DNA of 64,000 nt, taken from contig DASSPX010000031.1 in the NCBI GenBank assembly GCA_035699445.1, positions 10,570 to 74,569 on the forward strand, given 5' to 3'. Below, piece by piece: positions 1-64,000 of this stretch. The notes beneath the pieces were generated by a model. That model saw only the letters and a list, made by a program, of their open reading frames with translations, ran no database searches and was not told where the DNA came from. Numbering within the stretch: the stretch's first letter is position 1; every line of letters starts with the position of its first letter. A program made the translations under genes and the position numbers. This DNA is from Candidatus Limnocylindrales bacterium. Lineage in GTDB: Bacteria > Chloroflexota > Limnocylindria > Limnocylindrales > CSP1-4.

Positions 1-503
1 ACGACGTCGTGATCGTCACCGGCGGCATCGGGCTCGCACCCCTCCGACCGCTCATCGACGGGGTGCTCGCGCAGCGGGACCGGTTCGACGCCGTTCGCCT
101 CTACTACGGGGCGCGGACCGCCGACGACCAGCTGTATCGCGAGGAGCTGCGCGGCTGGGCGGCGCGGGGCGACATCGACGTGCAGCTCACCGTCGATCGC
201 GCCGGCCCGGAGTGGGCGGGGCCGGTCGGCGTCGTGACGCACCTGTTCGACCGGGCGACCTGGGACGGGTCCCGGTCGCTCGCGTTCGTGTGCGGCCCGG
301 AGCGGATGATGGAGGCGACGGCAGAAGCGCTTGCCGACCACGGGCTCACACCCGACCGGATCTTCTTCACGCTCGAGCGGCACATGGAGTGCGGCATCGG
401 GCTGTGCGGCCACTGCCAGGTGGGGAAGCTCTTCGTGTGCCGTGACGGTCCCGTGTTCTCGCTCGCGCAGCTGGGCGACGTGCTCGGTCGGGAGGGCATC
501 TGA
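1..503 (+). CDS. FAD/NAD(P)-binding, 2Fe-2S oxidoreductase (gamma/diaphorase-type subunit of a soluble group-3-like [NiFe]-hydrogenase); 5' end cut by the window edge
   Basis: ORF track 9..503; the frame stays open to the window edge. C-terminal Cys cluster 'ECGIGLCGHCQVG' is typical of PyrK/hydrogenase-gamma proteins. The stop overlaps the next start (TGATG). Confidence 0.75.
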   Translation, partial: DVVIVTGGIGLAPLRPLIDGVLAQRDRFDAVRLYYGARTADDQLYREELRGWAARGDIDVQLTVDRAGPEWAGPVGVVTHLFDRATWDGSRSLAFVCGPERMMEATAEALADHGLTPDRIFFTLERHMECGIGLCGHCQVGKLFVCRDGPVFSLAQLGDVLGREGI

Positions 504-1387
504 TGACCGCCCGTGCCCGCCCGCGCCTTCGCGTCGGGGTCGTGAAGTTCGCGTCGTGTGACGGCTGCCAGCTCACCCTCCTCGACCTCGAGGACGAGCT
601 GCTCGCGCTGGGTGAGCGGTTCGACATCGTCGAGTTCCCCGAGGCGACGTCCCTCCGCTCCACCGGCCCGTTCGACGTGCTGCTCGTCGAGGGCGCGATC
701 AGCACGCCCGACCAGGCGCGCGAGATCCTCGAGCTGCGGCACCAGGCGACGACGCTCGTGACGATCGGCGCGTGCGCCACGTCCGGCGGCATCCAGGCGC
801 TCCGCAACTGGTCGTCCGAGCCGGCCTTCCGGGCTGCCGTGTATCCCCACCCGGAGTACGTGGATTCCCTGGCCGCCGCCACTCCCGTGTCGGAGCACGT
901 GAAGGTCGACGCCGAGCTCCGCGGCTGCCCGATCAGCACCGACCAGCTCCGCGAGCTGCTCGTCTCGGTCGCGCTCGGCCGGCGACCGCAGATCCGCGAC
1001 GAGGCGGTCTGCCTCGAGTGCAAGCGGCGGGGCACCGTGTGCGTGCTCGTCGCCTCCGGGATCCCGTGCCTCGGGCCGGTCACGCAGGCCGGCTGCGGCG
1101 CGCTGTGTCCGGCATACGCGCGCGGCTGCTACGGCTGCTTCGGCCCGCGGGAGCAGGCGAACAGCCCGTCCCTCGCCCGCTCGTTCGCGCACGGCGGACG
1201 GGAGCCGATCGACGTCGCCAGCCTGTTTGCCGGGTTTACCGGCTGGGCGCCGCCCTTCCGCGCCGTGATCGCCGAGTACGGAGGCCCGCCGGGCCGGACG
1301 CCACCCGACGCCGCCGAGGCGGGCGAGGCCGGATCCGCTCCGGCGTCGACAGCCGCCACCGCCGAAGGAGGCGACGATGCACGGTAG
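503..1387 (+). CDS. [NiFe]-hydrogenase small (delta, NuoB-like) subunit with a Pro/Ala/Gly-rich C-terminal tail
   Basis: N-terminal 'VKFASCDGCQ' motif plus further Cys clusters ('CLECKRRGTVC', 'GCGALCP..GCYGCFGP'). Sits between the gamma-like and large subunits. Confidence 0.8.
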   Translation: MTARARPRLRVGVVKFASCDGCQLTLLDLEDELLALGERFDIVEFPEATSLRSTGPFDVLLVEGAISTPDQAREILELRHQATTLVTIGACATSGGIQALRNWSSEPAFRAAVYPHPEYVDSLAAATPVSEHVKVDAELRGCPISTDQLRELLVSVALGRRPQIRDEAVCLECKRRGTVCVLVASGIPCLGPVTQAGCGALCPAYARGCYGCFGPREQANSPSLARSFAHGGREPIDVASLFAGFTGWAPPFRAVIAEYGGPPGRTPPDAAEAGEAGSAPASTAATAEGGDDAR

Positions 1388-2708
1388 CGGCGTGGTCCCG
1401 CCGGTCGACGGCGACCGCGACTTCGATGTCCCGTACGTCACTCGGGTCGAGGGCGAGGGATCGCTTCGGCTGAAGGTGCGCGGCGGCGAGGTCACCGAGG
1501 CACGGCTGGCAATCTTCGAGGCGCCGCGCTACTTCGAGCGGCTGGTCGTGGGACGGACCGGCGACGAGGTCCTCGACATCGTCGCCCGGATCTGCGGGAT
1601 CTGCCCGATCGCGTACCAGATGACCGCGGTCCGCGCGTTCGAGGACCTGTACCAGGTGCGGGTCGATCCGCAGGTCGGCGCGCTGCGCCGGCTCCTGTAT
1701 GCCGGCGAGTGGATCCAGAGCCACGCGCTCCACGTGTACCTGCTCCACGCCCCGGACTTCCTCGGCTACCCGTCGGCGCTCGCGATGGCGGCGGACCACC
1801 GCGAGCTCGTCGAGCGTGGGCTGCGGCTCAAGAAGCTCGGCAACGCGATCATGGCGCTCCTCGGCGGGCGCGCGATCCACCCGGTGTCGATGCGCATCGG
1901 CGGCTTCTCGCGCGCGCCGCGACCCGCGGAGCTGCTCGCGCTCCGGCCGGCGCTGGACCAGGCGATCGCCGACGCGCAGGCCACCGTCGAGCTCGTCGCT
2001 GGCCTGCCGACGCCGGCACACGACCGCGAGACGCTCATGGTCTCGCTGCGCCACCCGACCGAGTACCCGTTCGCGGACGGGCGGATCGTCGGCACCGACG
2101 GCACGGACGTCGCGCCGGGCGCGTGGGACGCGGCGTTCCGCGAGGAGCACCACGAGGGCTCGAACGCGCTGCACGCGCGGACGCTCGACGGCCGCATGTA
2201 CCTGCTCGGACCCTCGGCACGGATCACGATCGCCGGCGACCAGCTCCACCCGCTCGCCGCCGAGGCCCTCGCGCGGACCGGCCTGGCGGGCGGGATCCGG
2301 ACGAACATCTACCGATCGATCGTCGCCCGTGCGGTCGAGCTCCTGGCCGCGTGCGCGGAGGCGCGGGACCTCGTGGACGGGTACGGGGTGCCCACGCATG
2401 TCCGCGTCGCGCACGCACCGCGGGCGGGCCGGGCGGCGTGGGCCACGGAGGCGCCGCGGGGCCTGATCTTCCACCGCTACGAGGTCGACGAGGCGGGGCG
2501 GGTGCTCGCGGCGCAGATCGTGCCGCCGACGAGCCAGAACCAGGGGTCGATCGAGGCCGACCTCGCGGGGTTCGCGCCGTCGGTCCTCGCGCTGTCGCAT
2601 GCGGAGGCCACGCACCGGCTGGAGCAGCTGATCCGCAGCTACGACCCGTGCATCAGCTGCGCGACGCACTTCCTCGATCTCCGGATCGAGGAGGAGGCTG
2701 GGACATGA
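1377..2708 (+). CDS. [NiFe]-hydrogenase large (alpha) subunit, group-3-like
   Basis: N-terminal Ni-binding motif 'RICGICPIAYQ' and C-terminal 'DPCISCATH'. Overlaps the small-subunit stop by 11 nt. Confidence 0.9.
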   Translation: MHGSGVVPPVDGDRDFDVPYVTRVEGEGSLRLKVRGGEVTEARLAIFEAPRYFERLVVGRTGDEVLDIVARICGICPIAYQMTAVRAFEDLYQVRVDPQVGALRRLLYAGEWIQSHALHVYLLHAPDFLGYPSALAMAADHRELVERGLRLKKLGNAIMALLGGRAIHPVSMRIGGFSRAPRPAELLALRPALDQAIADAQATVELVAGLPTPAHDRETLMVSLRHPTEYPFADGRIVGTDGTDVAPGAWDAAFREEHHEGSNALHARTLDGRMYLLGPSARITIAGDQLHPLAAEALARTGLAGGIRTNIYRSIVARAVELLAACAEARDLVDGYGVPTHVRVAHAPRAGRAAWATEAPRGLIFHRYEVDEAGRVLAAQIVPPTSQNQGSIEADLAGFAPSVLALSHAEATHRLEQLIRSYDPCISCATHFLDLRIEEEAGT

Positions 2709-3199
2709 GTCGCCCGGTGCTCGTCCTCGCGTGCGGTACCCCGGATCGTGGTGACGACGCGGCGGCACTCGACGCGGTCGCGCTGCTCGACCTGCTCGAG
2801 CCGCAGGCGCGTGGACGGGCGACGATCCGGGTCGTGGGCCAGCTCGGCATCGAGCACCTGGCGGAGCGGCCGGATGGCGCGGCCGTGATCGTCGTGGACG
2901 CCGCGGTCGGCCTTCGCCCGGGGACGGTCCGGTTCGTGCCGTTCGCCGGGCTCGCGGGGGGTGCCCGTTCGCCCGTGCCGCGCTCGTCGCACGAGCTGCC
3001 GATCCCCGAGGTCGTCGGGATCGCGGAGATCCTGGGCGGCCCGCTCGATGGCGGCCTGCTCGTCGTGGGCGGCAGCGACTTCGGCCTGGGCCACCCGCTC
3101 TCGCCGGCGGTCGAGGCGGCGATCCCCGAGCTCGCCGACCAGCTCGCCCACGCGATCGAGGACGCCGCCGGTCGCCGCGGCCCCGGAGGAACCGGCTGA
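2705..3199 (+). CDS. hydrogenase maturation endopeptidase (HycI/HoxW-like)
   Basis: Internal ATG at 2705 of ORF 1709..3199 gives a 164-aa protein starting 'MSRPVLVLACGTPDRGDDAAA' (GxxxRGDD motif). ATGA overlap with the large-subunit stop. Confidence 0.8.
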   Translation: MSRPVLVLACGTPDRGDDAAALDAVALLDLLEPQARGRATIRVVGQLGIEHLAERPDGAAVIVVDAAVGLRPGTVRFVPFAGLAGGARSPVPRSSHELPIPEVVGIAEILGGPLDGGLLVVGGSDFGLGHPLSPAVEAAIPELADQLAHAIEDAAGRRGPGGTG

Positions 3200-3462
3200 T
3201 GTGCGTCGGGTATCCGGGTCGGGTGCTGTCGGTGGATGGCGACATGGCGCTCGTGGAGATGGAGCGTCGTCACCGGACGGCCACGACGCTGCTCGCGCCG
3301 GAGACGTCGCCGGGCGACTGGGTCGTCGTCGCCGGCGGCGCCGTCCTGTGCGTCCTCGGTGCCGACGAGGCCGCCGTCATGCGACACCTGCTCGACGAAG
3401 CCACGCGCGCCGAGGCAACCGCGCTCGGCGACGATCCCCTGGAGGCAACACCCGATGCGTGA
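3199..3462 (+). CDS. hypC: hydrogenase assembly chaperone HypC/HupF
   Basis: 87 aa with the invariant N-terminal 'MC' ('MCVGYPGRVLSV'). The start overlaps the previous stop. Confidence 0.85.
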   Translation: MCVGYPGRVLSVDGDMALVEMERRHRTATTLLAPETSPGDWVVVAGGAVLCVLGADEAAVMRHLLDEATRAEATALGDDPLEATPDA

Positions 3463-4399
3463 TCAGCCGACCCTTCTCTCCGAGCGTCGCGGGGTGGTCC
3501 TTGCGCTCGGCACGGCCGCAATCAGCGGGCTGTCCGTGTACGTGAACGCGTTCGGGGTGAAGCTCGTCGCCGACCCGGTCGTGTACACGACCCTCAAGAA
3601 CGCCGTCGCGGCGCTCCTGCTCGTGGCGCTCGCCGTGGCGGCCGGCGGCGCGGGCGAGCTGCGCGGGCTGGACGTGCGGCGTCGAGGCGGACTGATCCTG
3701 ATCGCGGCCATCGGCGGCTCGATCCCGTTCATCCTGTTCTTCAGCGGGCTCGCCGCGGCAACCGCCCCGACGGCCGCGTTCATCCACAAGACGCTGTTCG
3801 TGTGGGTCGCGCTGCTGGCGGTGCCCCTGCTCGGCGAGCGCCTCGGCTGGCTCCAGATCGCGGCCCTTGCGACCCTGCTGCTCGGACAGGTGCTCGTCGC
3901 CCCGCCGAACGGGCTCGGCTGGGGCCCGGGCGAGACGATGATCGCGGCCGCGACGCTCCTATGGTCGGTCGAGGTGGTTGTCGCAAAGCGGCTGCTGGCG
4001 CGGGTCTCGCCGTCACTGCTCGCCGCATCGCGGCTGGGGCTGGGACTGGTGGGTCTGGTGGGGTTCCTCGCCGCGACGGGTCGCCTCGCGGGGCTGGCCG
4101 CGGTGCCGGCCGAGGCGTGGGTATGGGTGATCGCCACGGGCGGCCTGCTCGCCGGGTACGTCGCGACGTGGTACCGCGCACTCCGGCATGCGCGGGCGAC
4201 GACCGTGACGTCCGTGCTGGTCATCGCGGCCGTCGTCACCGCCGCGCTGTCCGCACTGACGAGCGGAACCGCGCCGTCGCCGACCGCCGTCCTCGGCTAC
4301 CTCGTGATCGTCGCGGCCGTGGCTGTCGTGGCCGCGCTCGCGTTCGGGCCGGTCCGGGGCACGGGGCGCGCGCACCGCGCCCTGGCCGGTGATGACTGA
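3455..4399 (+). CDS. EamA/DMT-family membrane transporter
   Basis: ATG at 3455 (residue 74 of ORF 3236..4399). About 10 hydrophobic segments with the duplicated architecture typical of EamA. Overlaps the hypC stop by 8 nt. Confidence 0.75.
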   Translation: MRDQPTLLSERRGVVLALGTAAISGLSVYVNAFGVKLVADPVVYTTLKNAVAALLLVALAVAAGGAGELRGLDVRRRGGLILIAAIGGSIPFILFFSGLAAATAPTAAFIHKTLFVWVALLAVPLLGERLGWLQIAALATLLLGQVLVAPPNGLGWGPGETMIAAATLLWSVEVVVAKRLLARVSPSLLAASRLGLGLVGLVGFLAATGRLAGLAAVPAEAWVWVIATGGLLAGYVATWYRALRHARATTVTSVLVIAAVVTAALSALTSGTAPSPTAVLGYLVIVAAVAVVAALAFGPVRGTGRAHRALAGDD

Positions 4400-5192
4400 C
4401 GGGCTGGCGATCGAGGCGACGCGGTCGTCGGGGGCGACGCACCCTCCGCCGACCGCGCCGTCGGGCCCGGTGCTTTTCGCGCGCTATGCGTACGGTCCGA
4501 ACCGCCTCGGGCTGTGCGGTCCCGATGCGGCCGCCTCGCTGTTCGGCGAGAGCACCGAGGGTGGGGACGAGCGCGAGCTGCGCCGACTGGCGGCCGGCTT
4601 CGATGGGGCATTCCCGTACCTGGAGCTGATCGCGCGCGCAAACGGCATCGCCGACCCACTCGACGCCCGGGTCGTGGATGCCTACTGGCTGGGCAGCAGC
4701 CTGCTGGCGCGGGTCAGCGCGGACGAGCTCGCCTCGTCGCTGGCGGTGCGCTTCCGGCCGCGGCTCGACGAGCCCGCCTGGCGGTGGCTTCGGGCATCGG
4801 CGCCCGCGGGCGCGAAGCCCGTGCACGCGTTCCACGTCCTCGACGTGTTCCCGAAGGTCGGGTTGCTGCGCAGCGGCCACGTGGGACGGGTGGTCGAGAT
4901 GATGGACCGCTGCCGGATCCGGTGGGGTCGCATGCGGGCGCGCGACGGCGACCAGCTCGTGGTCGACGCGGTGCCGCTGGGAATGGTCGACGGCCGCCTG
5001 GCGCTCCTTCCGCCGCGGGTCGAGCGGGTCACGGGCTGGCGGGATGGTCGGGGGTTCGTGAACGACGTCGCGCCGGGCGACGTCGTGTCGATCCACTGGG
5101 ACTGGGCCTGCGAGACGCTCTCGCCGGCACGCCTGCGGCGGCTCGTCGAGTGGACGCGGGGGCAGCTCGAGGTCGCGAACCTGTCGGTCTAG
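4389..5192 (+). CDS. conserved hypothetical protein, translationally coupled to the hydrogenase/hypC/EamA genes
   Basis: 267-aa ORF with a motif-like stretch 'ARYAYGPNRLGLCGP'. The start (ATGATG) overlaps the EamA stop by 11 nt. No family assignment is possible without a search. Confidence 0.6.
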   Translation: MMTDGLAIEATRSSGATHPPPTAPSGPVLFARYAYGPNRLGLCGPDAAASLFGESTEGGDERELRRLAAGFDGAFPYLELIARANGIADPLDARVVDAYWLGSSLLARVSADELASSLAVRFRPRLDEPAWRWLRASAPAGAKPVHAFHVLDVFPKVGLLRSGHVGRVVEMMDRCRIRWGRMRARDGDQLVVDAVPLGMVDGRLALLPPRVERVTGWRDGRGFVNDVAPGDVVSIHWDWACETLSPARLRRLVEWTRGQLEVANLSV

Positions 5193-5257
5193 GGGCGGTG
5201 CGGCCGGGCAAGCCGGCGGTAAGGGCCAGTGAAGCCGCGGCGCCGATCATCCGGCCC

Positions 5258-5912
5258 ATGGCGCGGCGTCCGGCGTCGGTCGATCGTGCCCGCGTGCGCG
5301 GGCAGGAGCTCGTCGTCGGGCTCGGGCGGGAGGCGCGGCTGGGCCGCGTGGATCGCGGGCTGTCGCAGGACGACGTGGCCGCGGCCCTGGGGGTCGACCG
5401 GTCGTGGGTCTCGCGGGTGGAGCGCGGACGCATGGACGACGTCGGCCTCGTGGCAATGTCCGAGCTGCTCGCGGCGGTCGGTCTGGAGCTGTCGGCGCGG
5501 GCCTATCCCGCCGCAGGGCCGGTCCGGACGGGGGGCGCATGGTGACCTGCTCGGACGTCTCCGGACGCGCATCCATCCGTCACTCGGCTGGCAGACGGAG
5601 GTTCCGCTCCCGGGTGTCGGGGAGCTGCGCGCGTGGGACGCGGTGATCAGCGGGCCGGACGGTCGATGCGGCGTCGAGGCGGAGACGCGCCCGACGGACC
5701 TGCAGGCGCTGGAGCGCCGGATCGCCCTGAAGGAGCGCGACGGCGACGTGGCGTGCGTGATCCTCCTGCTCCTCGCGAGCGCGCATAACCGGGCACTCAT
5801 GCGTGCGCACGGCGATGCGCTGGCGGTCCGGTTCCCGAGCTCGGGCCGGGAGGTGCTGGCGCGGCTCGCGCGCGGGAGGCTGCCCCTGGCGAACGGGATC
5901 GTGCTGCTCTGA
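5258..5912 (+). pseudogene. XRE-type HTH protein with a PD-(D/E)xK-like C-terminal domain, interrupted by a frameshift at a G6 run (5530-5535)
   Basis: The HTH part 'LSQDDVAAALGVDRSWVSRVERG' is in frame 2 and ends at 5545. The C-terminal part 'AHGDLLGRLRTRIHPSLGWQTEVPLPG..AWDAVI..VEAETR' continues in frame 0 to 5912. Removing one G from the run joins them. Confidence 0.6.
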
Positions 5913-6159
5913 CGGCCCCCGGGGTGGCCGGCCGTGTGCCCCGTGCGCGCGGCCGGCCGTGTGCCTCTGGCACCACCTGTCGCGTGCACCGGATGGACCG
6001 TGCACAGGGCACACGTCCAACCTCTCGGAAGCCGACACCGGGGCGAATCGGGACCGGTTGTGCACCGTGTGCACGGCTGGTCCGGTCTACCGGATCAGTG
6101 GTGCACCATGCGCACAAGCCTTGTCTGGGGCAGCGGGCCGGAGCGGAACGCCCGCCCCC

Positions 6160-7941
<1,782 letters not shown>

Positions 7942-7974
7942 CGTCTCGTGCCTCCGGAGCTGGCGGCGATCGGA

Positions 7975-9909
7975 TCAGGATGCCGAACCGACGGGCGTCG
8001 GTCGGGCGAGCAGTCGGGTCGCGGCCCGGCGGCGATCGAGCGATCGCCGCTGTTCATGGATGTCGCGCTGGACGAGGAGCAGCCGCTGCACCTCCTCGCG
8101 ATCCCCCCGTCGCTCGGCGTCCGCCTGCTCGTCGGCCAGCCAGGACATCCGTCCGGCGAGCGCATCGAACTCGAGCTCCAGCACGAGGCGCTCGATGTCG
8201 TACGCGAGGTCCCGGTCGTCCAGCTCGCGCGGGCTCGGGCCGCCCCGCGACATCACCGCATCGGCGAGCACGCGCGTCTCGGGGTCGAGCGACTCGCGAA
8301 GCGCCGACACGGAAAGCGGCGGGCGGATGCCGCGGTCGTCCGGTGCGCAGGCGGTGACGATCGCCCGGAACAGCTCCCGGGCCAGCTGCGAGGGCAGCGC
8401 ATCCGGGCCGAGCGCATCGAGCACCCGGTCGTGGGACTCCGGCACGAGCAGCGCGATCCGGAGCAGCTCCGCCTCCTCGGGCGTGATCGCGCGCAGGATG
8501 TCGTCCACGGGCAGCGCATCGGGAGCCGCGAGGACCGCGTCCGCCGTGATCCGCCGGCCGTCACGACCTTCGCGCTGGGGCATCCGCTCGAGTCGCGTGA
8601 GCGACTCGCGCAGGGTGCGCTCCTCGACGCCTGACGCCTGGCGCACTGCGGCGAGGTACGTGTCCCGCATCACGGGGTTGGGCAGGTTCCGGATCGTGGG
8701 CAGGACCGCATCGACGAAGCGGGTCTTGCCGCCGGCCGTGCGCAGGTCGTGGGCGCGGGCATGGACGTCGATCAGGTGGTCGACGATCGGGCGCGCCGTG
8801 CGAACCTCCTCGCGCCACCGGTCGGGCTCGTCCCGGAGCACCTCGTCGGGGTCCTTGCCCTCCGGCAGGCGGACGATCCGCACGTCGTCGAGCTCGACGC
8901 CGCTGTCGTCGCGGGCGAGCTGACGGATGAGCTCCTCGAGCGCGGCCGCACCCAGCGCGCCGGCCTTCTCGCCCGCGGCGTCGACGTCGTACGCGAGCGC
9001 GATCCGCGTCGTGTACCGGGTGAGCAGGCCGACCTGCTGCGGCGTCAGCGCCGTGCCGAGCGAGGCGACGACGTTCTCGAAGCCCGCCTGGTGCGCCATG
9101 AGCGCGTCCGTATAGCCCTCGACGATCACCGCCTGGTCGGCCTTGCGCATCGCGGACTTCGCGCGGTCGATGAGGTACAGCGTGCGGCTCTTGTCGAAGA
9201 TCGGCGTGGCGGGGGAGTTCAGATACTTCGGACCTTCGCCGTCGCGGTCCTCTCCCGGCAGGATGCGCCCGCCCATCCCGACCGCGTGACCGGAGAGATC
9301 CCGGATCGGGAACATCACCCGGTTCCGGAAATAGTCGTAGGCCCCGCCGCCGCGCTGCCGCGGACGCGCCAGGCCCACCTCGATCAGCTCGCCCGCGTCG
9401 ACCTGCCGCTTCGCCGCGAGTTGCCGGACGAGGTGGTCCCAGCCGTTGGGAGCGAACCCGAGCTGGTGGGTGGCGATCGTCGCGTCCGTGAAGCCACGCC
9501 CACGGAGGTAGTCGAGCGCGGGCTGGCCCGCCTTCGAGCCCGTGAGGACCGCGTGGTAGAACGCGACGGCCGCCTCCATCACGTCGCGTCGGCGTGCGTT
9601 GCGGATGTCCTCGCGCGAGCGCCGCTCGTCGAGCTCCACGCCGGCGCGCGGGGCGAGCAGCCGGATGGCCTCGGGAAACGACAGTCCGTCGCGCTCCATG
9701 ACGAACGTGAAGATGTCGCCGTGCTTGCCGCAGCCGAAGCAGTGCCACGTCCCGCGGACGGGGGTCACGGTGAACGACGGAGTCTTCTCGCCGTGGAACG
9801 GGCACAGCCCCTTCAGGATGGATCCCGCCTTCCGCAGGGTGACCGTCTCGCCGACGATCTCCTCGACGGGCAGGCGGGCCTTGATCTCGGCGCTCGCGGA
9901 AGCGGCCAA
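7975..9909 (-). CDS. dnaG: DNA primase DnaG
   Basis: Zn-finger 'CPFHGEKTPSFTV..WHCFGCGKHGD' and TOPRIM 'VIVEGYTDAL'. The longest ORF starts at 9972, but TTG at 9909 preceded by GGAGCAGGAGA gives a canonical N-terminus ('AASASAEIKARLPVEEIV'). Confidence 0.9.
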   Translation of the reverse strand: MAASASAEIKARLPVEEIVGETVTLRKAGSILKGLCPFHGEKTPSFTVTPVRGTWHCFGCGKHGDIFTFVMERDGLSFPEAIRLLAPRAGVELDERRSREDIRNARRRDVMEAAVAFYHAVLTGSKAGQPALDYLRGRGFTDATIATHQLGFAPNGWDHLVRQLAAKRQVDAGELIEVGLARPRQRGGGAYDYFRNRVMFPIRDLSGHAVGMGGRILPGEDRDGEGPKYLNSPATPIFDKSRTLYLIDRAKSAMRKADQAVIVEGYTDALMAHQAGFENVVASLGTALTPQQVGLLTRYTTRIALAYDVDAAGEKAGALGAAALEELIRQLARDDSGVELDDVRIVRLPEGKDPDEVLRDEPDRWREEVRTARPIVDHLIDVHARAHDLRTAGGKTRFVDAVLPTIRNLPNPVMRDTYLAAVRQASGVEERTLRESLTRLERMPQREGRDGRRITADAVLAAPDALPVDDILRAITPEEAELLRIALLVPESHDRVLDALGPDALPSQLARELFRAIVTACAPDDRGIRPPLSVSALRESLDPETRVLADAVMSRGGPSPRELDDRDLAYDIERLVLELEFDALAGRMSWLADEQADAERRGDREEVQRLLLVQRDIHEQRRSLDRRRAATRLLARPTPVGSAS

Positions 9910-9973
9910 CCGGTCTCCTGCTCCCCGGGGCGGATGCCCCTTCCTCGTCCGGCGACGGCCCGGAACGACCAAG

Positions 9974-9996
9974 GGCCTGTCAAGTCCTGACAGGCC
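9974..9996 (-). terminator. perfect 9-bp stem / 5-nt loop hairpin between the ptsI 3' end and the dnaG 5' end
   Basis: GGCCTGTCA-agtcc-TGACAGGCC. Lies ~85 nt downstream of the ptsI stop. No clear U-tract. Confidence 0.4.
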
Positions 9997-10078
9997 ACGC
10001 CCGGAGAGCCTATCCCGTCGGGACCCTCCGTCAAGCGGCTCCAGGTCCTGCCCCTCACCCCTGACGGATCGGGGATCG

Positions 10079-11848
10079 CTACCCGGTTCCGGACCCTACC
10101 GCGAGCGGATCGACGGCCCCGGCCGACGAGCCGCGAGGCGCCGATGCCTCGCCCGCGATCGAGCGCGCGACGGCCGCCGTCGAGGCGGCGAGCGCGCGCG
10201 TGGCGAGACCCCGGCAGGTCTCGGCGTCGAGCTCCGCCAGTCGCGCGCGGACGGTCCGGATCGCGGATGGTGTCACGCTCAGCTGGTCCACTCCGAGCCC
10301 GACGAGCAGCGGGATGAGCGCCGGGTCGGCGGCGGCCTCGCCACACACCGCGACGTGACCGCCGGCCGCTCGCGCCGCCCGTACGACACCGTCGATCAGC
10401 CGCAGGACCGAGGGCTGGAAGGCCGTCGCCAGGTCGACGAGGTCGGGGTTCGTGCGATCGGCGGCGAGCGTGTACTGGACGAGGTCGTTCGTGCCGATCG
10501 AGAAGAAGTCGGCGGCCGGGGCCAGCGCGTCGGCCATGATCGCCGCCGACGGCACCTCGATCATCACGCCCACCTGGATCCGCGCAGGCACCGGTCGGCC
10601 GCGCTGGACCAGCGCACGATGGACGTCGTCGAGGCGCTCCCGCGCCGCATCGAGCTCCTCGCGCGTGGACACCATCGGCAGCATCAGGCGAAGCTCCGCG
10701 CCGGCGGTCGCCTCTAGGAGCGCCGTCAGCTGGTCATCGAGCAGCGCCGAGCGACGCAGCCCGAGCCGGAGGCCGCGCACTCCGAGCGCCGGGTTGGCCT
10801 CGTTGGCCGGCTGCCACGCGGCAGGCTTGTCGCCGCCGACGTCGAGCGTGCGGAACACGACCGGCCGCCCGCCCATCGCGGCCTGGATCCCGCGGTACGC
10901 CGCGCGCTGCTCCGCGACGGTCGGCGGCGCGTGCCGTCCGAGGAACACGAGCTCGGTGCGGACGAGCCCGATCCCGTCCGCTCCGGCGGCGGCCGCCGCC
11001 TCGGCCTCGCGCGCGGACGCGACGTTCGCGACGACGCCGACGCGGGGGCCGGCTCCGGGGCTCGATGCGCCACTGGCCGCGCTCCCGACCCGCCCGCCGA
11101 CATCCGCCGGAGCCCGGAGCGCGGCCAGCTCCTCCGGTGCCGGCGCGATGAGCAGCCGCCCGCCGGACCCGTCAACAGCCCCGTCGACGTCCTCGACGAG
11201 CGCATCGATCGCCGGACCGAGCCCCAGGACGAGCGGGATGCCGAGCGCACGCGCGACGATGACCGCGTGGCCGGTCGGGGCGCCGTCGGCAAGCGCGATC
11301 CCGCCCACGAGCTCCGCACGAAGCGTGGCCACGGTGGACGGGTCGAGGTCACGGGCGACGATGATCGCCGGGTGGCCGTCGAGACGCCACAGGTCGGGCG
11401 GCGCCTCCCCGCGGACGTGGCTGGCCACCCGTCGGCCCAGGTCGCGGACGTCCGCGGCGCGCTCACGGAAGTACTCGTCGTCCACCGAGGCGAGGCGCTG
11501 GGCCTGCTCGTCGGTGGCCCGCAGGATCGCCTCGTGGGCGGCACAACCATCGGCGACGAGGGCGAGCGCGGGGTCCACGATGCCAGGGTCGCGTGCGAAC
11601 AGCGCCTGGGCCTCGAAGATCGCGCCGATCTCCTCCCCTGCCCGCTCCGAGAGCCGGGCTGCGAGTTGCTCGAGCTCGGCGGCAGCCGCCTCGAGCGCCG
11701 CCGCGAGCCGGTCGCGCTCGGACGACGGCGAGGCCGGGGCGCCGCCCGCGGGGGTCGGGCCTTCGACCTCGGCGGGACGGACCGCCAGCAGGCGTCCCGT
11801 GCCGAGACCAGGAGACCCGGGCCGGCCGACGAGGATCGCGCTGGCCAT
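10079..11848 (-). CDS. ptsI: phosphoenolpyruvate-protein phosphotransferase (PTS Enzyme I)
   Basis: Phospho-His region 'TGHAVIVARALGIP' and PEP-utilising motif 'SIGTNDLVQYTLAADR'. Confidence 0.9.
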   Translation of the reverse strand: MASAILVGRPGSPGLGTGRLLAVRPAEVEGPTPAGGAPASPSSERDRLAAALEAAAAELEQLAARLSERAGEEIGAIFEAQALFARDPGIVDPALALVADGCAAHEAILRATDEQAQRLASVDDEYFRERAADVRDLGRRVASHVRGEAPPDLWRLDGHPAIIVARDLDPSTVATLRAELVGGIALADGAPTGHAVIVARALGIPLVLGLGPAIDALVEDVDGAVDGSGGRLLIAPAPEELAALRAPADVGGRVGSAASGASSPGAGPRVGVVANVASAREAEAAAAAGADGIGLVRTELVFLGRHAPPTVAEQRAAYRGIQAAMGGRPVVFRTLDVGGDKPAAWQPANEANPALGVRGLRLGLRRSALLDDQLTALLEATAGAELRLMLPMVSTREELDAARERLDDVHRALVQRGRPVPARIQVGVMIEVPSAAIMADALAPAADFFSIGTNDLVQYTLAADRTNPDLVDLATAFQPSVLRLIDGVVRAARAAGGHVAVCGEAAADPALIPLLVGLGVDQLSVTPSAIRTVRARLAELDAETCRGLATRALAASTAAVARSIAGEASAPRGSSAGAVDPLAVGSGTG

Positions 11849-11857
11849 CGTCGTGGC

Positions 11858-12505
11858 TCAGTTGCCCGCCGCGTCGGCGAGCGCGCGCAGGAGCAGCGCC
11901 GCGGACGTGGCGCCGGGGTCCTGATGGCCGATCGAACGCTCGCCGAGGTACGACGCGCGTCCCTTTGTCGCTAGCATCGGGATGGTGGCTCGCACCCCTG
12001 CCTCGGCAGCTTCGGCGATCGCACGGGTCACGGCGACCGAATCGGCACCCGCGGTGAGTGCCTCCCGGCCGGCCGTGGCCGCCGGGACAAGGGCGTCGAG
12101 CATCGTCTTCTCGCCGGTCGTGGCCTTGCCGAGTGACGTGATCCCCCCGATTCCCGCGTCCAGCGCGTCGACCAGGAGCTCGGACGCCGGACGCGAGCCG
12201 TCGGCCGCGACGACGGCACCGCCCGCCCGCATGAGCGCCGTGCCGTAGAGGGGTCCCGAGGCGCCGCCCACGGTGCTGATCAGCGTCCGACCGGCGACCC
12301 GCAGGATCGCGCCCGCGACCGCCGTCTCGCCGTCCCCGTCAGGACGCGGCCCGTCCAGCGCGGCAACGATGGCGGAGAACCCACGGTCCATGTTCGTGCC
12401 GTGGTCGCCGTCCCCGATCGCCTGGTCGAGCGCGGTCAGGGCCCCCGCCTGTTCGTGGATGCGCGCCGCGGCCAGCCGCAGCCACGCCTCGATGACGTCG
12501 ATCAT
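11858..12505 (-). CDS. dhaL: dihydroxyacetone kinase ADP-binding subunit DhaL
   Basis: 215 aa; the 'GDGDHGTNM' Mg-nucleotide motif lies 30 aa from the N-terminus (DAK2 domain). Confidence 0.9.
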   Translation of the reverse strand: MIDVIEAWLRLAAARIHEQAGALTALDQAIGDGDHGTNMDRGFSAIVAALDGPRPDGDGETAVAGAILRVAGRTLISTVGGASGPLYGTALMRAGGAVVAADGSRPASELLVDALDAGIGGITSLGKATTGEKTMLDALVPAATAGREALTAGADSVAVTRAIAEAAEAGVRATIPMLATKGRASYLGERSIGHQDPGATSAALLLRALADAAGN

Positions 12506-12553
12506 GAGCCACCTTCGTCTGCCGGGCTGGATCTCGAGCCCCCGAGTCTAGGC

Positions 12554-12592
12554 GGGTGGCCGCGTCCGCCGTCGGCGGGAGCGCGGCCACCC
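12554..12592 (-). other. long composite hairpin inside the 125-nt dhaK-dhaL spacer
   Basis: GGGTGGCCGCG-t-CCGCC-gtc-GGCGG-gag-CGCGGCCACCC, i.e. 11 bp + 5 bp of perfect pairing. Confidence 0.5.
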
Positions 12593-12630
12593 TGGAGTGA
12601 GGGAGGGCTGTCGTCAGCGAGCCCGACGGC

Positions 12631-13653
12631 TCACGCGCCCCACCGGAGGGCGGGCGTGTGGACCGGCGCGTCCCACCAGCGGACGACGTCGTCGTCGAGG
12701 CGCAGCAACGTGACCGAGAACCCGGCCATCTCGAGGCTCGTGATGTAGTTGCCCACGAGCGAGCGCTCGATCGAGATGCCCTGCCCGCCGAGGATCCTCG
12801 CCACGCTGTTGAACGCGACGTAGAGCTCGATGAGCGGTGTGCCGCCCATGCCGTTGACGAACGCGAGGACTCGGTCGCCGCGACCCAGACCCAGGTCGCC
12901 GACGATCGGCGAGACCAGCCACTCGGCCATGTCGTCGACCGGAGCGAGCTTCTCGCGCCGTCGACCCGGCTCGCCGTGGATGCCGATCCCGACCTCGACC
13001 TCGTCATCGGCCAGGTCGAACGTCGGCGTTCCGGCGGCCGGCACGACGCAGGAGGTGAGCGCGAGGCCCATCGAGCGACCCTGCGTGTTCACCTTCGTGG
13101 CCGTGGCCGTCACCTCGGCGAGCGAGCCGCCCGCCTCGGCATGTGCACCGGCGATCTTCTCAAGCAGGACCGTCACGCCGACGCCCCGGCGTCCGGCCGT
13201 GTACAGCGAATCCTGGACGGCGACGTCGTCGTTCGTGACCACGCTCGCGACCTCGATCTCGCCCGCCACGAGCTCCGCGGCGAGCTGAAAGTTGAGGACG
13301 TCGCCGGTGTAGTTCTTCACGATGTGGAGCACGCCCGCTCCGCCATCCACAGCGCGCGTGGCGGCCTCCATCTGGTCGGGCACCGGGGACGTGAACACGT
13401 TGCCGGCACATGCCGCGTCGAGCATGCCCAGGCCCACGAAGCCGCCGTGGAGCGGCTCGTGCCCGGAGCCGCCGCCCGAGACGAGGGCGACCTTGCCCCG
13501 CCGCGGGCCGCCGGCCCGCAGGACGACATTGTTCCGGGCGTCGATCGTCACGAGGTCTGGATGCGCGGCCTGAAGGCCCGCGAGGCTCTCGGGGACGATG
13601 GCGTCCACGGCGTTGATGAGCTTCTTCACCCGGCTGGGTGCGTTGGTGGCCAT
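12631..13653 (-). CDS. dhaK: dihydroxyacetone kinase subunit DhaK
   Basis: Internal ATG at 13653 with AGGAGGG 6 nt upstream. Protein starts '[14 protein letters not shown]' and has the 'GGGSGHEP' motif. The longer ORF extension (to 14262) overlaps glpF and is rejected. Confidence 0.9.
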
Positions 13654-13691
13654 GGATCCCTCCTGTGCGCTACGGCGTGTTCCGGCGCCGG

Positions 13692-14477
13692 TCAGGCGTC
13701 GGCGGTGGCCCGGTCGCGGACCGGAGCGGATGCGGTGACGGCCGCGGGCGCCTCGCGCCCGATGAACTCGTAGAGGAATGCACCCACCACGCCGCCGATC
13801 GTCGAGCCGAAGACGTACACGACGAGCAGCTGGTCGACGGGCACCGGGGTGGCCCCGATCGCCTGGCCGAGGATGGCCGGGCCGAGCTCGCGGGCGGGAT
13901 TCAGTGACGCGCCCGTGATGGGCCCGACGAGGATGATGATCCCGTAGACGATGAAGCCGATGATCAGCCCTGCGAACCCGGCAGGCGCCTTGCCCGACAC
14001 GGCAGCCCCGAAGACGGTGAACACGAGGATCGCGGTACCGATCACCTCGGCCGCGAAGCCGATCGCGAGCCCGGCGTTCGCGTTCACCGAGACGGCGCCC
14101 AGGCCGAGCGCCGCGGGATCGTTGCCCTGCAGGATGATCAGTGTGAGCCCGGCGCCGAGGAATGCGCCGACGAGCTGGGCGGCGATGTAGCTGCCCGCGG
14201 TCCGTGCGTCGATCCGGCGCGTGGCGAGCAGCGAGATCGTGACCGCGGGATTGATGTGGCACCCGCTGATGTGTCCGATCGAGTACACGGCCGCGAAGAT
14301 CGCGAACGCGAACGAGAAGGAGATCGTGGACAGGCCGGCCGTGCCGTCGATGCCCGTGCCGCCGGCACCGGCGGTCAGGAACACCGTGAGCGGCACCGAG
14401 CCGGCACCGATGAATACGAGGATCGCAGTGCCGATGGCCTCGGCGGTCAGCTTCTGCGCAAGGGTGGGCGATGACAT
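13692..14477 (-). CDS. glpF: MIP-family glycerol/DHA facilitator
   Basis: Two NPA boxes ('NPAVT', 'NPAREL') and six hydrophobic segments. Confidence 0.9.
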
Positions 14478-14510
14478 CCGATTCCTCCTGGGCTCCTGGG
14501 ACGCGCCGGC

Positions 14511-14780
14511 TCAGCCGGCTGCGCTGACGTAGGGGGCGAGTTCCGCCGCGAGCGCCGTGAGGGCCTCCTCCGCGTCGGGGCCCTCCGCGGCAAGCGTGAT
14601 CTCGGACGACGGGCGGATCGTCAGGCCGAGGAGGGCGATGAGACTCTTCGCGTCGGCCTCGCGGCCGTCGTCGCGGATGACGATGCGACTCGTGAACCGG
14701 GTTGCCGTCTGGACGAACTTCGCCGCCGGGCGCGCATGGAGCCCGGCCGGATCGATGACGAGCAGTCGAACCTCCGCCAC
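14511..14780 (-). CDS. HPr-family phosphocarrier protein
   Basis: 89 aa with the 'GLHARPA' active-site His region. Confidence 0.85.
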
Positions 14781-14782
14781 CG

Positions 14783-15190
14783 TCAGCTCCCCGCGAACTT
14801 GGTCATCGTCGCGGCGCCCTCCGCCGCGGCCATGACCTCGTCGATCGACGCGCCGACGCTCGCCTGGACGGCGGCAAGCACCGCCCCCTCCACGATCGGT
14901 GCGCTGCTGATGCGGACGCGAGCCCGCTCCTCCGGCTCGAGCTCCTCGCAGGCGAGCTCGAGGCTGAGCGCGGCGCTGCCAAGGTCGAGCAGCACGAGGA
15001 CGTCGGACGCGCCCGCGCCGAGCACGGACCGCATCGCCGCGGCGATGCGCGGTGCGCTCGTGCCGAGACGTCCGTCCTCGGTGCCGCCGGCCGTGGCCAC
15101 CGAAACGGAGTCACCGGCGACCTGGACGACCATGTCGCGCAGGCCCTCGACGAGGGTTCCGCTGTGGGACACGAGGACCAGACCCACCAA
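14783..15190 (-). CDS. dhaM: PTS EIIA(Man)-like phosphotransferase subunit DhaM (EIIA domain only)
   Basis: Starts '[11 protein letters not shown]' with the typical EIIA-Man/DhaM His. AGGAGG lies 5 nt upstream of the TTG start. Confidence 0.8.
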
Positions 15191-15242
15191 CCATGCCTCC
15201 TCTCAGTACCCGTTGGGATGGCGGCGATGCTGGACCACGGGT

Positions 15243-15272
15243 CGTCAAGAACCAAGCAAGAGCGCGTCAAGA
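15243..15272. promoter_or_regulatory. direct repeat CGTCAAGA x2 (22-bp phasing) in the divergent dhaM / DhaL-paralogue control region
   Basis: CGTCAAGA at 15243-15250 and 15265-15272, inside the least GC-rich stretch of the 238-bp intergenic region. Confidence 0.35.
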
Positions 15273-15428
15273 GATGCGGAAAAGGTGCGGCCGCGTGCCG
15301 CCGGCGGCCCCGGACCCGTTACCGACCGGTGACGGCGACGCCTACACTCGCCGACCGTGACGCCGCTCGCGCGCTCCCCTGCCGCACCGCTCCCGGCCTC
15401 GACGTCGCCGGCACCGCAGCCCGGGCCG

Positions 15429-16052
15429 GTGATCGACGCGCCCGCAGTGCGGGCCGCCCTGAGGCGCTGCTGCCGGATCGTCGAGCGCCATGCGGCCTGG
15501 CTGACGCGCCTCGATGCGGTGCTCGGTGACGGTGACCATGGCGACAACCTCGTCATCGGCTTCCGGGCCGTGGACGCGATGCTCGCCGAGCTGCCGGAGG
15601 ACGTGCCACCCGGGGAACTGCTGCGCGCTGTCGGGCACCGGCTCGTGGCGGCCGTGGGCGGGGCATCGGGGCCGCTGTACGGCACCGCCTTCCTGGAGGC
15701 GGGCGCCGTGCTCGGCGACGCGCCGACGGCCGCCGCGGACCAGCTCGGCCCGATGCTCTCGGCCGCGGCTGCCGGCCTGGCGCGACGCGGACGGTGCGCC
15801 ATCGGCGACAAGACGATCCTCGACACGATCGGGCCGGCCGCGCATGTTCTTGAGCGCGAGCTGGCAGCCGGGGCGCCGCCGGACCGCGCGTACGGAGCCG
15901 CCGTGCGGGCCGGGGCGCGAGGCATGTGGTCCACCCGGCCGCTCGTCGCCCGACGTGGACTGGCGATGCGCCTGGGCGAGCGAGCGATCGGGCAACTCGA
16001 TCCGGGTGCGGTGTCGTGCCTCCTCCTGCTGCGCGCGTTCGGCGACGACTGA
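15429..16052 (+). CDS. DAK2-domain protein (second, stand-alone DhaL paralogue)
   Basis: 'GDGDHGDNL' motif. A GTG start at 15429 gives 'VIDAPAV..', collinear with DhaL 'MIDVIEAW..'. The longest ORF starts at 15357. Confidence 0.8.
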   Translation: MIDAPAVRAALRRCCRIVERHAAWLTRLDAVLGDGDHGDNLVIGFRAVDAMLAELPEDVPPGELLRAVGHRLVAAVGGASGPLYGTAFLEAGAVLGDAPTAAADQLGPMLSAAAAGLARRGRCAIGDKTILDTIGPAAHVLERELAAGAPPDRAYGAAVRAGARGMWSTRPLVARRGLAMRLGERAIGQLDPGAVSCLLLLRAFGDD

Positions 16053-16059
16053 CCCGTCG

Positions 16060-17694
16060 ATGAGCGAGCGCGCCACGCTGCAGGCACGGATCGAGGCGCT
16101 GCAGGCGCGGGCCGACGCGTTGCACGCCCGGGTCGAGTCACTGGAGCGCGAACGGCGGCGGTCGTTCGACGAGGCCCAGCGGGAGGCCGACTCGCTGTTC
16201 GCCCAGTACCAACTGAGCCAGCTGCTGGCATCCGGCGGCTCCCTGCCTGAGCTCGCTGCCGCCGTCCTGTCGGAGCTGGTCCGCCTGGCCGGCGCCGCGG
16301 CCGGTGCGCTGTGGCTCGGTGCCGACGGGACGGACCGGCTGGACTGCGTCGCCCAGGTCGGTACGGCACGCACCGGCGGTCAGGCGCTCGTCCTGTCCGA
16401 CGAGGCGCCCCAGACGGTCCTTGTCGTGTGGCCGGTCGAGGGCCGCGTCCTCGACGAGGACGGGCTGCGGGTCGCGCAGCTCGCCCGGCACGAGCTCGCG
16501 GTCGCGTTCGCCGGCGCGCGCCTTCGCGAGGCGTTCGAGCAGGAGCGACACGAGCTGGAGGCCATCGTCGACGGGTCGACCGACCTCATCGTCCAGGTGG
16601 ACGCGGATGGCTCGGTGGTGCGCCTCAACCCGGCGGGTGAGCAGCTGCTGGGGGTCAGCGCCGCGACGGCCCTCGGACGACCGTGCGTCGATGTCCTCGG
16701 GTGCGAGGTCGCCGGCGCCCACGCGGCGTCCGCGTGCCCGCTGGCAGAGGCACTCGCCACCGGGGTGCCCATCGCGTACCGCGAGTCCGCTGTCCGCGGC
16801 GCGGCCGGGTCGCCCGTGCGGGTCGCAGGCAGCTACGCCGCCGCCTCGGGAATCGGGACCGCTCGCGCGACCGCCATCCTGCGCGACATGAGCGCCGTGC
16901 GGGCGCTCGAGGAGCTTCGGGAAGGTTTTGTCGCGACCGTGAGCCACGAGCTCCGGACCCCGCTCGCGCTCATCCGCGGCTACACGGAGACGCTGCTCCA
17001 TCTCGATCTCGAGCCCGACCGGCAGCGCGCGTTCGTCGAACGGATCGATGAGGCGACCAATCGGCTCGTGTCGCTCGTCGACCAGGTCCTCGACGTGACG
17101 CATCTCCAGGCGGATCCCCTCATCCTCGAGCGGTCGCCGACGACGTTCGCCACGCTCGCGGCACGGCTCCGCGGGGACCTCGACGTCGCCGGCGGAGCGG
17201 AACGGCTGGTCGTCACCGCGCCCGGCGACCTGCCGCCGGTCAGCGTCGACGTCGCGCGCGTGAGTCAGATCCTGGCCAACATCGTCGGCAACGCGCTCAA
17301 GTACGCCCCGGCCGGAACGCCGGTCGTGCTGGGTGCCGAGGCGGCCGACGGGTGGCTCACCGTGAGCGTGGACGACGAAGGGGTCGGCGTACCGGAGGAG
17401 GATCGATCGCTCGTGACCGAGCCCTTCCACCGCGCCTGGAACGTCCGTGAATCGCGCATTCCGGGAACGGGCCTCGGCCTGTTCATCAGCCGCCGCCTCG
17501 TGGAGGCGCACGGGGGCCGGCTCGCCCTGGGCGATCGGCCGGACGGCCGGCCGGGAACGCGGGTGACGTTCACGCTGCCGCTCGCAGGGGCCGAGACATC
17601 GGTCGCCGGTCCGACGGTCGCCGGTCCGTCTCCGCGCGCCGGGTCGCCGGTTGCATCCGCCCCGCTCTCCGCCGAGGCCGACAGCCGTGACTGA
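16060..17694 (+). CDS. soluble sensor histidine kinase (coiled-coil, GAF-like, PAS, HisKA, HATPase_c)
   Basis: H-box 'VSHELRTPL', N/G boxes 'GNALKYAP' and 'GTGLGLFISRRLVEAHGG', PAS-like 'LEAIVDGSTDLIVQVDADGSVVRLNPAGEQLLG'. I saw no hydrophobic TM segment. Confidence 0.9.
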   Translation: MSERATLQARIEALQARADALHARVESLERERRRSFDEAQREADSLFAQYQLSQLLASGGSLPELAAAVLSELVRLAGAAAGALWLGADGTDRLDCVAQVGTARTGGQALVLSDEAPQTVLVVWPVEGRVLDEDGLRVAQLARHELAVAFAGARLREAFEQERHELEAIVDGSTDLIVQVDADGSVVRLNPAGEQLLGVSAATALGRPCVDVLGCEVAGAHAASACPLAEALATGVPIAYRESAVRGAAGSPVRVAGSYAAASGIGTARATAILRDMSAVRALEELREGFVATVSHELRTPLALIRGYTETLLHLDLEPDRQRAFVERIDEATNRLVSLVDQVLDVTHLQADPLILERSPTTFATLAARLRGDLDVAGGAERLVVTAPGDLPPVSVDVARVSQILANIVGNALKYAPAGTPVVLGAEAADGWLTVSVDDEGVGVPEEDRSLVTEPFHRAWNVRESRIPGTGLGLFISRRLVEAHGGRLALGDRPDGRPGTRVTFTLPLAGAETSVAGPTVAGPSPRAGSPVASAPLSAEADSRD

Positions 17695-18475
17695 GACGAT
17701 CCTCATCGTCGAGGACGAGCCCGAGTTCAGCGAGCTCGTCGAGCTGTGGATGACCCGGGCCGGGTACCGGGCGGTCGCCGCCCGCACCGGCCCGGACGGC
17801 CTGCGCCGGTTCTACGACGAGCGGCCCGACCTCGTGATCCTCGATGTCGCGCTGCCGGGGCTGGACGGCTGGCAGCTGATCGAGCGGATCCGGGAGTTCA
17901 GCCGCGTGCCGATCCTCATGGTCACGGCGCGGGGCTCGGAGGCCGAGAAGGTGCGCGGCCTGAAGCTCGGTGCGGACGACTACATCACGAAGCCCCTGAG
18001 CCTCCCGGAGCTGACGGCGCGCGTGGAGGCCGCGCTCCGGCGGGCGGCAACGGCCGCGCCCGAGCGACCGACCCGGCTCCGCCACCGCGATCTGGTCGTG
18101 GACCTGGACGACCACCGCGCCCACCTGCGAGGGACCGAGGTGCGGCTGACGCCCACGGAGTTCCGGCTGCTCGCGTACCTCGTGCAGCACGCGGGACAGC
18201 TGGCGACGCACCGCCAGATCCTGGGGGCCGTCTGGGGATCGGGCTACGACCGCGATGTCCACCTGCTCCGGATGACGATCCGGAATCTGCGGTTGCGGCT
18301 CGACGCCGCCGCGCCCGGCGAGACGTACATCACGACCGAGTACGGGCTCGGGTATCGACTCGCGGGGCAACAGGCTGCAGCCGCGAGCCCCTCGACCGGC
18401 CCGCGGCCTACCCTTGGCGCGAACGGCGACAGCGAGGCGGAAGGGGCGAGCGATGACCGACACCGTGGTTCGTGA
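17687..18475 (+). CDS. OmpR/PhoB-family response regulator
   Basis: Receiver 'ILIVEDEPEF..DLVILDVALPGLDG..KP' and winged helix 'LTPTEFRLLAYL..EYGLGYRL'. GTG start overlaps the kinase stop (GTGACTGA). Confidence 0.9.
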   Translation: MTETILIVEDEPEFSELVELWMTRAGYRAVAARTGPDGLRRFYDERPDLVILDVALPGLDGWQLIERIREFSRVPILMVTARGSEAEKVRGLKLGADDYITKPLSLPELTARVEAALRRAATAAPERPTRLRHRDLVVDLDDHRAHLRGTEVRLTPTEFRLLAYLVQHAGQLATHRQILGAVWGSGYDRDVHLLRMTIRNLRLRLDAAAPGETYITTEYGLGYRLAGQQAAAASPSTGPRPTLGANGDSEAEGASDDRHRGS

Positions 18476-19970
18476 GATCGAGCAGGCACGCGACGAGATC
18501 GCCCGCCTCCGGCTGCGCACGCAACCGTTCATCGCCGGCGAGTTCCGCGACGTGATCGGCGGCGCCCGGTACGTCACGGAGAACCCCGCCACCGGACAGC
18601 CGATCACCGAGGTCGCGCAGGGCGGCCCGGCGGACGTCGATCTCGCGGTCGCGGCCGCGCGTGAAGCCGCCGACGACGGGCGCTGGTCGCGGATGAGCCC
18701 GGGCGGCCGGAAGCGGATCCTCCTGCGCTGGGCCGATCTCATCGACGCCCACGCCCGCGAGCTGGGGCTGATCGAGACGATCGACGCCGGCAAGCCCATC
18801 TCGGACACGATCGAGCTGGACATGCCCGAGACGGCGGCCTGCATCCGCTGGCACGCCGAGGCGACCGACAAGCTGTACGGGCAGGTCGCGCCGTCACCGG
18901 AGGGCACGGTGGCGACGATCACCCGGGAGCCGATGGGGGTCGTCGGCGCCGTCATTCCCTGGAACTACCCGGCCCAGATGGCGGCCTGGAAGCTGGGGCC
19001 GGCACTCGCCACCGGCAACACCGTGGTCATCAAGCCCGCCTCGATGACCTCGCTCAGCCTGCTCCGGATCGCCGAGCTCGGCGCCCAGGCCGGGCTCCCG
19101 GCGGGGGTGCTCAACGTCGTGACCGGGCCGGGCGACACCGTGGGCGAGGCGATCGGCCGTCACCCCGACATCGACTGCGTCGCGTTCACGGGCTCGACGG
19201 AGGTGGGCCGGCGGTTCCTGACCTACTCGGCCGAGTCGAACCTCAAGCGCGTCAAGCTCGAGCTCGGCGGCAAGAGCCCCCAGATCGTGTTCGGCGACGT
19301 GGACGACCTGGCCCACGTCGCGTCGAACGTCGCGGTCGCGATCTTCTGGAACATGGGCGAGAACTGCTCGGCCGGCTCGCGCCTGATCGTCCACCGCTCT
19401 CGCAAGGACGCGCTGCTCGAGGCGATCGAGGCGGAGCTCGCGGCCTGGCCGGTGGGCGATCCGCTCGATCCCGCGACGAAGATCGGCGCGCTCATCTCGC
19501 GCGGCCACCTCGAGCGGGTGCTCGGGTACGTGGATGTCGCCCGCGCCGAGGGCGCGCGCGTCGTGAGCGGCGGGCGGCGGATCCTCGAGGACACGGGCGG
19601 GTACTTCGTGCCGCCGACCGTGCTCGACGGCGTCCGGAACGACATGCGGGTCGCGCGCGAGGAGATCTTCGGACCGGTGCTGTCGGTGATCGAGTTCGAC
19701 ACCGAGGCCGAGGCGGTCGCGATCGCGAACGACACGCCGTACGGGCTGGCCGCGTCGCTGTACACGAACGACCTCAACGTGGCCCACCGGGTCGCGCGCG
19801 ACCTGCGCGCCGGCGTCGTGGGCGTGAATGCCTATTCCGAGGGCGACATGACGACGCCGTTCGGCGGCTACAAGCAGTCGGGCTTCGGCGGCCACGACAA
19901 GTCGATCCACGCGCACGACCAGTACACCGAGCTGAAGACGACCTGGATCAACGTCCGCCCGCGTACCTGA
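18453..19970 (+). CDS. NAD(P)-dependent aldehyde dehydrogenase
   Basis: 'ELGGKSP' and catalytic-Cys region 'NMGENCSAGSR'. The ATG at 18453 overlaps the regulator's 3' end by 23 nt. Confidence 0.9.
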   Translation: MTDTVVREIEQARDEIARLRLRTQPFIAGEFRDVIGGARYVTENPATGQPITEVAQGGPADVDLAVAAAREAADDGRWSRMSPGGRKRILLRWADLIDAHARELGLIETIDAGKPISDTIELDMPETAACIRWHAEATDKLYGQVAPSPEGTVATITREPMGVVGAVIPWNYPAQMAAWKLGPALATGNTVVIKPASMTSLSLLRIAELGAQAGLPAGVLNVVTGPGDTVGEAIGRHPDIDCVAFTGSTEVGRRFLTYSAESNLKRVKLELGGKSPQIVFGDVDDLAHVASNVAVAIFWNMGENCSAGSRLIVHRSRKDALLEAIEAELAAWPVGDPLDPATKIGALISRGHLERVLGYVDVARAEGARVVSGGRRILEDTGGYFVPPTVLDGVRNDMRVAREEIFGPVLSVIEFDTEAEAVAIANDTPYGLAASLYTNDLNVAHRVARDLRAGVVGVNAYSEGDMTTPFGGYKQSGFGGHDKSIHAHDQYTELKTTWINVRPRT

Positions 19971-20090
19971 CGCCGCCGGTGGCGATGCCCGTGGAGCTGG
20001 ATCCGCGGGGCGCAATGGCCGTGGAGCTGGATCCGCGGGCCGCGATGCCCGCGTTCCTGACGCCGCCGGTGGCGATGCCCGTGGAGCATC
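19952..20090. repeat. nested tandem repeat (30-bp phase, 90-bp super-period) overlapping the aldehyde dehydrogenase stop codon
   Basis: The 40-mer CCCGCGT[A/T]CCTGACGCCGCCGGTGGCGATGCCCGTGGAGC occurs at 19958-19997 and 20048-20087 (39/40). GTGGAGCTGGATCCGCGGG occurs at 19991 and 20021. GCRATGSCCG is phased at 19982/20012/20042/20072. Confidence 0.85.
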
Positions 20091-20310
20091 GACTCGCCGG
20101 ACTGCGTGCTCGGATCGACGCGCAACCCGTCGCCCTGCGCGGCGACCCATGCGTGCTCTCGACGCTACCGATGCCCCGGGAGCATCAGGCGTGCGGGGGC
20201 GCCAGGCGGAAGAGCCCCCGACGGCCCTGCGGGCCCAGCCCGTGACGCGACCTGCCGCCACGTTCCGCGGGCTCGCCCTCGTGGCCCGCACGCTCGACGC
20301 CCGACCCGGG

Positions 20311-20997
20311 ATGACCGTCCGCCGCGCCCGCCGCTCGATGTCCGGCGACGAGCTCGATGAGATGCTCCACTCGATCGAGCGCATGGCCCGCGCGATCGAC
20401 GCCTGGTCGGAAGGCAACGCAGCGTTCGTGGACCTCGAGACGCGCGTCCTCGACGAGCCCGTCCGACGGCTCTCGATGACCAGCCCGGGCCGGTTCTGGG
20501 TGTCGCCGGAGGACGTGGCCGAGGTCCTCCTCCCGCTCGCGCCGCCCGGGCGCTGGGACTCGGTGTTCCTCGTCTACCCGACCGACGGCTCGTTCGGGCA
20601 GTGCGGCTGGGCCTGTTCGGTCGGCCCGACGCCCGCCGCCGGCGGTGCGGGGTTCAGCTCGATCACCTCCGACCGCTGGGAGCCCGATCGGCACCGCCTC
20701 CATCCCGAGGAGGGCTTCGTCCACGAGTGGCTTCACCAGCTCGAGGGGATGTACCGGGCGGGCGCCGGGCTCACGATCGAGGAGCTGCCGGACCTCCACG
20801 ACGTGGCGGATCGCGGATCGTCGCGTGGCCCGGAGCTGCCCCCGTACGGACGCGGCTACGTGGAGCACGAGCGGCAGACCGGGACGTGGCAGCCGTGGTA
20901 CCGCGACCTGATGACCGGGACGGTCGGTCCGAAGGGCGACGAGCGACCGCCCGTCGGGCTCACCCGGGAGCGATGGGCTGCCCGCCGCCTTCGGTAG
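20311..20997 (+). CDS. hypothetical protein with an HEXXH motif ('FVHEWLHQLEG')
   Basis: ORF 20149..20997. The start is uncertain (ATG at 20311 or 20338). I recognise no family. Confidence 0.5.
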   Translation: MTVRRARRSMSGDELDEMLHSIERMARAIDAWSEGNAAFVDLETRVLDEPVRRLSMTSPGRFWVSPEDVAEVLLPLAPPGRWDSVFLVYPTDGSFGQCGWACSVGPTPAAGGAGFSSITSDRWEPDRHRLHPEEGFVHEWLHQLEGMYRAGAGLTIEELPDLHDVADRGSSRGPELPPYGRGYVEHERQTGTWQPWYRDLMTGTVGPKGDERPPVGLTRERWAARRLR

Positions 20998-21084
20998 TCC
21001 CGTTCTGCACCCGAACCGCACCGTTCCCGTGCTACAAACAAGGCCGGCAGCGCGTGCGCGGGACCGCGTGGCCGCAGAGGGAAC

Positions 21085-22071
21085 ATGGACGCGAACGGCC
21101 ATCGCCAACGGACGGTCGCTGCCCTGATCGGCGAGGGTGTCCTTACCTTCGACTTCGCGTGCGCGTGTGAAGTCTTCGGGTACGACCGCTCCGACATCGT
21201 TCGGCCCTGGTACCGCTTCCTGGTCGTCTCGCAGGACCCGCCGCCGATTCGCTCGTCGACCGGGTTCCTGCTCTCGCCCGAGCTTGGCCTCGACGCGCTC
21301 GAGGATGCGGACACGATCGTCATCCCGGGCTGGGCCGACGACCTCCGGCCGCCGCGTCCCGAGACGATTGCCGCCCTCCGACGCGCCTACGACCGAGGTG
21401 CGCGGCTGATGTCGATCTGCATCGGCTCGTTCGTGCTGGCTGCGACCGGTCTGCTCGACGGTCGGCGCGCGACGACGCATTGGCGGTTCGCCGAGCAGCT
21501 GAAGACGAGGTTTCCGGCGATCGACGTCGACCCGGACGTCCTGTACATCGACGAGGGACAAATCCTCACCTCCGCGGGGACGGCGGCAGGGATCGACCTG
21601 GGCCTGCACGTCGTGCGCCTGGACTACGGCGCGTCGATCGCGAACCAGGTGGCGCGGCGGATCGTGATGCCGCCCCATCGCGACGGCGGACAGGCGCAGT
21701 ACATCGAGGCGCCGGTCGCGGTCGTCAAGGACGGCGACCCGATCCGCGGCACGCTCCGGTGGATCCTCGAGCACCTGGGCGACGAGATGAGCGTCGACGA
21801 CCTCGCCACACGCGCCGCGATGAGCCCGCGGTCCTTCGCCCGCCACTTCAAGGCGACGACGGGAAGCACGCCGCACGACTGGATCCTTCGCCAGCGCCTG
21901 CAGCTCGCGCAGCGGCTGCTCGAGACAACTGACCTGCCGCTCGAGCACATCGCCGACCGCGCGGGGTTCGGGGCGGCGGTGACGATGCGTCACCACTTCG
22001 CGCAGCGTCTCCGAACTTCGCCGCAGGCATACCGGCGGACGTTCCGCTCGTCCGCGCCGCCACCCGCCTGA
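21085..22071 (+). CDS. GlxA-type transcriptional regulator (DJ-1/PfpI domain + AraC HTH)
   Basis: N-terminal amidotransferase-like domain ('SICIGSFVLAATGLLDGRRATTHW') and C-terminal AraC HTH ('MSPRSFARHFKATTGSTPHDWILRQRL'). Confidence 0.85.
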   Translation: MDANGHRQRTVAALIGEGVLTFDFACACEVFGYDRSDIVRPWYRFLVVSQDPPPIRSSTGFLLSPELGLDALEDADTIVIPGWADDLRPPRPETIAALRRAYDRGARLMSICIGSFVLAATGLLDGRRATTHWRFAEQLKTRFPAIDVDPDVLYIDEGQILTSAGTAAGIDLGLHVVRLDYGASIANQVARRIVMPPHRDGGQAQYIEAPVAVVKDGDPIRGTLRWILEHLGDEMSVDDLATRAAMSPRSFARHFKATTGSTPHDWILRQRLQLAQRLLETTDLPLEHIADRAGFGAAVTMRHHFAQRLRTSPQAYRRTFRSSAPPPA

Positions 22072-22095
22072 CCCGGGTTCGCGGTTCGGCAGCGC

Positions 22096-23106
22096 TCAGG
22101 CCGTTGCCGCGAGCGCTCCGGGCGCCGATTTCACGGTCGCGTCGATCGCCTCGACCACGAGCTCGGGCGCCTCGTGGGCGATGTCGTGCCCGACACCGTC
22201 CGCGACGATCCGGCGGCCACGGCTGGACGAACCGGCGAGCTCGACCTGGAGCTCCTGCCAGACGCGCTCCACCTCGGCGGCAACGTCCGCGCCGAGCTGC
22301 GGCGGGGTGCCCTCGGCCCGTCCGTGACTCACGACCAGGAGCGGCAGGTCGCCGAGCGTGAGGTCCATCGCGCGCACCACGGCGTTGCCCGCCTCGAGCC
22401 CCGTCATCTCGGCGGCCATCGTCCGGACGACCGACGCGCGCGACGCGACCTGCGCCCGCATCACCGATGTGACCCGCGCCGGCAGGGCGGGCGACGACAC
22501 GGGGATGAGCGCCGGCCGGAGCGCGAGCAGGCCCGTCCGTGCGAGCAGGCCGATCACGCCGAACATGAACGGCATCATTCGGGTCATCCGCTCGGTGAAC
22601 GCGCGCACCGGCGAGGGGACGCGCTCGAACTGCGCCTCGTGGGCCGGATCGAGCAGGACGAGTCCGGCGACGCGCTCCGGATGTGCGTGTGCGAAGAGAC
22701 GGACGATCGTGGCGCCGAAGGAATGGCCGACGAGGATGACCGGACCGTCGACCCTTGCAGCGTCCAGCAGTGCGGCGAGCTCCCCGGCCATCACCGGTGC
22801 GGTGCGCGGCCGCGGGCTCGGGTCGCTCCAGCCGAGGCCGGCGCGGTCGTACGTGACGACACGGGCACGCTCGGCCAGCCTGCCGACGAGGGGAGCCCAG
22901 TAGGCGCCCGACGCCCACGTCCCGCCCTCGAGCACGATCGTCGGCGAGGGCCCCGTCCCGGCCACCTCGACGTGGAGGCGGTAGCCCCCGATGTCGATCA
23001 GCCGACCGGGCGCTGGGAACCGGCGCCGTAGACGTCTTCGAGCCAGCTGCCCGGCAACGAGCAGCACGCCGAGCAGGCAACCTGCCAGGACCGGGATCTC
23101 CACCAT
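22096..23106 (-). CDS. alpha/beta-fold hydrolase with an N-terminal membrane anchor
   Basis: Nucleophile elbow 'GHSFG'. ATG at 23106 is preceded by AAGGAGG. The longest ORF starts at 23166. Confidence 0.8.
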   Translation of the reverse strand: MVEIPVLAGCLLGVLLVAGQLARRRLRRRFPAPGRLIDIGGYRLHVEVAGTGPSPTIVLEGGTWASGAYWAPLVGRLAERARVVTYDRAGLGWSDPSPRPRTAPVMAGELAALLDAARVDGPVILVGHSFGATIVRLFAHAHPERVAGLVLLDPAHEAQFERVPSPVRAFTERMTRMMPFMFGVIGLLARTGLLALRPALIPVSSPALPARVTSVMRAQVASRASVVRTMAAEMTGLEAGNAVVRAMDLTLGDLPLLVVSHGRAEGTPPQLGADVAAEVERVWQELQVELAGSSSRGRRIVADGVGHDIAHEAPELVVEAIDATVKSAPGALAATA

Positions 23107-23246
23107 CGCTTGCGCCTCCTTGATCGATCCGAGGTCCACAGCGTCAGCCCCGGCCGCATGTGCCACCAGACCCTCGCGCGCCGCGCATCGCTAAGAACCC
23201 GCCAATCGCATGGCGCGCTGCCGGTCAGCACCCGCCCGAACTGACG

Positions 23247-23930
23247 TCAGGAGGCCGCGGGTCCGGCAGTCTCGTCGAGCTCGGCGAACGCCCGGACCGG
23301 AAACGACGCGACCCCGCGAATCGGTGCGGGCACGGCCGTGAACCGGAAACCCCGTGCCGGCAACGCATCGAGGTGGGTCAGGTGCTCGACGATGAGGATC
23401 CCGGCCTCGAGCAGCCGGGTGTGGGCCGGCCGGGCAAGGTCGGCGACATCATCGACGTTCCAGCCGTCAAACCCGACGAGCGCGACACGACGGTCGATCA
23501 GCTGATCAACGAGCGCTGCGGACAGGTACGGGCCGGGCGCCCAGTAGCCGGCGGTTCCGCGTCGCCGCGACCAGCCCGTGTGCACGAGGACCGCGGAGCC
23601 CTCGAGCTGCTCGGGAAGGCCGCCCGCAGCGACCGCCCGCTCGTCCGGCTCGAATCGCGCGTCGAAGCGGATGGCAGCCAGGCCGGCGATGCGTTCGAGG
23701 GGCAGCCCGGCGATGTCGTCCCTGCCTGCGAACCGGTGGAACGGACTGTCGAGGTAGGTTCCCGAGTTCCCGACGAGGAACACTCGCGAGATCTCGAACT
23801 CCGCGAGGCCACCGTACCGGTCGCGCGACGCCGCACGGGTGATGTATGGCTCGATCCGCGGTGCCGGCAGGCCGGGGAACGGATCCGTCCCGTCGACCAC
23901 CGGGTGACTGAGATCGACGAACCGCGTCAT
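23247..23930 (-). CDS. cyclase/kynurenine-formamidase-like protein with a degenerate metal motif
   Basis: Starts 'MTRFVDLSHPV'. It has '..NSGTYLDSPFH' where the family has HxGTHxDxPxH. ATGA overlap with the upstream gene. Confidence 0.55.
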   Translation of the reverse strand: MTRFVDLSHPVVDGTDPFPGLPAPRIEPYITRAASRDRYGGLAEFEISRVFLVGNSGTYLDSPFHRFAGRDDIAGLPLERIAGLAAIRFDARFEPDERAVAAGGLPEQLEGSAVLVHTGWSRRRGTAGYWAPGPYLSAALVDQLIDRRVALVGFDGWNVDDVADLARPAHTRLLEAGILIVEHLTHLDALPARGFRFTAVPAPIRGVASFPVRAFAELDETAGPAAS

Positions 23931-24736
23931 GAGCCAGCCTCCGGCCCAGCCACGCCGAGCGCCATCACATGCATGGCCGGCACGATCCACACCTGCGAGC
24001 CGGCACCGTCGCGGGAGACGTAGACGGACTCGCCGTCCCGAAACACGAGGTACAGGCCCCGGTAGTGGTAGGCCCCGCCCTCCTCGCGCCCGCCGCCCAG
24101 GCCCGCGATCGGCGTCCGCGCACTCAGGACGAGCTGGGTCCGGAACGCCGGGTCATCCCGGATCACGCGCCCCGATTCGGTGCCGGTCTGGAAGGCCGCG
24201 ACGAGCGCGACCATTGCGAACCAGACGAGCGTGCCGCGCTCGGTCAGCCGCCCGGCACGGTGGAGCACGTACAGGACCAGCCCACCGCCCACCGTGATCG
24301 CGGGTCCGGTGAACCCCGCGAGCACCGACTGCATGCCGAGCAGGCCGAGGACCGCCACCGCGGCGACGATCGCGAGCCGGCCCGCGATCCTGCGCTGTTC
24401 GACGATGCCGTCGAGCGACGCCATCCCGAACAGAGTGACCCCGAGCATGACGCACTGGTAGAGCACGGTCTCCGACCGGAGCGCCGCGGTCAGAGGGTCG
24501 AGCCGGACCAGCGGGCCAGGGACGTTCCACGCGGAGAGGTACGCCGCGGTGGACAGGATCCCGGCGACCGCCAGCACCGCGGACGCTGCGGCCGTCAGAC
24601 CCGCGTACCGGCTCAGCTCGTCGACCGGAAGGCGAAGGGCCAGGGAGCGGGTGGCAAGCTGGGAGCCTGCCGTTCCCGCCTCGATCCCGGCCGGGCCCGA
24701 GGCGGCCGCCGGGCCCGCCTTGATCATCACAGTCAT
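23927..24736 (-). CDS. hypothetical integral membrane protein
   Basis: 269-aa ORF with ~5 hydrophobic segments and a soluble C-terminal region. Translationally coupled to the cyclase-like gene. Confidence 0.55.
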   Translation of the reverse strand: MTVMIKAGPAAASGPAGIEAGTAGSQLATRSLALRLPVDELSRYAGLTAAASAVLAVAGILSTAAYLSAWNVPGPLVRLDPLTAALRSETVLYQCVMLGVTLFGMASLDGIVEQRRIAGRLAIVAAVAVLGLLGMQSVLAGFTGPAITVGGGLVLYVLHRAGRLTERGTLVWFAMVALVAAFQTGTESGRVIRDDPAFRTQLVLSARTPIAGLGGGREEGGAYHYRGLYLVFRDGESVYVSRDGAGSQVWIVPAMHVMALGVAGPEAGS

Positions 24737-24772
24737 CGTTGGTACCTCAGCAACCGCGTCAGGACGCCGGAG

Positions 24773-24799
24773 CGCCCCGCCGGAACGACCGGCGGGGCG
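24773..24799 (-). terminator. GC-rich hairpin downstream of the lipoprotein gene
   Basis: CGCCCCGCCGG-aacga-CCGGCGGGGCG (11-bp perfect stem), 15 nt after the stop at 24814. Confidence 0.55.
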
Positions 24800-24813
24800 T
24801 TCCTCTCCTGTGG

Positions 24814-25233
24814 TCAGCTCGTGTGCAACCCCCCGACGCGCGGGTCGCCCGCGTTGAACGCGAAGCCGAGCTTGCCCTCGCCCTTCTCGAACGCGATCGT
24901 GAACGTCCAGCGGTACGTGCCGGGCGAGTACGACCCGTAATCAGCGCCCTTGATCTCGACGTACCGGCCGAGCCCCTCGAGGACGGACGCCCGGAAGGCC
25001 TGGAAGTCGGCCTCCTTGATCGCGGCTTTCATCGCGTCGTTCCAGTCACGGCTCCATGCGGCGTAGTCACCGCGGTTGAGCGCGTCGAGGGCGTTCGTCG
25101 CGATCTCGGTCGCTCGCGCCTCGTCCACGTCGGCTTGCACCATCGGCGCCGGCACCGAGCCCGACGAGCACGCGGCCACCGTGAGGGCCGCCACCAGCAG
25201 CCCGGCCATCACCAGGAATCGAGACCGCTTCAT
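24814..25233 (-). CDS. small lipoprotein of unknown function
   Basis: Signal peptide with lipobox 'LTVAAC'. 139 aa. Confidence 0.7.
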   Translation of the reverse strand: MKRSRFLVMAGLLVAALTVAACSSGSVPAPMVQADVDEARATEIATNALDALNRGDYAAWSRDWNDAMKAAIKEADFQAFRASVLEGLGRYVEIKGADYGSYSPGTYRWTFTIAFEKGEGKLGFAFNAGDPRVGGLHTS

Positions 25234-25359
25234 TCGTCCGTCGCTCCCTTCCGTCTGTCGTCACCGTGTTCCGGTGATCGATACGGTCGGGCAGCGACAC
25301 TCAGCCCGCGAGCGGCACGGCGGTCAGGAATCGCTCAGTTCGTGCCAGCTCCCGGCTGC

Positions 25360-26457
25360 TCAGCTCGCGGTCGTGTTCTCCGTGGGGCCGGTGAGCGCCC
25401 GCTGGTAGACGGCGTTCGTCGCCGAGTCGAACTTCGGGCCGTACATCGCGTTGCCGCCGTTGTAGCGATAGGAGTTGACTGAGCTGAGCGCGCCGCCGCT
25501 GCCCGCGAGCTCATCGAGGCCCTCGAGCCACGGCCCGCCCGACGACCCGCCGGTCATGTCGCACACGAGGCCCCAGGTAAGGTTCTGTGCCCAGGCGTCC
25601 TCCGTGACGGGGCCGGCGCACCACGTCAGGTCGTCGCCCAGATACGGTTGGCCCGCGGGATATCCGAACGACTCGGCACGCGCGCCGCGGACGAGCCCGT
25701 CGATCGACACCGGGTACGCGCCACCCACGGTCGTGTCGAGCTGCGAGACGCCGCTCTTGCCGCCGCCACGGACGACCGCAAACGCGTAGTCGTAGGGCAG
25801 CGTGAGGCCGCTGAAGCCGCCACCTGCGGTCCACTCGCCGTGGACGACGAGCGCGTCCGCGGTCCAGCAACCGTACAGCGTCGCGCTGCAGGTGTACGTG
25901 GGGTTCGAATCGAACGCGGGGATGAACAGCCAGTTCGAGGCGAACCCGCCCTTGGCACCGTCGTACGCGCAGTGCGCAGCCGTGAGAACGACCGAGAACG
26001 ACCCTGACGCGTCCTGCGCGACCGAGCCGGAGCAGATGTAGTTGCCCGTCGACAGGGAGAACCACACCCTCCCCGTGAGCCCGACGACCGGGCCGCCTCG
26101 CGTCCAGGACGCTCCGGTGACGTTCGCAACGGGCGCCGCGGGCGTCGGCGTGGGGGTGGGCGTGGGCGTCGGCGTGGGGGTGGGCGCGGGCGTCGGCTTG
26201 GGCTTGCCCCGGCCCTCCGGCTTGGCCGCCGGCTCGATCCGGCCATCGGGCTGCCGCACGAGATCGCGCGGGATCGCGGCGCGCATCCGCTCCGGCGTCC
26301 AATAGGCAAGGATCCGGGCGTGCTCGGCGGCCGGCGTGCCCGCGGCCACCTCGAGACCGGGCGGCACATCGTTGCCGGCGAGCGCGGGCGCGGCCCCGGC
26401 GCCGATGACGGCGGCGGTGACGAGCGCGATGAAAGCGGCGTGAGCGTGACGGTGCAT
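25360..26457 (-). CDS. secreted trypsin-like (S1) serine peptidase with an N-terminal pro-region and (Thr-Pro)n linker
   Basis: 'LTAAHC' (His) and 'GGSSGGP' (Ser) motifs. The signal peptide is encoded from the ATG at 26457. The longest ORF starts at 26544. Confidence 0.8.
   Translation of the reverse strand: MHRHAHAAFIALVTAAVIGAGAAPALAGNDVPPGLEVAAGTPAAEHARILAYWTPERMRAAIPRDLVRQPDGRIEPAAKPEGRGKPKPTPAPTPTPTPTPTPTPTPAAPVANVTGASWTRGGPVVGLTGRVWFSLSTGNYICSGSVAQDASGSFSVVLTAAHCAYDGAKGGFASNWLFIPAFDSNPTYTCSATLYGCWTADALVVHGEWTAGGGFSGLTLPYDYAFAVVRGGGKSGVSQLDTTVGGAYPVSIDGLVRGARAESFGYPAGQPYLGDDLTWCAGPVTEDAWAQNLTWGLVCDMTGGSSGGPWLEGLDELAGSGGALSSVNSYRYNGGNAMYGPKFDSATNAVYQRALTGPTENTTAS
26141..26196. repeat. 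24-bp tandem duplication encoding the (Thr-Pro)n linker of the protease
   Basis: GGCGTCGGCGTGGGGGTGGGCGTG at 26141-26164 and GGCGTCGGCGTGGGGGTGGGCGCG at 26165-26188 (23/24), then a partial third unit. Confidence 0.8.
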
Positions 26458-26606
26458 GAAGCAGATCCCCTCGACGACGGTCGTCCCGGCGACCGAGCCC
26501 GCGCACACTGCAGGACCCTCGTACTGGTCGTCAATGCGGCACACGCCGTACTGAAGGACCAGTGGTGCGCCGCGGCACGCATGGCTCGGCCCCTACGATG
26601 CCGCCC

Positions 26607-27482
26607 ATGAAGGTCGGCTACGTGCTGCCCATCGCCGACGAGGGCGATGGCGCCTACCCATGGGAGCGGATCGCGAGTCTGGCCCGACGGGCGGAGGCCG
26701 GCGGCATCGACTCGCTGTGGGTGTTCGACCACCTGATCTTCCGCGACCGCGGTGAGGAAGCCGGCCAGCACGAGGCCTGGACGGCTCTCACGGCAATCGC
26801 TGCGATCACGAGCCGCGCCGAGCTGGGCTCGCTCGTGTTCGCGACTTCGTTCCGGAACCCGGCCCTGTTCGCGAAGATGGCGGCCACGCTCGACGAGATC
26901 GCCGGCGGCCGGCTCATCCTGGGGCTCGGCTGCGGCTGGAACGAGCCGGAATACCGCGCGTTCGGCTTCCCGTTCGACCACCGCGTGGGCCGGTTCGAGG
27001 AGGCGCTCAAGGTCACCCTGCCGCTGCTCCGCGGCGAACGGGTGACGTTCGCCGGGCGCTGGACCGAGGTCGACGACTGCGTCCTGCTCCCCGCCCCGGC
27101 CCGCCCGATCCCGATCCTCATCGCGGCGAAGCGTGACCGGATGCTGCGGCTGGTTGCCCGTCACGCGGCCGCCTGGAACACGGCCTGGTTCGGCCTCCCG
27201 GACCAGCGGTTCCGCGATCGTCGCCGTGACCTGCTCGAGGCGTGCGGGGCGGAGGGCCGGGACCCGGCCACGCTCGACCAGACCGTCGGGCTCGAGGTGT
27301 ACGACGGGACGCCCTCCAGCCCCGGTCCGGCGGCGCCGATCCCGGCCGACCCCGGCGCGATCGCCGACGGACTCGCCACCTGGGCAGCCGAGGGGATCGG
27401 CCACGTGCAGGTCAACGTCGGGCCGGCCGACGAGCGTCGGCTCGACCTGCTGCTCGAGGGCCTCCGGCGGTTTCGCGCCTGA
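26607..27482 (+). CDS. luciferase-like (LLM class) flavin/F420-dependent oxidoreductase
   Basis: Starts 'MKVGYVLP'; also '..GIDSLWVFDHL..GRLILGLGCGWNEPEYRAFG'. ATG at 26607 within ORF 26562..27482. Confidence 0.8.
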   Translation: MKVGYVLPIADEGDGAYPWERIASLARRAEAGGIDSLWVFDHLIFRDRGEEAGQHEAWTALTAIAAITSRAELGSLVFATSFRNPALFAKMAATLDEIAGGRLILGLGCGWNEPEYRAFGFPFDHRVGRFEEALKVTLPLLRGERVTFAGRWTEVDDCVLLPAPARPIPILIAAKRDRMLRLVARHAAAWNTAWFGLPDQRFRDRRRDLLEACGAEGRDPATLDQTVGLEVYDGTPSSPGPAAPIPADPGAIADGLATWAAEGIGHVQVNVGPADERRLDLLLEGLRRFRA

Positions 27483-27517
27483 CCTCAAGGTCGCTTGACT
27501 TCACGAATCAGGGCTGC

Positions 27518-27547
27518 TTGAACGAATTCCGACAGCCACGCTAGGAT
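27518..27547 (+). promoter_or_regulatory. candidate sigma-70-type promoter of the iron ABC operon
   Basis: TTGAAC-18 nt-TAGGAT in an AT-enriched island ~40 nt upstream of the TTG start at 27583. Confidence 0.4.
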
Positions 27548-27582
27548 TTCGGCCGTCAACACCCACGCGTCGGAGCTGCGCC

Positions 27583-28641
27583 TTGTCCCTGTCTCGCTCG
27601 CGCCCTGCCGGCCTGCGCCCCGCAGGCCTCGGTGCCGTCCTTGCCCTCGCCATCGCGGCCTGTGCCGGATCGTCCGGCGGCTCCCCGTCGACGCCCGCCA
27701 GCGGCGCAGCCGGCTCCACGCTGACCATCTACAGCGGCCGGAGCGAGGAGCTCGTGGGCGACCTGTTCGCCCAGTTCGAGGAGGCGTCCGGGATCGACGT
27801 CGAGGTGCGGTACGGGGATACCGCCGAGCTCGCCGCGACGATCCTGGAGGAAGGCGACAACAGCCCGGCCGACGTGTTCTTCGGGCAGGACGCGGGTGCG
27901 CTCGGTGCGCTCCAGGCCGCCGGCCGCCTCTCGCCCCTCCCCCAGGCGACGCTCGATCGGGTCGATCCGGCGTATCGATCCACCGAGGGCGTGTGGGTCG
28001 GGACGAGCGGCCGCGCGCGCGTCCTCGCGTACAACACGGACCGGCTGACCGAGGCGGACCTGCCCGCGTCGGTGTTCGACCTGACCGACCCGGCGTGGAA
28101 GGGCCGGATCGGCTGGGTGCCCACGAACGGCTCGTTCCAGTCGTTCGTCACCGCGATGCGGCAGCTCGCCGGCGAGGAGCGCACCCGGGAGTGGCTGGAG
28201 GGGATGCTCGCCAACGAGCCCCGGATGTACGAGGGCAACGGCGCCGCGGTCGAGGCCGTCGCGTCGGGCGAGGTCGACGCCGCGCTCGTCAACCACTACT
28301 ACATCCTCGAGGCCCAGGAGGAGGCGGGCGAATCCCTGCCGCTCGCGAACCACTTCTTCGCGGACGGCGATCCCGGATCGCTCGTGAACGTCGCCGGCGT
28401 GGGCATCGTCCAGGGCGCCGCGCATCCCGAGACCGCGCTCGCGTTCGTGGACTACCTCCTGTCCGAGGCCGGGCAGCAGTACTTCGCCGAGGCCGAGTGG
28501 GAGTACCCGCTCGCCGCCGGGGTCGCCGCGGACGAGCGGCTGATCCCGCTCGACGAGATCCCCCGCCCGGACATCGACCTCGCCGACCTCGCCGACCTCG
28601 AGGGCACGCTGCGGCTGCTCCAGGAGACCGGCGTCATCTAG
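27583..28641 (+). CDS. Fe3+-type ABC transporter substrate-binding lipoprotein (FbpA/AfuA-like)
   Basis: Lipobox 'LAIAAC'. 'LTIYSGRSEELV..VRYGDTAEL..ADVFFGQDAG' is typical of ferric-binding proteins. Confidence 0.8.
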   Translation: MSLSRSRPAGLRPAGLGAVLALAIAACAGSSGGSPSTPASGAAGSTLTIYSGRSEELVGDLFAQFEEASGIDVEVRYGDTAELAATILEEGDNSPADVFFGQDAGALGALQAAGRLSPLPQATLDRVDPAYRSTEGVWVGTSGRARVLAYNTDRLTEADLPASVFDLTDPAWKGRIGWVPTNGSFQSFVTAMRQLAGEERTREWLEGMLANEPRMYEGNGAAVEAVASGEVDAALVNHYYILEAQEEAGESLPLANHFFADGDPGSLVNVAGVGIVQGAAHPETALAFVDYLLSEAGQQYFAEAEWEYPLAAGVAADERLIPLDEIPRPDIDLADLADLEGTLRLLQETGVI

Positions 28642-28713
28642 GAGCCGCCCATCAGCGCGCTCACCCTCCCCCGGCGCCACCTCGCCGGGCGGCCCGTCCC
28701 GCGGCCGCCGGGA

Positions 28714-30255
28714 TTGCTGCTGCTCGCTGGGCTCACCGTCGCGCTGCTCGCCCTCCTGCCGCTCGCGTACCTGGCCGTGCGCGCGGCCGGCGCGATGGAG
28801 GGCTCCCTCGACCTCGTCGTCCGGCCCCGGACGTTCGAGGTCCTGCGCAACACGTTCGCGCTCGCGATCGTCGTGGGCGCCGGGGCCGTGGCGATCGGCG
28901 TGCCGATCGGCTGGCTGACGGCAGCCACGGACCTGCCGGGTCGCCGCTGGTGGGCGATCCTCACGGTCGTCCCGCTCGCGATCCCGTCCTACGTCCTCGC
29001 GTTCGCGCTCATCGCGGCCTTCGGGCCATCGGGCGCGATCGGGGACCTGCTTGCCCCGCTCGGGTTCACGATGCCCTCGTTCTACGGCTTCCCGGGCGCG
29101 GTGCTCGTGCTCGTCCTGGCGACCTATCCGTACGTCGCGCTCGCCGTCCGCGCCGCGCTGCGGCGTGCGGACCTCGGGCTGCTCGAGGCGGCCCGGACGC
29201 TGGGCGACCCGCCTGCGCGCGCGTTCCGGCGGGTGGTGCTGCCGATGCTCATCCCCGCCGTGAGCGCCGGCGCGCTGCTGGCGGTGCTGTACGCGCTCGC
29301 CGATTTCGGCTCGGTGTCGCTGCTCCAGTTCGACAGCTTCGCGCGCGCGATCCACGTCCAGTACCGGGCCGCGTTCGACCGATCGCTCGCCGCGGTGCTC
29401 GCGCTCATGCTCGCGGGGCTGGCGCTTGCGGTCGCGTTCGCGGAGGCGCGCGTGCGCCGGTCGCGACCGCCGGCGCCCGTCCGGGCCCGTGCACGGCCGA
29501 TGACCCCGCTGCCGCTCGGCCGCTGGACCGTGCCCGCGGTCGTCTTCTGCAGCACGATCGTCGGCCTGGCGCTCGTTCTGCCGACCTACGTCCTCGTGAG
29601 CTGGCTCCTGCGCGGCCTCGAGAGCGGCGAGTCGCTGCGGGTCCTGCCCGAGGCGACCCTCAACACCGTCGTGGCGTCGACCGCCGCGGCGGTCGCGGCG
29701 CTCCTGCTCGCGGGTCCGGTGGCGGTGCTCGTCGCGCGGTTCCCCGGCCGCCTGAGCGCGGCCGTGGAGACCGCGACCGTCACCGCGTACGCCCTGCCCG
29801 GGATCGTCGTCGCCCTCGCGGTCGTGTTCCTCGCCTCCGGCCTCGTCCCGGCGCTGTACCAGACGTTCCTGCTGCTCACTCTCGCCTATGCCGTGCGTTT
29901 CCTGCCGCAGGCGCTCGGTCCGCTGCGTGACGGGCTGGGCCGCGTCAGCCCACGGCTCGAGGAGGCATCACGCACGCTCGGTCGCGGTCCCGTGACCTCC
30001 TTCCGGGACGTGACGCTGCCGCTGCTGCGGCCGGCGGCGGTGGGCGCCGCTGCGCTCGTGTTCCTGACCACGGCGAAGGAGCTGCCGATGACGCTCATCC
30101 TCGGGCCGACGGGGTTCGGGACGCTCGCGACGGCGGTCTGGAGCACGGTCGGCGAGGGCTACTACGCGCGCGCAGCCGCGCCAGGGCTGCTGCTGATCGT
30201 CGTCTCGGTGGCCGGGATCGGGCTGCTGCTCCGGTCGGAAGGTGAGGGCACGTGA
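28714..30255 (+). CDS. iron ABC transporter permease (duplicated FbpB-type, ~12 TM)
   Basis: 513 aa with two permease halves. GTGA overlap with the downstream ATPase gene. Confidence 0.8.
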   Translation: MLLLAGLTVALLALLPLAYLAVRAAGAMEGSLDLVVRPRTFEVLRNTFALAIVVGAGAVAIGVPIGWLTAATDLPGRRWWAILTVVPLAIPSYVLAFALIAAFGPSGAIGDLLAPLGFTMPSFYGFPGAVLVLVLATYPYVALAVRAALRRADLGLLEAARTLGDPPARAFRRVVLPMLIPAVSAGALLAVLYALADFGSVSLLQFDSFARAIHVQYRAAFDRSLAAVLALMLAGLALAVAFAEARVRRSRPPAPVRARARPMTPLPLGRWTVPAVVFCSTIVGLALVLPTYVLVSWLLRGLESGESLRVLPEATLNTVVASTAAAVAALLLAGPVAVLVARFPGRLSAAVETATVTAYALPGIVVALAVVFLASGLVPALYQTFLLLTLAYAVRFLPQALGPLRDGLGRVSPRLEEASRTLGRGPVTSFRDVTLPLLRPAAVGAAALVFLTTAKELPMTLILGPTGFGTLATAVWSTVGEGYYARAAAPGLLLIVVSVAGIGLLLRSEGEGT

Positions 30256-31355
30256 CGACACGCGACTTGCCCGCGCCGGCGTCGCCGGCGGTCACGATCC
30301 AGGGAGTGCGCAAGTCCTTCGGACCCGTCGTGGCCGTCGCCGGCGTGGACCTGTCGATCGATCCCGGCGAGACGCTCGCCCTCCTCGGGCCGTCCGGCTG
30401 CGGCAAGACGACGCTCCTGCGCGCGATCGCGGGCCTTGAGCGACCCGACGCCGGCACGATCGAGATCGGCGGGCGCGTCGTCGACGGTCCGGGCGTGTTC
30501 GTGCCGCCCGAGCGGCGCCGGGTGGGGATGGTGTTCCAGGACATCGCGCTGTTCCCGCACCTGACCGTGGCCGAGAACGTGGCCTACGGGATCAGCCGCG
30601 AGCCGGCCACCGTGCGCTCTGCACGCATCGCGGAGCTGCTCGAGCTGGTGGGGCTGGGCGAGGCGGCGAGGCTGCGGCCGCACGAGCTGTCGGGCGGGAT
30701 GCAGCAGCGCGTGGCGCTCGCACGGGCGCTCGCCCCCCGGCCGGACGTGCTGCTCCTCGACGAGCCGTTCGCGAACCTCGATCTCTCGCTCCGGACGCAG
30801 CTGCGCGGCGAGGTCCAGCGCGTGCTGGACGTGACCGGCGCAACGGCCATGTTCGTGACCCACGACCAGACCGAGGCGCTCACGCTCGCCGACCGCGTGG
30901 CGGTGATGCGCAGAGGGCGCATCGACCAGGTGGGCTCGCCGGAGCGGATCTACGCCGAGCCCGAAACACCGTTCGTGGCCACGTTCGTCGGCATCGCGAA
31001 CCTCGTGCCCGGAACCGTCGTGCGCGGCGAAGCCCGGACCCCGCTCGGGCGCGTGCGGATCCGCCCGCGGATCGAGGACGGCCACGCGCTCATCGTCGTC
31101 CGTCCGGAGCACGCCGACCTCATCCCCGACGAGGCCGGCGCGGAGGGCGTGATCGGCCGGGGCCACCGCGGCACGGTGGTCGGGCGCCGGTTCGCGGGCT
31201 CGGAGCTCCTGTTCGAAGTGGCGCTCGACGGCGATGGGCCGAGGCTGTGGGTCGAAGCCGGACCGCACGGCCGACGGCTCCGCCTCGGGGACCGGGTGCG
31301 GGTGGCGCTGCGGGTCGACGAGACGGTCGCGTTCCGCCCGCGGACCGCGGCCTGA
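30252..31355 (+). CDS. ABC transporter ATP-binding protein (FbpC/PotA-like)
   Basis: Walker A 'GPSGCGKTT', signature 'LSGGMQQR', Walker B 'LLLDEP'. Confidence 0.9.
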   Translation: MTTRDLPAPASPAVTIQGVRKSFGPVVAVAGVDLSIDPGETLALLGPSGCGKTTLLRAIAGLERPDAGTIEIGGRVVDGPGVFVPPERRRVGMVFQDIALFPHLTVAENVAYGISREPATVRSARIAELLELVGLGEAARLRPHELSGGMQQRVALARALAPRPDVLLLDEPFANLDLSLRTQLRGEVQRVLDVTGATAMFVTHDQTEALTLADRVAVMRRGRIDQVGSPERIYAEPETPFVATFVGIANLVPGTVVRGEARTPLGRVRIRPRIEDGHALIVVRPEHADLIPDEAGAEGVIGRGHRGTVVGRRFAGSELLFEVALDGDGPRLWVEAGPHGRRLRLGDRVRVALRVDETVAFRPRTAA

Positions 31356-31393
31356 GGCTGCAACCGCCGAGGCCCGGGACGTGTTCCCCGGAT

Positions 31394-32224
31394 ATGAACC
31401 CTGCCGGTGAGCTGACCCGGCTCGCGCGCGGCGCGATCGTGACTGCGTGGGCATTTCGCCACGCACCGGGTGTCCATCGGGATCCACCGGAGGAAGTCTT
31501 CATTCAGCCGACGCTCGTCCTTACGGCCGCGGGACGCTGGGCGATCACGGGACGACGGGTGCGCGGCGTCGCCGGGCCGGACGCGGCGGTCGTGGCCGGC
31601 GCGGGGACGACGTATCGCTGCCGCCATGAGGACACCCGCCCGGCGGACCGGACGCTTGCTGTCGCGTTCGGGCCGAGCGCACCGCTCATCAGCGATGCCG
31701 TGCTCGACGAGCTCGCGCCGCGTGGCTCGATCGCGCTCGTCCCGCTCGAACCGCGGCTAGGGGCCGCCCGTGCCCGGCTCGTCGCCGCGACGCATGCGAC
31801 GGGGCCGCTGGCCGCGCTCGAGCTCGATCTCGCCGCGGTCTCGTTCCTCGTCGCGACCCGTCCGGGCCCGCCTGCCCGGCCCGGCGAGGGCGGGATCGAC
31901 CGCGCGCTCCGGCTCATCCGCGCCGACCCGCTCGCGCCGCTCGACCTGGCCCGGCTCGCCGCCGAGGCCGGGGTCTCGCCGTTCCACTTTGCGCGGCAAT
32001 TCCGCGCGGTCGTCGGCGAATCGCCGATCGCCCACCTTCGCCGGATGCGCCTCGAGCACGCCGCCGGACTGCTGCGCGGCGGCGCCTCCGTGACCGAGGT
32101 GGCCCACGTCGTCGGCTATGCGGATTCCGCGCACTTCGCCACCGCCTTCCGGCGAGCATTCGGGTGCTCCCCGTCGAAGGTGCGCAGGCGCGCGCAGGAG
32201 CGCAGGATCGCGAAGGCGAGCTGA
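31394..32224 (+). CDS. AraC-family transcriptional regulator
   Basis: C-terminal 'SPFHFARQFRAVVGESPIAHLRRMRL..VGYADSAHFATAFRRAFGCSP'. ATG at 31394 within ORF 31247..32224. Confidence 0.85.
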   Translation: MNPAGELTRLARGAIVTAWAFRHAPGVHRDPPEEVFIQPTLVLTAAGRWAITGRRVRGVAGPDAAVVAGAGTTYRCRHEDTRPADRTLAVAFGPSAPLISDAVLDELAPRGSIALVPLEPRLGAARARLVAATHATGPLAALELDLAAVSFLVATRPGPPARPGEGGIDRALRLIRADPLAPLDLARLAAEAGVSPFHFARQFRAVVGESPIAHLRRMRLEHAAGLLRGGASVTEVAHVVGYADSAHFATAFRRAFGCSPSKVRRRAQERRIAKAS

Positions 32225-32248
32225 TCGACCACGGGCGACCGTGCCCGC

Positions 32249-33505
32249 ATGCGCTATCTCCGCCTGCTCCGTCGCCGCGATTTCGCCCTCCTGTGGACCG
32301 GTGCCACGCTGTCGCTCCTCGGCGACGGTCTGACCTGGATCGCGCTTGTCTGGCTCGTCCTCGAGCTCGGTGGCGGCCCCGGAGCCGTCGGCGTGCTCGT
32401 GTTCTGGTACACCGCCCCGGTCGTGATCGGCGGCCTCGGCGCGGGGGTCGTCCTCGACCGGTTCGACCGTCGAGGTGTCCTCATCGCCGACAACCTCGTT
32501 CGCGGCCTCGCGGTGGCCTCGATCCCGCTGGCGGCGACGTTCGGTCAGGTGACGGCGCCGCATGTCCTCGCGGTGGCCGCCGTGTACGGCCTGCTGTACA
32601 TGCTCTCGCTCGCCGGGGTGCCGGCGCTCATCCCCTCGATCGTCCCCGACGACGAGCTGGACACCGCGAACGCGATGGAGACGGTGTCGTTCGGGATCGG
32701 CGGCATCCTCGGGCCCGCGGTCGGCGGGCTGCTCATCGGGGCCGCGGGTGCGGCGACCGTGCTCGCGCTCGACGCGCTCTCGTACCTGGCGTTCGTCGCC
32801 TGCCTCGCCGGGATGCGGGGGTGCCAGCCCGCAGCGACCGCCGCCGGGTCGGCGGGGCACTCGGTGCGAGCGGACCTCGCGGCGGCGCTCCGGTTCGTCC
32901 TCGGGCAGCCGACGATCCTCGCGATCACCGTTCTGTTCATGGCGTTCAACGTCGGCGAAGGTGTGCTGCTCGTGCTCCTGCCCGTGCTCGCCCGCGACGT
33001 GCTCCGGGTCGGTGCGGAGGGCTATGGCGTGCTCGCGGCGTCATTCACCGGCGGGCTGCTCCTGGGCGCGACGCTCGTGGGCGCCGTGCGCTGGCCGTGG
33101 CCGCTGGGCCGCTCCATCGCCGCCGCCCAGCTCGGCGCCGGAGCCGTCCTCCTCGCGCTCATCGGCGCGTCGTCGTTCGCCGCGGCGGCGCTCGTGCTCG
33201 CATTCGCCGGGCTGATCGCGTCGCCGCTCACGATCTGGGCGCAGACGATCCGGATGCGCCTCATCCCACCGGACATGCGAGGGCGGGTATTCGCGCTCCT
33301 GCGGACGACGATGCAGTCCACGCCCCCGCTCGGCGGCATGCTCGGCGGGTCCCTCCTCGCGCTGGGCTCGGTCGAGGTCGCGATCGCGGCGATCGCGCTC
33401 CTCGCCGCGCTGCCGGCCGCGGTCGGGCTCGTGCACCCCGCGCTCGCGGCGGATCCGGCGCCGGCTACCGCGCTGGCGCGGCCCTCGGAGCCTGCGGAGC
33501 CATGA
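32249..33505 (+). CDS. MFS transporter (EntS-like efflux type)
   Basis: 418 aa with 12 predicted hydrophobic segments. N-terminus 'RDFALLWTGATLSLLGDG'. Confidence 0.8.
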   Translation: MRYLRLLRRRDFALLWTGATLSLLGDGLTWIALVWLVLELGGGPGAVGVLVFWYTAPVVIGGLGAGVVLDRFDRRGVLIADNLVRGLAVASIPLAATFGQVTAPHVLAVAAVYGLLYMLSLAGVPALIPSIVPDDELDTANAMETVSFGIGGILGPAVGGLLIGAAGAATVLALDALSYLAFVACLAGMRGCQPAATAAGSAGHSVRADLAAALRFVLGQPTILAITVLFMAFNVGEGVLLVLLPVLARDVLRVGAEGYGVLAASFTGGLLLGATLVGAVRWPWPLGRSIAAAQLGAGAVLLALIGASSFAAAALVLAFAGLIASPLTIWAQTIRMRLIPPDMRGRVFALLRTTMQSTPPLGGMLGGSLLALGSVEVAIAAIALLAALPAAVGLVHPALAADPAPATALARPSEPAEP

Positions 33506-34667
33506 CGATCCATCCGATCCAGGCCGCAGCCACCCCGGCCACGATCGCGCCCACGCCGAACAGCGCCGGGATGCCGAGCGGGTCGACCACCGCGCCCGCG
33601 ACCGCCGCGCCGATGATCGAGCCCAGGCTGAACGCCGTCCCGCTGAACAGGCCCTGCGCGGTCGCCTGGACCTCCGGCGGCACCCGCGCGGCGACGAAGC
33701 TCACCGTGCCCACGTAGACGAGCGCGAACCCGACGCCGCCGAGCGGCGCGATCGCGAGCATCGCGAGCGGATCGTCGGTGAGCGCCCAGCCGGCCGCACG
33801 CACCGTGAACGCGAGCGCGCCTGCCGCGACGAGCGGTCCGGCACCCGTCCGGCGCGCGATCGCGGGAAACAGGAACATGAGCGGCACCTCGACGAGCGCG
33901 CCAACCGACCACAGCAGGCCCACGAGCGTGCTGTCACCCGCGAGCTCGACGAGCCGGATCGACGCGTACGCGATCACGCCCGCGATCGAGGTCCACAGGA
34001 GCACCGAGGCGAGGAACAGCGGGCCCAGCACGGGCGTGGCCAGCACGCCCCGAAGCGCCGATGCCGGGTTGGCCGCGAGGCCCCGCACGGACGAGCGCTC
34101 CCGGCCGCGCAGGAGCGCGAGCGCTGCGGCACCCGTGAGCACGAGCAGCGGCACGTAGACCGCGAACATCGCTGGGGCGCCCAGCCGGTCGACGACCGGG
34201 CCGGTGAGCAGGGCGATGACGATGAACGCGGCCGACCCCGACGCCCGGGCGCGCCCGAAACGGTCGCGGTCCGGACCCAGGAGCTGCACGGTTCGGGTGT
34301 CGACGAGCGGGGCGATCGCGGCGCTGCCGGCGGCGAGCAGGGCGACGGCGACCGCGATCCCGAGTGGCTCGCGGACGATCCCCAGCAACGCTGCCGAGGC
34401 AGCTGCCCAGAGTGATGCCGCGACGACGGCCGATGCGACGCTCCGCCGCCGGTCGACGACCAGGCCCCATGTGGGCGCCGCGACGAGGGCGACGGCGGCG
34501 TTGAGCGCGGTGAGCGCGCCCACGGCCGGCAGGCCAAGGCCGAGATCGGCGTAGTAGAGCGCGACGTACGGGACGTACGCGCCCACGGCGCCGAACAGGA
34601 CCGCGTAGACGATCGCCGGGCGGACGACGGACGGGGTCGCGGCGCCCGTGGCCGAGGGTGTTGACAC
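33465..34667 (-). CDS. MFS transporter
   Basis: 400 aa, ~12 hydrophobic segments. Converges on the previous MFS gene with a 41-nt 3' overlap. Confidence 0.8.
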   Translation of the reverse strand: MSTPSATGAATPSVVRPAIVYAVLFGAVGAYVPYVALYYADLGLGLPAVGALTALNAAVALVAAPTWGLVVDRRRSVASAVVAASLWAAASAALLGIVREPLGIAVAVALLAAGSAAIAPLVDTRTVQLLGPDRDRFGRARASGSAAFIVIALLTGPVVDRLGAPAMFAVYVPLLVLTGAAALALLRGRERSSVRGLAANPASALRGVLATPVLGPLFLASVLLWTSIAGVIAYASIRLVELAGDSTLVGLLWSVGALVEVPLMFLFPAIARRTGAGPLVAAGALAFTVRAAGWALTDDPLAMLAIAPLGGVGFALVYVGTVSFVAARVPPEVQATAQGLFSGTAFSLGSIIGAAVAGAVVDPLGIPALFGVGAIVAGVAAAWIGWIVMAPQAPRAAPAR

Positions 34668-34687
34668 GGAACGAAAGTGTGCCCGCC

Positions 34688-37003
34688 CTACAGGAGGCTC
34701 GCGAGCGCCTCCGCGAACGTGCCCGCCACGAGATCCGCCTCGTGGCGCCCGAACACGAGCGGCGGCCGGATCTTCACGACGTTCCCATGCCGGCCGCAGG
34801 TCCCCACGAGGACGCCACGCTCGCGCATCGCGTTGACGATCTCGACGGTAGCCGCGCGATCCGGACGTCCGCCGCCCGGCTCGGTGATCTCCACACCGGT
34901 CGCGAGCCCCATGCCGCGAACGTGGCGGACGCGCCCCGTGCCGTCAGCCGCCGCCACATCCCGCAAGCCGGCGCGCAGCGCCTCGCCTGCCTCGCGCGTC
35001 CCGTCGAGGATCCGCTCGTCCTCGATCACGTCCAGCACGGCGCGCGCCGCGGCCATCGCCACCGGGTTACCGCCGAACGTGCTGAAGAAGTCCGTCGCGG
35101 CGCCGAACCGCTGCGCGAGATCGCGCCGGGTGATCACGGCGGCCACGGGATGACCGTTGCCCATCGGCTTGCCCAGCGTCACGAGGTCCGGGACGATCCC
35201 CAGCCGCTGGTACGACCACATCGCGCTGCCCGTCCGGCCGTGCCCGCCCTGGACCTCGTCGGCGATCCACTGCGCGCCGGCCTCGTGCGTCAGCCGGACC
35301 AGCTCCCGGGCAAGGGCCGGATCGAGGTCCAGGATGCCGTCGCTCGTGAGCACGCCGTCGAGGATGGCAGCCGCGGGCGGGTGACCCGCCTCTCGCAGCT
35401 CGCGCAGCGCTGTCGCCCAGGCCTCGACCGACGCCTCGACCGGATCCCACGTCCGGACATGGGGCGCGTGGAGTCCCGGGGTGGACTCCGGCGACAGGGC
35501 GGTGATCGCCTCGCTGATCCCGTGATACGCGAAGGCCGTCGAGACGCCGCCGGTCCCGCCCGTCGCCGCGGTCGCGATCCGCCACGCGAGGTCGTTCGCC
35601 TCCGACCCGGAGTTCACGAACAGCACGACATCGAGCCCGGCGTCGGCGGTGGTCGCCACGAGCCGCTCCGCGACCTCGAGCGCGATCCCGTGGAGGTACC
35701 GCATGTTCGTGTTGAGCAGCCGCGACTGGCGCGCGATCGCCTCGGCCACCCGGGGATGCGCATGCCCGACGACGGGCACGTTGTTGTACGCGTCGAGGTA
35801 GCGGCGGCCGTCTGCGTCCCACAGCCAGACGCCCTCGCCGCGGACGAGGTGGAGCGGCTCGCGGTAGCTGAGCGGCGTGAGCGCGGGCTCGAGCAGCTCG
35901 CGCCGTCGTGCGGCGAGCTCCGGCACGGACAGCGTCGCCGACCGCTCGCGGCCGCCGAGCCGGATCGCGACCTCGTCGAAGCCGATCGCGTCGAACGCGG
36001 TCAGCAGCGCCACCGCCTCGTCGCGGAGCTCGGCCATGAGCGCGTCACCGTCGGCGTACAGGCCGCCACGCGCAGCCGGAACGACGACCGACGCGCACGC
36101 GCGCGCGGCCACGAGCTCGCCGAAGATCGCCCGCTCCTCGGGCTCGAGCGGCGTGATCCGCTCGTAGCCGTCGAGCGTGATCCGGGTCGCCCGGAACAGC
36201 TCGTCGCCGGACCGGCCGGCCAGGTGGGACTCGACGACCGTCGCCGGGTCGACGACGAGCGCCGACCAGCTCATGTCCCCGAAGTCGATGATCCCGGTGA
36301 TCGCGCCGGCGTCGTCCACGAGCACGTTGTCCGAGCACAGGTCGGTGTGGATGACCTGCGATCGCAGCCGCGGCCAGACCGGGGTGACCACCGCCTCGTA
36401 GCGGTCGAGCACCCGCTCCACGAGGCGGCGGGTCGCAGGGTCGCGCACCGCGGGAAGGAGCTCGCGCAGCCGGAGGGCGTGCTGCGGGTCCCAGAGCATC
36501 ACGCGCACCGCGGACGGGTGCGTGAACCCGCGCAGCGCCCGCCCGACCCGGGCCACCACCGCGCCCCACTCGCGCATCGCGTGGTCGCTGAGCGTGACGC
36601 CGAGGACCGATGCGTGACCGGGCAGTCGGTCATACATGCGTGCCTGATGCTCCGTGCCGGCCGCCGACCGGACGACCGTCCGATACGTGCCCGGATCCTC
36701 GGGATCCATCGCCGCGTCCGGCAGCGCCCACGGCAGCGCCACCGGCAGGTCGGGTTCGAGCGCGTGCACCCGCCGGGCCGCGAGCGCCTCCATGTCGAGG
36801 CGATCGACTGCCTCGGCCGCGTTCGAGATCTTCAGCACCGCGGGCCGGTCGCCTTCGAGGAGGAACGTCTGGTCCCGCTCGCTGCCCGCTGCACGGGCGA
36901 GGCCGTCCACGCCAAAGCGCTCTCGCGCGATCGCCGCCGCCTCGACCTCGGTGAACGTCGGCGGCGGCGCCTCCAGCACGCGATCCACGACCCGCTCGGC
37001 CAT
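34688..37003 (-). CDS. fusion protein: APH/choline-kinase-fold phosphotransferase (N) + class-III aminotransferase-fold PLP enzyme of the phospho-lyase subtype (C)
   Basis: N-terminal half: 'VIHTDLCSDNVLV' and 'IIDFGD' kinase motifs. C-terminal half: 'FVNSGSEANDLAWR', 'ADEVQGGHGRTG', and PLP-Lys region 'LVTLGKPMGNGHPVAAV'. Confidence 0.85.
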   Translation of the reverse strand: MAERVVDRVLEAPPPTFTEVEAAAIARERFGVDGLARAAGSERDQTFLLEGDRPAVLKISNAAEAVDRLDMEALAARRVHALEPDLPVALPWALPDAAMDPEDPGTYRTVVRSAAGTEHQARMYDRLPGHASVLGVTLSDHAMREWGAVVARVGRALRGFTHPSAVRVMLWDPQHALRLRELLPAVRDPATRRLVERVLDRYEAVVTPVWPRLRSQVIHTDLCSDNVLVDDAGAITGIIDFGDMSWSALVVDPATVVESHLAGRSGDELFRATRITLDGYERITPLEPEERAIFGELVAARACASVVVPAARGGLYADGDALMAELRDEAVALLTAFDAIGFDEVAIRLGGRERSATLSVPELAARRRELLEPALTPLSYREPLHLVRGEGVWLWDADGRRYLDAYNNVPVVGHAHPRVAEAIARQSRLLNTNMRYLHGIALEVAERLVATTADAGLDVVLFVNSGSEANDLAWRIATAATGGTGGVSTAFAYHGISEAITALSPESTPGLHAPHVRTWDPVEASVEAWATALRELREAGHPPAAAILDGVLTSDGILDLDPALARELVRLTHEAGAQWIADEVQGGHGRTGSAMWSYQRLGIVPDLVTLGKPMGNGHPVAAVITRRDLAQRFGAATDFFSTFGGNPVAMAAARAVLDVIEDERILDGTREAGEALRAGLRDVAAADGTGRVRHVRGMGLATGVEITEPGGGRPDRAATVEIVNAMRERGVLVGTCGRHGNVVKIRPPLVFGRHEADLVAGTFAEALASLL

Positions 37004-37026
37004 CCCGGGCAGGATAGCCGCGGCCG

Positions 37027-39879
37027 ATGCCCGGCCGGCTTCCGGTCGCGCGGGCCGGCTCGTACCCTGACGGCGTGCCTGCGCCGTTCGTGGGTCGCCA
37101 GCGCGAGCTCCGCGTCCTCCGGTCGCTGTCCGACATCGCCCGTCGCGAGCGCCGCCCGACGGCTGCGCTCGTCACCGGCGACCCCGGCAGCGGCAAGACC
37201 CGGCTGCTCGCGGAGCTGTGCTCGCACTCGCCGATGCCGGTCGAGCGCGTCCACGGGTTCGAGCCCACCCAGGCCGTGCCGCTCGCCGCGGCCCGGGAGC
37301 TCCTTCGCCGCCTCGCCCGCGTCCCGGCCGCCGGCGCGGACCTCGACCGCCTCGTGGTCGCCCGGGAGCAGGGCCCGCTCGACGCGCTGCGGATCTTCGA
37401 GGCGGCGCACCTCGCCCTCCGCCGGCACGGGCCGCTGCTCGTCGCCGTCGACGACCTCCAGTGGGTCGACGAGGCCTCGCGGGCGCTGCTCGTGTTCCTC
37501 GTCCGGGCGGCAGGCTCAACGTCAGGCGCCGTCAGCGTCGTCGTGGCCGCGCGCCCGTCCGCGGAGGCCACCTCGCTGCGCTCGGCGCTCGAGACCGAGC
37601 TGCCCGAGCCGCGGCGGGCCGTCATCGGCCTCGGCCCGCTGTCGCGCGAGGAGGGCACGGCGCTCGCGCGTGCGATCGATCCGACGCTCGCGTCGGACGA
37701 GGGCTCGGCGCTCTGGCAGCGGGCGGCCGGTTCGCCGTTCTGGGTCGAGGTACTCGCCCGCGGTCGGGGCGGTGACGAGCCCGCGCGCCTGATCGAGGAC
37801 CGCCTCGTCGCCCTCGGCGCCGACGCCGGCATGCTCCTCGCCGCGCTCGCCGTCGGTGCCCGCCCGTTCGCCGTCGAGCAGGTCGCCGCGGTCCTCGACT
37901 GGCCGGTGGAGCGGGCCGCGTTCGCCGCGCGCGAGCTCGTCGGGCGCGGCCTCGTCGTGTCGGTTGCCGGCACGCTCCGGCTTGCCCACGACCTCATCCG
38001 CGACGCGGCGGTGCGGGAGATGCCGGCGGATCGGCGCCGCCGCCTCCACGACGGGTTCGCGGCGTGGATCGAGGCGGCGGCCGGGGAGGATCCGTCGCAG
38101 CTGTGTGAGGCGCTCGGCCATCGCCAGGAGGCCGACCTGCCGTCGGCGGCCCTCGCGCTCCGCGTCCTGACCTCGCCCCAGCGCCGCCTCCTGAGCGAAG
38201 CCAACGTCCGGCTCCTCGTGTCGATCGCGGACCGCCTCACGCCGGGGTCGCCGCAGCAGGTCGAGCTCGACGTCGCGCTCGCGGCGATCGCCGCGCGGCT
38301 CGGCCTGCCCGAGCTCGCCCGGGCCCGCTGGAACCGCGCAGCGGTCGGCTCGACCGACGTGCGCCTGCGCCAGGAGGCAGCTGTCGAATCGGCGCATGCC
38401 GCCTACGCGCTCGACCGCGGCGACGAGGTGCACGCCGATCTTGACCGGGCGCTGGCCATCGCGGAGCCGGCACCCGAGCTGGCAATCCGGATCGGTGCGC
38501 TCCGCGCGGAGACGCAGTTGTGGCTGGACCACCGGACGGCGGCCGGTGCGGAGACCGCGGCGGCAACGCTCGCCCTCGCCGAGCAGCTTGCGGCGGCGCG
38601 CGGCGGTCTGGACCGGCTCGACCCGCCGGGTCGGGCGGCGTACCTGCGCGCCCTCGAGTCGGCCGGCGACGCGGCGCTCCAGGAGGACCGGGGCGCGGAC
38701 GTGCTGCGGGTCGGCGAGATTGCCGTCGAGGTGGCCCGCGGCCTTGACGACGAGGCGTATCTCGCCGCGCTGACGCGCACGGCGTTCGCACTTCGACCGC
38801 TGGGCCGGATGCGCGAATCGACGGAGCGCTACCAGGAGGCGTGGGACCGGGCGCGCGCGGCCGTCCTGCCGATGGCGATGGTCGAGGCCGGCCACGGCCT
38901 CGCGCGCGGGCTGCGGGATCTCGGCCGGCTGCCGGAGGCGAGGGCGGTGGCGCTCGAGACGGTCCAGCTCGAGGAGCGCCTCCGGACGGCCCCGCGCCGC
39001 TGGGGCACGGCGCCCACGATCCTCCACCAGATCGAGCTCGTGATGGGCGAGCCCGGCGCCCTGGAACGGCTCGAGGCGGACACCGGCCGGGAACGCGATC
39101 CCCACTTCCGGATCGGGATCCACCAGACCGTCGCGATGTGGCGGGCGCGGGCGGCAGGCACCCGGGAGACGGAGCGAATCCTCGCGTCCGTCGAGGCGGC
39201 GCGCGACGCCGCCGACGTGTCGGGCTGCCCTCGGTGCGGGTTCGAACGCACGCTCCACGCCGCCGCGACGCTCGCCCGGATCGGGCGGGTCGACGCCGCG
39301 CGGGCAGAGCTGGAGCGGCTCCCGACCACGTGGACACCGGGCTACCTCCTGCGCGACGTCTGGCAGGCACAGGCGCGCGCGGCGATCGCGCACGCCGCCG
39401 GACAGCGCGACGAGGCGATCGAGCGGCTGCGGGCTGCGATCGCGATGCTCGATGCGGCGGGCATGCGGACCGACCTCGCATGGGCGTGGGTGGACCTTGC
39501 CGACGCGCTCGGCCCCGAGGACCGGACCGAGGCGGTGAACGCGCTGACCCGGGCATCCGAGCTGGCGGTGGCGACCGGCGCGGGGGCGGTGCGCCGGGTG
39601 GCGGCCCAGCGGCTGCGGTCCCTCGGCGTGCGCGCCTGGCGCCGGGGTCGCGGGACGATCGGGCCGGGGCTCTCCGCGCTCAGTGAGCGCGAGCGCGAGG
39701 TCGCCACGCTCGTCGCCGAGGGCCGGAGCAACCGCGAGATCGCGGACGCCCTCCTGCTGTCCCCGAAGACCGTCGAGCGGCACGTGACGAACCTGCTCGC
39801 GAAGCTCGGGCTGCGCAACCGGGTCGAAGTCGCCGCGACGCTCGCGCCCGCGCCGGTACGGGGATCCCCCGATGAATGA
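37027..39879 (+). CDS. LAL/MalT-type LuxR-family regulator (AAA/STAND ATPase + TPR-like region + LuxR HTH)
   Basis: Walker A 'GDPGSGKTRLL', Walker B 'LLVAVDDLQWVD', C-terminal 'LSEREREVATLVAEGRSNREIADALLLSPKTVERHVTNLLAKLG'. Confidence 0.9.
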   Translation: MPGRLPVARAGSYPDGVPAPFVGRQRELRVLRSLSDIARRERRPTAALVTGDPGSGKTRLLAELCSHSPMPVERVHGFEPTQAVPLAAARELLRRLARVPAAGADLDRLVVAREQGPLDALRIFEAAHLALRRHGPLLVAVDDLQWVDEASRALLVFLVRAAGSTSGAVSVVVAARPSAEATSLRSALETELPEPRRAVIGLGPLSREEGTALARAIDPTLASDEGSALWQRAAGSPFWVEVLARGRGGDEPARLIEDRLVALGADAGMLLAALAVGARPFAVEQVAAVLDWPVERAAFAARELVGRGLVVSVAGTLRLAHDLIRDAAVREMPADRRRRLHDGFAAWIEAAAGEDPSQLCEALGHRQEADLPSAALALRVLTSPQRRLLSEANVRLLVSIADRLTPGSPQQVELDVALAAIAARLGLPELARARWNRAAVGSTDVRLRQEAAVESAHAAYALDRGDEVHADLDRALAIAEPAPELAIRIGALRAETQLWLDHRTAAGAETAAATLALAEQLAAARGGLDRLDPPGRAAYLRALESAGDAALQEDRGADVLRVGEIAVEVARGLDDEAYLAALTRTAFALRPLGRMRESTERYQEAWDRARAAVLPMAMVEAGHGLARGLRDLGRLPEARAVALETVQLEERLRTAPRRWGTAPTILHQIELVMGEPGALERLEADTGRERDPHFRIGIHQTVAMWRARAAGTRETERILASVEAARDAADVSGCPRCGFERTLHAAATLARIGRVDAARAELERLPTTWTPGYLLRDVWQAQARAAIAHAAGQRDEAIERLRAAIAMLDAAGMRTDLAWAWVDLADALGPEDRTEAVNALTRASELAVATGAGAVRRVAAQRLRSLGVRAWRRGRGTIGPGLSALSEREREVATLVAEGRSNREIADALLLSPKTVERHVTNLLAKLGLRNRVEVAATLAPAPVRGSPDE

Positions 39880-39933
39880 GGGTCGCTGACCGCGGCACCG
39901 TACGCGCCAACCCAGATCGGTGGAGGCGGACGG

Positions 39934-40206
39934 ATGGCAATGGCGATCCTCGTTGCGGACGCGAGCCGGCCGCACCCGGTGGTCGATCCCCGCGTTGCGG
40001 AACGGCTGGCTGCGCTCGGCGTCACCCGGATCGCCCTGCTGTCCGATGCCGTCGGCACCGGTGTGGTGCTGGAGGGCTGGGCGTTCGACCCGGCCGACAT
40101 CGACGATGCCGTTCGGGCGGTCTACCCGGACGGCGCCGAGGGCGTGCGCACCCTCCGCGAGGTGGGGCTCGTCGCGCTCGCCCGGACGGCAGAAGGGAGA
40201 CGGTGA
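39934..40206 (+). CDS. small hypothetical protein (90 aa)
   Basis: GGAGG lies 8 nt upstream of the ATG. Its stop overlaps the next start (TGATG). Confidence 0.5.
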   Translation: MAMAILVADASRPHPVVDPRVAERLAALGVTRIALLSDAVGTGVVLEGWAFDPADIDDAVRAVYPDGAEGVRTLREVGLVALARTAEGRR

Positions 40207-40586
40207 TGCATCGTTCGATCGCGCGGCGCGTCCTGCTCGCGGGCTCGCTCGCGTCCGCCCTGTCGGCGGCCGCGGTGGCCCCGGCGCTCGCGCACGATCA
40301 CTACGCGGGGCCCGCGCACGGCGGCACCGGCCAGGTGCTCGCGAACGGCGGCAACCATCCGAAGTTCCTGCCCAGCGCCGGCGGCACGTACACCTCGTGC
40401 GAGTCGAACGGGCCGGTCCCGGGCGACACGATCAGCAATGCGTGGTATGGCCTCGAGACCGCCCACCACGGACCGGACTCGGGCGATCCGGGCAAGCGCG
40501 ACGTCGTGAACGGCGTTGTCGACCGCTGCTACACGGCGGACGGCAATCCCGCCACCAGCGACGACCAGAACCCGGCGATCCGGTAG
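40206..40586 (+). CDS. small secreted His/Gly-rich hypothetical protein (126 aa)
   Basis: Signal peptide 'MHRSIARRVLLAGSLASALSAAAVAPALA'. Mature part begins 'HDHYAGPAHGG' and contains 2 Cys. Confidence 0.6.
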   Translation: MHRSIARRVLLAGSLASALSAAAVAPALAHDHYAGPAHGGTGQVLANGGNHPKFLPSAGGTYTSCESNGPVPGDTISNAWYGLETAHHGPDSGDPGKRDVVNGVVDRCYTADGNPATSDDQNPAIR

Positions 40587-40620
40587 GCGTCGGCCCGCGC
40601 GACGACAGGGCGCTCGGCGA

Positions 40621-41484
40621 TCAGCCGGGCGCCCGCCCCGGCAGCTCCTCGCCCGGCATCGGCTTCCGGGCGCGCACGAACACGCTCGTCGCGATCCGGC
40701 CCTGCCGCTCGGCCGGCACCCGGGCGCGGAGGAGGTCGAGCAGCGCCGGGCCGAACAGCGGATAGAGCTCGCACTCGGCGATCCCGAACGGCTCGATCGG
40801 GTCGATGCCGACGGCGCGGAACCCGGCCCGCCGCAGGCCCTTGTAGAGCGCGATCTCCGAGAGCGCTCCCGACAGGCAGCCGGCCCACGCGGCGGGGTGC
40901 GTCTGGATCTCGGCCGGCAGGTCGTGCTCGAGCACGAGGTCGACGATCGCGAGCCGGCCACCCGGCCGCAGGACGCGGTACGCCTCGCTCAGCACCCGTG
41001 CCTTCCGCGGCGAGAGGTTCACGACGCCGTTGCTGATGACCACGTCCGCCGCTTCATCGGGCAGCGGCAGCGCCTCGATCTCGCCGCGGACGAAGCGGAC
41101 GTTGTGGATGCCCGCCGCCGCGGCCGCCGCCGACGCGCGCGTGACCATCTCGGGCAGGAAGTCCACGCCGATGACCGAGCCGCCGGGCGCCACGGCCCGC
41201 GCGGCGATCAGGCAGTCGATCCCGCCGCCCGAGCCCAGGTCCACCACGTCCTCACCCGGCCGCAGGTCCGCGAACGAGACCGGGTTGCCCACGCCGAGGG
41301 CGATGCGGACCGTCTCGTCGGGCAGGCCCTCGAGCTGCTCGGGCCGGTAGTAGCGGCGCGCCACCCGGCCATCCGTCGGCCGGACGCCGCCGTACGTCTC
41401 GCGGACGGCGGCGCGGATCCGGTCCTGGCCGAGCAGGTCGGCACCCTCGAAGTGGAACGTGTCGGGACCGATGTGGCTCGTCAT
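40621..41484 (-). CDS. SAM-dependent methyltransferase, ArsM/UbiE-like
   Basis: SAM motif I 'VVDLGSGGGID', also 'ADVVISNGVVNL' and 'LRPGGRLAIVD'. ATGA overlap with the anti-sigma gene. Confidence 0.8.
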   Translation of the reverse strand: MTSHIGPDTFHFEGADLLGQDRIRAAVRETYGGVRPTDGRVARRYYRPEQLEGLPDETVRIALGVGNPVSFADLRPGEDVVDLGSGGGIDCLIAARAVAPGGSVIGVDFLPEMVTRASAAAAAAGIHNVRFVRGEIEALPLPDEAADVVISNGVVNLSPRKARVLSEAYRVLRPGGRLAIVDLVLEHDLPAEIQTHPAAWAGCLSGALSEIALYKGLRRAGFRAVGIDPIEPFGIAECELYPLFGPALLDLLRARVPAERQGRIATSVFVRARKPMPGEELPGRAPG

Positions 41485-41732
41485 CGGCCGGCCTCCGGCT
41501 CGGGCTCCGCGGCGGTGAGCAGGAGCTCGATGCGCTGCCGGACCTCCGGGGGCATCGCGGGCGTGGCCGCCCGGTCGACAACCAGCTCCCGCAAGCGCCG
41601 GCTGAACTCGAGCTCGCCGCAGCAGCGCGTGCAGGTGTCGAGGTGCTGCTCGAGCTCGTCGTTGTGCGGGCCATCGAGGGCCGCCTCGAGGTACAGCCAC
41701 ATCCGCCGAACGGCCTCGCGACAGTCGATCAT
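41481..41732 (-). CDS. zinc-binding (ZAS) anti-sigma factor, RsrA/RshA-like
   Basis: 83 aa with 'HLDTCTRCC' (Hx3Cx2C) plus an N-terminal Cys ('MIDCREAV'). ATGA overlaps on both sides. Confidence 0.8.
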   Translation of the reverse strand: MIDCREAVRRMWLYLEAALDGPHNDELEQHLDTCTRCCGELEFSRRLRELVVDRAATPAMPPEVRQRIELLLTAAEPEPEAGR

Positions 41733-42361
41733 CGGGCGTCCTCTTCGTCGATCGCGCTCACGAGCCCGTTCGCGACGGCGTACTTCCACAGCCCGCGCTC
41801 GAGCTTCTTGCGGCCACGGTGCAGGCGCGAGAGCAACGTGCCCAGCGGGACGTCGAGGATCACCGCGGCCTCCTTGCACGAGAAGCCGTGGATGACCGTG
41901 AGGATGAGCGGCTCGCGAAAGGCCGCGGGGATCGACCCGAAGATCGCCTGGACGTCCTCGTCGCCGAACAGGCGCAGGAAGTCCATGTGGAGCTCGTCCG
42001 AGTACGGGAAGGGATCCTCGATGGCGATCGTCTGGTAGAGCGAGAAGTCGTCGTCGTCGGCCTCGAGCGCGTCGAGCGGCGTCGTGGCGACCTCGCGGCC
42101 GCGGGCGCGGCAGAGGTCCCGCCAGAGGTTGGTCGCGATCGAAAACAGCCAGGGCTTCGCCCGGTCGCGGTCGCGGACCTCCGGCCATGCGCGCATGCCG
42201 CGCAGGAGCGTCTCCTGGAGCAGGTCCTCGGCGTCGGCCGAATTGCCGGCGAGCCGAACGCAGAACCCGTAGAGGCGATCGCCGTGCTCCCGGACGACCG
42301 CGGCGAAGGACCCCGGCGTGGCATCGGACGGCGGCGGGGGCGCGAGCTCCGCATCGAGCAC
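41729..42361 (-). CDS. ECF sigma factor, SigR/SigH-like
   Basis: Region 2 'DAEDLLQETLLRGMRAW..WLFSIATNLWRD' and region 4 'SCKEAAVILDVPLGTLLSRLHRGRKKL'. The GTG start at 42361 was chosen because an ECF-type promoter lies inside the longer ORF (to 42544). Confidence 0.85.
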   Translation of the reverse strand: MLDAELAPPPPSDATPGSFAAVVREHGDRLYGFCVRLAGNSADAEDLLQETLLRGMRAWPEVRDRDRAKPWLFSIATNLWRDLCRARGREVATTPLDALEADDDDFSLYQTIAIEDPFPYSDELHMDFLRLFGDEDVQAIFGSIPAAFREPLILTVIHGFSCKEAAVILDVPLGTLLSRLHRGRKKLERGLWKYAVANGLVSAIDEEDAR

Positions 42362-42415
42362 ATCGACCTCTGGCGTGGGTTCCCGCCGGCCTGGCGGAGT
42401 GGCGGATTGAGGCTT

Positions 42416-42445
42416 GAAGACGATGGCCGGCACTGAATTATTCCC
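42416..42445 (-). promoter_or_regulatory. ECF-type promoter GGGAATAA-N15-CGTCTTC driving the sigma/anti-sigma/methyltransferase operon
   Basis: Minus-strand read: GGGAATAA (42445-42438), 15 nt, CGTCTTC (42422-42416). This equals GGAAT-N18-GTC, close to the SigR/SigH consensus GGAAT-N18-GTT. Confidence 0.6.
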
Positions 42446-42457
42446 GTCCGGGCCCCC

Positions 42458-42487
42458 GGGAATAACATCGTTCGGCCCGGCGTCTTC
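42458..42487 (+). promoter_or_regulatory. ECF-type promoter GGGAATAA-N15-CGTCTTC driving osmC
   Basis: GGGAATAA (42458-42465), 15 nt, CGTCTTC (42481-42487). Boxes and spacing are identical to the minus-strand copy. The -35 boxes form a 9-bp inverted repeat TTATTCCCG/CGGGAATAA. Confidence 0.6.
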
Positions 42488-42537
42488 GCCCATCGACCCG
42501 CCCTCGGCGGGACGGTCAACCGATGGGAGGTTCGCAC

Positions 42538-43101
42538 ATGGCAACAGTGACGATGCGGAACGGGGTGGACGTCGACCGGCTGGTCGCGACGATCGGCGCG
42601 ATCCAGGGGGACGGCTCGATCGGACAGTTCACGTTCCGGGCGCGGAGCACCTGGGAGAGCGGCGGTCGCAGCCGGGGCGAGATCCGCGAGTTCGTCCACG
42701 CCGGCCAGACGGTGGAGCGACCGCAGGCATTCGAGCTCACGGGGGACGAGCCGCCCGTGCTGCTCGGGACGAACGCCGGACCGAACGCGGTCGAGCTCGT
42801 GCTCCAGGCGCTCGCGTTCTGCTACGCGGTGGGCTACGTGTACAACGCCGCAGCGCGCGGGATCGAGATCGAGGAGCTCCGGTACGAGGTGGAGGGCGAC
42901 CTCGATCTCCACCGGTTCGTCGGGCTGGGCGGGCCGCGTGCCGGCTTCTCCGAGATCCGGGCGACCAGCTGGGTGCGCTCCCCGAACGCGTCCCAGGCGC
43001 AGCTCGAGGAGCTGTGCACGTACGTCCAGGAGACGTCGCCGGTTCGCGACATCCTCGCCAACCCGGTGCCGGTCACGACGAACCTCGTCGTCCTCGACTG
43101 A
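42538..43101 (+). CDS. OsmC-family peroxiredoxin-like protein
   Basis: OsmC fold signature region 'GPNAVELVLQALAFCYAVGY'. ATG at 42538 with GGAGG 7 nt upstream. Confidence 0.8.
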   Translation: MATVTMRNGVDVDRLVATIGAIQGDGSIGQFTFRARSTWESGGRSRGEIREFVHAGQTVERPQAFELTGDEPPVLLGTNAGPNAVELVLQALAFCYAVGYVYNAAARGIEIEELRYEVEGDLDLHRFVGLGGPRAGFSEIRATSWVRSPNASQAQLEELCTYVQETSPVRDILANPVPVTTNLVVLD

Positions 43102-43146
43102 GCCCGGGGTCCCGGCGGTTCGCCGGCCACCCGGCCGGGCATACGA

Positions 43147-43174
43147 AAGGCCCCCGGATCACTCCGGGGGCCTT
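43147..43174. terminator. bidirectional hairpin between convergent osmC and csp
   Basis: AAGGCCCCCGGA-tcac-TCCGGGGGCCTT (12-bp perfect stem). A-run 5' and T-containing 3' flank. Confidence 0.7.
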
Positions 43175-43196
43175 CGGCTGCGATCAGCCAGGGCGG

Positions 43197-43409
43197 TCAG
43201 ACCGCGGTGACTTCTCGAACGTTGCTGGCGCGCGGGCCCTTGGGGCTGTTCTCGATGTCGAACTCGACGGTCTCGCCGCCGAACAGGCGATCGAAGTCGA
43301 TCGTCCCGCGAACCTCGCTGCGGTGGAAGAAGAAGTCCTTGCCGTCCTCGGCGGTGATGAAGCCGAAGCCCCGATCCGCGACGACCTTCTTCACTCGGCC
43401 GGTGGTCAT
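43197..43409 (-). CDS. cold-shock domain protein (CspA family)
   Basis: 70 aa with RNP-1 'RGFGFI' and RNP-2-like 'DFFFH'. ATG at 43409 within ORF 43197..43685. Confidence 0.9.
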   Translation of the reverse strand: MTTGRVKKVVADRGFGFITAEDGKDFFFHRSEVRGTIDFDRLFGGETVEFDIENSPKGPRASNVREVTAV

Positions 43410-43503
43410 GGGGTGACCCTTTCCCTCGAACTCGATTCCGTGCTGCACGGTCCGTTCGAAGGGGGCCACGCGACGGACGCCGGCGTTCGGCGACCCGCGC
43501 ATT

Positions 43504-44763
43504 CTACCCCCGATCGGCAACGAGCCCGGCGGACGGCACGGGCGGCGGCTCCGCGGGCGCGACAAGCGAGTGCCGTCGGACGAGCAGGAGGGCCAGTCCG
43601 ACCACCGATGCCAGCGCGGCGACGGCGAACGCCGCCCCGTAGCCGCCGGCGCTTGCGGCAACTCCCAGGACCACCGGCCCGGCACCGAGGGACAGGTCCC
43701 AGAACACGCTGGCCGTGCCCACGACGCGCCCGCGCTCGTCCACGGGGACCCGCGCGACGGCGACCGAGAGGAGCGCCGGGACGAGGAACGCCACGCCGGT
43801 GGCGAACACGAGCGTGCCGATGACGATCCCGGCGGTGGTCGGCACCAGCGCGAAGATCGCCAGCCCGGCGCCGCCGATCCCGAGTGCCGCGCCCGAGACG
43901 CGCACCGCGCCGAACCGGTCCGGCCACGTCGCGCCGACGATCCGGAGCGCGATCACGACGACCGCGTACGCGAGGAACGGCAGCGCGACGCCGTCCATCC
44001 CGGCCTCGTCGCCGTACAGCGGCAGGAACGTGAAGAACGCCGCCATCCCCACGAGGCCGAGGAACGAGATCACGCCGGGTTCGATGCCCGCCGGGTGGAT
44101 GAGTCGCGGCGGCCGGCGGCCGGTCCGGACGACCGGGCGCGCGTCGGTCTGGGCGTCCGGCCGCGCGTCGGCCGGCTTCGTCTCGGGCGCGAGCACGGAC
44201 AGGACGATGGCCACGACGCCGATCACGGCTCCGGCGAGCCAGACCCACGCATACGAGGACAGCTGGAGCAGGGTCTCGCCGATCCACGGACCGAACGCTA
44301 CGCCCAGGTAGAGCGTCAGCGAGCCGTAGCTGAGCGATTCGCCCCGTCGGGACGGCGGCGCGAGGTCCGCGACCGCGGCGATGAACGCGACGAGGAAGAA
44401 CGCCTCCGCCGCGCCGAGCAGCGCCCGGGCGGCGACGAACACCGGCAGCGAGGACGCGAGGAGATGGAGCACGAGGGAGGCGACGTTGACGAGCGAGCCG
44501 ACCAGCAGCAGCGGGCGCCGCCCGAACCGGTCGGCCGACCAGCCGACGAGGGGTCGCAGCGCAAGGGCCGCGATGCTGAACGACCCGATCGCGAGGCCGA
44601 CGCCCAGCTCGTCCGCGCCGAGGACGTCCCGGGCGTAGCGGGACGCGACCGGAAGGACGACCCCGCCCGCGACGAAGAACGCGACGGCGGCGGCGAGGAG
44701 GACGAGGTATCCCGGGGTAACGAGCGAGGTGGGAGTGGCATCGGGTGCCGGGGCGGTGACCAT
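43504..44763 (-). CDS. MFS transporter
   Basis: 419 aa, 12 hydrophobic segments, 'ADRFGRRPLLLVG' loop motif. Confidence 0.85.
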   Translation of the reverse strand: MVTAPAPDATPTSLVTPGYLVLLAAAVAFFVAGGVVLPVASRYARDVLGADELGVGLAIGSFSIAALALRPLVGWSADRFGRRPLLLVGSLVNVASLVLHLLASSLPVFVAARALLGAAEAFFLVAFIAAVADLAPPSRRGESLSYGSLTLYLGVAFGPWIGETLLQLSSYAWVWLAGAVIGVVAIVLSVLAPETKPADARPDAQTDARPVVRTGRRPPRLIHPAGIEPGVISFLGLVGMAAFFTFLPLYGDEAGMDGVALPFLAYAVVVIALRIVGATWPDRFGAVRVSGAALGIGGAGLAIFALVPTTAGIVIGTLVFATGVAFLVPALLSVAVARVPVDERGRVVGTASVFWDLSLGAGPVVLGVAASAGGYGAAFAVAALASVVGLALLLVRRHSLVAPAEPPPVPSAGLVADRG

Positions 44764-44794
44764 GAGCGGCCGATGATAGGAAGGGGCTGTCGCA

Positions 44795-44956
44795 GCCGGG
44801 CTCGCGTTGCGGATGCGCCGCCGGGCGGCACATCTGACGACCGGCGCGGCGTTTGGCGCGCCGGGCGTGCCAAACGTCGACGGAGCGGGCCAGTGGGCGG
44901 GCGATCCGGCCGAATCGGGAGCGCTCCGTCATCAGGTGCGCCGCTGGCCGCGCCAA
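44795..44956. repeat. copy 1 of a ~160-bp non-coding direct repeat
   Basis: Aligns without gaps to 46849-47010 (about 136 of 152 core positions identical by hand count). The differences show no codon periodicity. Confidence 0.85.
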
Positions 44957-45098
44957 GGGCGACGTTGCGCTCCCGCCCCACGAACGCCGCCGCGCCCCGT
45001 CGCCGCCGTCCGGCGACCTCCTACACTCGGGACGCCGAGGGGACGGGCCGCGTGGCGCCCGGCTGCTCGGGGCCAGCATCCATTCGGGGGATCGCACC

Positions 45099-46835
45099 GT
45101 GACCGATCGACGGCGCCGCCCAGCGCGCCACCGCCTGCCCGCGACGCTCGTCCTCGCGGCCCTCGCGACCGGCATCGCCCCCGCTGCGACCATCGCGGCT
45201 GCCGCGCCGACCGCATACGCCGGCGACGCAACGGTCGCCGAGCCCACGGAGCGCACCGGCACCGTCGCCGTGGAGGTCCCGGTGACGCTCGCCCCGTCCG
45301 CGGCGGGCAGCGTGAGCGTCAACTGGCGAACCGTCGCCGGAACGGCGGGAACCGCGGACTTCCTCGGTAGCAGTGGCGTCCTCACGATCCCCGCAGGTGC
45401 CCACGGCGGCGCGATCGTCGTCCACGTCCGGGCGGACCGCGTGACCGAGGGGACCGAGTCGTTCGCGGTCGAGCTGACGGGCGCCGCCGGCGCAACCCTG
45501 GGCGACGCGCACGGCACGGTGACGATCACGTCGTCCACGTCGGGGCTCTCGCTGGGCGACGCCGCGTTCACGGAGCCGGACGGCGGCAGCCTGACGATCG
45601 GCGTGTCCGCCACCCTCGCCGCCGCGGCCAGGAAGGACGTCACGTTCGGCTGGCAGCTGCGATCCGTCACCGGCACGGTCGGCTCCGATGCGCCCGCGGC
45701 GAGCGGCACGGCCGTGATTCCGCGCGGCTCGCTGGGTACGGTCGTGCGCCTCTCCGTGAGCGGCGACACCGCGGTCGAGCCGGATGAGACGCTCGAGGTC
45801 GTCGTGACATCGATCGCCGGCGCGTCACTGGCCGACGGCATCGGTTCGATCACGCTGCGCAACACCGACGTGCCGCCTCCGCCCCCGCCCGATCCGTTCG
45901 GCTGGACCCCGCCCGCGGGCGCAGTGCCGCCGACCGGGACCGCGCTCTACGTCGAGAGCCCGGCGGGTGAGTACATCGGCCAGGGAGGCACGTATCTCTA
46001 CACGAAGGCGAACAGCCTCCTCGAGGTGTCGTCGGTCGGGTCGAGGGTCCATGTGTCCGTCGAGGGCGACGAGTGGTGGACCGGCGACTTCGCGCAGCCG
46101 AGCGGATCCGTCGTCGCGACGGGCTACTGGGAGAACCTCCGCCGCTACCCGTTCTTCGTGCCGGGGCTCTCGTTCAGCGGCGAGGGCCGTGGCTGCAACA
46201 CGCTCCTCGGCCGGCTCAGCGTCGACCAGGTCACGTACGACGGGTCAGCGCTCAGCACCCTCACGCTCCGGTTCGAGCAGCGCTGCGAGGGCACGGGCGC
46301 ACCGCTCCGCGGCTTCCTGCGCTACGACGCGGGCGACCCGACGACGCCGCCGCCGCCCGGCGACCCGGCGGCGTTCGCATGGCAGCCGCCGGCCGGCACG
46401 GTCCCTGCAGCGGGCAACTACCTCTACTTCGAGTCGTCACCCGGGGACCGGATCGGCCAGGGCCAGACGCGCCTGCACACGGAGGCGGACTCCACGTTCA
46501 CGCCCGACTGGGGCGGCCGGATCGTCCAGCTGTTCGTGAACGCGCCGGGCGGCTGGTCGGCCGAGTTCAGCGGGCCCGACGCGATGCCCCTGCTGACGCG
46601 CGGCCTGTACGAGAACGTCCAGCGCTTCCCGTTCCACAACCCGGCGAAGGGCGGGATGGACTTCAGCGGCGAGGGCCGGGGCTGCAATGAGGTCCTCGGG
46701 ACCTTCGCGGTGGACGAGATCACGTGGGACGGGACCGAGCTCGCCTCGGTGTCGATCCGGTTCGTCCAGCGCTGCGAGGTCACCGGCCCACCGCTGTACG
46801 GCGCGCTGCGCTGGCAGCGTCCCGCGGCGCCGTAA
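45099..46835 (+). CDS. secreted protein: 2 Calx-beta domains + 2 copies of an unknown ~160-aa Cys-containing domain
   Basis: GTG at 45099 gives an Arg-rich signal 'VTDRRRRPARHRLPATLVLAALATGIAPAATIAAAAPTAYA'. Calx-beta-like 'TAGTADF..GVLTIPAG..V..D..TEGTESFAVELTGAAGATLGD..GTVTI' x2. The C-terminal duplication carries 'FSGEGRGCN' and 'RF.QRCE.TG.PL.G.LR'. Confidence 0.75.
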   Translation: MTDRRRRPARHRLPATLVLAALATGIAPAATIAAAAPTAYAGDATVAEPTERTGTVAVEVPVTLAPSAAGSVSVNWRTVAGTAGTADFLGSSGVLTIPAGAHGGAIVVHVRADRVTEGTESFAVELTGAAGATLGDAHGTVTITSSTSGLSLGDAAFTEPDGGSLTIGVSATLAAAARKDVTFGWQLRSVTGTVGSDAPAASGTAVIPRGSLGTVVRLSVSGDTAVEPDETLEVVVTSIAGASLADGIGSITLRNTDVPPPPPPDPFGWTPPAGAVPPTGTALYVESPAGEYIGQGGTYLYTKANSLLEVSSVGSRVHVSVEGDEWWTGDFAQPSGSVVATGYWENLRRYPFFVPGLSFSGEGRGCNTLLGRLSVDQVTYDGSALSTLTLRFEQRCEGTGAPLRGFLRYDAGDPTTPPPPGDPAAFAWQPPAGTVPAAGNYLYFESSPGDRIGQGQTRLHTEADSTFTPDWGGRIVQLFVNAPGGWSAEFSGPDAMPLLTRGLYENVQRFPFHNPAKGGMDFSGEGRGCNEVLGTFAVDEITWDGTELASVSIRFVQRCEVTGPPLYGALRWQRPAAP

Positions 46836-46848
46836 GGGTCGCGGTCAC

Positions 46849-47010
46849 GCCGGGGTCGCGTTGCGGATGCGCCGCCGGGCGGCGCATCTGACGACTGGCG
46901 CCGCGCGTGGCGCGCCGGGCGTGTCAAACGTCGACGGCACGGGCCGCTGGGCGGGCTGTCCGGCCGAATGGGGAGCGCTCCGTCATCAGGTGCGCCGCGG
47001 GCCGTGCCAG
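46849..47010. repeat. copy 2 of the ~160-bp direct repeat
   Basis: Starts 14 nt after the Calx-beta gene stop. Contains a perfect hairpin ATGCGCCGC-cgg-GCGGCGCAT and the palindrome GGAGCGCTCC, both shared with copy 1. Confidence 0.85.
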
Positions 47011-47141
47011 CGGGCGCCGGGAGATCGGATCGAGCAGCCGCCCGTCGCTCGCGCGCGGACGGGTCGATCGCGCGGTGACCCAGCGCCCGCGCCAGCTGTC
47101 GCCCCCGCGCGGGCCGGGCGGAGCACGACGCCGCCCGACCG

Positions 47142-47759
47142 TCACTCGACGATCACGACCTCGAGCGTCCGCGGCCCGTGGACGCCCTCCACCCGCTGGA
47201 GCTCGATGTCGCTCGTCGCCGACGGGCCGCTGATCCACGTGAGGGGACGCGTCGGGTCGAGCCGTCCGAGCGCCTCCGGCACGGACCCGACGATCCGCTC
47301 GGTCGGCACCACGCACAGGTGGTAGTCCGGCAGGAGCGACAGTGCACGTCGCCCCTGGTCCGGGCTGCCGTCGAGGACGATCGTGCCGGTCTCCGCGATC
47401 GCGACCGCGCACCCGGTGAGCACCCCGTCGAGCCGGTCGAGCTCCGTGTGGGACAGCGCGGGCACGTCACCCACCGCCTCGACGGCCGTGGCGGACAGCC
47501 AGGCCGGGTCCACGCCACCGGGCACGACGATCCGGCGGGCGCCGCGTCGGGCGAGCGCGTCGGCGACGACGGACGGCAGCTCCGCCGCTCCACAACGGTG
47601 GATCAGCGCCCGGTAGTCGGCCAGCCGATCGGCGAGCAGCCCGACGAGGTCGACGCGGTCGTCGGTCGTCGTCCGGTAGGCGCGCGGGACGTCGGGCACC
47701 GGCGGCAGGTCCGCGAGCGACGCCCGGATCCGGTCGAGAATCTCCTCGCGCGCGGTCAC
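47142..47759 (-). CDS. lutC: lactate utilisation protein C (LUD domain)
   Basis: GTG at 47759 (GTGA overlap with the lutB stop). 'GCAVAIAETGTIVLD' and '..LPDYHLCVV' are typical of LutC/YkgG. The upstream 2.5 kb of the 1044-aa ORF is spurious. Confidence 0.85.
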   Translation of the reverse strand: MTAREEILDRIRASLADLPPVPDVPRAYRTTTDDRVDLVGLLADRLADYRALIHRCGAAELPSVVADALARRGARRIVVPGGVDPAWLSATAVEAVGDVPALSHTELDRLDGVLTGCAVAIAETGTIVLDGSPDQGRRALSLLPDYHLCVVPTERIVGSVPEALGRLDPTRPLTWISGPSATSDIELQRVEGVHGPRTLEVVIVE

Positions 47760-49285
47760 TGCGGCCGGCCCTTCGCGCGACGCCACCACCGCCGGAACGA
47801 CACCCGCGCCGGGGCGCGCAGATCCCGGGCCCGGAACCACGCGCCCGCGAGGCCGGGCAGCCGCAGCCGGCCCAGCAGACCGCGGCGAGCCATGGGCGCG
47901 GCGGCAACCCCCGCGAGCCGCTCCGCCGCCGCCAGCCGGCCCGGACCCCCCAGCGCCGCCCCGAGCGAGCGCATGAGCAGCGCCTCCTGGGACAGGGTCC
48001 GCTGCCGCCAGCCGTGCTGCTGCACGACCTGCGCGCGGAGATGCACGAGCACCTCCGGGATGTCGATCCGGACCGGGCACACCTCGAAGCACGCGCCGCA
48101 CAGCGAGGACGCGTAGGGCAGCGAGGCCGTCTGCGCATCGACCGGATGTCGGGCGATCCCGCGCAGCTGCGGCGTGAGGATCGCGCCGATCGGACCGGCG
48201 TACGGCGACCCGTAGGCCACGCCCCCGGTGCGCTCGTAGACGGGGCACACGTTGAGGCAGGCGGAGCACTTGATGCACCGGAGCGCCTGCCGGCCGACCG
48301 GGTCGGACAGCGTGTCGGTGCGCCCGTTGTCGAGCAGCACGAGGTGGAACGCCTGGGGCCCGTCGCCCGGCACGACGCCGGTCCACATCGTCGTGTACGG
48401 GTTCATCCGCTCCGCGGTGGACGAGCGCGGCAGCAGCTGGAGGAACACCTCGAGGTCCTGCCAGCGGGGCAGCAGTTTCTCGATGCCCATCACCGTGATC
48501 AGCGTCTCGGGCAGCGTCAGGCACATCCGGCCGTTGCCCTCCGACTCGACGACCATCACGGTGCCCGTCTCGGCGATCGCGAAGTTCGCCCCGGAGATCG
48601 CGACCCGGGCGCGCAGGAACTTCTCGCGCAGGTGGAGGCGGGCCGCCTCGGCGAGCACCGCGGGCTCGTCCGACAGGTCGTCCGGGGCCGGGCGCCCGAC
48701 GTGCGCCATCTCGCGCCGGAAGATGTCCCGGATCTCGCGCCGGTTGCGGTGGATCGCCGGCACGAGGAAGTGCGACGGGAGGTCGTGCCCCAGCTGGACG
48801 ATCAGCTCCGCGAGATCCGTCTCCCAGGCAGCGATGCCCGCGCGCGCGAGCGCCGCGTTCAGCTCGATCTCCTGGGTCGCCATCGACTTGACCTTGACGA
48901 CCTCGGTCGCGCCGGTCGCCCGGACGAGGTCGATGACGATCGCGTTCGCCTCGGCGGCGTCGCGCGCCCAGTGGACGACCCCGCCTGCCGCCGTCACGCG
49001 GTCCTCGAGCTGGACGAGCAGCTCGGGCAGCCGGGCGAGGGCCTCGTCCTTGATCGCGGCGCCCGCCAGCCGAAGCGCCTCCCAGTCGTCGCGCTCGGCG
49101 ACCGCCCGGGCCCGCCTCGTCCGGATCGTCGTGGTCGCGCGGTGGAGGTTCTCGCGCAGCTGGGCGTCCGCGAGGGCGGCCTCCGCGGCCTTCGGGAAGG
49201 GCGGCGTGCCGGCGAACGACGGGTGCGGCGCACCCGGCCCGGGATGGGCCCGTTGCGGTGTGGCTTTCCCCTGCGACTCGATCAC
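47756..49285 (-). CDS. lutB: lactate utilisation protein B (4Fe-4S ferredoxin-type)
   Basis: 'CIKCSACLNVCPVY' and 'CGACFEVCPVRIDIP' clusters plus a LUD-like N-terminal domain. The start (GTG at 49285) is uncertain. Confidence 0.85.
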   Translation of the reverse strand: MIESQGKATPQRAHPGPGAPHPSFAGTPPFPKAAEAALADAQLRENLHRATTTIRTRRARAVAERDDWEALRLAGAAIKDEALARLPELLVQLEDRVTAAGGVVHWARDAAEANAIVIDLVRATGATEVVKVKSMATQEIELNAALARAGIAAWETDLAELIVQLGHDLPSHFLVPAIHRNRREIRDIFRREMAHVGRPAPDDLSDEPAVLAEAARLHLREKFLRARVAISGANFAIAETGTVMVVESEGNGRMCLTLPETLITVMGIEKLLPRWQDLEVFLQLLPRSSTAERMNPYTTMWTGVVPGDGPQAFHLVLLDNGRTDTLSDPVGRQALRCIKCSACLNVCPVYERTGGVAYGSPYAGPIGAILTPQLRGIARHPVDAQTASLPYASSLCGACFEVCPVRIDIPEVLVHLRAQVVQQHGWRQRTLSQEALLMRSLGAALGGPGRLAAAERLAGVAAAPMARRGLLGRLRLPGLAGAWFRARDLRAPARVSFRRWWRRAKGRPQ

Positions 49286-49394
49286 GTCCCCAGAGGATCG
49301 CAGAAAGGAACCGAGCGAGATTGAACCGATCGACCACCGCCCTTGCTCTTTCTTCTGATCGGTCCACTCTGGGCCGATGCGGACGGAGGGACGG

Positions 49395-49949
49395 ATGCAG
49401 GACGAGCTGGTCCGCCAGGCACGGCAGGGCGACGCGGAAGCGTTCGATGCCCTGGCGCGCATGGTGGGCGACCGATGCCTCGCGATCGCGGTACGGATCC
49501 TCCGCGACCTCGATTTGGCGGAGGACGCGGTCCAGGCCGCGCTGATCACCGCCTGGATCGAGCTTCGTGCCCTGCGCGACCCGTCGCGCTTCGAGCCGTG
49601 GCTCCACCGCATCCTCACCAACGCGTGCTACGCCGAGGCCAGGCGTCGCCGGCGATGGTCCGACGGACTGCGGATCCTGCCCGTCGCGGGCACGCGGAGC
49701 CCGGACGAGTACCTGACCGTGGACGATCGCGATGCGCTCGAACGGGCCTTCCGGAGGCTCACAGCGGAGCAGCGAGCCGTCCTCGTGTTCCACCACTACC
49801 TGGGGCTCTCCATCCCCGAGGTGGCGGAACGAACCGGACTTCCCGTCGGGACCGTCAAGTCCCGACTGCATCACGCGACGCGGTCGTTGCGGGCCAGCCT
49901 CGACGCTGACTCGCGGTCGACCGCGGGCTCCCAGGAGCGAACGGCATGA
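49395..49949 (+). CDS. ECF sigma factor
   Basis: Region 2 'AEDAVQAALITAWIELRALRDPSRFEPWLHRILTNAC' and region 4 'SIPEVAERTGLPVGTVKSRLHHATRSL'. GGAGGGA lies upstream of the ATG at 49395. Confidence 0.85.
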   Translation: MQDELVRQARQGDAEAFDALARMVGDRCLAIAVRILRDLDLAEDAVQAALITAWIELRALRDPSRFEPWLHRILTNACYAEARRRRRWSDGLRILPVAGTRSPDEYLTVDDRDALERAFRRLTAEQRAVLVFHHYLGLSIPEVAERTGLPVGTVKSRLHHATRSLRASLDADSRSTAGSQERTA

Positions 49950-50830
49950 ACGAGCGTCGAGACCCTGACCGGCTGATCCACGACTTCCTCGCCGAAGGCG
50001 CGGTGCACCTGCACGACCAGGTCTACGACACCGTCCGTGCCGAAATCGAACAGCGACGACAGCGGGTCGTGATCGGCCCGTGGAGGATGCCCACCGTGAA
50101 CAAGCTCGTCCCCCTCGGCCTCGGCGCGGCCGCCCTGATCGCCGTGGTCTTCGCAGGCACCCAGCTCCTCGGCCCGCCCAGGCCGGGCGCGGTCGGGGGT
50201 GCACCCTCAGCGGAACCATCCGCCTCTCCGGCCGGCACGGCGCCTGCATCGGGCCTGGCGTTCGGCGAGCTCGCACCGGGATCGCACACCCTGTGGGAAC
50301 GGGGCGTCCCGATGACGGTCACGATTCCGGGCTCGGGCTGGTTCGGCCAGCCGGGCGACGGCATCCTCACGTGGAACGATCGCGCCGGGGCTCCGGACGG
50401 CGCCGGCATGATCGTCTTCGCAGGCCCGGAAGACCTGGTCGTCTACGGACACCCGTGCGACTGGTCCTCGTCCCGGCCAACGACGCCGCATGCCACGGTG
50501 GACGAGGTGGTCGCCGCGCTCGCTGCCCAGCCGCTGCGAAACGCCTCGACCCCGGCCGACATCTCGATCGACGGCCACGCCGGCAAGTCGCTCACGCTGC
50601 ACGTCCCGGACGACGCCGTGTTCGGCGACTGCGACCGCGGCGAATTCCGGACACTCGTCGAAGGCGCCGACGGGGCGCGCTATCACCAGGACCCGGGGCA
50701 GCACGACAAGCTCTGGGTCGTGGACGTCGACGGTCAGGTCGTCGTGATCGACATCGGGTACTACGACACGACCGACCCGGCCGTCGTGGAGCAGCTCGAG
50801 TCGATCGTCGGGTCGATCCGCTTCGAGTAG
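49946..50830 (+). CDS. single-pass membrane protein, putative anti-sigma factor with an extracytoplasmic domain
   Basis: ATGA overlap with the sigma gene. Short cytoplasmic N-terminus, one TM ('LVPLGLGAAALIAVVFAGTQLL'), and a ~200-aa external domain. No ZAS motif. Confidence 0.55.
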   Translation: MNERRDPDRLIHDFLAEGAVHLHDQVYDTVRAEIEQRRQRVVIGPWRMPTVNKLVPLGLGAAALIAVVFAGTQLLGPPRPGAVGGAPSAEPSASPAGTAPASGLAFGELAPGSHTLWERGVPMTVTIPGSGWFGQPGDGILTWNDRAGAPDGAGMIVFAGPEDLVVYGHPCDWSSSRPTTPHATVDEVVAALAAQPLRNASTPADISIDGHAGKSLTLHVPDDAVFGDCDRGEFRTLVEGADGARYHQDPGQHDKLWVVDVDGQVVVIDIGYYDTTDPAVVEQLESIVGSIRFE

Positions 50831-50845
50831 GCAGAGGGCCGTCCC

Positions 50846-52246
50846 ATGGGCGTCGCCTGGTTTGCCGGGCGCCCAGCGTCGCGCATCGGACTGCGTGCAC
50901 CGCTGCTCGGGCTCGCGGTCGCCATCGGGTGCACCTCCGGCTCCCCCGGACCGTCGTCGGTCCAGTCGCCGCCCCCGGCCGGGTCGCCGGTCGGAACCGC
51001 CAGCCTCGCCATCCTCGGCCGGGTCGTGACGCTCGACGAGCCGGCCACGGCCGAGGCGCTCTTCATCGAGGACGGCAGCGTGACCGCGGTCGGCACGCGG
51101 GACGAGATCCTCGCGCTGGCGGGCGACGGGGTCGCGGTCATGGACATCGGCGCGGGCGTCGCCTATCCGGGGTTCATCGACGCCCACGCCCACTGGATCG
51201 GCGACCGGGAGCACTACGGCCTCGCCACCCCCGGCGAGGCCATCGACGCCGCCCTCAGCCGCGGCTGGACCTCGATCAGCGAGCAATGGGTCAACCGCGA
51301 CCGCCTGGCCGAGCTGGAGGCGCTCGCCGCAGCGGACGCGCTGCCGCTCCGCGTCGACGCCTACCTCACGCTCAACGAGCCCGCGCCGGGCAGCGAGCAC
51401 TTCGGCGACTGGTATGCGGACCGCACGCCGGGGCCGGTGACGAGCCATCTCCGGGTCCAGGGCATCAAGATGCACCTCGACAACGGCTGGGGCACGATCT
51501 TCCACTGGGAGCCGGCCGATCTCACCGCGACGGTCGGCCGCGCCGACGCGGCCGGCTGGCAGGTCTCGATCCACACGGTCAGCACCGAGGCCCACGACAT
51601 GGTCCTCGACGCGTTCGAGGCGGCGATCGGACCCACCGGCCCGAACCCCCGCCACCACCGGATCGACCATGCGATCCAGGTGACCGACGAGCAGCTCGAG
51701 CGCATGGTCGCGATGGACCTTGTCACCGTTGTCCACCTCGATGGGGCCGCGGCAGACTGGGTGCTCGAGGAGGACTATCTCGGCCACTTCGGCCCGGACA
51801 ACCCGGGCGAGGAGGTCGGCTGGCTCGCGCGGTGGCGCGACTTCGTCGATGCCAGGCTCCACGTCGCCGCCGCCACCGACGCGCCGTGGATCTTCCCGGG
51901 CTTCGCCCTCACGGACGACATCGGCCGCCCGCTCGACCAGATCGCGGGCGGGATGGACGGCCGCGGCCGGGCGAACCCGGAGACGCCTCCGTGGGTGCTC
52001 GACCAACTGCTCACCGCAGAGCAGGGCCTGCGGGCGGTGACCCGCGACGCTGCCTACGCCCTGGGTGACGAGGCCCGTCGCGGGCATCTCGCCCCGGGTA
52101 CCGTCGGCGACGTCACGATCCTGAGCGGCGACGTGACCGCCGCGACCCCCGACGAGATCCGGGAGATGCGGGTCCTCGCCACGATCGTCGGCGGGGCCCC
52201 CGCCTACTGCGGCGACCCAGCGATCGGCTGTCAGCCGGCCGGCTGA
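50846..52246 (+). CDS. metal-dependent amidohydrolase (amidohydrolase-3-like) lipoprotein
   Basis: Lipobox 'LAVAIGC' and metal motif 'GFIDAHAHW'. Its 3' end overlaps the convergent lutA by 16 nt. Confidence 0.8.
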   Translation: MGVAWFAGRPASRIGLRAPLLGLAVAIGCTSGSPGPSSVQSPPPAGSPVGTASLAILGRVVTLDEPATAEALFIEDGSVTAVGTRDEILALAGDGVAVMDIGAGVAYPGFIDAHAHWIGDREHYGLATPGEAIDAALSRGWTSISEQWVNRDRLAELEALAAADALPLRVDAYLTLNEPAPGSEHFGDWYADRTPGPVTSHLRVQGIKMHLDNGWGTIFHWEPADLTATVGRADAAGWQVSIHTVSTEAHDMVLDAFEAAIGPTGPNPRHHRIDHAIQVTDEQLERMVAMDLVTVVHLDGAAADWVLEEDYLGHFGPDNPGEEVGWLARWRDFVDARLHVAAATDAPWIFPGFALTDDIGRPLDQIAGGMDGRGRANPETPPWVLDQLLTAEQGLRAVTRDAAYALGDEARRGHLAPGTVGDVTILSGDVTAATPDEIREMRVLATIVGGAPAYCGDPAIGCQPAG

Positions 52247-52989
52247 GGCGGACGCGAGACCTCCCCGACCTGGCAGAGGATCTCCGCGAGGTGCATCACC
52301 CGGATCGGCGCGCTGGACCGGGTCAGCAGCCCGCCGAGGTGCATCAGGCACGACGTGTCGGCCGACGTGAGCACCTCCGCGCCCGTGGACCGGATCGCCG
52401 CCAGCTTGTCGAGCCCCATCGCCACCGACGTCGCCTCGTTCTTGATCGCGAACGTGCCTCCGAAGCCGCAGCACTCGTCCGCCCCGGGCAGGTCGACGAG
52501 ACGCAGGCCGTCGACTGCCGAGAGCAGCCGCTGCGGGCGGTCGCCGATCCCGAGCAGGCGCACCGAGTGGCAGGTGGGATGGAAGGCGACCGCGTGCGGG
52601 AAGCTCGCCCCGACGTCCGAAACCCCCAGGTCGTCGACCAGGAACTCCGTCAGCTCGCGGACCCGCGGCGCGACCTCCGCCACGCCCGTGCCGAGGCGCG
52701 CATCACCTGCCATCTCGGCCACCGTCGCGTGGTGCGACCGGACCATCGCGGCGCACGACGCGGAGGGCGTGACCACCACGTCGTACGGCCGGAAGACGTC
52801 CACGAACCGGCGGACCATCGGCACGCACGCGTCGCGGTAGCCGGTGTTGAAGTGGAGCTGCCCGCAGCACGTCTGCCCCTCGGGGAACGCGACCTCGTGG
52901 CCGAGGCGGCCCAGGAGCGTGACGACGGCCCGGCCCACCTCCGGGAACAGCAGGTCGTTGAAGCAGGTGACGAACAGCGCGATGCGCAT
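52231..52989 (-). CDS. lutA: lactate utilisation protein A ((Fe-S)-binding CCG-domain oxidoreductase)
   Basis: Starts 'MRIALFVTCFNDLLFPEVG'. CCG motifs 'QTCCGQ' and 'ECCGFGG'. The ATG lies 2 nt after the rhaB stop. Confidence 0.9.
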   Translation of the reverse strand: MRIALFVTCFNDLLFPEVGRAVVTLLGRLGHEVAFPEGQTCCGQLHFNTGYRDACVPMVRRFVDVFRPYDVVVTPSASCAAMVRSHHATVAEMAGDARLGTGVAEVAPRVRELTEFLVDDLGVSDVGASFPHAVAFHPTCHSVRLLGIGDRPQRLLSAVDGLRLVDLPGADECCGFGGTFAIKNEATSVAMGLDKLAAIRSTGAEVLTSADTSCLMHLGGLLTRSSAPIRVMHLAEILCQVGEVSRPPQPAG

Positions 52990-52991
52990 CG

Positions 52992-54506
52992 TCAGGTCCG
53001 ACCGACGCGCGACGCCGTGACTGCACGCGTGGCCCGCGGGGCGGCCCCTGGCCGTGGCTCGTACCGACGGACCGGATGGGTCGCCCGCACGAGCCCCCGG
53101 AGCGTCGCGAGGTCGCCCCGGACCGCGCCGTGGGCGCGCGCCTGGACGAGGACGTTGCCGAGCGCGGTGGATTCCACCGGTCCGGCGAGGACCGGCAGCC
53201 CGCACGCATCCGCCGTGAGCTGGCACAGCAGCTCGTTGCGGGCCCCACCGCCCACGAGATGCACGTCCCGCACCTCGTGGCCCGACAGCCGCACCGCGTC
53301 GTCAAGCGCGCGGGCGAAGGCGGCGGCGAGGCTGTCGAGGATGCAGCGCACGATCGCCGCCTGCCCCTCGGGTACCGGCTGGCCGGCGCGGGCGCAGGCC
53401 TCCGCGATCCGTGCGGGCATGTCGCCCGGCGGGAGGAAGGCAGGATCGTCGGGGTCGATCATCGGACCGCCAGCGGGCACCTCCGCGGCGGCAGCCAGCA
53501 GTGGGCCGAGCTCGCTCGGCAGGCCGGCACGCTTCCACGCGCGGACCGATTCCTGGAGCAGCCACAGACCCATGACGTTGCGGAGGAACCGGATCCGCCC
53601 GTCGACGCCGCCCTCGTTCGTGAAGTTCGCGGCCCGGCTCGCCGGCGTCACCACGGGGTGCTCGAGCTCCACGCCCACGAGCCCCCACGTGCCGCACGAG
53701 ACGTACGCGAACCGCTCGTCCTCGGCCGGCACGCCCACGACCGACGACGCCGTGTCGTGCGAGCCGACGAGCGTCAGGACCGTCGACGGGGGCAGGCCCG
53801 TCTCGCGACGGACCGCATCGCTCAGCGGCCCCACGACGTCGCCCGGCTGCCGGAGCGCACCGAACAGCCGGCGCGGGATGCCCGCGGCCTCGATCACGTC
53901 GTCCGCCCAGTCGCCGGTCCGGACGTCGAGCAGGGCGGTCGTCGAGGCCATCGTGGCCTCGGACGCCGGGACGTCGCTCAGCCAGTAGCCCAGCAGGTCC
54001 GGAATCTGGAGCAGCCGCTCGGCCGGCGCGAGCTCACCCGCCGCGGCCGCCGCCGCGAGCTGGTAGATCGTGTTGATCTGCATCACCTGGATGCCGGTAC
54101 GCTCGTAGAGCCGCTCGACCGGCAGCCGCGCGTGGACCCGATCGGGCACGCCGTTCGTCCGCTCGTCGCGGTAGTGGTGCGGGTTGGCGACGAGTGCGCC
54201 GCGCGCGTCGAGCAGCGCGTAGTCGACGCCCCACGAATCGATCCCCACGCTCACGAGGTCGGGCGCCTCCGCGGCCGCCCGCCGCAGGCCGGCGAGCACC
54301 TCGTGGTGGAGCCGCAGGATGTCCCAGTGCAGGCCGTCGGTGACCCGGACGGGCTCGTTCTCGAAGCGGTGCGCCTCGACGAGCTCGAGCACTCCCGGCC
54401 CGACCCGGCCGAGGATCACGCGGCCGCTGGACGCCCCGAGGTCGACCGCGGCGAAGGCGCCGGCCGCGCGGTCGCCCCCGACGGCGCGATCGGCCCCGGG
54501 GCTCAC
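52992..54506 (-). CDS. rhaB: rhamnulokinase (FGGY family)
   Basis: 'AAVDLGASSGRV', 'GIDSWGVDYALLD', 'HLVGGGARNELLCQLTADA'. GTG at 54506 overlaps the rhaEW stop (GTGA). Confidence 0.85.
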   Translation of the reverse strand: MSPGADRAVGGDRAAGAFAAVDLGASSGRVILGRVGPGVLELVEAHRFENEPVRVTDGLHWDILRLHHEVLAGLRRAAAEAPDLVSVGIDSWGVDYALLDARGALVANPHHYRDERTNGVPDRVHARLPVERLYERTGIQVMQINTIYQLAAAAAAGELAPAERLLQIPDLLGYWLSDVPASEATMASTTALLDVRTGDWADDVIEAAGIPRRLFGALRQPGDVVGPLSDAVRRETGLPPSTVLTLVGSHDTASSVVGVPAEDERFAYVSCGTWGLVGVELEHPVVTPASRAANFTNEGGVDGRIRFLRNVMGLWLLQESVRAWKRAGLPSELGPLLAAAAEVPAGGPMIDPDDPAFLPPGDMPARIAEACARAGQPVPEGQAAIVRCILDSLAAAFARALDDAVRLSGHEVRDVHLVGGGARNELLCQLTADACGLPVLAGPVESTALGNVLVQARAHGAVRGDLATLRGLVRATHPVRRYEPRPGAAPRATRAVTASRVGRT

Positions 54507-56548
54507 CGCAGGAACGCGGCGGCCACGCCGGAATCGACGGGCACGTGGAGTCCCGTCGTCTGGGACAGGTCGCCGCCGACGAGCGCGAATACCGCATCCG
54601 CGACGTGCTCCGGCAGCACCTCGCGCTTGAGGAGCGTGCGCTGGGCGTAGAACTCCCCGAGCTTCTCCTCGGGCACGCCGTACGTCTTCGCACGGTCCGC
54701 GCCCCACCCCCCGGCGAAGATCCCCGACCCGCGGACGACCCCGTCGGGGTTGATCCCGTTGACCCGGATCCCCCACTGGCCGAGCTCCGCGGCGAGCAGC
54801 CGGACCTGGTGCGCCTGGTCGGCCTTCGCGGCGCCGTACGCGACGTTGTTCGGGCCCGCGAACAGGCTGTTCTTGCTCGCGATGTACACGATGTCGCCGC
54901 CCATGCCCTGGTCGCGCATCACCCGCGCGGTCTCGCGCGAGACGAGGAACGAGCCGCGGGCCATCACGTCATGCTGGAGGTCCCAGTGCTCCACGGTCGT
55001 CTCGAGCAGCGGCCGCGAGATCGACAGGCCGGCGTTGTTCACGACCAGGTCCACGCCCCCGAACGCGAGCACCGCCGCCGACACCGCGGCCGACACCTGC
55101 CCCTCGTCGGTCACGTCGCATGCCACGCTGGTCGCGGTGTCCGGGCCGCCGAGCTCCCGGGCCACGGCCTCGGCGGAATCGGCGTTCAGGTCCGCGACGA
55201 CGACGCACGCGCCCTCGGCGGCGAGCCGGTGGGCGATCGCGCGCCCGATCCCGGAGCCGCCCCCGGTGACGAGCGCGATCCGAGTCGCGAGCGGCTTCGG
55301 CTTCGGCATCCGCCGGAGCTTCGCCTCCTCGAGCGCCCAGTACTCGATCCGGAACTTCTCGGCTTCCGGGATGGGGGCGTACGTGGACAGTGCCTCCGCG
55401 CCGCGCATGACGTTGATCGCGTTGACGTAGAACTCGCCCGCGACCCGCGCGGTCTGCTTGTTCGGCCCGAAGCTGAGCATTCCCACGCCGGGGATGAGCA
55501 CGATCGCGGGGTCGGCGCCGCGCATTGGCGGGCTGTCCGGCTCGGCGTGTCGCTCGTAGTACGCCCGGTACTCGTCGCGGTAGGCGGCGTGGAGTCCGCG
55601 GAGCCGTTCGGCGACCTCGTCGAGGGGGGCGCTCGGCGGCAGGTCGAGGACCATCGGCCGAACCTTCGTGCGCAGGAAGTGGTCCGGGCACGACGTCCCG
55701 AGCGCGGCCAGTCGCGGGTGCGCCTCGCGGCTGAGGAAGTCGAGCACGACGTCGCTGTCGGTGTAGTGGCCGACCTGCGGCCGGTCGGTGGACGCGAGCC
55801 CGCGCAGGAGCGGCAGCAGCGCGGCCGCCCGCGCGTGGCGCTCCGCCTCCGGCAGCGGGCCATAGCCGGAGATGATCGGCCCGAACGGATCCGGCCGGCC
55901 GTGCTCCACGATGTATCGCTCCGCCGTGCGGATGATCTCCAGCGAGTTCGCCTCGCACGCCTCGGACGTCTCGCCCCAGGCCGTGATCCCGTGCCCGCCG
56001 AGGATCACGCCGATCGCCTCGGGGTGCTCGTGCCGGATCGCCGCGATATCCAGCCCGAGCTGGAAGCCCGGCCGGCGCCAGGGGACCCACGCCACCCGGT
56101 CGCCGAAGCAGCGGCGGGTGATCGCCTCGCCGTCCGCCGCGGTCGCGAACGCGATCCCGCTGTCGGGGTGGAGGTGGTCCACGTGCGCGGCGTCGACGAG
56201 GCCGTGCATCGCGGTGTCGATCGACGGCGCGGCGCCGCCACGACCGTGGAGGCAGTAATCGAACGCGGCGACCATCTCGTCCTCGCGCTCGACGCCGGGG
56301 TAGACGTCGACGAGGGCCCGCAGCCGGTCGAGCCGGAGCACGGCGAGGCCGGCCTCGGTGAGTGTCCCGAGATCGCCGCCCGAGCCCTTCACCCACAGCA
56401 GCTCGACCGGTCGCCCGGTGACCGGATCGACGTCCTCGCCCTTCGCGGAGGTGTTGCCGCCCGCGTAGTTCGTGTTGCGCGGGTCTGCCCCGAGCCGGTT
56501 CGACCGCTCGAGGAGGGCGCGAACGGGGGTGCGTGTCTCGACCCTCAT
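54503..56548 (-). CDS. bifunctional rhamnulose-1-phosphate aldolase / short-chain (lactaldehyde) dehydrogenase RhaEW-type
   Basis: N-terminal class-II aldolase/adducin-like half and C-terminal SDR ('VTGGGSGIGRA', 'YGAAK'). The ATG at 56548 overlaps the rhaI stop (ATGA); an alternative ATG is at 56557. Confidence 0.85.
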   Translation of the reverse strand: MRVETRTPVRALLERSNRLGADPRNTNYAGGNTSAKGEDVDPVTGRPVELLWVKGSGGDLGTLTEAGLAVLRLDRLRALVDVYPGVEREDEMVAAFDYCLHGRGGAAPSIDTAMHGLVDAAHVDHLHPDSGIAFATAADGEAITRRCFGDRVAWVPWRRPGFQLGLDIAAIRHEHPEAIGVILGGHGITAWGETSEACEANSLEIIRTAERYIVEHGRPDPFGPIISGYGPLPEAERHARAAALLPLLRGLASTDRPQVGHYTDSDVVLDFLSREAHPRLAALGTSCPDHFLRTKVRPMVLDLPPSAPLDEVAERLRGLHAAYRDEYRAYYERHAEPDSPPMRGADPAIVLIPGVGMLSFGPNKQTARVAGEFYVNAINVMRGAEALSTYAPIPEAEKFRIEYWALEEAKLRRMPKPKPLATRIALVTGGGSGIGRAIAHRLAAEGACVVVADLNADSAEAVARELGGPDTATSVACDVTDEGQVSAAVSAAVLAFGGVDLVVNNAGLSISRPLLETTVEHWDLQHDVMARGSFLVSRETARVMRDQGMGGDIVYIASKNSLFAGPNNVAYGAAKADQAHQVRLLAAELGQWGIRVNGINPDGVVRGSGIFAGGWGADRAKTYGVPEEKLGEFYAQRTLLKREVLPEHVADAVFALVGGDLSQTTGLHVPVDSGVAAAFLR

Positions 56549-57723
56549 GCTCCCCATCCTGCCTGCTGGCCGCCGACCCGTTCGGCCGCGATCCGCTCTG
56601 CGTACCCCGATCGCGCGTAGGCGGCCATCGGGTCGGGATCGAGACCCATCGCGACCCGCATCTCCGCGAGGAGCGGGCGCACGTCGGTGTCGTACGCGTC
56701 CATGAGCACGGCGTTGGCGCCCAGCACGTCACCCGCGGCCTGGGCGGTGGCGAGCGCGGCCTGGTCGACGAGGAGCGCCTTCGCCGTCGCCTCCTGTACG
56801 TTCATCACCGACCGGATCTGGCCCGGGATCTTCGGCTCGATGTTGTGGCACTGGTCGAGCATGAACGCCACGCCGGCCTCGGGCCGGATGGCGTCCGCCT
56901 TCACCACCTCGTGCATGATCCGGAACAGCTGGAACGGGTCCGCCGACCCCACCATGAGGTCGTCGTCCGCGTAGAACCGCGAGTTGAAGTCGAACGCGCC
57001 GAGGCGCCCCGCGCGGAGCAGCGACGCGACGATGAACTCGATGTTCACGCCCGGCGCATGATGGCCGGTGTCCACGACGACCATGGCCTTCGGCCCGAGC
57101 GCCAGGCAGTGCACGAGCGCCGTTCCCCAGTCCGGAACGTCCGTCGTGTAGAACGACGGCTCGAAGAGCTTGTACTCGAGCACGATCCGCTGGTCCGGTC
57201 CGAGCCGGTCGTAGACGATCCGGAGCGATTCCGCGAGGCGATCCTGGCGGGCACGGATGTCGTCCTGGCCCGGGTAGTTCGTGCCGTCGGCGAACCACAG
57301 CTTCAGGTCCCGCGAGCCGGTGGCGTCCATGATGTCGACGCACTCGAGCAGGTGGTCGACGGCCTTGCGACGGACGCGGGCGTCCGGGTGGCAGACGCTG
57401 CCGAGCATGTAGTCGTCGTCCTGGAACGTGTTCGAGTTGATCGTCCCGAGCGCGACGCCGAGCTCGCGGGCGTGGCGGGCGAGGTCGGCGTAGTCGTCCA
57501 CCCGGTCCCACGGAATGTGGAGGGCGACCGTTGGCGCGGCGCCCGTGTAGCGGTGGACCTGCGCCGCGTCGGCGACCTTCTCGTACGGGTCGCGCGGGAC
57601 GCCTCGCTGGGCGAACACCTTGAACCGGGTCCCGGAGTTGCCGAACGCCCACGATGGCAGCTCGATGCGCAGCTGGCGGACGCCCGCCGCGACGGAATTG
57701 GTGACAGGAGCGGCAACGGTCAC
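56545..57723 (-). CDS. rhaI: L-rhamnose isomerase, actinobacterial xylose-isomerase-like TIM-barrel type
   Basis: 392 aa from the GTG at 57723, with GGGGAGG 6 nt upstream. Context with rhaEW/rhaB/rhaM. The long ORF extension to 58914 is rejected. Confidence 0.75.
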   Translation of the reverse strand: MTVAAPVTNSVAAGVRQLRIELPSWAFGNSGTRFKVFAQRGVPRDPYEKVADAAQVHRYTGAAPTVALHIPWDRVDDYADLARHARELGVALGTINSNTFQDDDYMLGSVCHPDARVRRKAVDHLLECVDIMDATGSRDLKLWFADGTNYPGQDDIRARQDRLAESLRIVYDRLGPDQRIVLEYKLFEPSFYTTDVPDWGTALVHCLALGPKAMVVVDTGHHAPGVNIEFIVASLLRAGRLGAFDFNSRFYADDDLMVGSADPFQLFRIMHEVVKADAIRPEAGVAFMLDQCHNIEPKIPGQIRSVMNVQEATAKALLVDQAALATAQAAGDVLGANAVLMDAYDTDVRPLLAEMRVAMGLDPDPMAAYARSGYAERIAAERVGGQQAGWGA

Positions 57724-57841
57724 GGCTGACCTCCCCGGCTCGGTCGGGATCCGGTCAGCGGGCCCGCACGGGCGGCTGTCCGCGCCTCCCCGACGACTTC
57801 TTCCTCCGCGTGAGCCCGCGAGGCCGCAAGGCTGCCACAGG

Positions 57842-57907
57842 TTTCGATTGATTTCAATTGCCTTGTTGACATTGCGATTGCCTGCCTCTACCGTGCCGGT
57901 TCGCAAT
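57842..57907. promoter_or_regulatory. AT-rich control region of divergent rhaI / DeoR-regulator genes: repeated TTTC(G/A)ATTG boxes, ATTGCGA/TCGCAAT inverted repeat, and TTGACA-17-TACCGT promoter
   Basis: TTTCGATTG 57842-50 and TTTCAATTG 57852-60. ATTGCGA 57871-77 versus TCGCAAT 57901-07. TTGACA 57866-71, 17 nt, TACCGT 57889-94. Confidence 0.5.
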
Positions 57908-57942
57908 CCCGACGACCCCCCGCGGACGCACATCGGAGAGGC

Positions 57943-58827
57943 ATGGGCGCATCCCCCGGTCGCGGCTTCGCGTTTGCCCACGAACGCCAGCAGAGCATCG
58001 CGCGGATCGTGGAGGAGCACGGACGAGCGCGCGTCGGCGAGCTTGCCGCCCGGTTCGACGTGTCCACGGTCACGATCCGCAAGGATCTGCTCGCGCTCGA
58101 GCTCCAGGGCCGGGTCGTGCGCGCCCATGGCGGCGCCGTAGCCGTGCAGGCCGGGCACTCGGAGAGCGCCTTCGACATCCGCGAGCGGCTGCTGCCCGCG
58201 GAGAAGGACGCGATCGGCCGCGCCGCGGCGGCATCCGTCCTCCATGGCGAGAGCATCGCCCTCGACGCGAGCACGACGGCGCTCGCCGTGGCCCGGCACC
58301 TCCGGCGCCGCGGTCCGTGGCCCCACCTGACGGTGGTCACGAACGGGCTCCGGATCGCGTCCGAGCTCGCCGGGTCGCCCGGGATCACGGTCGCGATGCC
58401 GGCCGGGTTCGTCCGCTGGGAGGCCATGTCGCTGGTCGGCCCGCTGAGCGACGAGATGTTCGACCGGATCAACGTCCAGCGCGCCTTCATGGGCGCCGCG
58501 GGCTTCACGCTCGAGGCCGGCCTCACCGACGCGACGGAGGAGGAGGCGCACATCAAGCGCCTCATGGTGGGCGCGGCGACCGATGTCGTGGCCGTCGTCG
58601 ACCACACGAAGTTCGGTCGCGCGGGGTTCGCGACGTTCTGCCCCACCGAGCGGCTTACGGCGGTCATCACCAACGAGGGTGCTCCGGCGGACATGGTCGA
58701 GGCGCTCCGCGCCCGCGGGATCGAGGTCCGGTGCGTCGCGGCCTCGGACGGGGCCCCGCGTACCGTGGAGTCGACCGCCGGCGCCGCTCGGCCCACCCGG
58801 CGGCGGCCACGGCAGGTGCGCCGGTGA
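57943..58827 (+). CDS. DeoR-family transcriptional regulator (probable rhamnose regulator)
   Basis: HTH 'VGELAARFDVSTVTIRKDLLALE' and a DeoR C-terminal sugar-phosphate sensor domain. GGAGAGG upstream of the ATG. Confidence 0.85.
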   Translation: MGASPGRGFAFAHERQQSIARIVEEHGRARVGELAARFDVSTVTIRKDLLALELQGRVVRAHGGAVAVQAGHSESAFDIRERLLPAEKDAIGRAAAASVLHGESIALDASTTALAVARHLRRRGPWPHLTVVTNGLRIASELAGSPGITVAMPAGFVRWEAMSLVGPLSDEMFDRINVQRAFMGAAGFTLEAGLTDATEEEAHIKRLMVGAATDVVAVVDHTKFGRAGFATFCPTERLTAVITNEGAPADMVEALRARGIEVRCVAASDGAPRTVESTAGAARPTRRRPRQVRR

Positions 58828-60389
58828 CGGACGTCCTCGCCGGCCCCGCCCTCGCCGGGTCTGCCGCCGCGCCGCGCCTCGCCCTGCGAGGGGTGTCGAA
58901 GCGATTCGGGGCAACCCAGGCCCTCGACGACGTGTCGCTCGAGCTGCGTGCCGGCGAGGTGCATGCGCTCGTGGGCGAGAACGGTGCCGGGAAGAGCACG
59001 CTCGTGAAGATCCTGGCGGGCGTGTACCAGCCGGACAGCGGCACGGTCCACCTCGACGGCCGGTCGGTCGAGATCACGAGCCCCGGCTTGGCCCGGAACC
59101 TCGGCATTGCCGTCGTCCACCAGGAGCCTCGGCTGTTCCCCGACCTCACGGTCGCGGAAAACGTGTTCCTCGGCCACACGCCGACCGGCCGCCTCGGCAG
59201 CGTGGACTGGGGTGCCATGCGCCGGGCGACGGTCGATCGGTTGCGGGAGCTCGACGTCCGGCTCGACCCCGGCGCCCAGGTTCGCGGCCTGTCGATGGCG
59301 GACCAGCAGCTGATCGAGATCGTCAAGGCGCTCACGCTCGACGCTCGGGTGCTCATCCTGGACGAGCCGACGGCCTCGCTGTCCGTCCACGAGGTCGATC
59401 GGCTGTTCGCCATCGTGCGACGCCTCCGCGACCGGGGCGTCGCCGTGCTGTTCGTCAGCCACCGGCTCGACGAAGTGTTCGACCTGTGCGACCGGGCAAC
59501 CGTGTTCCGCGACGGTCGCCTGGTGGCGACGGAGGCCACCGCGGAGCTCACCACCGCCGACCTCATCCGGCACATGGTCGGACGGGCCGTCGAGCTGTTC
59601 CCCCGCGGCGAGCATCCCGTGGGGGACGTCGTGCTCGAGGTCGAGGACCTCAGTCGGGCGGGTGTGTTCGACGGCATCACCTTCTCGGTCCGGGCAGGCG
59701 AGATCGTCGGCCTCGCCGGCCTCGTCGGCGCGGGCCGGACCGAGGTGGCGCGGGTGCTGTTCGGGATCGACCGACCGGACCGCGGCGTCATCCGGATCGG
59801 CGGCGCACCGGTGGAGTTCGGCAGTCCTGCGGCAGCGATGCGCGGCGGGATCGCGTACGTCCCCGAGGATCGACACCAGGACGGCCTGGTGCTCGACTTT
59901 CCGATCGCCGCCAACGTCTCCCTGCCGATCCTGTCGCGCCTGTTCCGCGGATGGTTCCTGCGGCCCGCGACCGAGCGAGCGCTTGCCGACGAGTACGCCC
60001 GCGAGCTCCAGGTCCGGATGCGCGGCGTCGACCAGCTGGTGGCGGCCCTGTCGGGCGGCAACCAGCAGAAGGTGGTGCTGGCGAAATGGCTCGCGACGAA
60101 GCCGCGCGTGCTCATCCTCGACGAGCCGACTCGGGGCATCGACATCGGGGCGAAGGTCGAGGTCCACCGGATCGTGTCGGAGCTCGCCGCCTCGGGGCTC
60201 GCGATCATCCTCATCTCCAGTGACCTGCCCGAGGTCCTCGCGATGTCCGACCGGATCCTCGTCCTGCACGAGGGACGCCTCACGGCCGAGATTGCCCGTG
60301 CGGAGGCGACCGAGGAGCGGGTGATGTACGCGGCGACCGGCCAGGACCGTGGCGGCGCGTTGCCGCTCGCGGGGTCGGCGCATGGCTGA
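58824..60389 (+). CDS. sugar (rhamnose-type) ABC transporter ATP-binding protein, duplicated ATPase
   Basis: Walker A 'GENGAGKST' and 'GLVGAGRTE', signature 'LSGGNQQK'. The GTG start overlaps the regulator stop. Confidence 0.9.
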   Translation: MTDVLAGPALAGSAAAPRLALRGVSKRFGATQALDDVSLELRAGEVHALVGENGAGKSTLVKILAGVYQPDSGTVHLDGRSVEITSPGLARNLGIAVVHQEPRLFPDLTVAENVFLGHTPTGRLGSVDWGAMRRATVDRLRELDVRLDPGAQVRGLSMADQQLIEIVKALTLDARVLILDEPTASLSVHEVDRLFAIVRRLRDRGVAVLFVSHRLDEVFDLCDRATVFRDGRLVATEATAELTTADLIRHMVGRAVELFPRGEHPVGDVVLEVEDLSRAGVFDGITFSVRAGEIVGLAGLVGAGRTEVARVLFGIDRPDRGVIRIGGAPVEFGSPAAAMRGGIAYVPEDRHQDGLVLDFPIAANVSLPILSRLFRGWFLRPATERALADEYARELQVRMRGVDQLVAALSGGNQQKVVLAKWLATKPRVLILDEPTRGIDIGAKVEVHRIVSELAASGLAIILISSDLPEVLAMSDRILVLHEGRLTAEIARAEATEERVMYAATGQDRGGALPLAGSAHG

Positions 60390-61437
60390 GCCGGCCGTCC
60401 TCGAGCGTCCAACGGGCTGGGCGGGACGCGTGATCACCCTCGCCGCGCGCCAGCGGGAGCTGACGCTCGCCGGCCTCATCGTCGTGCTGGCCGCCCTCGT
60501 CGCCCTGCAGGCGCCCCAGCTCCTGTCCTCCTCGAACCTCGCCCAGGTCACCGCTCAGGCCTCGATCATCGGCATCGCCGCGGTCGGCCAGACGCTCGTG
60601 ATCCTCACGCGGAACGTCGACCTGTCGGTCGAGTCGACGATCGGCCTCGTCGCATTCGTCGTTGCCGAGGTCCTCGCCCAGCGGATGCTCGAGCCGGCGG
60701 CGGCGATCGCGTTCGGTGTCGGCCTCGGGCTCGTGCTCGGCGTCGCCAACGGCGTCCTCGTCGCGCTGCTCAACGTCCCGTCGATCGTGGCCACGCTGGG
60801 CACGCTCTCGATCTACCGGGGAATCGACTTCCTGCTCGCCGGCGGCAAGCAGGTGACGCTCACCGACCTGCCGCCCGGCTACACCGACGCCGCGCGCGCG
60901 ACGGTCGTCGGCATCCCGCTGTTCTTCCTGGTCGCGGTCGCGATCATCGCGGCATTCGCCGTGATCCTGCGACAGACGACCTTCGGACGCCAGCTGTACG
61001 CCGTGGGCAGCAATCCAGAGGCCGCTGCGATCCTGGGCATCCGGTCCCGGCTGATCGTGTTCGTCGCGTTCGCGCTGTGCGGGATGCTGGCCGGCGTTGC
61101 GGGCGTCCTGTGGGGCATCGAGTTCGGGACGATCAACGCGACGGCCGCCACCGGTGTCGTGCTCCAGGTCGTCGCGGCCTGTGTCGTCGGCGGCGTGAAC
61201 ATCTTCGGCGGATCGGGCACGGTCGTCGGCGCCGGCCTTGGCGCGCTGTTCCTCGGGTTCATCTCGAACGCGCTCATCCTGCTGCGCCTGTCGCAGTTCT
61301 GGCTCCAGGCGATCTACGGGATCGTGATCCTCGTCGCCGTCTCGATCGATGCCCTCGTCACGCGCCGCCTGGCGCGCTCGACGACCGTGCGGCGGTCGTT
61401 CGTCGGCGCTGCGGCAGCCGGGAGGGCGCGGCGATGA
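60382..61437 (+). CDS. sugar ABC transporter permease
   Basis: About 10 hydrophobic segments, ribose/rhamnose-type permease. ATG at 60382 overlaps the ATPase stop. Confidence 0.85.
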   Translation: MAEPAVLERPTGWAGRVITLAARQRELTLAGLIVVLAALVALQAPQLLSSSNLAQVTAQASIIGIAAVGQTLVILTRNVDLSVESTIGLVAFVVAEVLAQRMLEPAAAIAFGVGLGLVLGVANGVLVALLNVPSIVATLGTLSIYRGIDFLLAGGKQVTLTDLPPGYTDAARATVVGIPLFFLVAVAIIAAFAVILRQTTFGRQLYAVGSNPEAAAILGIRSRLIVFVAFALCGMLAGVAGVLWGIEFGTINATAATGVVLQVVAACVVGGVNIFGGSGTVVGAGLGALFLGFISNALILLRLSQFWLQAIYGIVILVAVSIDALVTRRLARSTTVRRSFVGAAAAGRARR

Positions 61438-62441
61438 CCGCGGCCGTTGCGCGGCTCGCCCGCTGGGAGATCCTGCTCGGGCTCGTGCTCCTGGCGCTGC
61501 TCGGCGTCGGGCAGGCAATGTCCGCGGTGTTCCTCACCCCGCGCAACGTCGCGAACCTCACGGCGGCCCTCATCGAGGTCGCGATCATGGCGCTCCCGCT
61601 CGCGCTGATCGTCATCGCGGGCGAGATCGACCTGTCCGTCGAGTCGATGGTCGGTCTCGCCTGTGCGCTGCTCGGGTTCCTGTGGGCGGCCGGCGTGCCG
61701 CTCGAGGCCGGCATCCCGATCGTCCTCGTCGTCGGGGCCCTCGGGGGGCTGCTCAACGGCGTGCTCGTCACGGGCTTCGGCCTGCCATCGCTCGTGGTCA
61801 CGATCGGCACGCTCGCGCTGTTCCGCGGGCTCGCCCTGGTCGTCCTCGGGCCGCAGGGGGTGAGCGGCTTCCCGGACGCGTTCACGACGTTCGGGTTCGG
61901 GACCGTCCCCGGCACGCCGATCCCGTGGCCGGCGCTCGTCTTCCTTCCGCTCGCCGTGATCCTCGGCGTCGTCCTGCACGCGACCTGGATCGGGCGCCAG
62001 ATCTACGCCGTCGGCAAGAACGCGAGCGCGGCCCGCTTCTCGGGGGTCCGCGTCCTCAGGCTCAAGCTCGCGCTGTTCGTCCTCTCGGGCACGATCGCAG
62101 CCCTCGCGGGGGTCATCCTGACGGCCCGATTCGCGAGCGCTCGCGCGGACGTCGGCCAGGGGATGACGCTCACGGTCGTCACCGTCGTTCTCCTGGGCGG
62201 CGTGAACATCTTCGGCGGTCGCGGGACGATCCCGGGGGTCGTCCTCGCCGCCCTCACCCTCGCCGTGCTGGGCAACGTGCTCCGGCTCGGCAACGTCTCG
62301 GCCGAGATCCAGAGCATCGCGATCGGCGCGCTGCTCGTCGTCTCGGTCGTGATCCCCAACCTCGCTCACCAGGTCCAGGCCCTCTATCGCCGCGTTCGGG
62401 GAGGCCGGCACCTGCCGGCCGGCGCGGTGGGCACCGGGTGA
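61434..62441 (+). CDS. sugar ABC transporter permease (second)
   Basis: ATGA overlap with the previous permease. Paralogous sequence ('GEIDLSVESMVGL', 'GGVNIFGGRGT'). Confidence 0.85.
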   Translation: MTAAVARLARWEILLGLVLLALLGVGQAMSAVFLTPRNVANLTAALIEVAIMALPLALIVIAGEIDLSVESMVGLACALLGFLWAAGVPLEAGIPIVLVVGALGGLLNGVLVTGFGLPSLVVTIGTLALFRGLALVVLGPQGVSGFPDAFTTFGFGTVPGTPIPWPALVFLPLAVILGVVLHATWIGRQIYAVGKNASAARFSGVRVLRLKLALFVLSGTIAALAGVILTARFASARADVGQGMTLTVVTVVLLGGVNIFGGRGTIPGVVLAALTLAVLGNVLRLGNVSAEIQSIAIGALLVVSVVIPNLAHQVQALYRRVRGGRHLPAGAVGTG

Positions 62442-62474
62442 GGCCCAGCCGTCCCAGTGAAGGAGGAGTCCCAG

Positions 62475-63560
62475 ATGACCCATCGATCCCACCGCCTGGT
62501 CGCGCTCGGCGCGGCCGTCGCGCTGCTCGCAGCAGCGTGCGGCTCCGGGGGCGGTTCGTCGCCCGCGGCGTCCGCGCCCGCGAGCGAAGCCCCCGCCGGA
62601 TCGGCGCCCGCGAGCGAAGTCCCGGCAGCGGGCGGGCCGAACGTCGTGTTCATCCCGAAAGCCGTGAACAATCCGTACTTCGACGCCGCTGCCGAGGGCG
62701 CACGGAAGGCGGCCGACGAGCTCGGCGGGCAGTTCACCCAGATCGGCTCGAACAATGCCGTCGCCGCCGAGCAGATCCCGTTCATCCAGGACGCGACCAC
62801 CCAGGGCTACGACGCGATCGTCGTCTCGGCGACCGGCGCCGACGAGGTCGCGCCCGCGCTCAAGGCCGCGATGGATGCGGGCATCAAGGTCGTCGGCTAC
62901 GACTCGAGCCCGGCATCGGGCGCCTACCACGTGTTCGTCAACCAGACGGACTTCAGCCTGATCGGCGGCGCGATGGCCCAGTGGGCGTGCGACCTCGCTC
63001 CCGACTGCACCGGCGAGATCGCGATCCTGTCCGCGACGGCAACCGCGACGAACCAGAACGCATGGATCGCCGACATGGAGGATGCGCTCAAGGACCCGAA
63101 GTTCGCGAACCTGACGCTCGTCGAGACCGTCTACGGCGACGACGACCCGCAGAAGAGCACGACGCAGGCGCAGGGCCTGCTCCAGAAGTACCCGAACCTC
63201 AAGGTGATCGTGGCGCCCACGACCGTGGGCATCCTCGCCGCGGCGCAGGTCGTGAAGCAGGCCGGCGTGTCCGACGCCGTGAAGGTGACCGGTCTCGGTC
63301 TGCCGAACGACATGAAGGAGTTCGTGAAGGACGGGACCACGCCCAAGTTCGGGCTGTGGAGCGTGCCGGACCTCGGCTACCTCGCGTATCACGTCGCGGC
63401 CAAGCTGGTCGCGGGCGAGATCACCGGTGCCGAAGGCGAGACGTTCACGGTGCCCGGCCTGAACGATGACCAGCCGTACACGATCGGCCCGGACAGCGTG
63501 GTCATTCTTGGCCCGCCGTTCGAGTTCACCCCCGAGAACATCGACCAGTTCAACTTCTGA
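62475..63560 (+). CDS. rhamnose-type ABC transporter substrate-binding lipoprotein
   Basis: Lipobox 'LLAAAC'. PBP type-I fold motifs 'VVFIPKAVNNPYFDAA' and 'YDAIVVSA'. AGGAGG lies 8 nt upstream of the ATG at 62475. Confidence 0.85.
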   Translation: MTHRSHRLVALGAAVALLAAACGSGGGSSPAASAPASEAPAGSAPASEVPAAGGPNVVFIPKAVNNPYFDAAAEGARKAADELGGQFTQIGSNNAVAAEQIPFIQDATTQGYDAIVVSATGADEVAPALKAAMDAGIKVVGYDSSPASGAYHVFVNQTDFSLIGGAMAQWACDLAPDCTGEIAILSATATATNQNAWIADMEDALKDPKFANLTLVETVYGDDDPQKSTTQAQGLLQKYPNLKVIVAPTTVGILAAAQVVKQAGVSDAVKVTGLGLPNDMKEFVKDGTTPKFGLWSVPDLGYLAYHVAAKLVAGEITGAEGETFTVPGLNDDQPYTIGPDSVVILGPPFEFTPENIDQFNF

Positions 63561-63582
63561 GCCGTCGCTCGGATGAGCCCCC

Positions 63583-63615
63583 GCCGACCCCGGGGCTCCC
63601 CCACCCGGGGTCGGC
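63583..63615 (+). other. intra-operon hairpin between the binding-protein gene and rhaM
   Basis: GCCGACCCCGGG-gctccccca-CCCGGGGTCGGC (12-bp perfect stem), 23 nt after the stop at 63560. Confidence 0.55.
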
Positions 63616-63633
63616 ACCTGTCCGAGGTGCGCG

Positions 63634-63948
63634 ATGGAACGGATCGGCTTCCGGATGCGCCTCCGGCCCGGCGCGGAGGGCGAGTACCGCCGGCGCCATG
63701 CCGAGGTCTGGCCGGAGCTGCTCGCCGACCTGTCCGCGGCGGGTGCCTCGAACTATTCGATCTTCCTCGACGGAGAGGACCTGTTCGGGTACCTGGAGGT
63801 CGAGGACTTCGAGCGGTTCCGGGCGGCCATGGCCGCGAGCGGGGCGAACGCCCGCTGGCAGCCCGGGATGGCCTCGCTCATCGACCCGTTGACGGACCCG
63901 GCGACTGGCTTCCATCGCCGGATGGACGAGGTATTCCACCTTGATTGA
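63634..63948 (+). CDS. rhaM: L-rhamnose mutarotase
   Basis: 104 aa, collinear with E. coli RhaM/YiiL ('EYRRRHAEVWPELLADL..GASNYSIFLD..EVFHLD'). Confidence 0.9.
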   Translation: MERIGFRMRLRPGAEGEYRRRHAEVWPELLADLSAAGASNYSIFLDGEDLFGYLEVEDFERFRAAMAASGANARWQPGMASLIDPLTDPATGFHRRMDEVFHLD

Positions 63949-64000
63949 GCCGGCGATCCGGTCATCCGCCGCAGGGCGCGCCGTCGAGAGCCGGCAGGGC

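Follow-up and report, generated by a model that had tools for sequence, protein, structure and literature searches.

A three-gene unit faces a PTS-dependent dihydroxyacetone kinase operon

The analysed stretch of DNA (64 kb, hereafter the window) carries a dihydroxyacetone (DHA) kinase operon on its reverse strand, which begins with dhaM (14783–15190; EIIA-man type phosphotransfer subunit, Pfam EIIA-man) and continues through HPr (14511–14780; PTS-HPr), a glpF-type MIP channel (13692–14477; MIP), dhaK for the DHA-binding subunit (12631–13626; Dak1, E = 7e-125), the canonical dhaL for the ADP-binding subunit (11858–12505; Dak2, E = 2.3e-48) and, as the last gene, ptsI for enzyme I (10079–11848; PEP-utilisers_N, PEP-utilizers and PEP-utilizers_C). 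The canonical dhaL encodes the invariant GRASYLG motif and scores 216.6 bits against TIGR02365 (NCBIfam cut-off 138.3), dhaK is 80–92% identical to its counterparts in relatives, and ptsI is likewise kept in relatives when the loci are compared. Divergent from this dhaM-HPr-glpF-dhaK-dhaL-ptsI operon, a triad on the forward strand (15357–18475) encodes a stand-alone DhaL paralogue that we refer to as DhaL2 (15357–16052; Dak2, E = 1.5e-41), a soluble histidine kinase (16060–17694; PAS_4, HisKA and HATPase_c) and an OmpR/PhoB-family response regulator with a non-conserved C-terminal tail of ~35 aa (17687–18475; Response_reg and Trans_reg_C), and is followed by a gene for an NAD-type aldehyde dehydrogenase (ALDH; 18453–19970, forward strand; Aldedh, E = 5.9e-168). 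The DhaL2 stop codon (TGA, 16050–16052) is separated by 7 nt from the kinase ATG at 16060, the kinase and regulator genes overlap by 8 nt within GTGACTGA, and the regulator and ALDH genes overlap by 23 nt, provided that the ALDH starts at ATG 18453. An earlier sequence-only reading had described these junctions, the stand-alone DAK2 protein with its GDGDHG motif (here within LGDGDHGDN), and a kinase free of hydrophobic segments; eight of its ten observations were borne out, with the repeat number and the spacer length corrected as described below.

The unit is conserved in order and spacing

The triad together with the divergent dha operon was found in every related locus that could be read. 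These loci number 12 in genomes and 13 in metagenomes, to which the nearest relative is added, and every one belongs to Limnocylindria-type Chloroflexota. Starting from the DhaL2 clade (12/12 genome loci, DhaL2 identity 52–84%), the kinase gene comes next wherever the contig reaches it, and wherever the contig extends to them the regulator gene comes after and dhaM lies opposite. Starting from the kinase sensor, DhaL2 lies directly upstream in all three distant homologues and in 10/10 metagenome loci with upstream DNA; no member of this sensor family was seen without DhaL2 among the loci read, and no such sensor lay near a canonical dhaL in ~71 loci from other phyla. The adjacency of DAK2 and kinase genes that had been noticed in the window recurs whether the survey proceeds from DhaL2 or from the kinase; a lack of conservation, which the earlier reading had named as a refutation of its proposal, is not what these loci show. 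Gene calls in relatives give the same 7-nt gap and 8-nt overlap, the distance between DhaL2 and kinase across loci is typically from a few nt to about 140 nt, and order and spacing hold down to 52% identity in DhaL2 and 37–41% in the kinase sensor while the flanking genes differ. The module is best explained as a lineage-specific three-gene regulatory unit made up of DhaL2, a soluble GAF-PAS kinase and an OmpR/PhoB-type regulator.

Three phased repeats lie over the −35 region of a putative dhaM promoter

The DhaL2 start codon GTG 15357 is conserved and is the one used by gene callers in relatives, which gives a spacer of 166 bp between dhaM and DhaL2; the 238 bp given previously applies only if DhaL2 starts at GTG 15429, from which point its conserved core extends. 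Within the spacer, CGTCAAGA occurs at 15243 and 15265, as had been reported, but the account of two copies with 22-bp phasing misses a third copy, AAGCAAGA, at 15254. Together they form three direct repeats of (T/G)CAAGA (15243–15272) with boxes at 15245, 15256 and 15267 in exact 11-bp phasing and CAAGA cores at 15246, 15257 and 15268; their sequence on the dhaM strand is TCTTGAC-N4-TCTTGCT-N4-TCTTGAC. This triple pattern occurs once in the 64-kb window and in 0/100 shuffles. The boxes are conserved, if somewhat degenerate, in 16/16 closer relatives scanned and weakly in a 17th (L014), while in the most divergent loci (L008, L009 and L015) at most 9 of 18 box positions match in the scan and the repeats are not recognisable, the spacer alignment of L009 and L015 likewise having no conserved boxes.

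Across 19 loci, the dhaM strand shows the boxes, 10–12 nt, a GAsnAT hexamer, 25–55 nt, AAAGGAGG and the start codon, in that order. The hexamer is a putative −10 of the dhaM promoter (CAGCAT, 15227–15232, reverse strand; GAGCAT, GACGAT, GAGGAT or GACCAT in relatives). No other A2/T6 hexamer is conserved between the boxes and the Shine-Dalgarno sequence, which is GAGAGGAGG in the window and AAAGGAGG in relatives. A generic sigma-70 scan returned no consensus promoter, so the assignment of the hexamer as a −10 is one that we infer. The three repeats sit over the −35 region of this putative promoter, where an OmpR/PhoB regulator would be expected to activate dhaM, and we consider them a candidate binding site for the regulator of the triad, in keeping with the earlier proposal of an OmpR-type site. 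By analogy, the geometry of repeats and −10 appears pho-box-like: in both cases 11-bp tandem direct repeats replace the −35 and end ~10 nt before the −10, and PhoB, itself of the OmpR/PhoB family, is the best NCBIfam match of the regulator. The match nevertheless falls below the PhoB cut-off (183.9 vs 296.2 bits), the repeat is TCTTGAC rather than CTGTCAT, and the candidate site has three repeats where pho boxes have two or four. On the forward strand, a putative promoter of the DhaL2-kinase-regulator operon (15319–15348) consists of TTACCG, 18 nt and TACACT, with TTGCCG and TACACT conserved in L001, L002, L005, L006, L014 and L022; since GTG 15357 lies only 8 nt past TACACT, the transcript may be leaderless.

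DhaL2 keeps the nucleotide site and has lost two invariant residues

DhaL2 is 40% identical to the DhaL of the window. The nucleotide/Mg motifs (D30, D35, D37, H38, GGASG, DKT and DPGA) are all kept, whereas E. coli Arg178 and Tyr181, both invariant in 82 canonical DhaLs, are replaced by Leu and Arg (R178L and Y181R in 12/12 DhaL2 and 0/82 canonical DhaLs). DhaL2 forms a distinct clade, and its two changes fit a non-catalytic role. The clade is small: in a library of 1.84 billion sequences, only eight of the best 150 representatives carry the GLA[ML]RLG signature. Of the 12 genome loci, 11 have a contig long enough to show whether a canonical dhaL is there as well, and all 11 carry one, which makes DhaL2 redundant in catalytic terms.

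The kinase has a cytoplasmic GAF-PAS sensor

The kinase consists of an N-terminal helix (residues 2–57), a small GAF domain (62–141), a linker helix (143–170), a PAS domain (175–276), HisKA (His296) and HATPase_c. No membrane segment was detected, the highest Kyte-Doolittle 19-residue mean being 1.49. Pfam and AlphaFold2/Foldseek agree with the coiled-coil, GAF-like, PAS, HisKA and HATPase layout read earlier from the sequence: the N-terminal region is modelled as the long helix followed by a small GAF fold with pLDDT 93–94.5, and its best Foldseek matches are GAF domains. Conservation of the sensor is highest in the helices that flank the GAF domain (0.91–0.95 at residues 41–60, 0.92 at 141–150) and lowest in the GAF sheet (0.44–0.55), which makes a small-molecule pocket in the GAF domain less consistent with the data. 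In a Foldseek search with the sensor, the DhaR(N) entries 4lrx, 4lry and 4lrz ranked 10, 11 and 20, and the modelled GAF-linker helix-PAS architecture resembles DhaR(N). With the GAF part alone, DhaR was not among the best 50 structural matches, and when the sensor was compared by profile with E. coli DhaR(1–318), the alignment covered the start of the PAS domain only, at 4% probability. No specific homology was detected between the sensor and the domain of E. coli DhaR that binds DhaL.

Discussion

We give a probability of roughly 0.55 to the full explanation, in which the three-gene module controls the divergent PTS-dependent DHA kinase operon and DhaL2 acts by the mechanism proposed here. 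We hold it very probable that the two-component pair acts through the triple repeats to regulate the dha operon, and we give even odds to a role of DhaL2 as direct sensory partner to the kinase. The phosphorylated regulator would bind the three repeats head-to-tail and activate the dhaM promoter as PhoB does at the pho box. DhaL2, which we infer to be the nucleotide-state sensor of the kinase, would serve as a non-catalytic gauge that DhaM~P, itself supplied by the EI and HPr of the dha operon, toggles between carrying ADP and carrying ATP; DHA on DhaK would drain the phosphoryl chain and therefore shift the DhaL2 balance toward ADP. One nucleotide form of DhaL2 may then dock on the helical/GAF-PAS sensor dimer, much as DhaL-ADP acts in E. 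coli on the GAF-PAS domain of DhaR, and use the coiled-coil linker to move the enzyme between its kinase and phosphatase states. The module appears to represent a mode of turning on a dha operon that has not been described before, in an uncultured soil lineage.

In E. coli, DhaL acts as activator and DhaK as repressor of DhaR, depending on the nucleotide load of DhaL (PMC10084136, which cites Shi et al. 2014, Structure, and Bachler et al. 2005, EMBO J). Both systems place the regulator gene or genes divergent from the dha kinase operon and have a cytoplasmic GAF-linker helix-PAS dimer as the sensor, and the use of DhaL as a macromolecular effector through its ADP/ATP load follows the logic proposed here. 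The systems differ in that the catalytic DhaL moonlights in E. coli, whereas here a dedicated, diverged paralogue (R178L, Y181R) accompanies the regulator; in that DhaR is a one-component AAA+/Fis-type activator, as opposed to a His-Asp phosphorelay to an OmpR/PhoB regulator; and in their sensor domains, between which no specific homology was detected. In L. lactis, as summarised from Christen et al. 2006 (JBC) in PMC4325133, the DhaK paralogue DhaQ is a macromolecular co-activator of DhaS. There too a Dha-kinase subunit has a dedicated paralogue whose gene lies beside that of the regulator, with the co-activator role known there and proposed here, and the activator site, a candidate in our case, lies across the −35 of the dha promoter. 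The L. lactis paralogue derives from DHA-binding DhaK rather than nucleotide-binding DhaL, however, and works with a TetR-family protein and a palindrome rather than a two-component system and direct repeats. Control of soluble or PAS kinases by accessory proteins has precedents in PII-NtrB, in PhoU/PstB-PhoR and in EIIA-Ntr with KdpD and PhoR, where a small protein reporting a metabolic or phosphoryl state, for EIIA-Ntr that of the PTS, binds a HisKA kinase on its cytoplasmic part and sets its kinase/phosphatase balance. Here, in contrast, the accessory protein would be a Dak2-fold, ADP/ATP-carrying pseudo-enzyme, and our literature searches found none described as the partner of a histidine kinase.

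A possible though somewhat doubtful alternative is that the kinase senses by itself, either with its GAF domain or at a metal or iron-sulphur site of the PAS domain, candidate signals being redox state, oxygen or a reactive carbonyl such as DHA or methylglyoxal. DhaL2 would then be a co-regulated subunit of the Dha kinase, auxiliary or alternative, whose gene happens to come first in the regulatory operon. The PAS domain contains C209-x5-C215-x5-H221-x4-C226 (Cys3His), invariant across the main clade and replaced by C-x5-C...C-x3-C (Cys4) in L008, L009 and L015, a tetrad pattern that would be that of a conserved metal-binding site; cofactors such as haem or flavin occur in the PAS domains of the top structural matches, and the lack of a specific link, in sequence or in fold, to the DhaR domain that binds DhaL also favours self-sensing. 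A metal site could, however, be a purely structural zinc, and self-sensing leaves unexplained both the coupling of DhaL2 to the kinase at every locus with a canonical dhaL in the facing operon and the loss of two invariant residues from DhaL2 with its nucleotide site kept; the two inputs are moreover not mutually exclusive.

It is unlikely that DhaL2 is instead a feedback or buffering decoy that competes with DhaL for DhaM~P or DhaK and makes no contact with the kinase, thereby tuning kinase flux or making induction bistable. DhaL docks on DhaK and DhaM alike through one capped surface (PMC9136124), a decoy would suit a paralogue that has lost invariant residues and retained its nucleotide site, and DhaL2 distances in a mirror-tree comparison track DhaM rather than the kinase sensor, if anything, correlating best with DhaM (r 0.81, partial 0.71; eight taxa, not significant). 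That correlation rests on few taxa, though, and for a decoy the dha operon would be a more natural place than translational coupling to the kinase in every genome.

We consider it very improbable that the system responds to aldehydes with the downstream ALDH as its main target, as would fit the 23-nt overlap in the window and the ALDH start codon found after the regulator gene of the nearest relative (L100/L101): the sole repeat site of the 64 kb is in the dha spacer, the genes 3′ of the regulator vary among loci, and an ALDH in this position is absent from all loci except the close lineage of the window. Because it is missing elsewhere, the ALDH, whose PuuC-like NCBIfam match falls below its cut-off, is a local, lineage-specific passenger outside the conserved module. 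The sequence-only reading had included it in the system, and on this point is not upheld; it is supported in part by the conserved adjacency, the conserved spacer repeats and the distinct DhaL2 clade. Adjacency without function, inherited by a few close relatives from a common ancestor, is hardly credible: all loci belong to a single class (Limnocylindria), so that phylogenetic inertia plays a part, but the kinase sensor family was never seen apart from DhaL2, and order and spacing persist to the 52% and 37–41% identities given above amid differing flanking genes.

Organization and conservation of the module

The stand-alone DhaL paralogue DhaL2 is encoded with a soluble histidine kinase and an OmpR/PhoB-type response regulator in a conserved, tightly coupled operon that faces a complete PTS-dependent dihydroxyacetone (DHA) kinase operon on the opposite strand. 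On the minus strand of this 73% GC window, Pfam searches identified dhaM (EIIA-man, 14783-15190), HPr (14511-14780), a MIP/GlpF channel (13692-14477), dhaK (12631-13626), the canonical dhaL beside it (11858-12505) and ptsI (10079-11848), whereas the plus strand carries DhaL2 (15357-16052) coupled to the 544-aa kinase (16060-17694), followed by the regulator (17687-18475) and an aldehyde dehydrogenase (ALDH, 18453-19970). As given in the sequence-only reading, 7 nt separate DhaL2 from the kinase gene, the kinase and regulator genes overlap by 8 nt (GTGACTGA) and the regulator and ALDH genes overlap by 23 nt; the first two junctions recur identically in relatives as called by gene finders. No TetR-family gene was found at the locus. 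By eye, from ORF translations only, two ORFs upstream of ptsI look like a primase (7975-9972) and an RpoD-type sigma factor (6160-7941), and an ORF downstream of ALDH (21085-22071) resembles a DJ-1/PfpI-AraC regulator of the GlxA/FtrA type.

Conservation of the DhaL2-kinase adjacency in relatives, which the sequence-only reading had made its own decisive test, was borne out from both sides. From the DhaL2 side, 185,579 species were scanned, each represented by a single genome, and the 80 loci obtained were annotated by tblastn with the proteins of the window as queries. The DhaL2 clade accounts for 12 of these (L001-L009, L014, L015 and L022), all from Chloroflexota at 52-84% identity, and as far as the contigs reach, dhaM lies in all 12 on the strand opposite to that of DhaL2, the kinase sensor, the kinase core and the regulator. 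This kinase sensor was found near canonical dhaL in none of the approximately 71 loci from other phyla (at most 48% identity). Searches with the kinase sensor (residues 1-290) returned a narrow family, 122 clusters at 90% identity among 5.8 billion proteins, and its three most distant homologues that were looked up all show the same arrangement; DhaL2 lies immediately upstream of the sensor in all metagenome loci that have upstream DNA (10/10), and the regulator lies downstream in all that reach far enough (11/11). The metagenome-assembled genomes most closely related to the window bear the label Candidatus Limnocylindrales, an order of the class Limnocylindria in the phylum Chloroflexota, or “uncultured Chloroflexia”, and the module is confined to this one uncultured class. 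In every one of the 11 genome loci that extend far enough, the facing operon contains a canonical dhaL, and DhaL2 is therefore redundant for catalysis.

Many of the long-read metagenome assemblies of this lineage (ERZ250395xx) contain frameshifts, as at loci L001, L014, L022 and L084-L086, which result in split genes or artificial Dak2-kinase ‘fusion’ proteins in protein databases. Seven apparent fusions (database matches P0196, P0201, P0233, P0212, P0349, P0329 and P0250), considered as Rosetta-stone evidence, proved to contain frameshifted stretches typical of long-read assemblies and attest adjacency only. In the highly divergent members L009 and L015 (1-9000 in each), the facing operon is reordered to dhaM, a DhaL-type gene, a MIP-like gene, dhaK and a second DhaL-type gene, with another dhaM-like gene further off; counting DhaL2, these genomes therefore carry three Dak2 genes.

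ALDH had been proposed as a member of the system, and we reject it because it is not conserved behind the regulator: the genes that follow the regulator differ between relatives, and ALDH is absent there from every relative except the nearest (96% DhaL2 identity), whose contig stops just past the same ALDH start codon. ALDH is thus a recent local addition outside the module. The protein is PuuC-like with a score below the cut-off, and an exact-sequence look-up of it found nothing. The C-terminal tail of the regulator (~35 aa) is not conserved, and in the nearest relative (L100, 4400-4440) a 1-nt indel produces a different regulator C-terminus and junction.

DhaL2 keeps the nucleotide motifs and lacks two invariant residues of canonical DhaL

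DhaL2 shares 40% identity with the canonical DhaL of the window, scores 142.6 bits against Pfam Dak2 (PF02734, cut-off 27) and 168.3 bits against NCBIfam TIGR02365 (cut-off 138.3; 216.6 for the window's canonical DhaL), and has E. coli DhaL as its best PDB match (3pnl_B, 2btd; E 2.5e-27). We compared 12 members of the DhaL2 clade with 82 canonical DhaLs from many phyla, E. coli included, in one alignment and use E. coli numbering here. The nucleotide/Mg site was correctly read as retained, and all Mg and nucleotide motifs are common to both sets: D30, D35 and D37 (the Asp triad of the two Mg ions), H38, GGASG 77-81, K128-T129 (DKT) and DPGA 191-194 are at least 90% conserved in the DhaL2 clade and in the canonical proteins. 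What DhaL2 lacks is the K-G-R-A-S-Y-L-G segment of canonical DhaL, along with the canonical location in an operon with dhaK/dhaM. Arg178 and Tyr181 of this segment, 100% invariant in the 82 canonical DhaLs, are replaced by Leu and Arg, respectively, in 12/12 DhaL2 proteins, such that KGRASYLG becomes RGLA(M/L)RLG; further changes in the clade are K176R, R44I, I33L, M130I and A123C, together with several gained arginines. DhaL has a cap segment that covers the nucleotide and enters cavities in DhaK and in DhaM (PMC9136124); docking of a DhaL cap segment into both proteins is described in papers on FakA and TKFC. The EVcomplex supplement, consulted for a role of Arg178 and Tyr181, holds no residue pairs.

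By signature and score the clade is small, as seen when 1.84 billion representative proteins were searched exhaustively with an HMM. Among the best 150 representatives, eight carry the GLA[ML]RLG signature, after which the scores drop into canonical GRASYLG proteins; DhaL2-type scores reach rank 18, and the full-length proteins down to that rank comprise six with GLA[ML]RLG and two canonical ones (ranks 12 and 15). The same search returned six Dak2 proteins outside the clade (P0288, P0289, P0304, P0365, P0373 and P0378) that keep Arg178 and have Arg in place of Tyr181 (KGRASRLG or KGRAMRLG). These may be further paralogues of DhaL whose function has changed.

A soluble kinase with an invariant Cys3His motif in its PAS domain

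The kinase and regulator form a classical two-component pair, with a HisKA domain (3.6e-17, H-box SHELRTPL) and a HATPase_c domain (4.1e-25) in the kinase and with Response_reg (8e-28, with the EDE...ILD...T...K residues) and Trans_reg_C (4e-20) domains in the regulator. PhoB is the best NCBIfam match of the regulator, although the score is below threshold (TIGR02154, 183.9 against a cut-off of 296.2), and the kinase likewise falls below the PhoR cut-off (TIGR02966, 155.1 against 334.2). The sequence-only reading had described the kinase as free of hydrophobic segments and as having a GAF-like domain, and both descriptions stand: the highest 19-residue Kyte-Doolittle mean is 1.49, and the N-terminal domain is assigned as a GAF domain by Foldseek (best match 3cit, TM 0.57-0.64). 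AlphaFold2 models of residues 1-290 (pLDDT 92.9) and 1-170 (pLDDT 94.5) predict an N-terminal helix (2-57), a small GAF fold (62-141), a linker helix (143-170) and a PAS domain (175-276).

Conservation within the sensor is highest in the helices flanking the GAF domain (0.91-0.95 for residues 41-60, 0.92 for 141-150), whereas the GAF sheet varies most and contains indels, which makes a small-molecule pocket in the GAF domain less consistent with the data. The PAS domain contains an invariant motif, C209-x5-C215-x5-H221-x4-C226 (window 16684-16737), that in the divergent clade (L008, L009 and L015) becomes C-x5-C...C-x3-C, with the His replaced to give four Cys. This Cys3His or Cys4 pattern looks like that of a site for a metal or an iron-sulphur cluster, and to our knowledge such a site inside a PAS domain has no described equivalent. 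The site speaks for a kinase that senses by itself, with DhaL2 as an auxiliary, the main rival reading, which we consider unlikely; the site may provide the sensory input (redox state, oxygen or reactive carbonyls) or be structural, and an input from DhaL2 and one from the PAS site are not mutually exclusive.

Operator-like repeats and putative promoters in the dhaM-DhaL2 spacer

Two direct repeats had been noted in the spacer at 15243 and 15265; both are present, but the count is three, with CGTCAAGA at 15243, AAGCAAGA at 15254 and CGTCAAGA again at 15265. The shared CAAGA (15246, 15257 and 15268) recurs with an exact 11-bp period, and the triple pattern occurs once in the 64 kb and in 0/100 dinucleotide-preserving shuffles with one mismatch allowed. 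A common order was observed in 19 loci, which on the dhaM strand consists of the boxes (TCTTGA(C/T), 4 nt, (C/T)CTTGCT, 4 nt, TCTTGA(C/T)), 10-12 nt, a hexamer, 25-55 nt, a strong AAAGGAGG ribosome-binding site and the dhaM start codon. The hexamer is GAGCAT, GACGAT, GAGGAT or GACCAT, and CAGCAT in the window (15232-15227), and is the only candidate that keeps A2 and T6 of a -10 element. These alignments show a conserved operator-like repeat over the putative dhaM promoter. In L008, L009 and L015, the three loci that diverge most, no boxes can be recognised, and a generic scan of the spacer found no consensus sigma-70 promoter or intrinsic terminator, so it is by inference that we assign the dhaM promoter. 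No Rfam match was found in 14900-16200, nor any RNA element in the spacer.

The length of the spacer depends on where DhaL2 starts. The 238 bp proposed earlier holds if the start is GTG 15429, where conservation of the protein begins, but a conserved DNA block, TACACTCGnCCGACCGTGAC, puts a GTG at 15357, and a start there would reduce the spacer to 166 bp. This GTG lies 8 nt after TACACT, which in turn follows TTACCG (TTGCCG in relatives) by 18 nt (15319-15359), and gene callers started DhaL2 of the relatives at the equivalent GTG. The block is conserved although the next ~24 codons vary, which suggests that the spacer is 166 bp and that the DhaL2 transcript is leaderless or nearly so. It likewise accounts for the conserved but spurious ‘YTRPTVT’ extensions at the N-terminus of database proteins.

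Discussion

Gene neighbourhood and operator together provide strong evidence for the module. We put the probability that DhaL2 is a direct partner of the kinase at about 0.5; a mirror-tree comparison of DhaL2 with the kinase sensor covered 8 taxa only and did not establish co-evolution. In the mechanism we consider most likely, DhaL2 would be a non-catalytic gauge and have its bound nucleotide interconverted by DhaM~P, itself supplied by the operon's own EI and HPr, and DHA on DhaK would drain the phosphoryl chain and shift DhaL2 towards the ADP form. One nucleotide form of DhaL2 would then dock on the helical/GAF-PAS dimer of the kinase and flip it between kinase and phosphatase activity via the coiled-coil linker, and the phosphorylated regulator would activate the dhaM promoter in the manner of PhoB. 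Control of DhaR by DhaL in E. coli is the precedent, and the conservation peaks in the sensor helices and the DhaR(N) chains among the structural matches lend the mechanism indirect support. A more tentative elaboration is that DhaL2 is a pseudo-enzyme that uses ADP/ATP as a signalling cofactor and relays the phosphoryl state of a dedicated PEP-EI-HPr-DhaM chain directly to a cytoplasmic kinase. If this reading is true, the kinase might combine the DhaL2 signal with a redox or metal signal from the Cys3His PAS site.

Dha kinases are textbook “trigger enzymes” whose subunits double as transcriptional co-regulators, and there are two known solutions for control of the dha operon, DhaR with DhaL/DhaK in E. 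coli and DhaS with DhaQ in L. lactis. Depending on the nucleotide that DhaL carries, DhaL activates and DhaK represses DhaR by way of the GAF-PAS domain of DhaR (PMC10084136), whereas DhaS uses the DhaK paralogue DhaQ (PMC4325133). The kinase studied here is predicted to resemble DhaR in having a cytoplasmic N-terminal GAF and PAS joined by a coiled-coil helix, but the output of DhaR is AAA+/HTH_8 rather than HisKA/HATPase and the two sensors are not detectably homologous. In a Foldseek search of the PDB with kinase residues 1-290, DhaR(N) chains rank 10, 11 and 20 amid generic PAS/GAF matches, and they are absent from the top 50 structural matches to residues 1-170 (the GAF part alone); an hhalign comparison of the kinase-sensor profile with DhaR(1-318) gave 4% probability over 56 columns, at the start of the PAS only. 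The correspondence with L. lactis is partial: a paralogue of a Dha-kinase subunit is encoded with the regulator in both, but there it is a paralogue of DhaK and the regulator is of the TetR family, whereas here it is a paralogue of DhaL and the regulator is part of a two-component pair. In geometry the boxes match the pho boxes bound by PhoB, as tandem direct repeats with an 11-bp period that stand in for a -35 element and stop ~10 nt before the putative -10. The module differs from PhoR/PhoB in that both proteins fall below the equivalog cut-offs and the kinase has no membrane segment. The proposed logic is like that of the two known dha regulators, DhaR and DhaS, and also like that of kinases controlled by accessory proteins, such as NtrB by PII and KdpD and PhoR by EIIA-Ntr. 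The module belongs to none of these DhaR, DhaS or accessory-protein systems, and full-text literature searches returned no pair of a Dak2/DhaL protein with a histidine kinase, in agreement with the earlier suggestion that the pairing was undescribed.

If true, the mechanism would be a third independent invention of dha operon control by a Dha-kinase-subunit protein and the first with a two-component output, in which a Dak2-fold adaptor couples a PTS-type phosphorelay to a His-Asp phosphorelay. It would mean that a Dak2 fold loaded with nucleotide can be co-opted on its own as an adaptor in signalling, and would add a new class to the short list of accessory proteins that control soluble histidine kinases by contact. 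Because the module is compact and fully cytoplasmic and its candidate operator, three 11-bp-phased boxes, is well defined, it lends itself to direct tests in vitro on four purified proteins, despite its uncultured host lineage (soil Limnocylindria), and offers a first handle on gene regulation in this abundant but unstudied class.

Outside the DhaL2 clade, the Streptomyces apocyni locus (L068, 5695-7759) has genes for a response regulator and a histidine kinase that immediately precede dhaK and share its strand. This kinase has no match to the sensor studied here, and other Streptomyces loci are without these two genes; the arrangement may be fortuitous, or it may connect a two-component system with dha genes independently.

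Follow-up and report, generated by a model that had tools for sequence, protein, structure and literature searches.

How an ECF sigma factor operon and a divergently oriented gene for an OsmC-like protein are both controlled from the 176-nt gap between them, and where translation of the sigma factor begins, are the questions raised by a locus in the window, that is, the whole stretch of 64,000 nt that was analysed. The host is a metagenome-assembled genome (MAG) of the class Limnocylindria (Chloroflexota), with an assembly of 2.84 Mb in 179 contigs, ~80% completeness and 72.8% G+C. On the minus strand the locus encodes an ECF sigma factor of 210 aa (41729..42361, counted from GTG 42361; Pfam Sigma70_r2 and r4_2), a soluble ZAS anti-sigma factor of 83 aa (41481..41732; PF13490, 34.1 bits against a cut-off of 22.2) and an ArsM/UbiE-like SAM methyltransferase of 287 aa (40621..41484; PRK11873, 242.6 against a cut-off of 263), the consecutive genes being joined by ATGA start/stop overlaps. 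The plus strand carries the gene for the OsmC-like protein, a putative thiol peroxidase (42538..43101; PF02566, 65.4 bits), with GGGAGG just 5' of its ATG 42538. The gap contains two promoter sites, and the reading favoured here, with a probability of roughly 0.8, is that these back-to-back promoters are read by the adjacent sigma factor and form an autoregulated ECF sigma/ZAS anti-sigma switch in which the sigma factor starts at GTG 42361.

The promoter of osmC is made up of a -35 element with the sequence GGGAATAA (42458..42465, plus strand; conserved core GGAATA, 42459-42464) and a -10 element (42481..42487; CGTC, 42481-42484), and the promoter of the sigma operon of the same GGGAATAA on the minus strand (42438..42445, read 42445-42438) and its own -10 element (42416..42422; CGTC, 42422-42419), the TTC tail being unconserved in both -10 elements. 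Direct reading places GGGAATAA-N15-CGTCTTC at 42458-42487 (+) and 42445-42416 (-), so that every coordinate given by an earlier, sequence-only reading, which had described twin divergent sites with identical boxes and spacing, matches the sequence. The same reading had pointed to a 9-bp inverted repeat around GGGCCC; this repeat is indeed present and perfect in the window, with the arms TTATTCCCG (42438-42446) and CGGGAATAA (42457-42465) around TCCGGGCCCC, but the GGGCCC-centred palindrome and the TTC tails are peculiar to the window genome and are not conserved in orthologs. As expected of an ECF promoter (GGAAC/T-type -35 and CGT-type -10 boxes, ~16-17 nt apart), GGAATA-N16-CGTC occurs twice, with 57 nt between the -10 box and GTG 42361 on one side and 53 nt between the -10 box and the osmC ATG on the other. 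A promoter scan of 40500-43300 gave no sigma-70-like promoter in the gap between sigma and osmC, and a weak terminator-like site that a scan of the same region placed inside the sigma gene was judged to be due to chance.

The two sites are rare. With up to two mismatches allowed, GGGAATAA-N15-CGTCTTC matches twice in the window, against 0.02 matches expected from shuffles, and GGAATAA occurs three times in the genome. A scan of all 2.84 Mb for GGGAATAA-N15-CGTCTTC, which had been proposed as a way to define the regulon, returns the two sites of the window and no others. Likewise, a weight matrix derived from 90 sites of the orthologs, the window's own two excluded, finds these two sites alone, at 27.3 and 27.1 bits, with everything else in the genome at 14 bits or less. 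The looser GGAAT-N18-GTY is not significant by itself in the window (two found, 1.46 expected), and genome-wide the matches to GGAAT-N18-GTC (20) and GGAAT-N18-GTT (8) look random save for the window's two sites; the specificity of the motif lies in GGAATA plus CGTC rather than in the loose form. One further candidate for the regulon, GGGAAT-N17-CGTC at 30916 of contig C16, was rejected, as it lacks the invariant A after GGAAT and falls below the matrix threshold. The regulon of the window genome appears to consist of these two promoters alone, within the limits of an assembly from which other members could be missing because it is only ~80% complete.

A search for orthologs, with one genome taken per species, yielded 48 loci with a close relative of the sigma factor (61-79% identity, except for one at 49%), nearly all of them from MAGs labelled Limnocylindria/Limnocylindrales or Chloroflexota. 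The osmC gene is divergent from the sigma gene in 47/48 of these loci, and the genes for the anti-sigma factor and the methyltransferase lie downstream of sigma in 46/48. Both divergent copies of GGAAT-N17/18-CGTC are found in 46/49 loci (the 48 orthologous loci and the window), which bears out the expectation that the motif should recur upstream of orthologous sigma genes and places it before the divergent osmC as well. GGAATA is invariant in 90/90 orthologous sites, though the search demanded GGAAT alone, and the divergent-pair sites all read CGTC even with CGTT permitted, so that the conserved motif can be written as (G)GGAATA(A/T)-N15/16-CGTC. The spacer from GGAATA to CGTC is N16 or N17 in all 92 sites (46 loci, both sides); counted from GGAAT, a spacer of 17 nt is found in 37 loci on the osmC side and in 40 on the sigma side, and one of 18 nt in 9 and 6 loci, respectively. 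The information content reaches 2.9 bits at each A and T of GGAATA and at the T of CGTC, and is ~0 in the flanks and the spacer.

Several single observations were made among these loci. The sole distant homolog (L067, 49% identity), which is labelled an Actinomycetota MAG and has no osmC neighbour, shows GCAATA-N16-CGTCTAA upstream of sigma (L067:2359-2388), a one-base variant of the -35 box. Near-identical loci in MAGs labelled Zixiibacteriota, Verrucomicrobiia, Actinomycetota and Acidimicrobiales (L025, L034, L036, L053) are probably mis-binned or mislabelled Limnocylindria contigs. An extended -35 signature, GGAATAACTTC, is located on the osmC side in most loci and on the sigma side in one clade (comparison of the intergenic regions of L042, L045, L048, L050, L051, L055, L061 and L063); on the tree one change accounts for this swap of sides, as though the promoter cassette had been flipped a single time (L042 is not in the tree).

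By the distance that separates their -35 boxes, the loci form two classes. Measured over positions 42446-42457 of the window and the equivalent spacers of the other loci (L022-L069 and L105-L218), the 5' ends of the GGAAT boxes stand 12-15 nt apart in 25 loci and 23-26 nt apart in 21. Metagenome contigs were also scanned for the twin motif, without protein information and with any inner gap of 6-34 nt permitted, which added 16 further orthologous loci, some of which may duplicate MAG loci, with gaps of 13-14 nt in eight and 23-25 nt in eight; gaps of 16-22 nt are absent from all 62 loci (46 + 16). On a tree built from three proteins in concatenation (sigma, methyltransferase and OsmC), at least five switches of gap class are needed. 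These distances suggest that the classes differ by steps of one helical turn. A universal helical-phase rule was rejected, however, on the evidence of proteobacterial-looking contigs from the same scan, which show gaps of 10, 11, 12, 14, 15, 18, 21, 22 and 26 nt; since these spread over 10-26 nt, a general mechanistic phasing rule is unlikely, and a real phasing constraint is possible but unproven.

Copies of the motif also occur outside the divergent pair. In at least 19 loci a third, unpaired and non-palindromic copy (GGAATA-N16/17-CGTC) directly follows the first methyltransferase gene (MT1) and precedes, by 20-50 nt, a second ArsM-like paralog of ~260 aa with ~46% identity to MT1, as at L043:4294-4319 and in L023, L024, L026, L027, L031, L032, L034, L039, L040, L046, L048, L049, L050, L052, L055, L057, L063 and L068. 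A search of the window genome for an ortholog of the second methyltransferase found none, the best matches being MT1 and, on contig C139, a paralog with 49% identity. One clade has a further copy that belongs to a PLP-dependent decarboxylase-like gene (DPHKW motif; L061:4521-4546); in L052 this gene is inserted between osmC and sigma, and the inserted gene and sigma each have a copy (L052:812-837 and 2406-2432). The copies at the decarboxylase-like gene suggest that the regulon gains genes by promoter duplication. In ten further relatives the pattern matched 29 times, 21 of them at the locus, against no match of the control; most of the eight off-locus matches lie inside long open frames, and the only ones kept were a pair that precedes, by ~32 nt, orthologous genes for a response regulator of the NarL/LuxR type (L095:1501-1526 and L096:1501-1526, genomes G085 and G087), which may have been added to the regulon in a subclade.

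What reads these boxes could be a protein other than the adjacent sigma factor. Palindromic operators often control divergent gene pairs, and the perfect 9-bp repeat formed by the boxes of the window would suit a dimeric transcription factor that binds TTATTCCCG...CGGGAATAA and controls both genes, with CGTC being incidental. This is the least probable of the alternatives weighed here, as the half-site distance varies between 12-15 and 23-26 nt among orthologs, with no conservation of GGGCCC, and the locus has no conserved transcription factor gene. Furthermore, the unpaired copies before the second methyltransferase, the fixed position of CGTC, which lies outward of each GGAATA at 16-17 nt, and the variable distance between the boxes argue for single directional promoter units rather than a dimer operator. 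Given promoters, the motifs could still be read by a different ECF sigma factor, encoded at 49395-49949 or on other contigs, and autoregulation of the adjacent sigma would then not apply. The genome does encode other ECF sigma factors, with weak tblastn matches at 30-31% identity on contigs C132 and C48, boxes of the GGAAT/CGTC type are common to several ECF groups, and sigE of Starkeya novella itself lacks the consensus read by SigE (PMC6527743). The distribution of the motif makes such an exchange improbable. Within the family of the host the module is patchy, the sigma factor being encoded in 6/61 genomes; the motif is present at the locus in 6/6 of these, against 2/55 of the sigma-less genomes with one stray match each and a single match of a reversed-pattern control, so that the motif co-occurs with its sigma across the 61 family genomes. 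In 47 loci, moreover, the motif invariably stands just in front of this sigma gene. From position and co-occurrence we infer that the motif is read by the adjacent sigma factor, and the compact bidirectional, autoregulated region that had been predicted from the window gains support from a twin divergent motif that is present in 46/49 loci and confined to sigma-bearing genomes.

The promoter positions bear on the start of the sigma factor, for which the longest ORF reaches 42544 and would give 271 aa, with 61 additional N-terminal codons. GTG 42361 is in frame and has GAGG just upstream, and no other in-frame start lies between promoter and conserved core. The window belongs to the 23/46 orthologs in which the frame is open across the promoter, and in these genomes a longer isoform from an upstream promoter is conceivable because the frame stays open; a further promoter upstream of 42544 could then give a 271-aa sigma factor, or two isoforms, for which SigR and SigR' of Streptomyces coelicolor are a precedent. 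Such a product is nevertheless very improbable. In the other 23/46 orthologs the extension is untranslatable, as the frame is closed by an in-frame stop downstream of the -10 box (10/46) or within the promoter (13 more), the latter often being the TAA of GGAATAA itself, and all of these closed-frame orthologs have start candidates ~45-65 nt past the -10 box. The extension would also overlap the promoter pair and the start of osmC on the opposite strand, alignments give no similarity upstream of the shared core, and the beginning of region 2 would move to residue 84, from residue ~23 as counted from GTG 42361; spurious long open frames are, moreover, routine in high-G+C genomes. Close relatives in the protein collection are annotated at 204-235 aa, and three with 85-87% identity at exactly 210 aa. 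The claim that the first 61 codons of the longest ORF are not translated is upheld by the closed frames together with relatives of 210-220 aa, and translation of the sigma factor probably starts at GTG 42361 rather than at the TTG or ATG that the longest ORF offers farther upstream.

If the adjacent sigma factor reads both promoters, the switch would work as follows. In the resting state the small soluble, zinc-bound anti-sigma factor would hold the sigma factor, until a thiol-reactive or oxidising signal attacks the Cys/His zinc site of the anti-sigma and sets the sigma free. The freed sigma would then fire both promoters, each with GGAATA as -35 and CGTC as -10 box 16 nt apart (17 nt in some relatives), and in many relatives also the third, before the second methyltransferase. 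The leftward promoter would drive sigma, the ZAS anti-sigma and the ArsM-like methyltransferase in this order, which amounts to positive autoregulation, with ~50 nt from the predicted start of the transcript to GTG 42361; the rightward promoter would drive the gene for the OsmC-like peroxidase. The anti-sigma factor has the hallmarks of a ZAS protein (zf-HC2, with H-x3-C-x2-C and an upstream Cys ligand), and its residues C4, H30, C34, C37 and C38, which include the C-x25-H-x3-C-x2-C set, are invariant in 47/47 sequences. In the OsmC-like protein C95 is kept in 44/44 sequences and C160 in 43/44. A thiol-reactive or oxidative signal is the working model because of the Cys/His spacing of the anti-sigma, the precedent of the ZAS partners of SigH and SigE and the cysteines of the OsmC-like protein. 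Not all ZAS proteins with H-x3-C-x2-C are redox-sensitive, so that the nature of the signal is uncertain.

The methyltransferase bears on the possible output of the switch. At the positions of the arsenic-binding cysteines of ArsM the protein (40621-41484) reads ALGVGNP and SNGVVNL, and it is probably not a true arsenite methyltransferase. Its best NCBIfam matches include ArsM-like/AhpD domain fusions and selenoprotein variants, and the best match of the OsmC-like protein is named 'OsmC-related (seleno)protein'.

Taken together, the data support a well-defined, autoregulated ECF sigma/ZAS module with divergent promoters, predicted from sequence and of a kind already known, and the current understanding of ECF regulation is not overturned. 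For an ECF sigma/anti-sigma pair of the Limnocylindria, the outcome is a minimal regulon and a clean promoter motif with good computational support, along with a corrected start codon for the sigma gene. The Limnocylindria are an abundant yet uncultured class of Chloroflexota in soil and freshwater, and to our knowledge no promoter has been mapped in them. A sigma/promoter pair with few targets resembles the sets used as orthogonal switches in synthetic biology, and a ZAS-controlled sigma factor tied to ArsM-like methyltransferases hints at uncharacterised detoxification chemistry. A bolder reading, which we consider doubtful, would see in the locus, beyond a general oxidative-stress switch, a dedicated sensor and detoxification unit of the Limnocylindria for one thiol-reactive class, with the promoters held in fixed helical register. 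If true, the unit would have a fixed output of an OsmC-type peroxidase and one or two ArsM-like methyltransferases, plus the PLP-dependent decarboxylase-like gene in one clade, and the helical register would mean that two ECF holoenzymes on adjacent promoters interact structurally or obey an exclusion rule.

Among the known ECF groups, ECF271 of the classification of Casas-Pastor (2021) is represented by a model protein from a Chloroflexi MAG with a soluble ZAS partner (PMC8999054). The module can be likened to it by the group description, as it shares the phylum and the soluble ZAS-type anti-sigma partner (PMC8999054); a literature search gave no mention of ECF271 beyond this review, and the main text of Casas-Pastor (2021) mentions neither Chloroflexi nor OsmC. 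The promoters resemble those of the ECF26-type sigma factors, such as RpoE4/RpoE1 of Sinorhizobium meliloti and SigE of Starkeya novella, which take part in the sulfite response and for which a -35 GGAAT and a -10 CGTC were mapped by 5'RACE and confirmed by reporter fusions, with spacers that vary by 1 bp (PMC6527743). The sites of the window agree with this GGAAT/CGTC consensus and fit it better than GGAAT/GTT. The partner genes differ, being sulfite-oxidising enzymes for the ECF26 type, and an OsmC-like protein and a methyltransferase here. A second family with the same layout was encountered in the metagenome scan, which also gave many proteobacterial-looking contigs (~58-66% G+C) with a twin divergent GGAATA-N16-CGTC, on which an ECF sigma factor of ~185 aa is encoded divergently from a secreted DsrE/DsrF-like protein (L100, L102, L110, L112, L115, L119, L124, L127, L136, L189, L194, L200, L201). 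The sigma factors on those contigs have ~30% identity (39-59 bits) to that of the window, and twin divergent GGAATA/CGTC sites, as predicted promoters, are a recurrent ECF architecture.

In its organisation the module is reminiscent of SigR-RsrA of Streptomyces coelicolor and SigH-RshA of Mycobacterium tuberculosis (ECF12), with which it shares a sigma gene followed by a small soluble anti-sigma, a GGAAT -35 box, an implied autoregulation and an antioxidant-type target gene. The best NCBIfam match of the anti-sigma is RsrA and that of the sigma factor the actinobacterial SigH, and the solved proteins closest to the sigma factor are SigE and SigH of M. tuberculosis (~85 bits each; SigH 84.5); a sequence search for a solved homolog of the anti-sigma gave none. 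The spacing of the zinc ligands of RsrA (C11, H37, C41 and C44) equals that of C-x25-H-x3-C-x2-C in the anti-sigma of the window. Both SigE and SigH of M. tuberculosis are partnered by redox-sensitive ZAS anti-sigma factors, which let the sigma go upon oxidation of the zinc site (PMC8999054). The kinship to SigR and SigH that the sequence-only reading had drawn from the promoters stands as far as both copies read GGAAT-N18-GTC, but does not extend to membership, which fails on model scores, -10 sequence and taxonomy. The sigma factor scores 93.1 bits against TIGR02947, under the cut-off of 251.55, and the anti-sigma 51.7 bits against TIGR03988 (RsrA), under the cut-off of 62.5, with 72/77 model positions aligned. 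The two sites of the window share -35 box and spacing with the SigR promoter form GGAAT-N18-GTT, but both have GTC in the -10 box, whereas the boxes of SigR are GGAAT and GTTG (PMC5005934). The host belongs to the Chloroflexota and those of SigR and SigH to the Actinomycetota, for which reason mycothiol is not expected here. Unlike the sigma factors SigR and SigH, moreover, that of the window has regions 2 and 4 joined by an additional linker, IEDPFPYSDELHLDFLRLF, that is conserved, and its regulon would comprise 2-3 promoters instead of dozens. By these marks the predicted module is SigR/SigH-like in its logic and not a member of that family.
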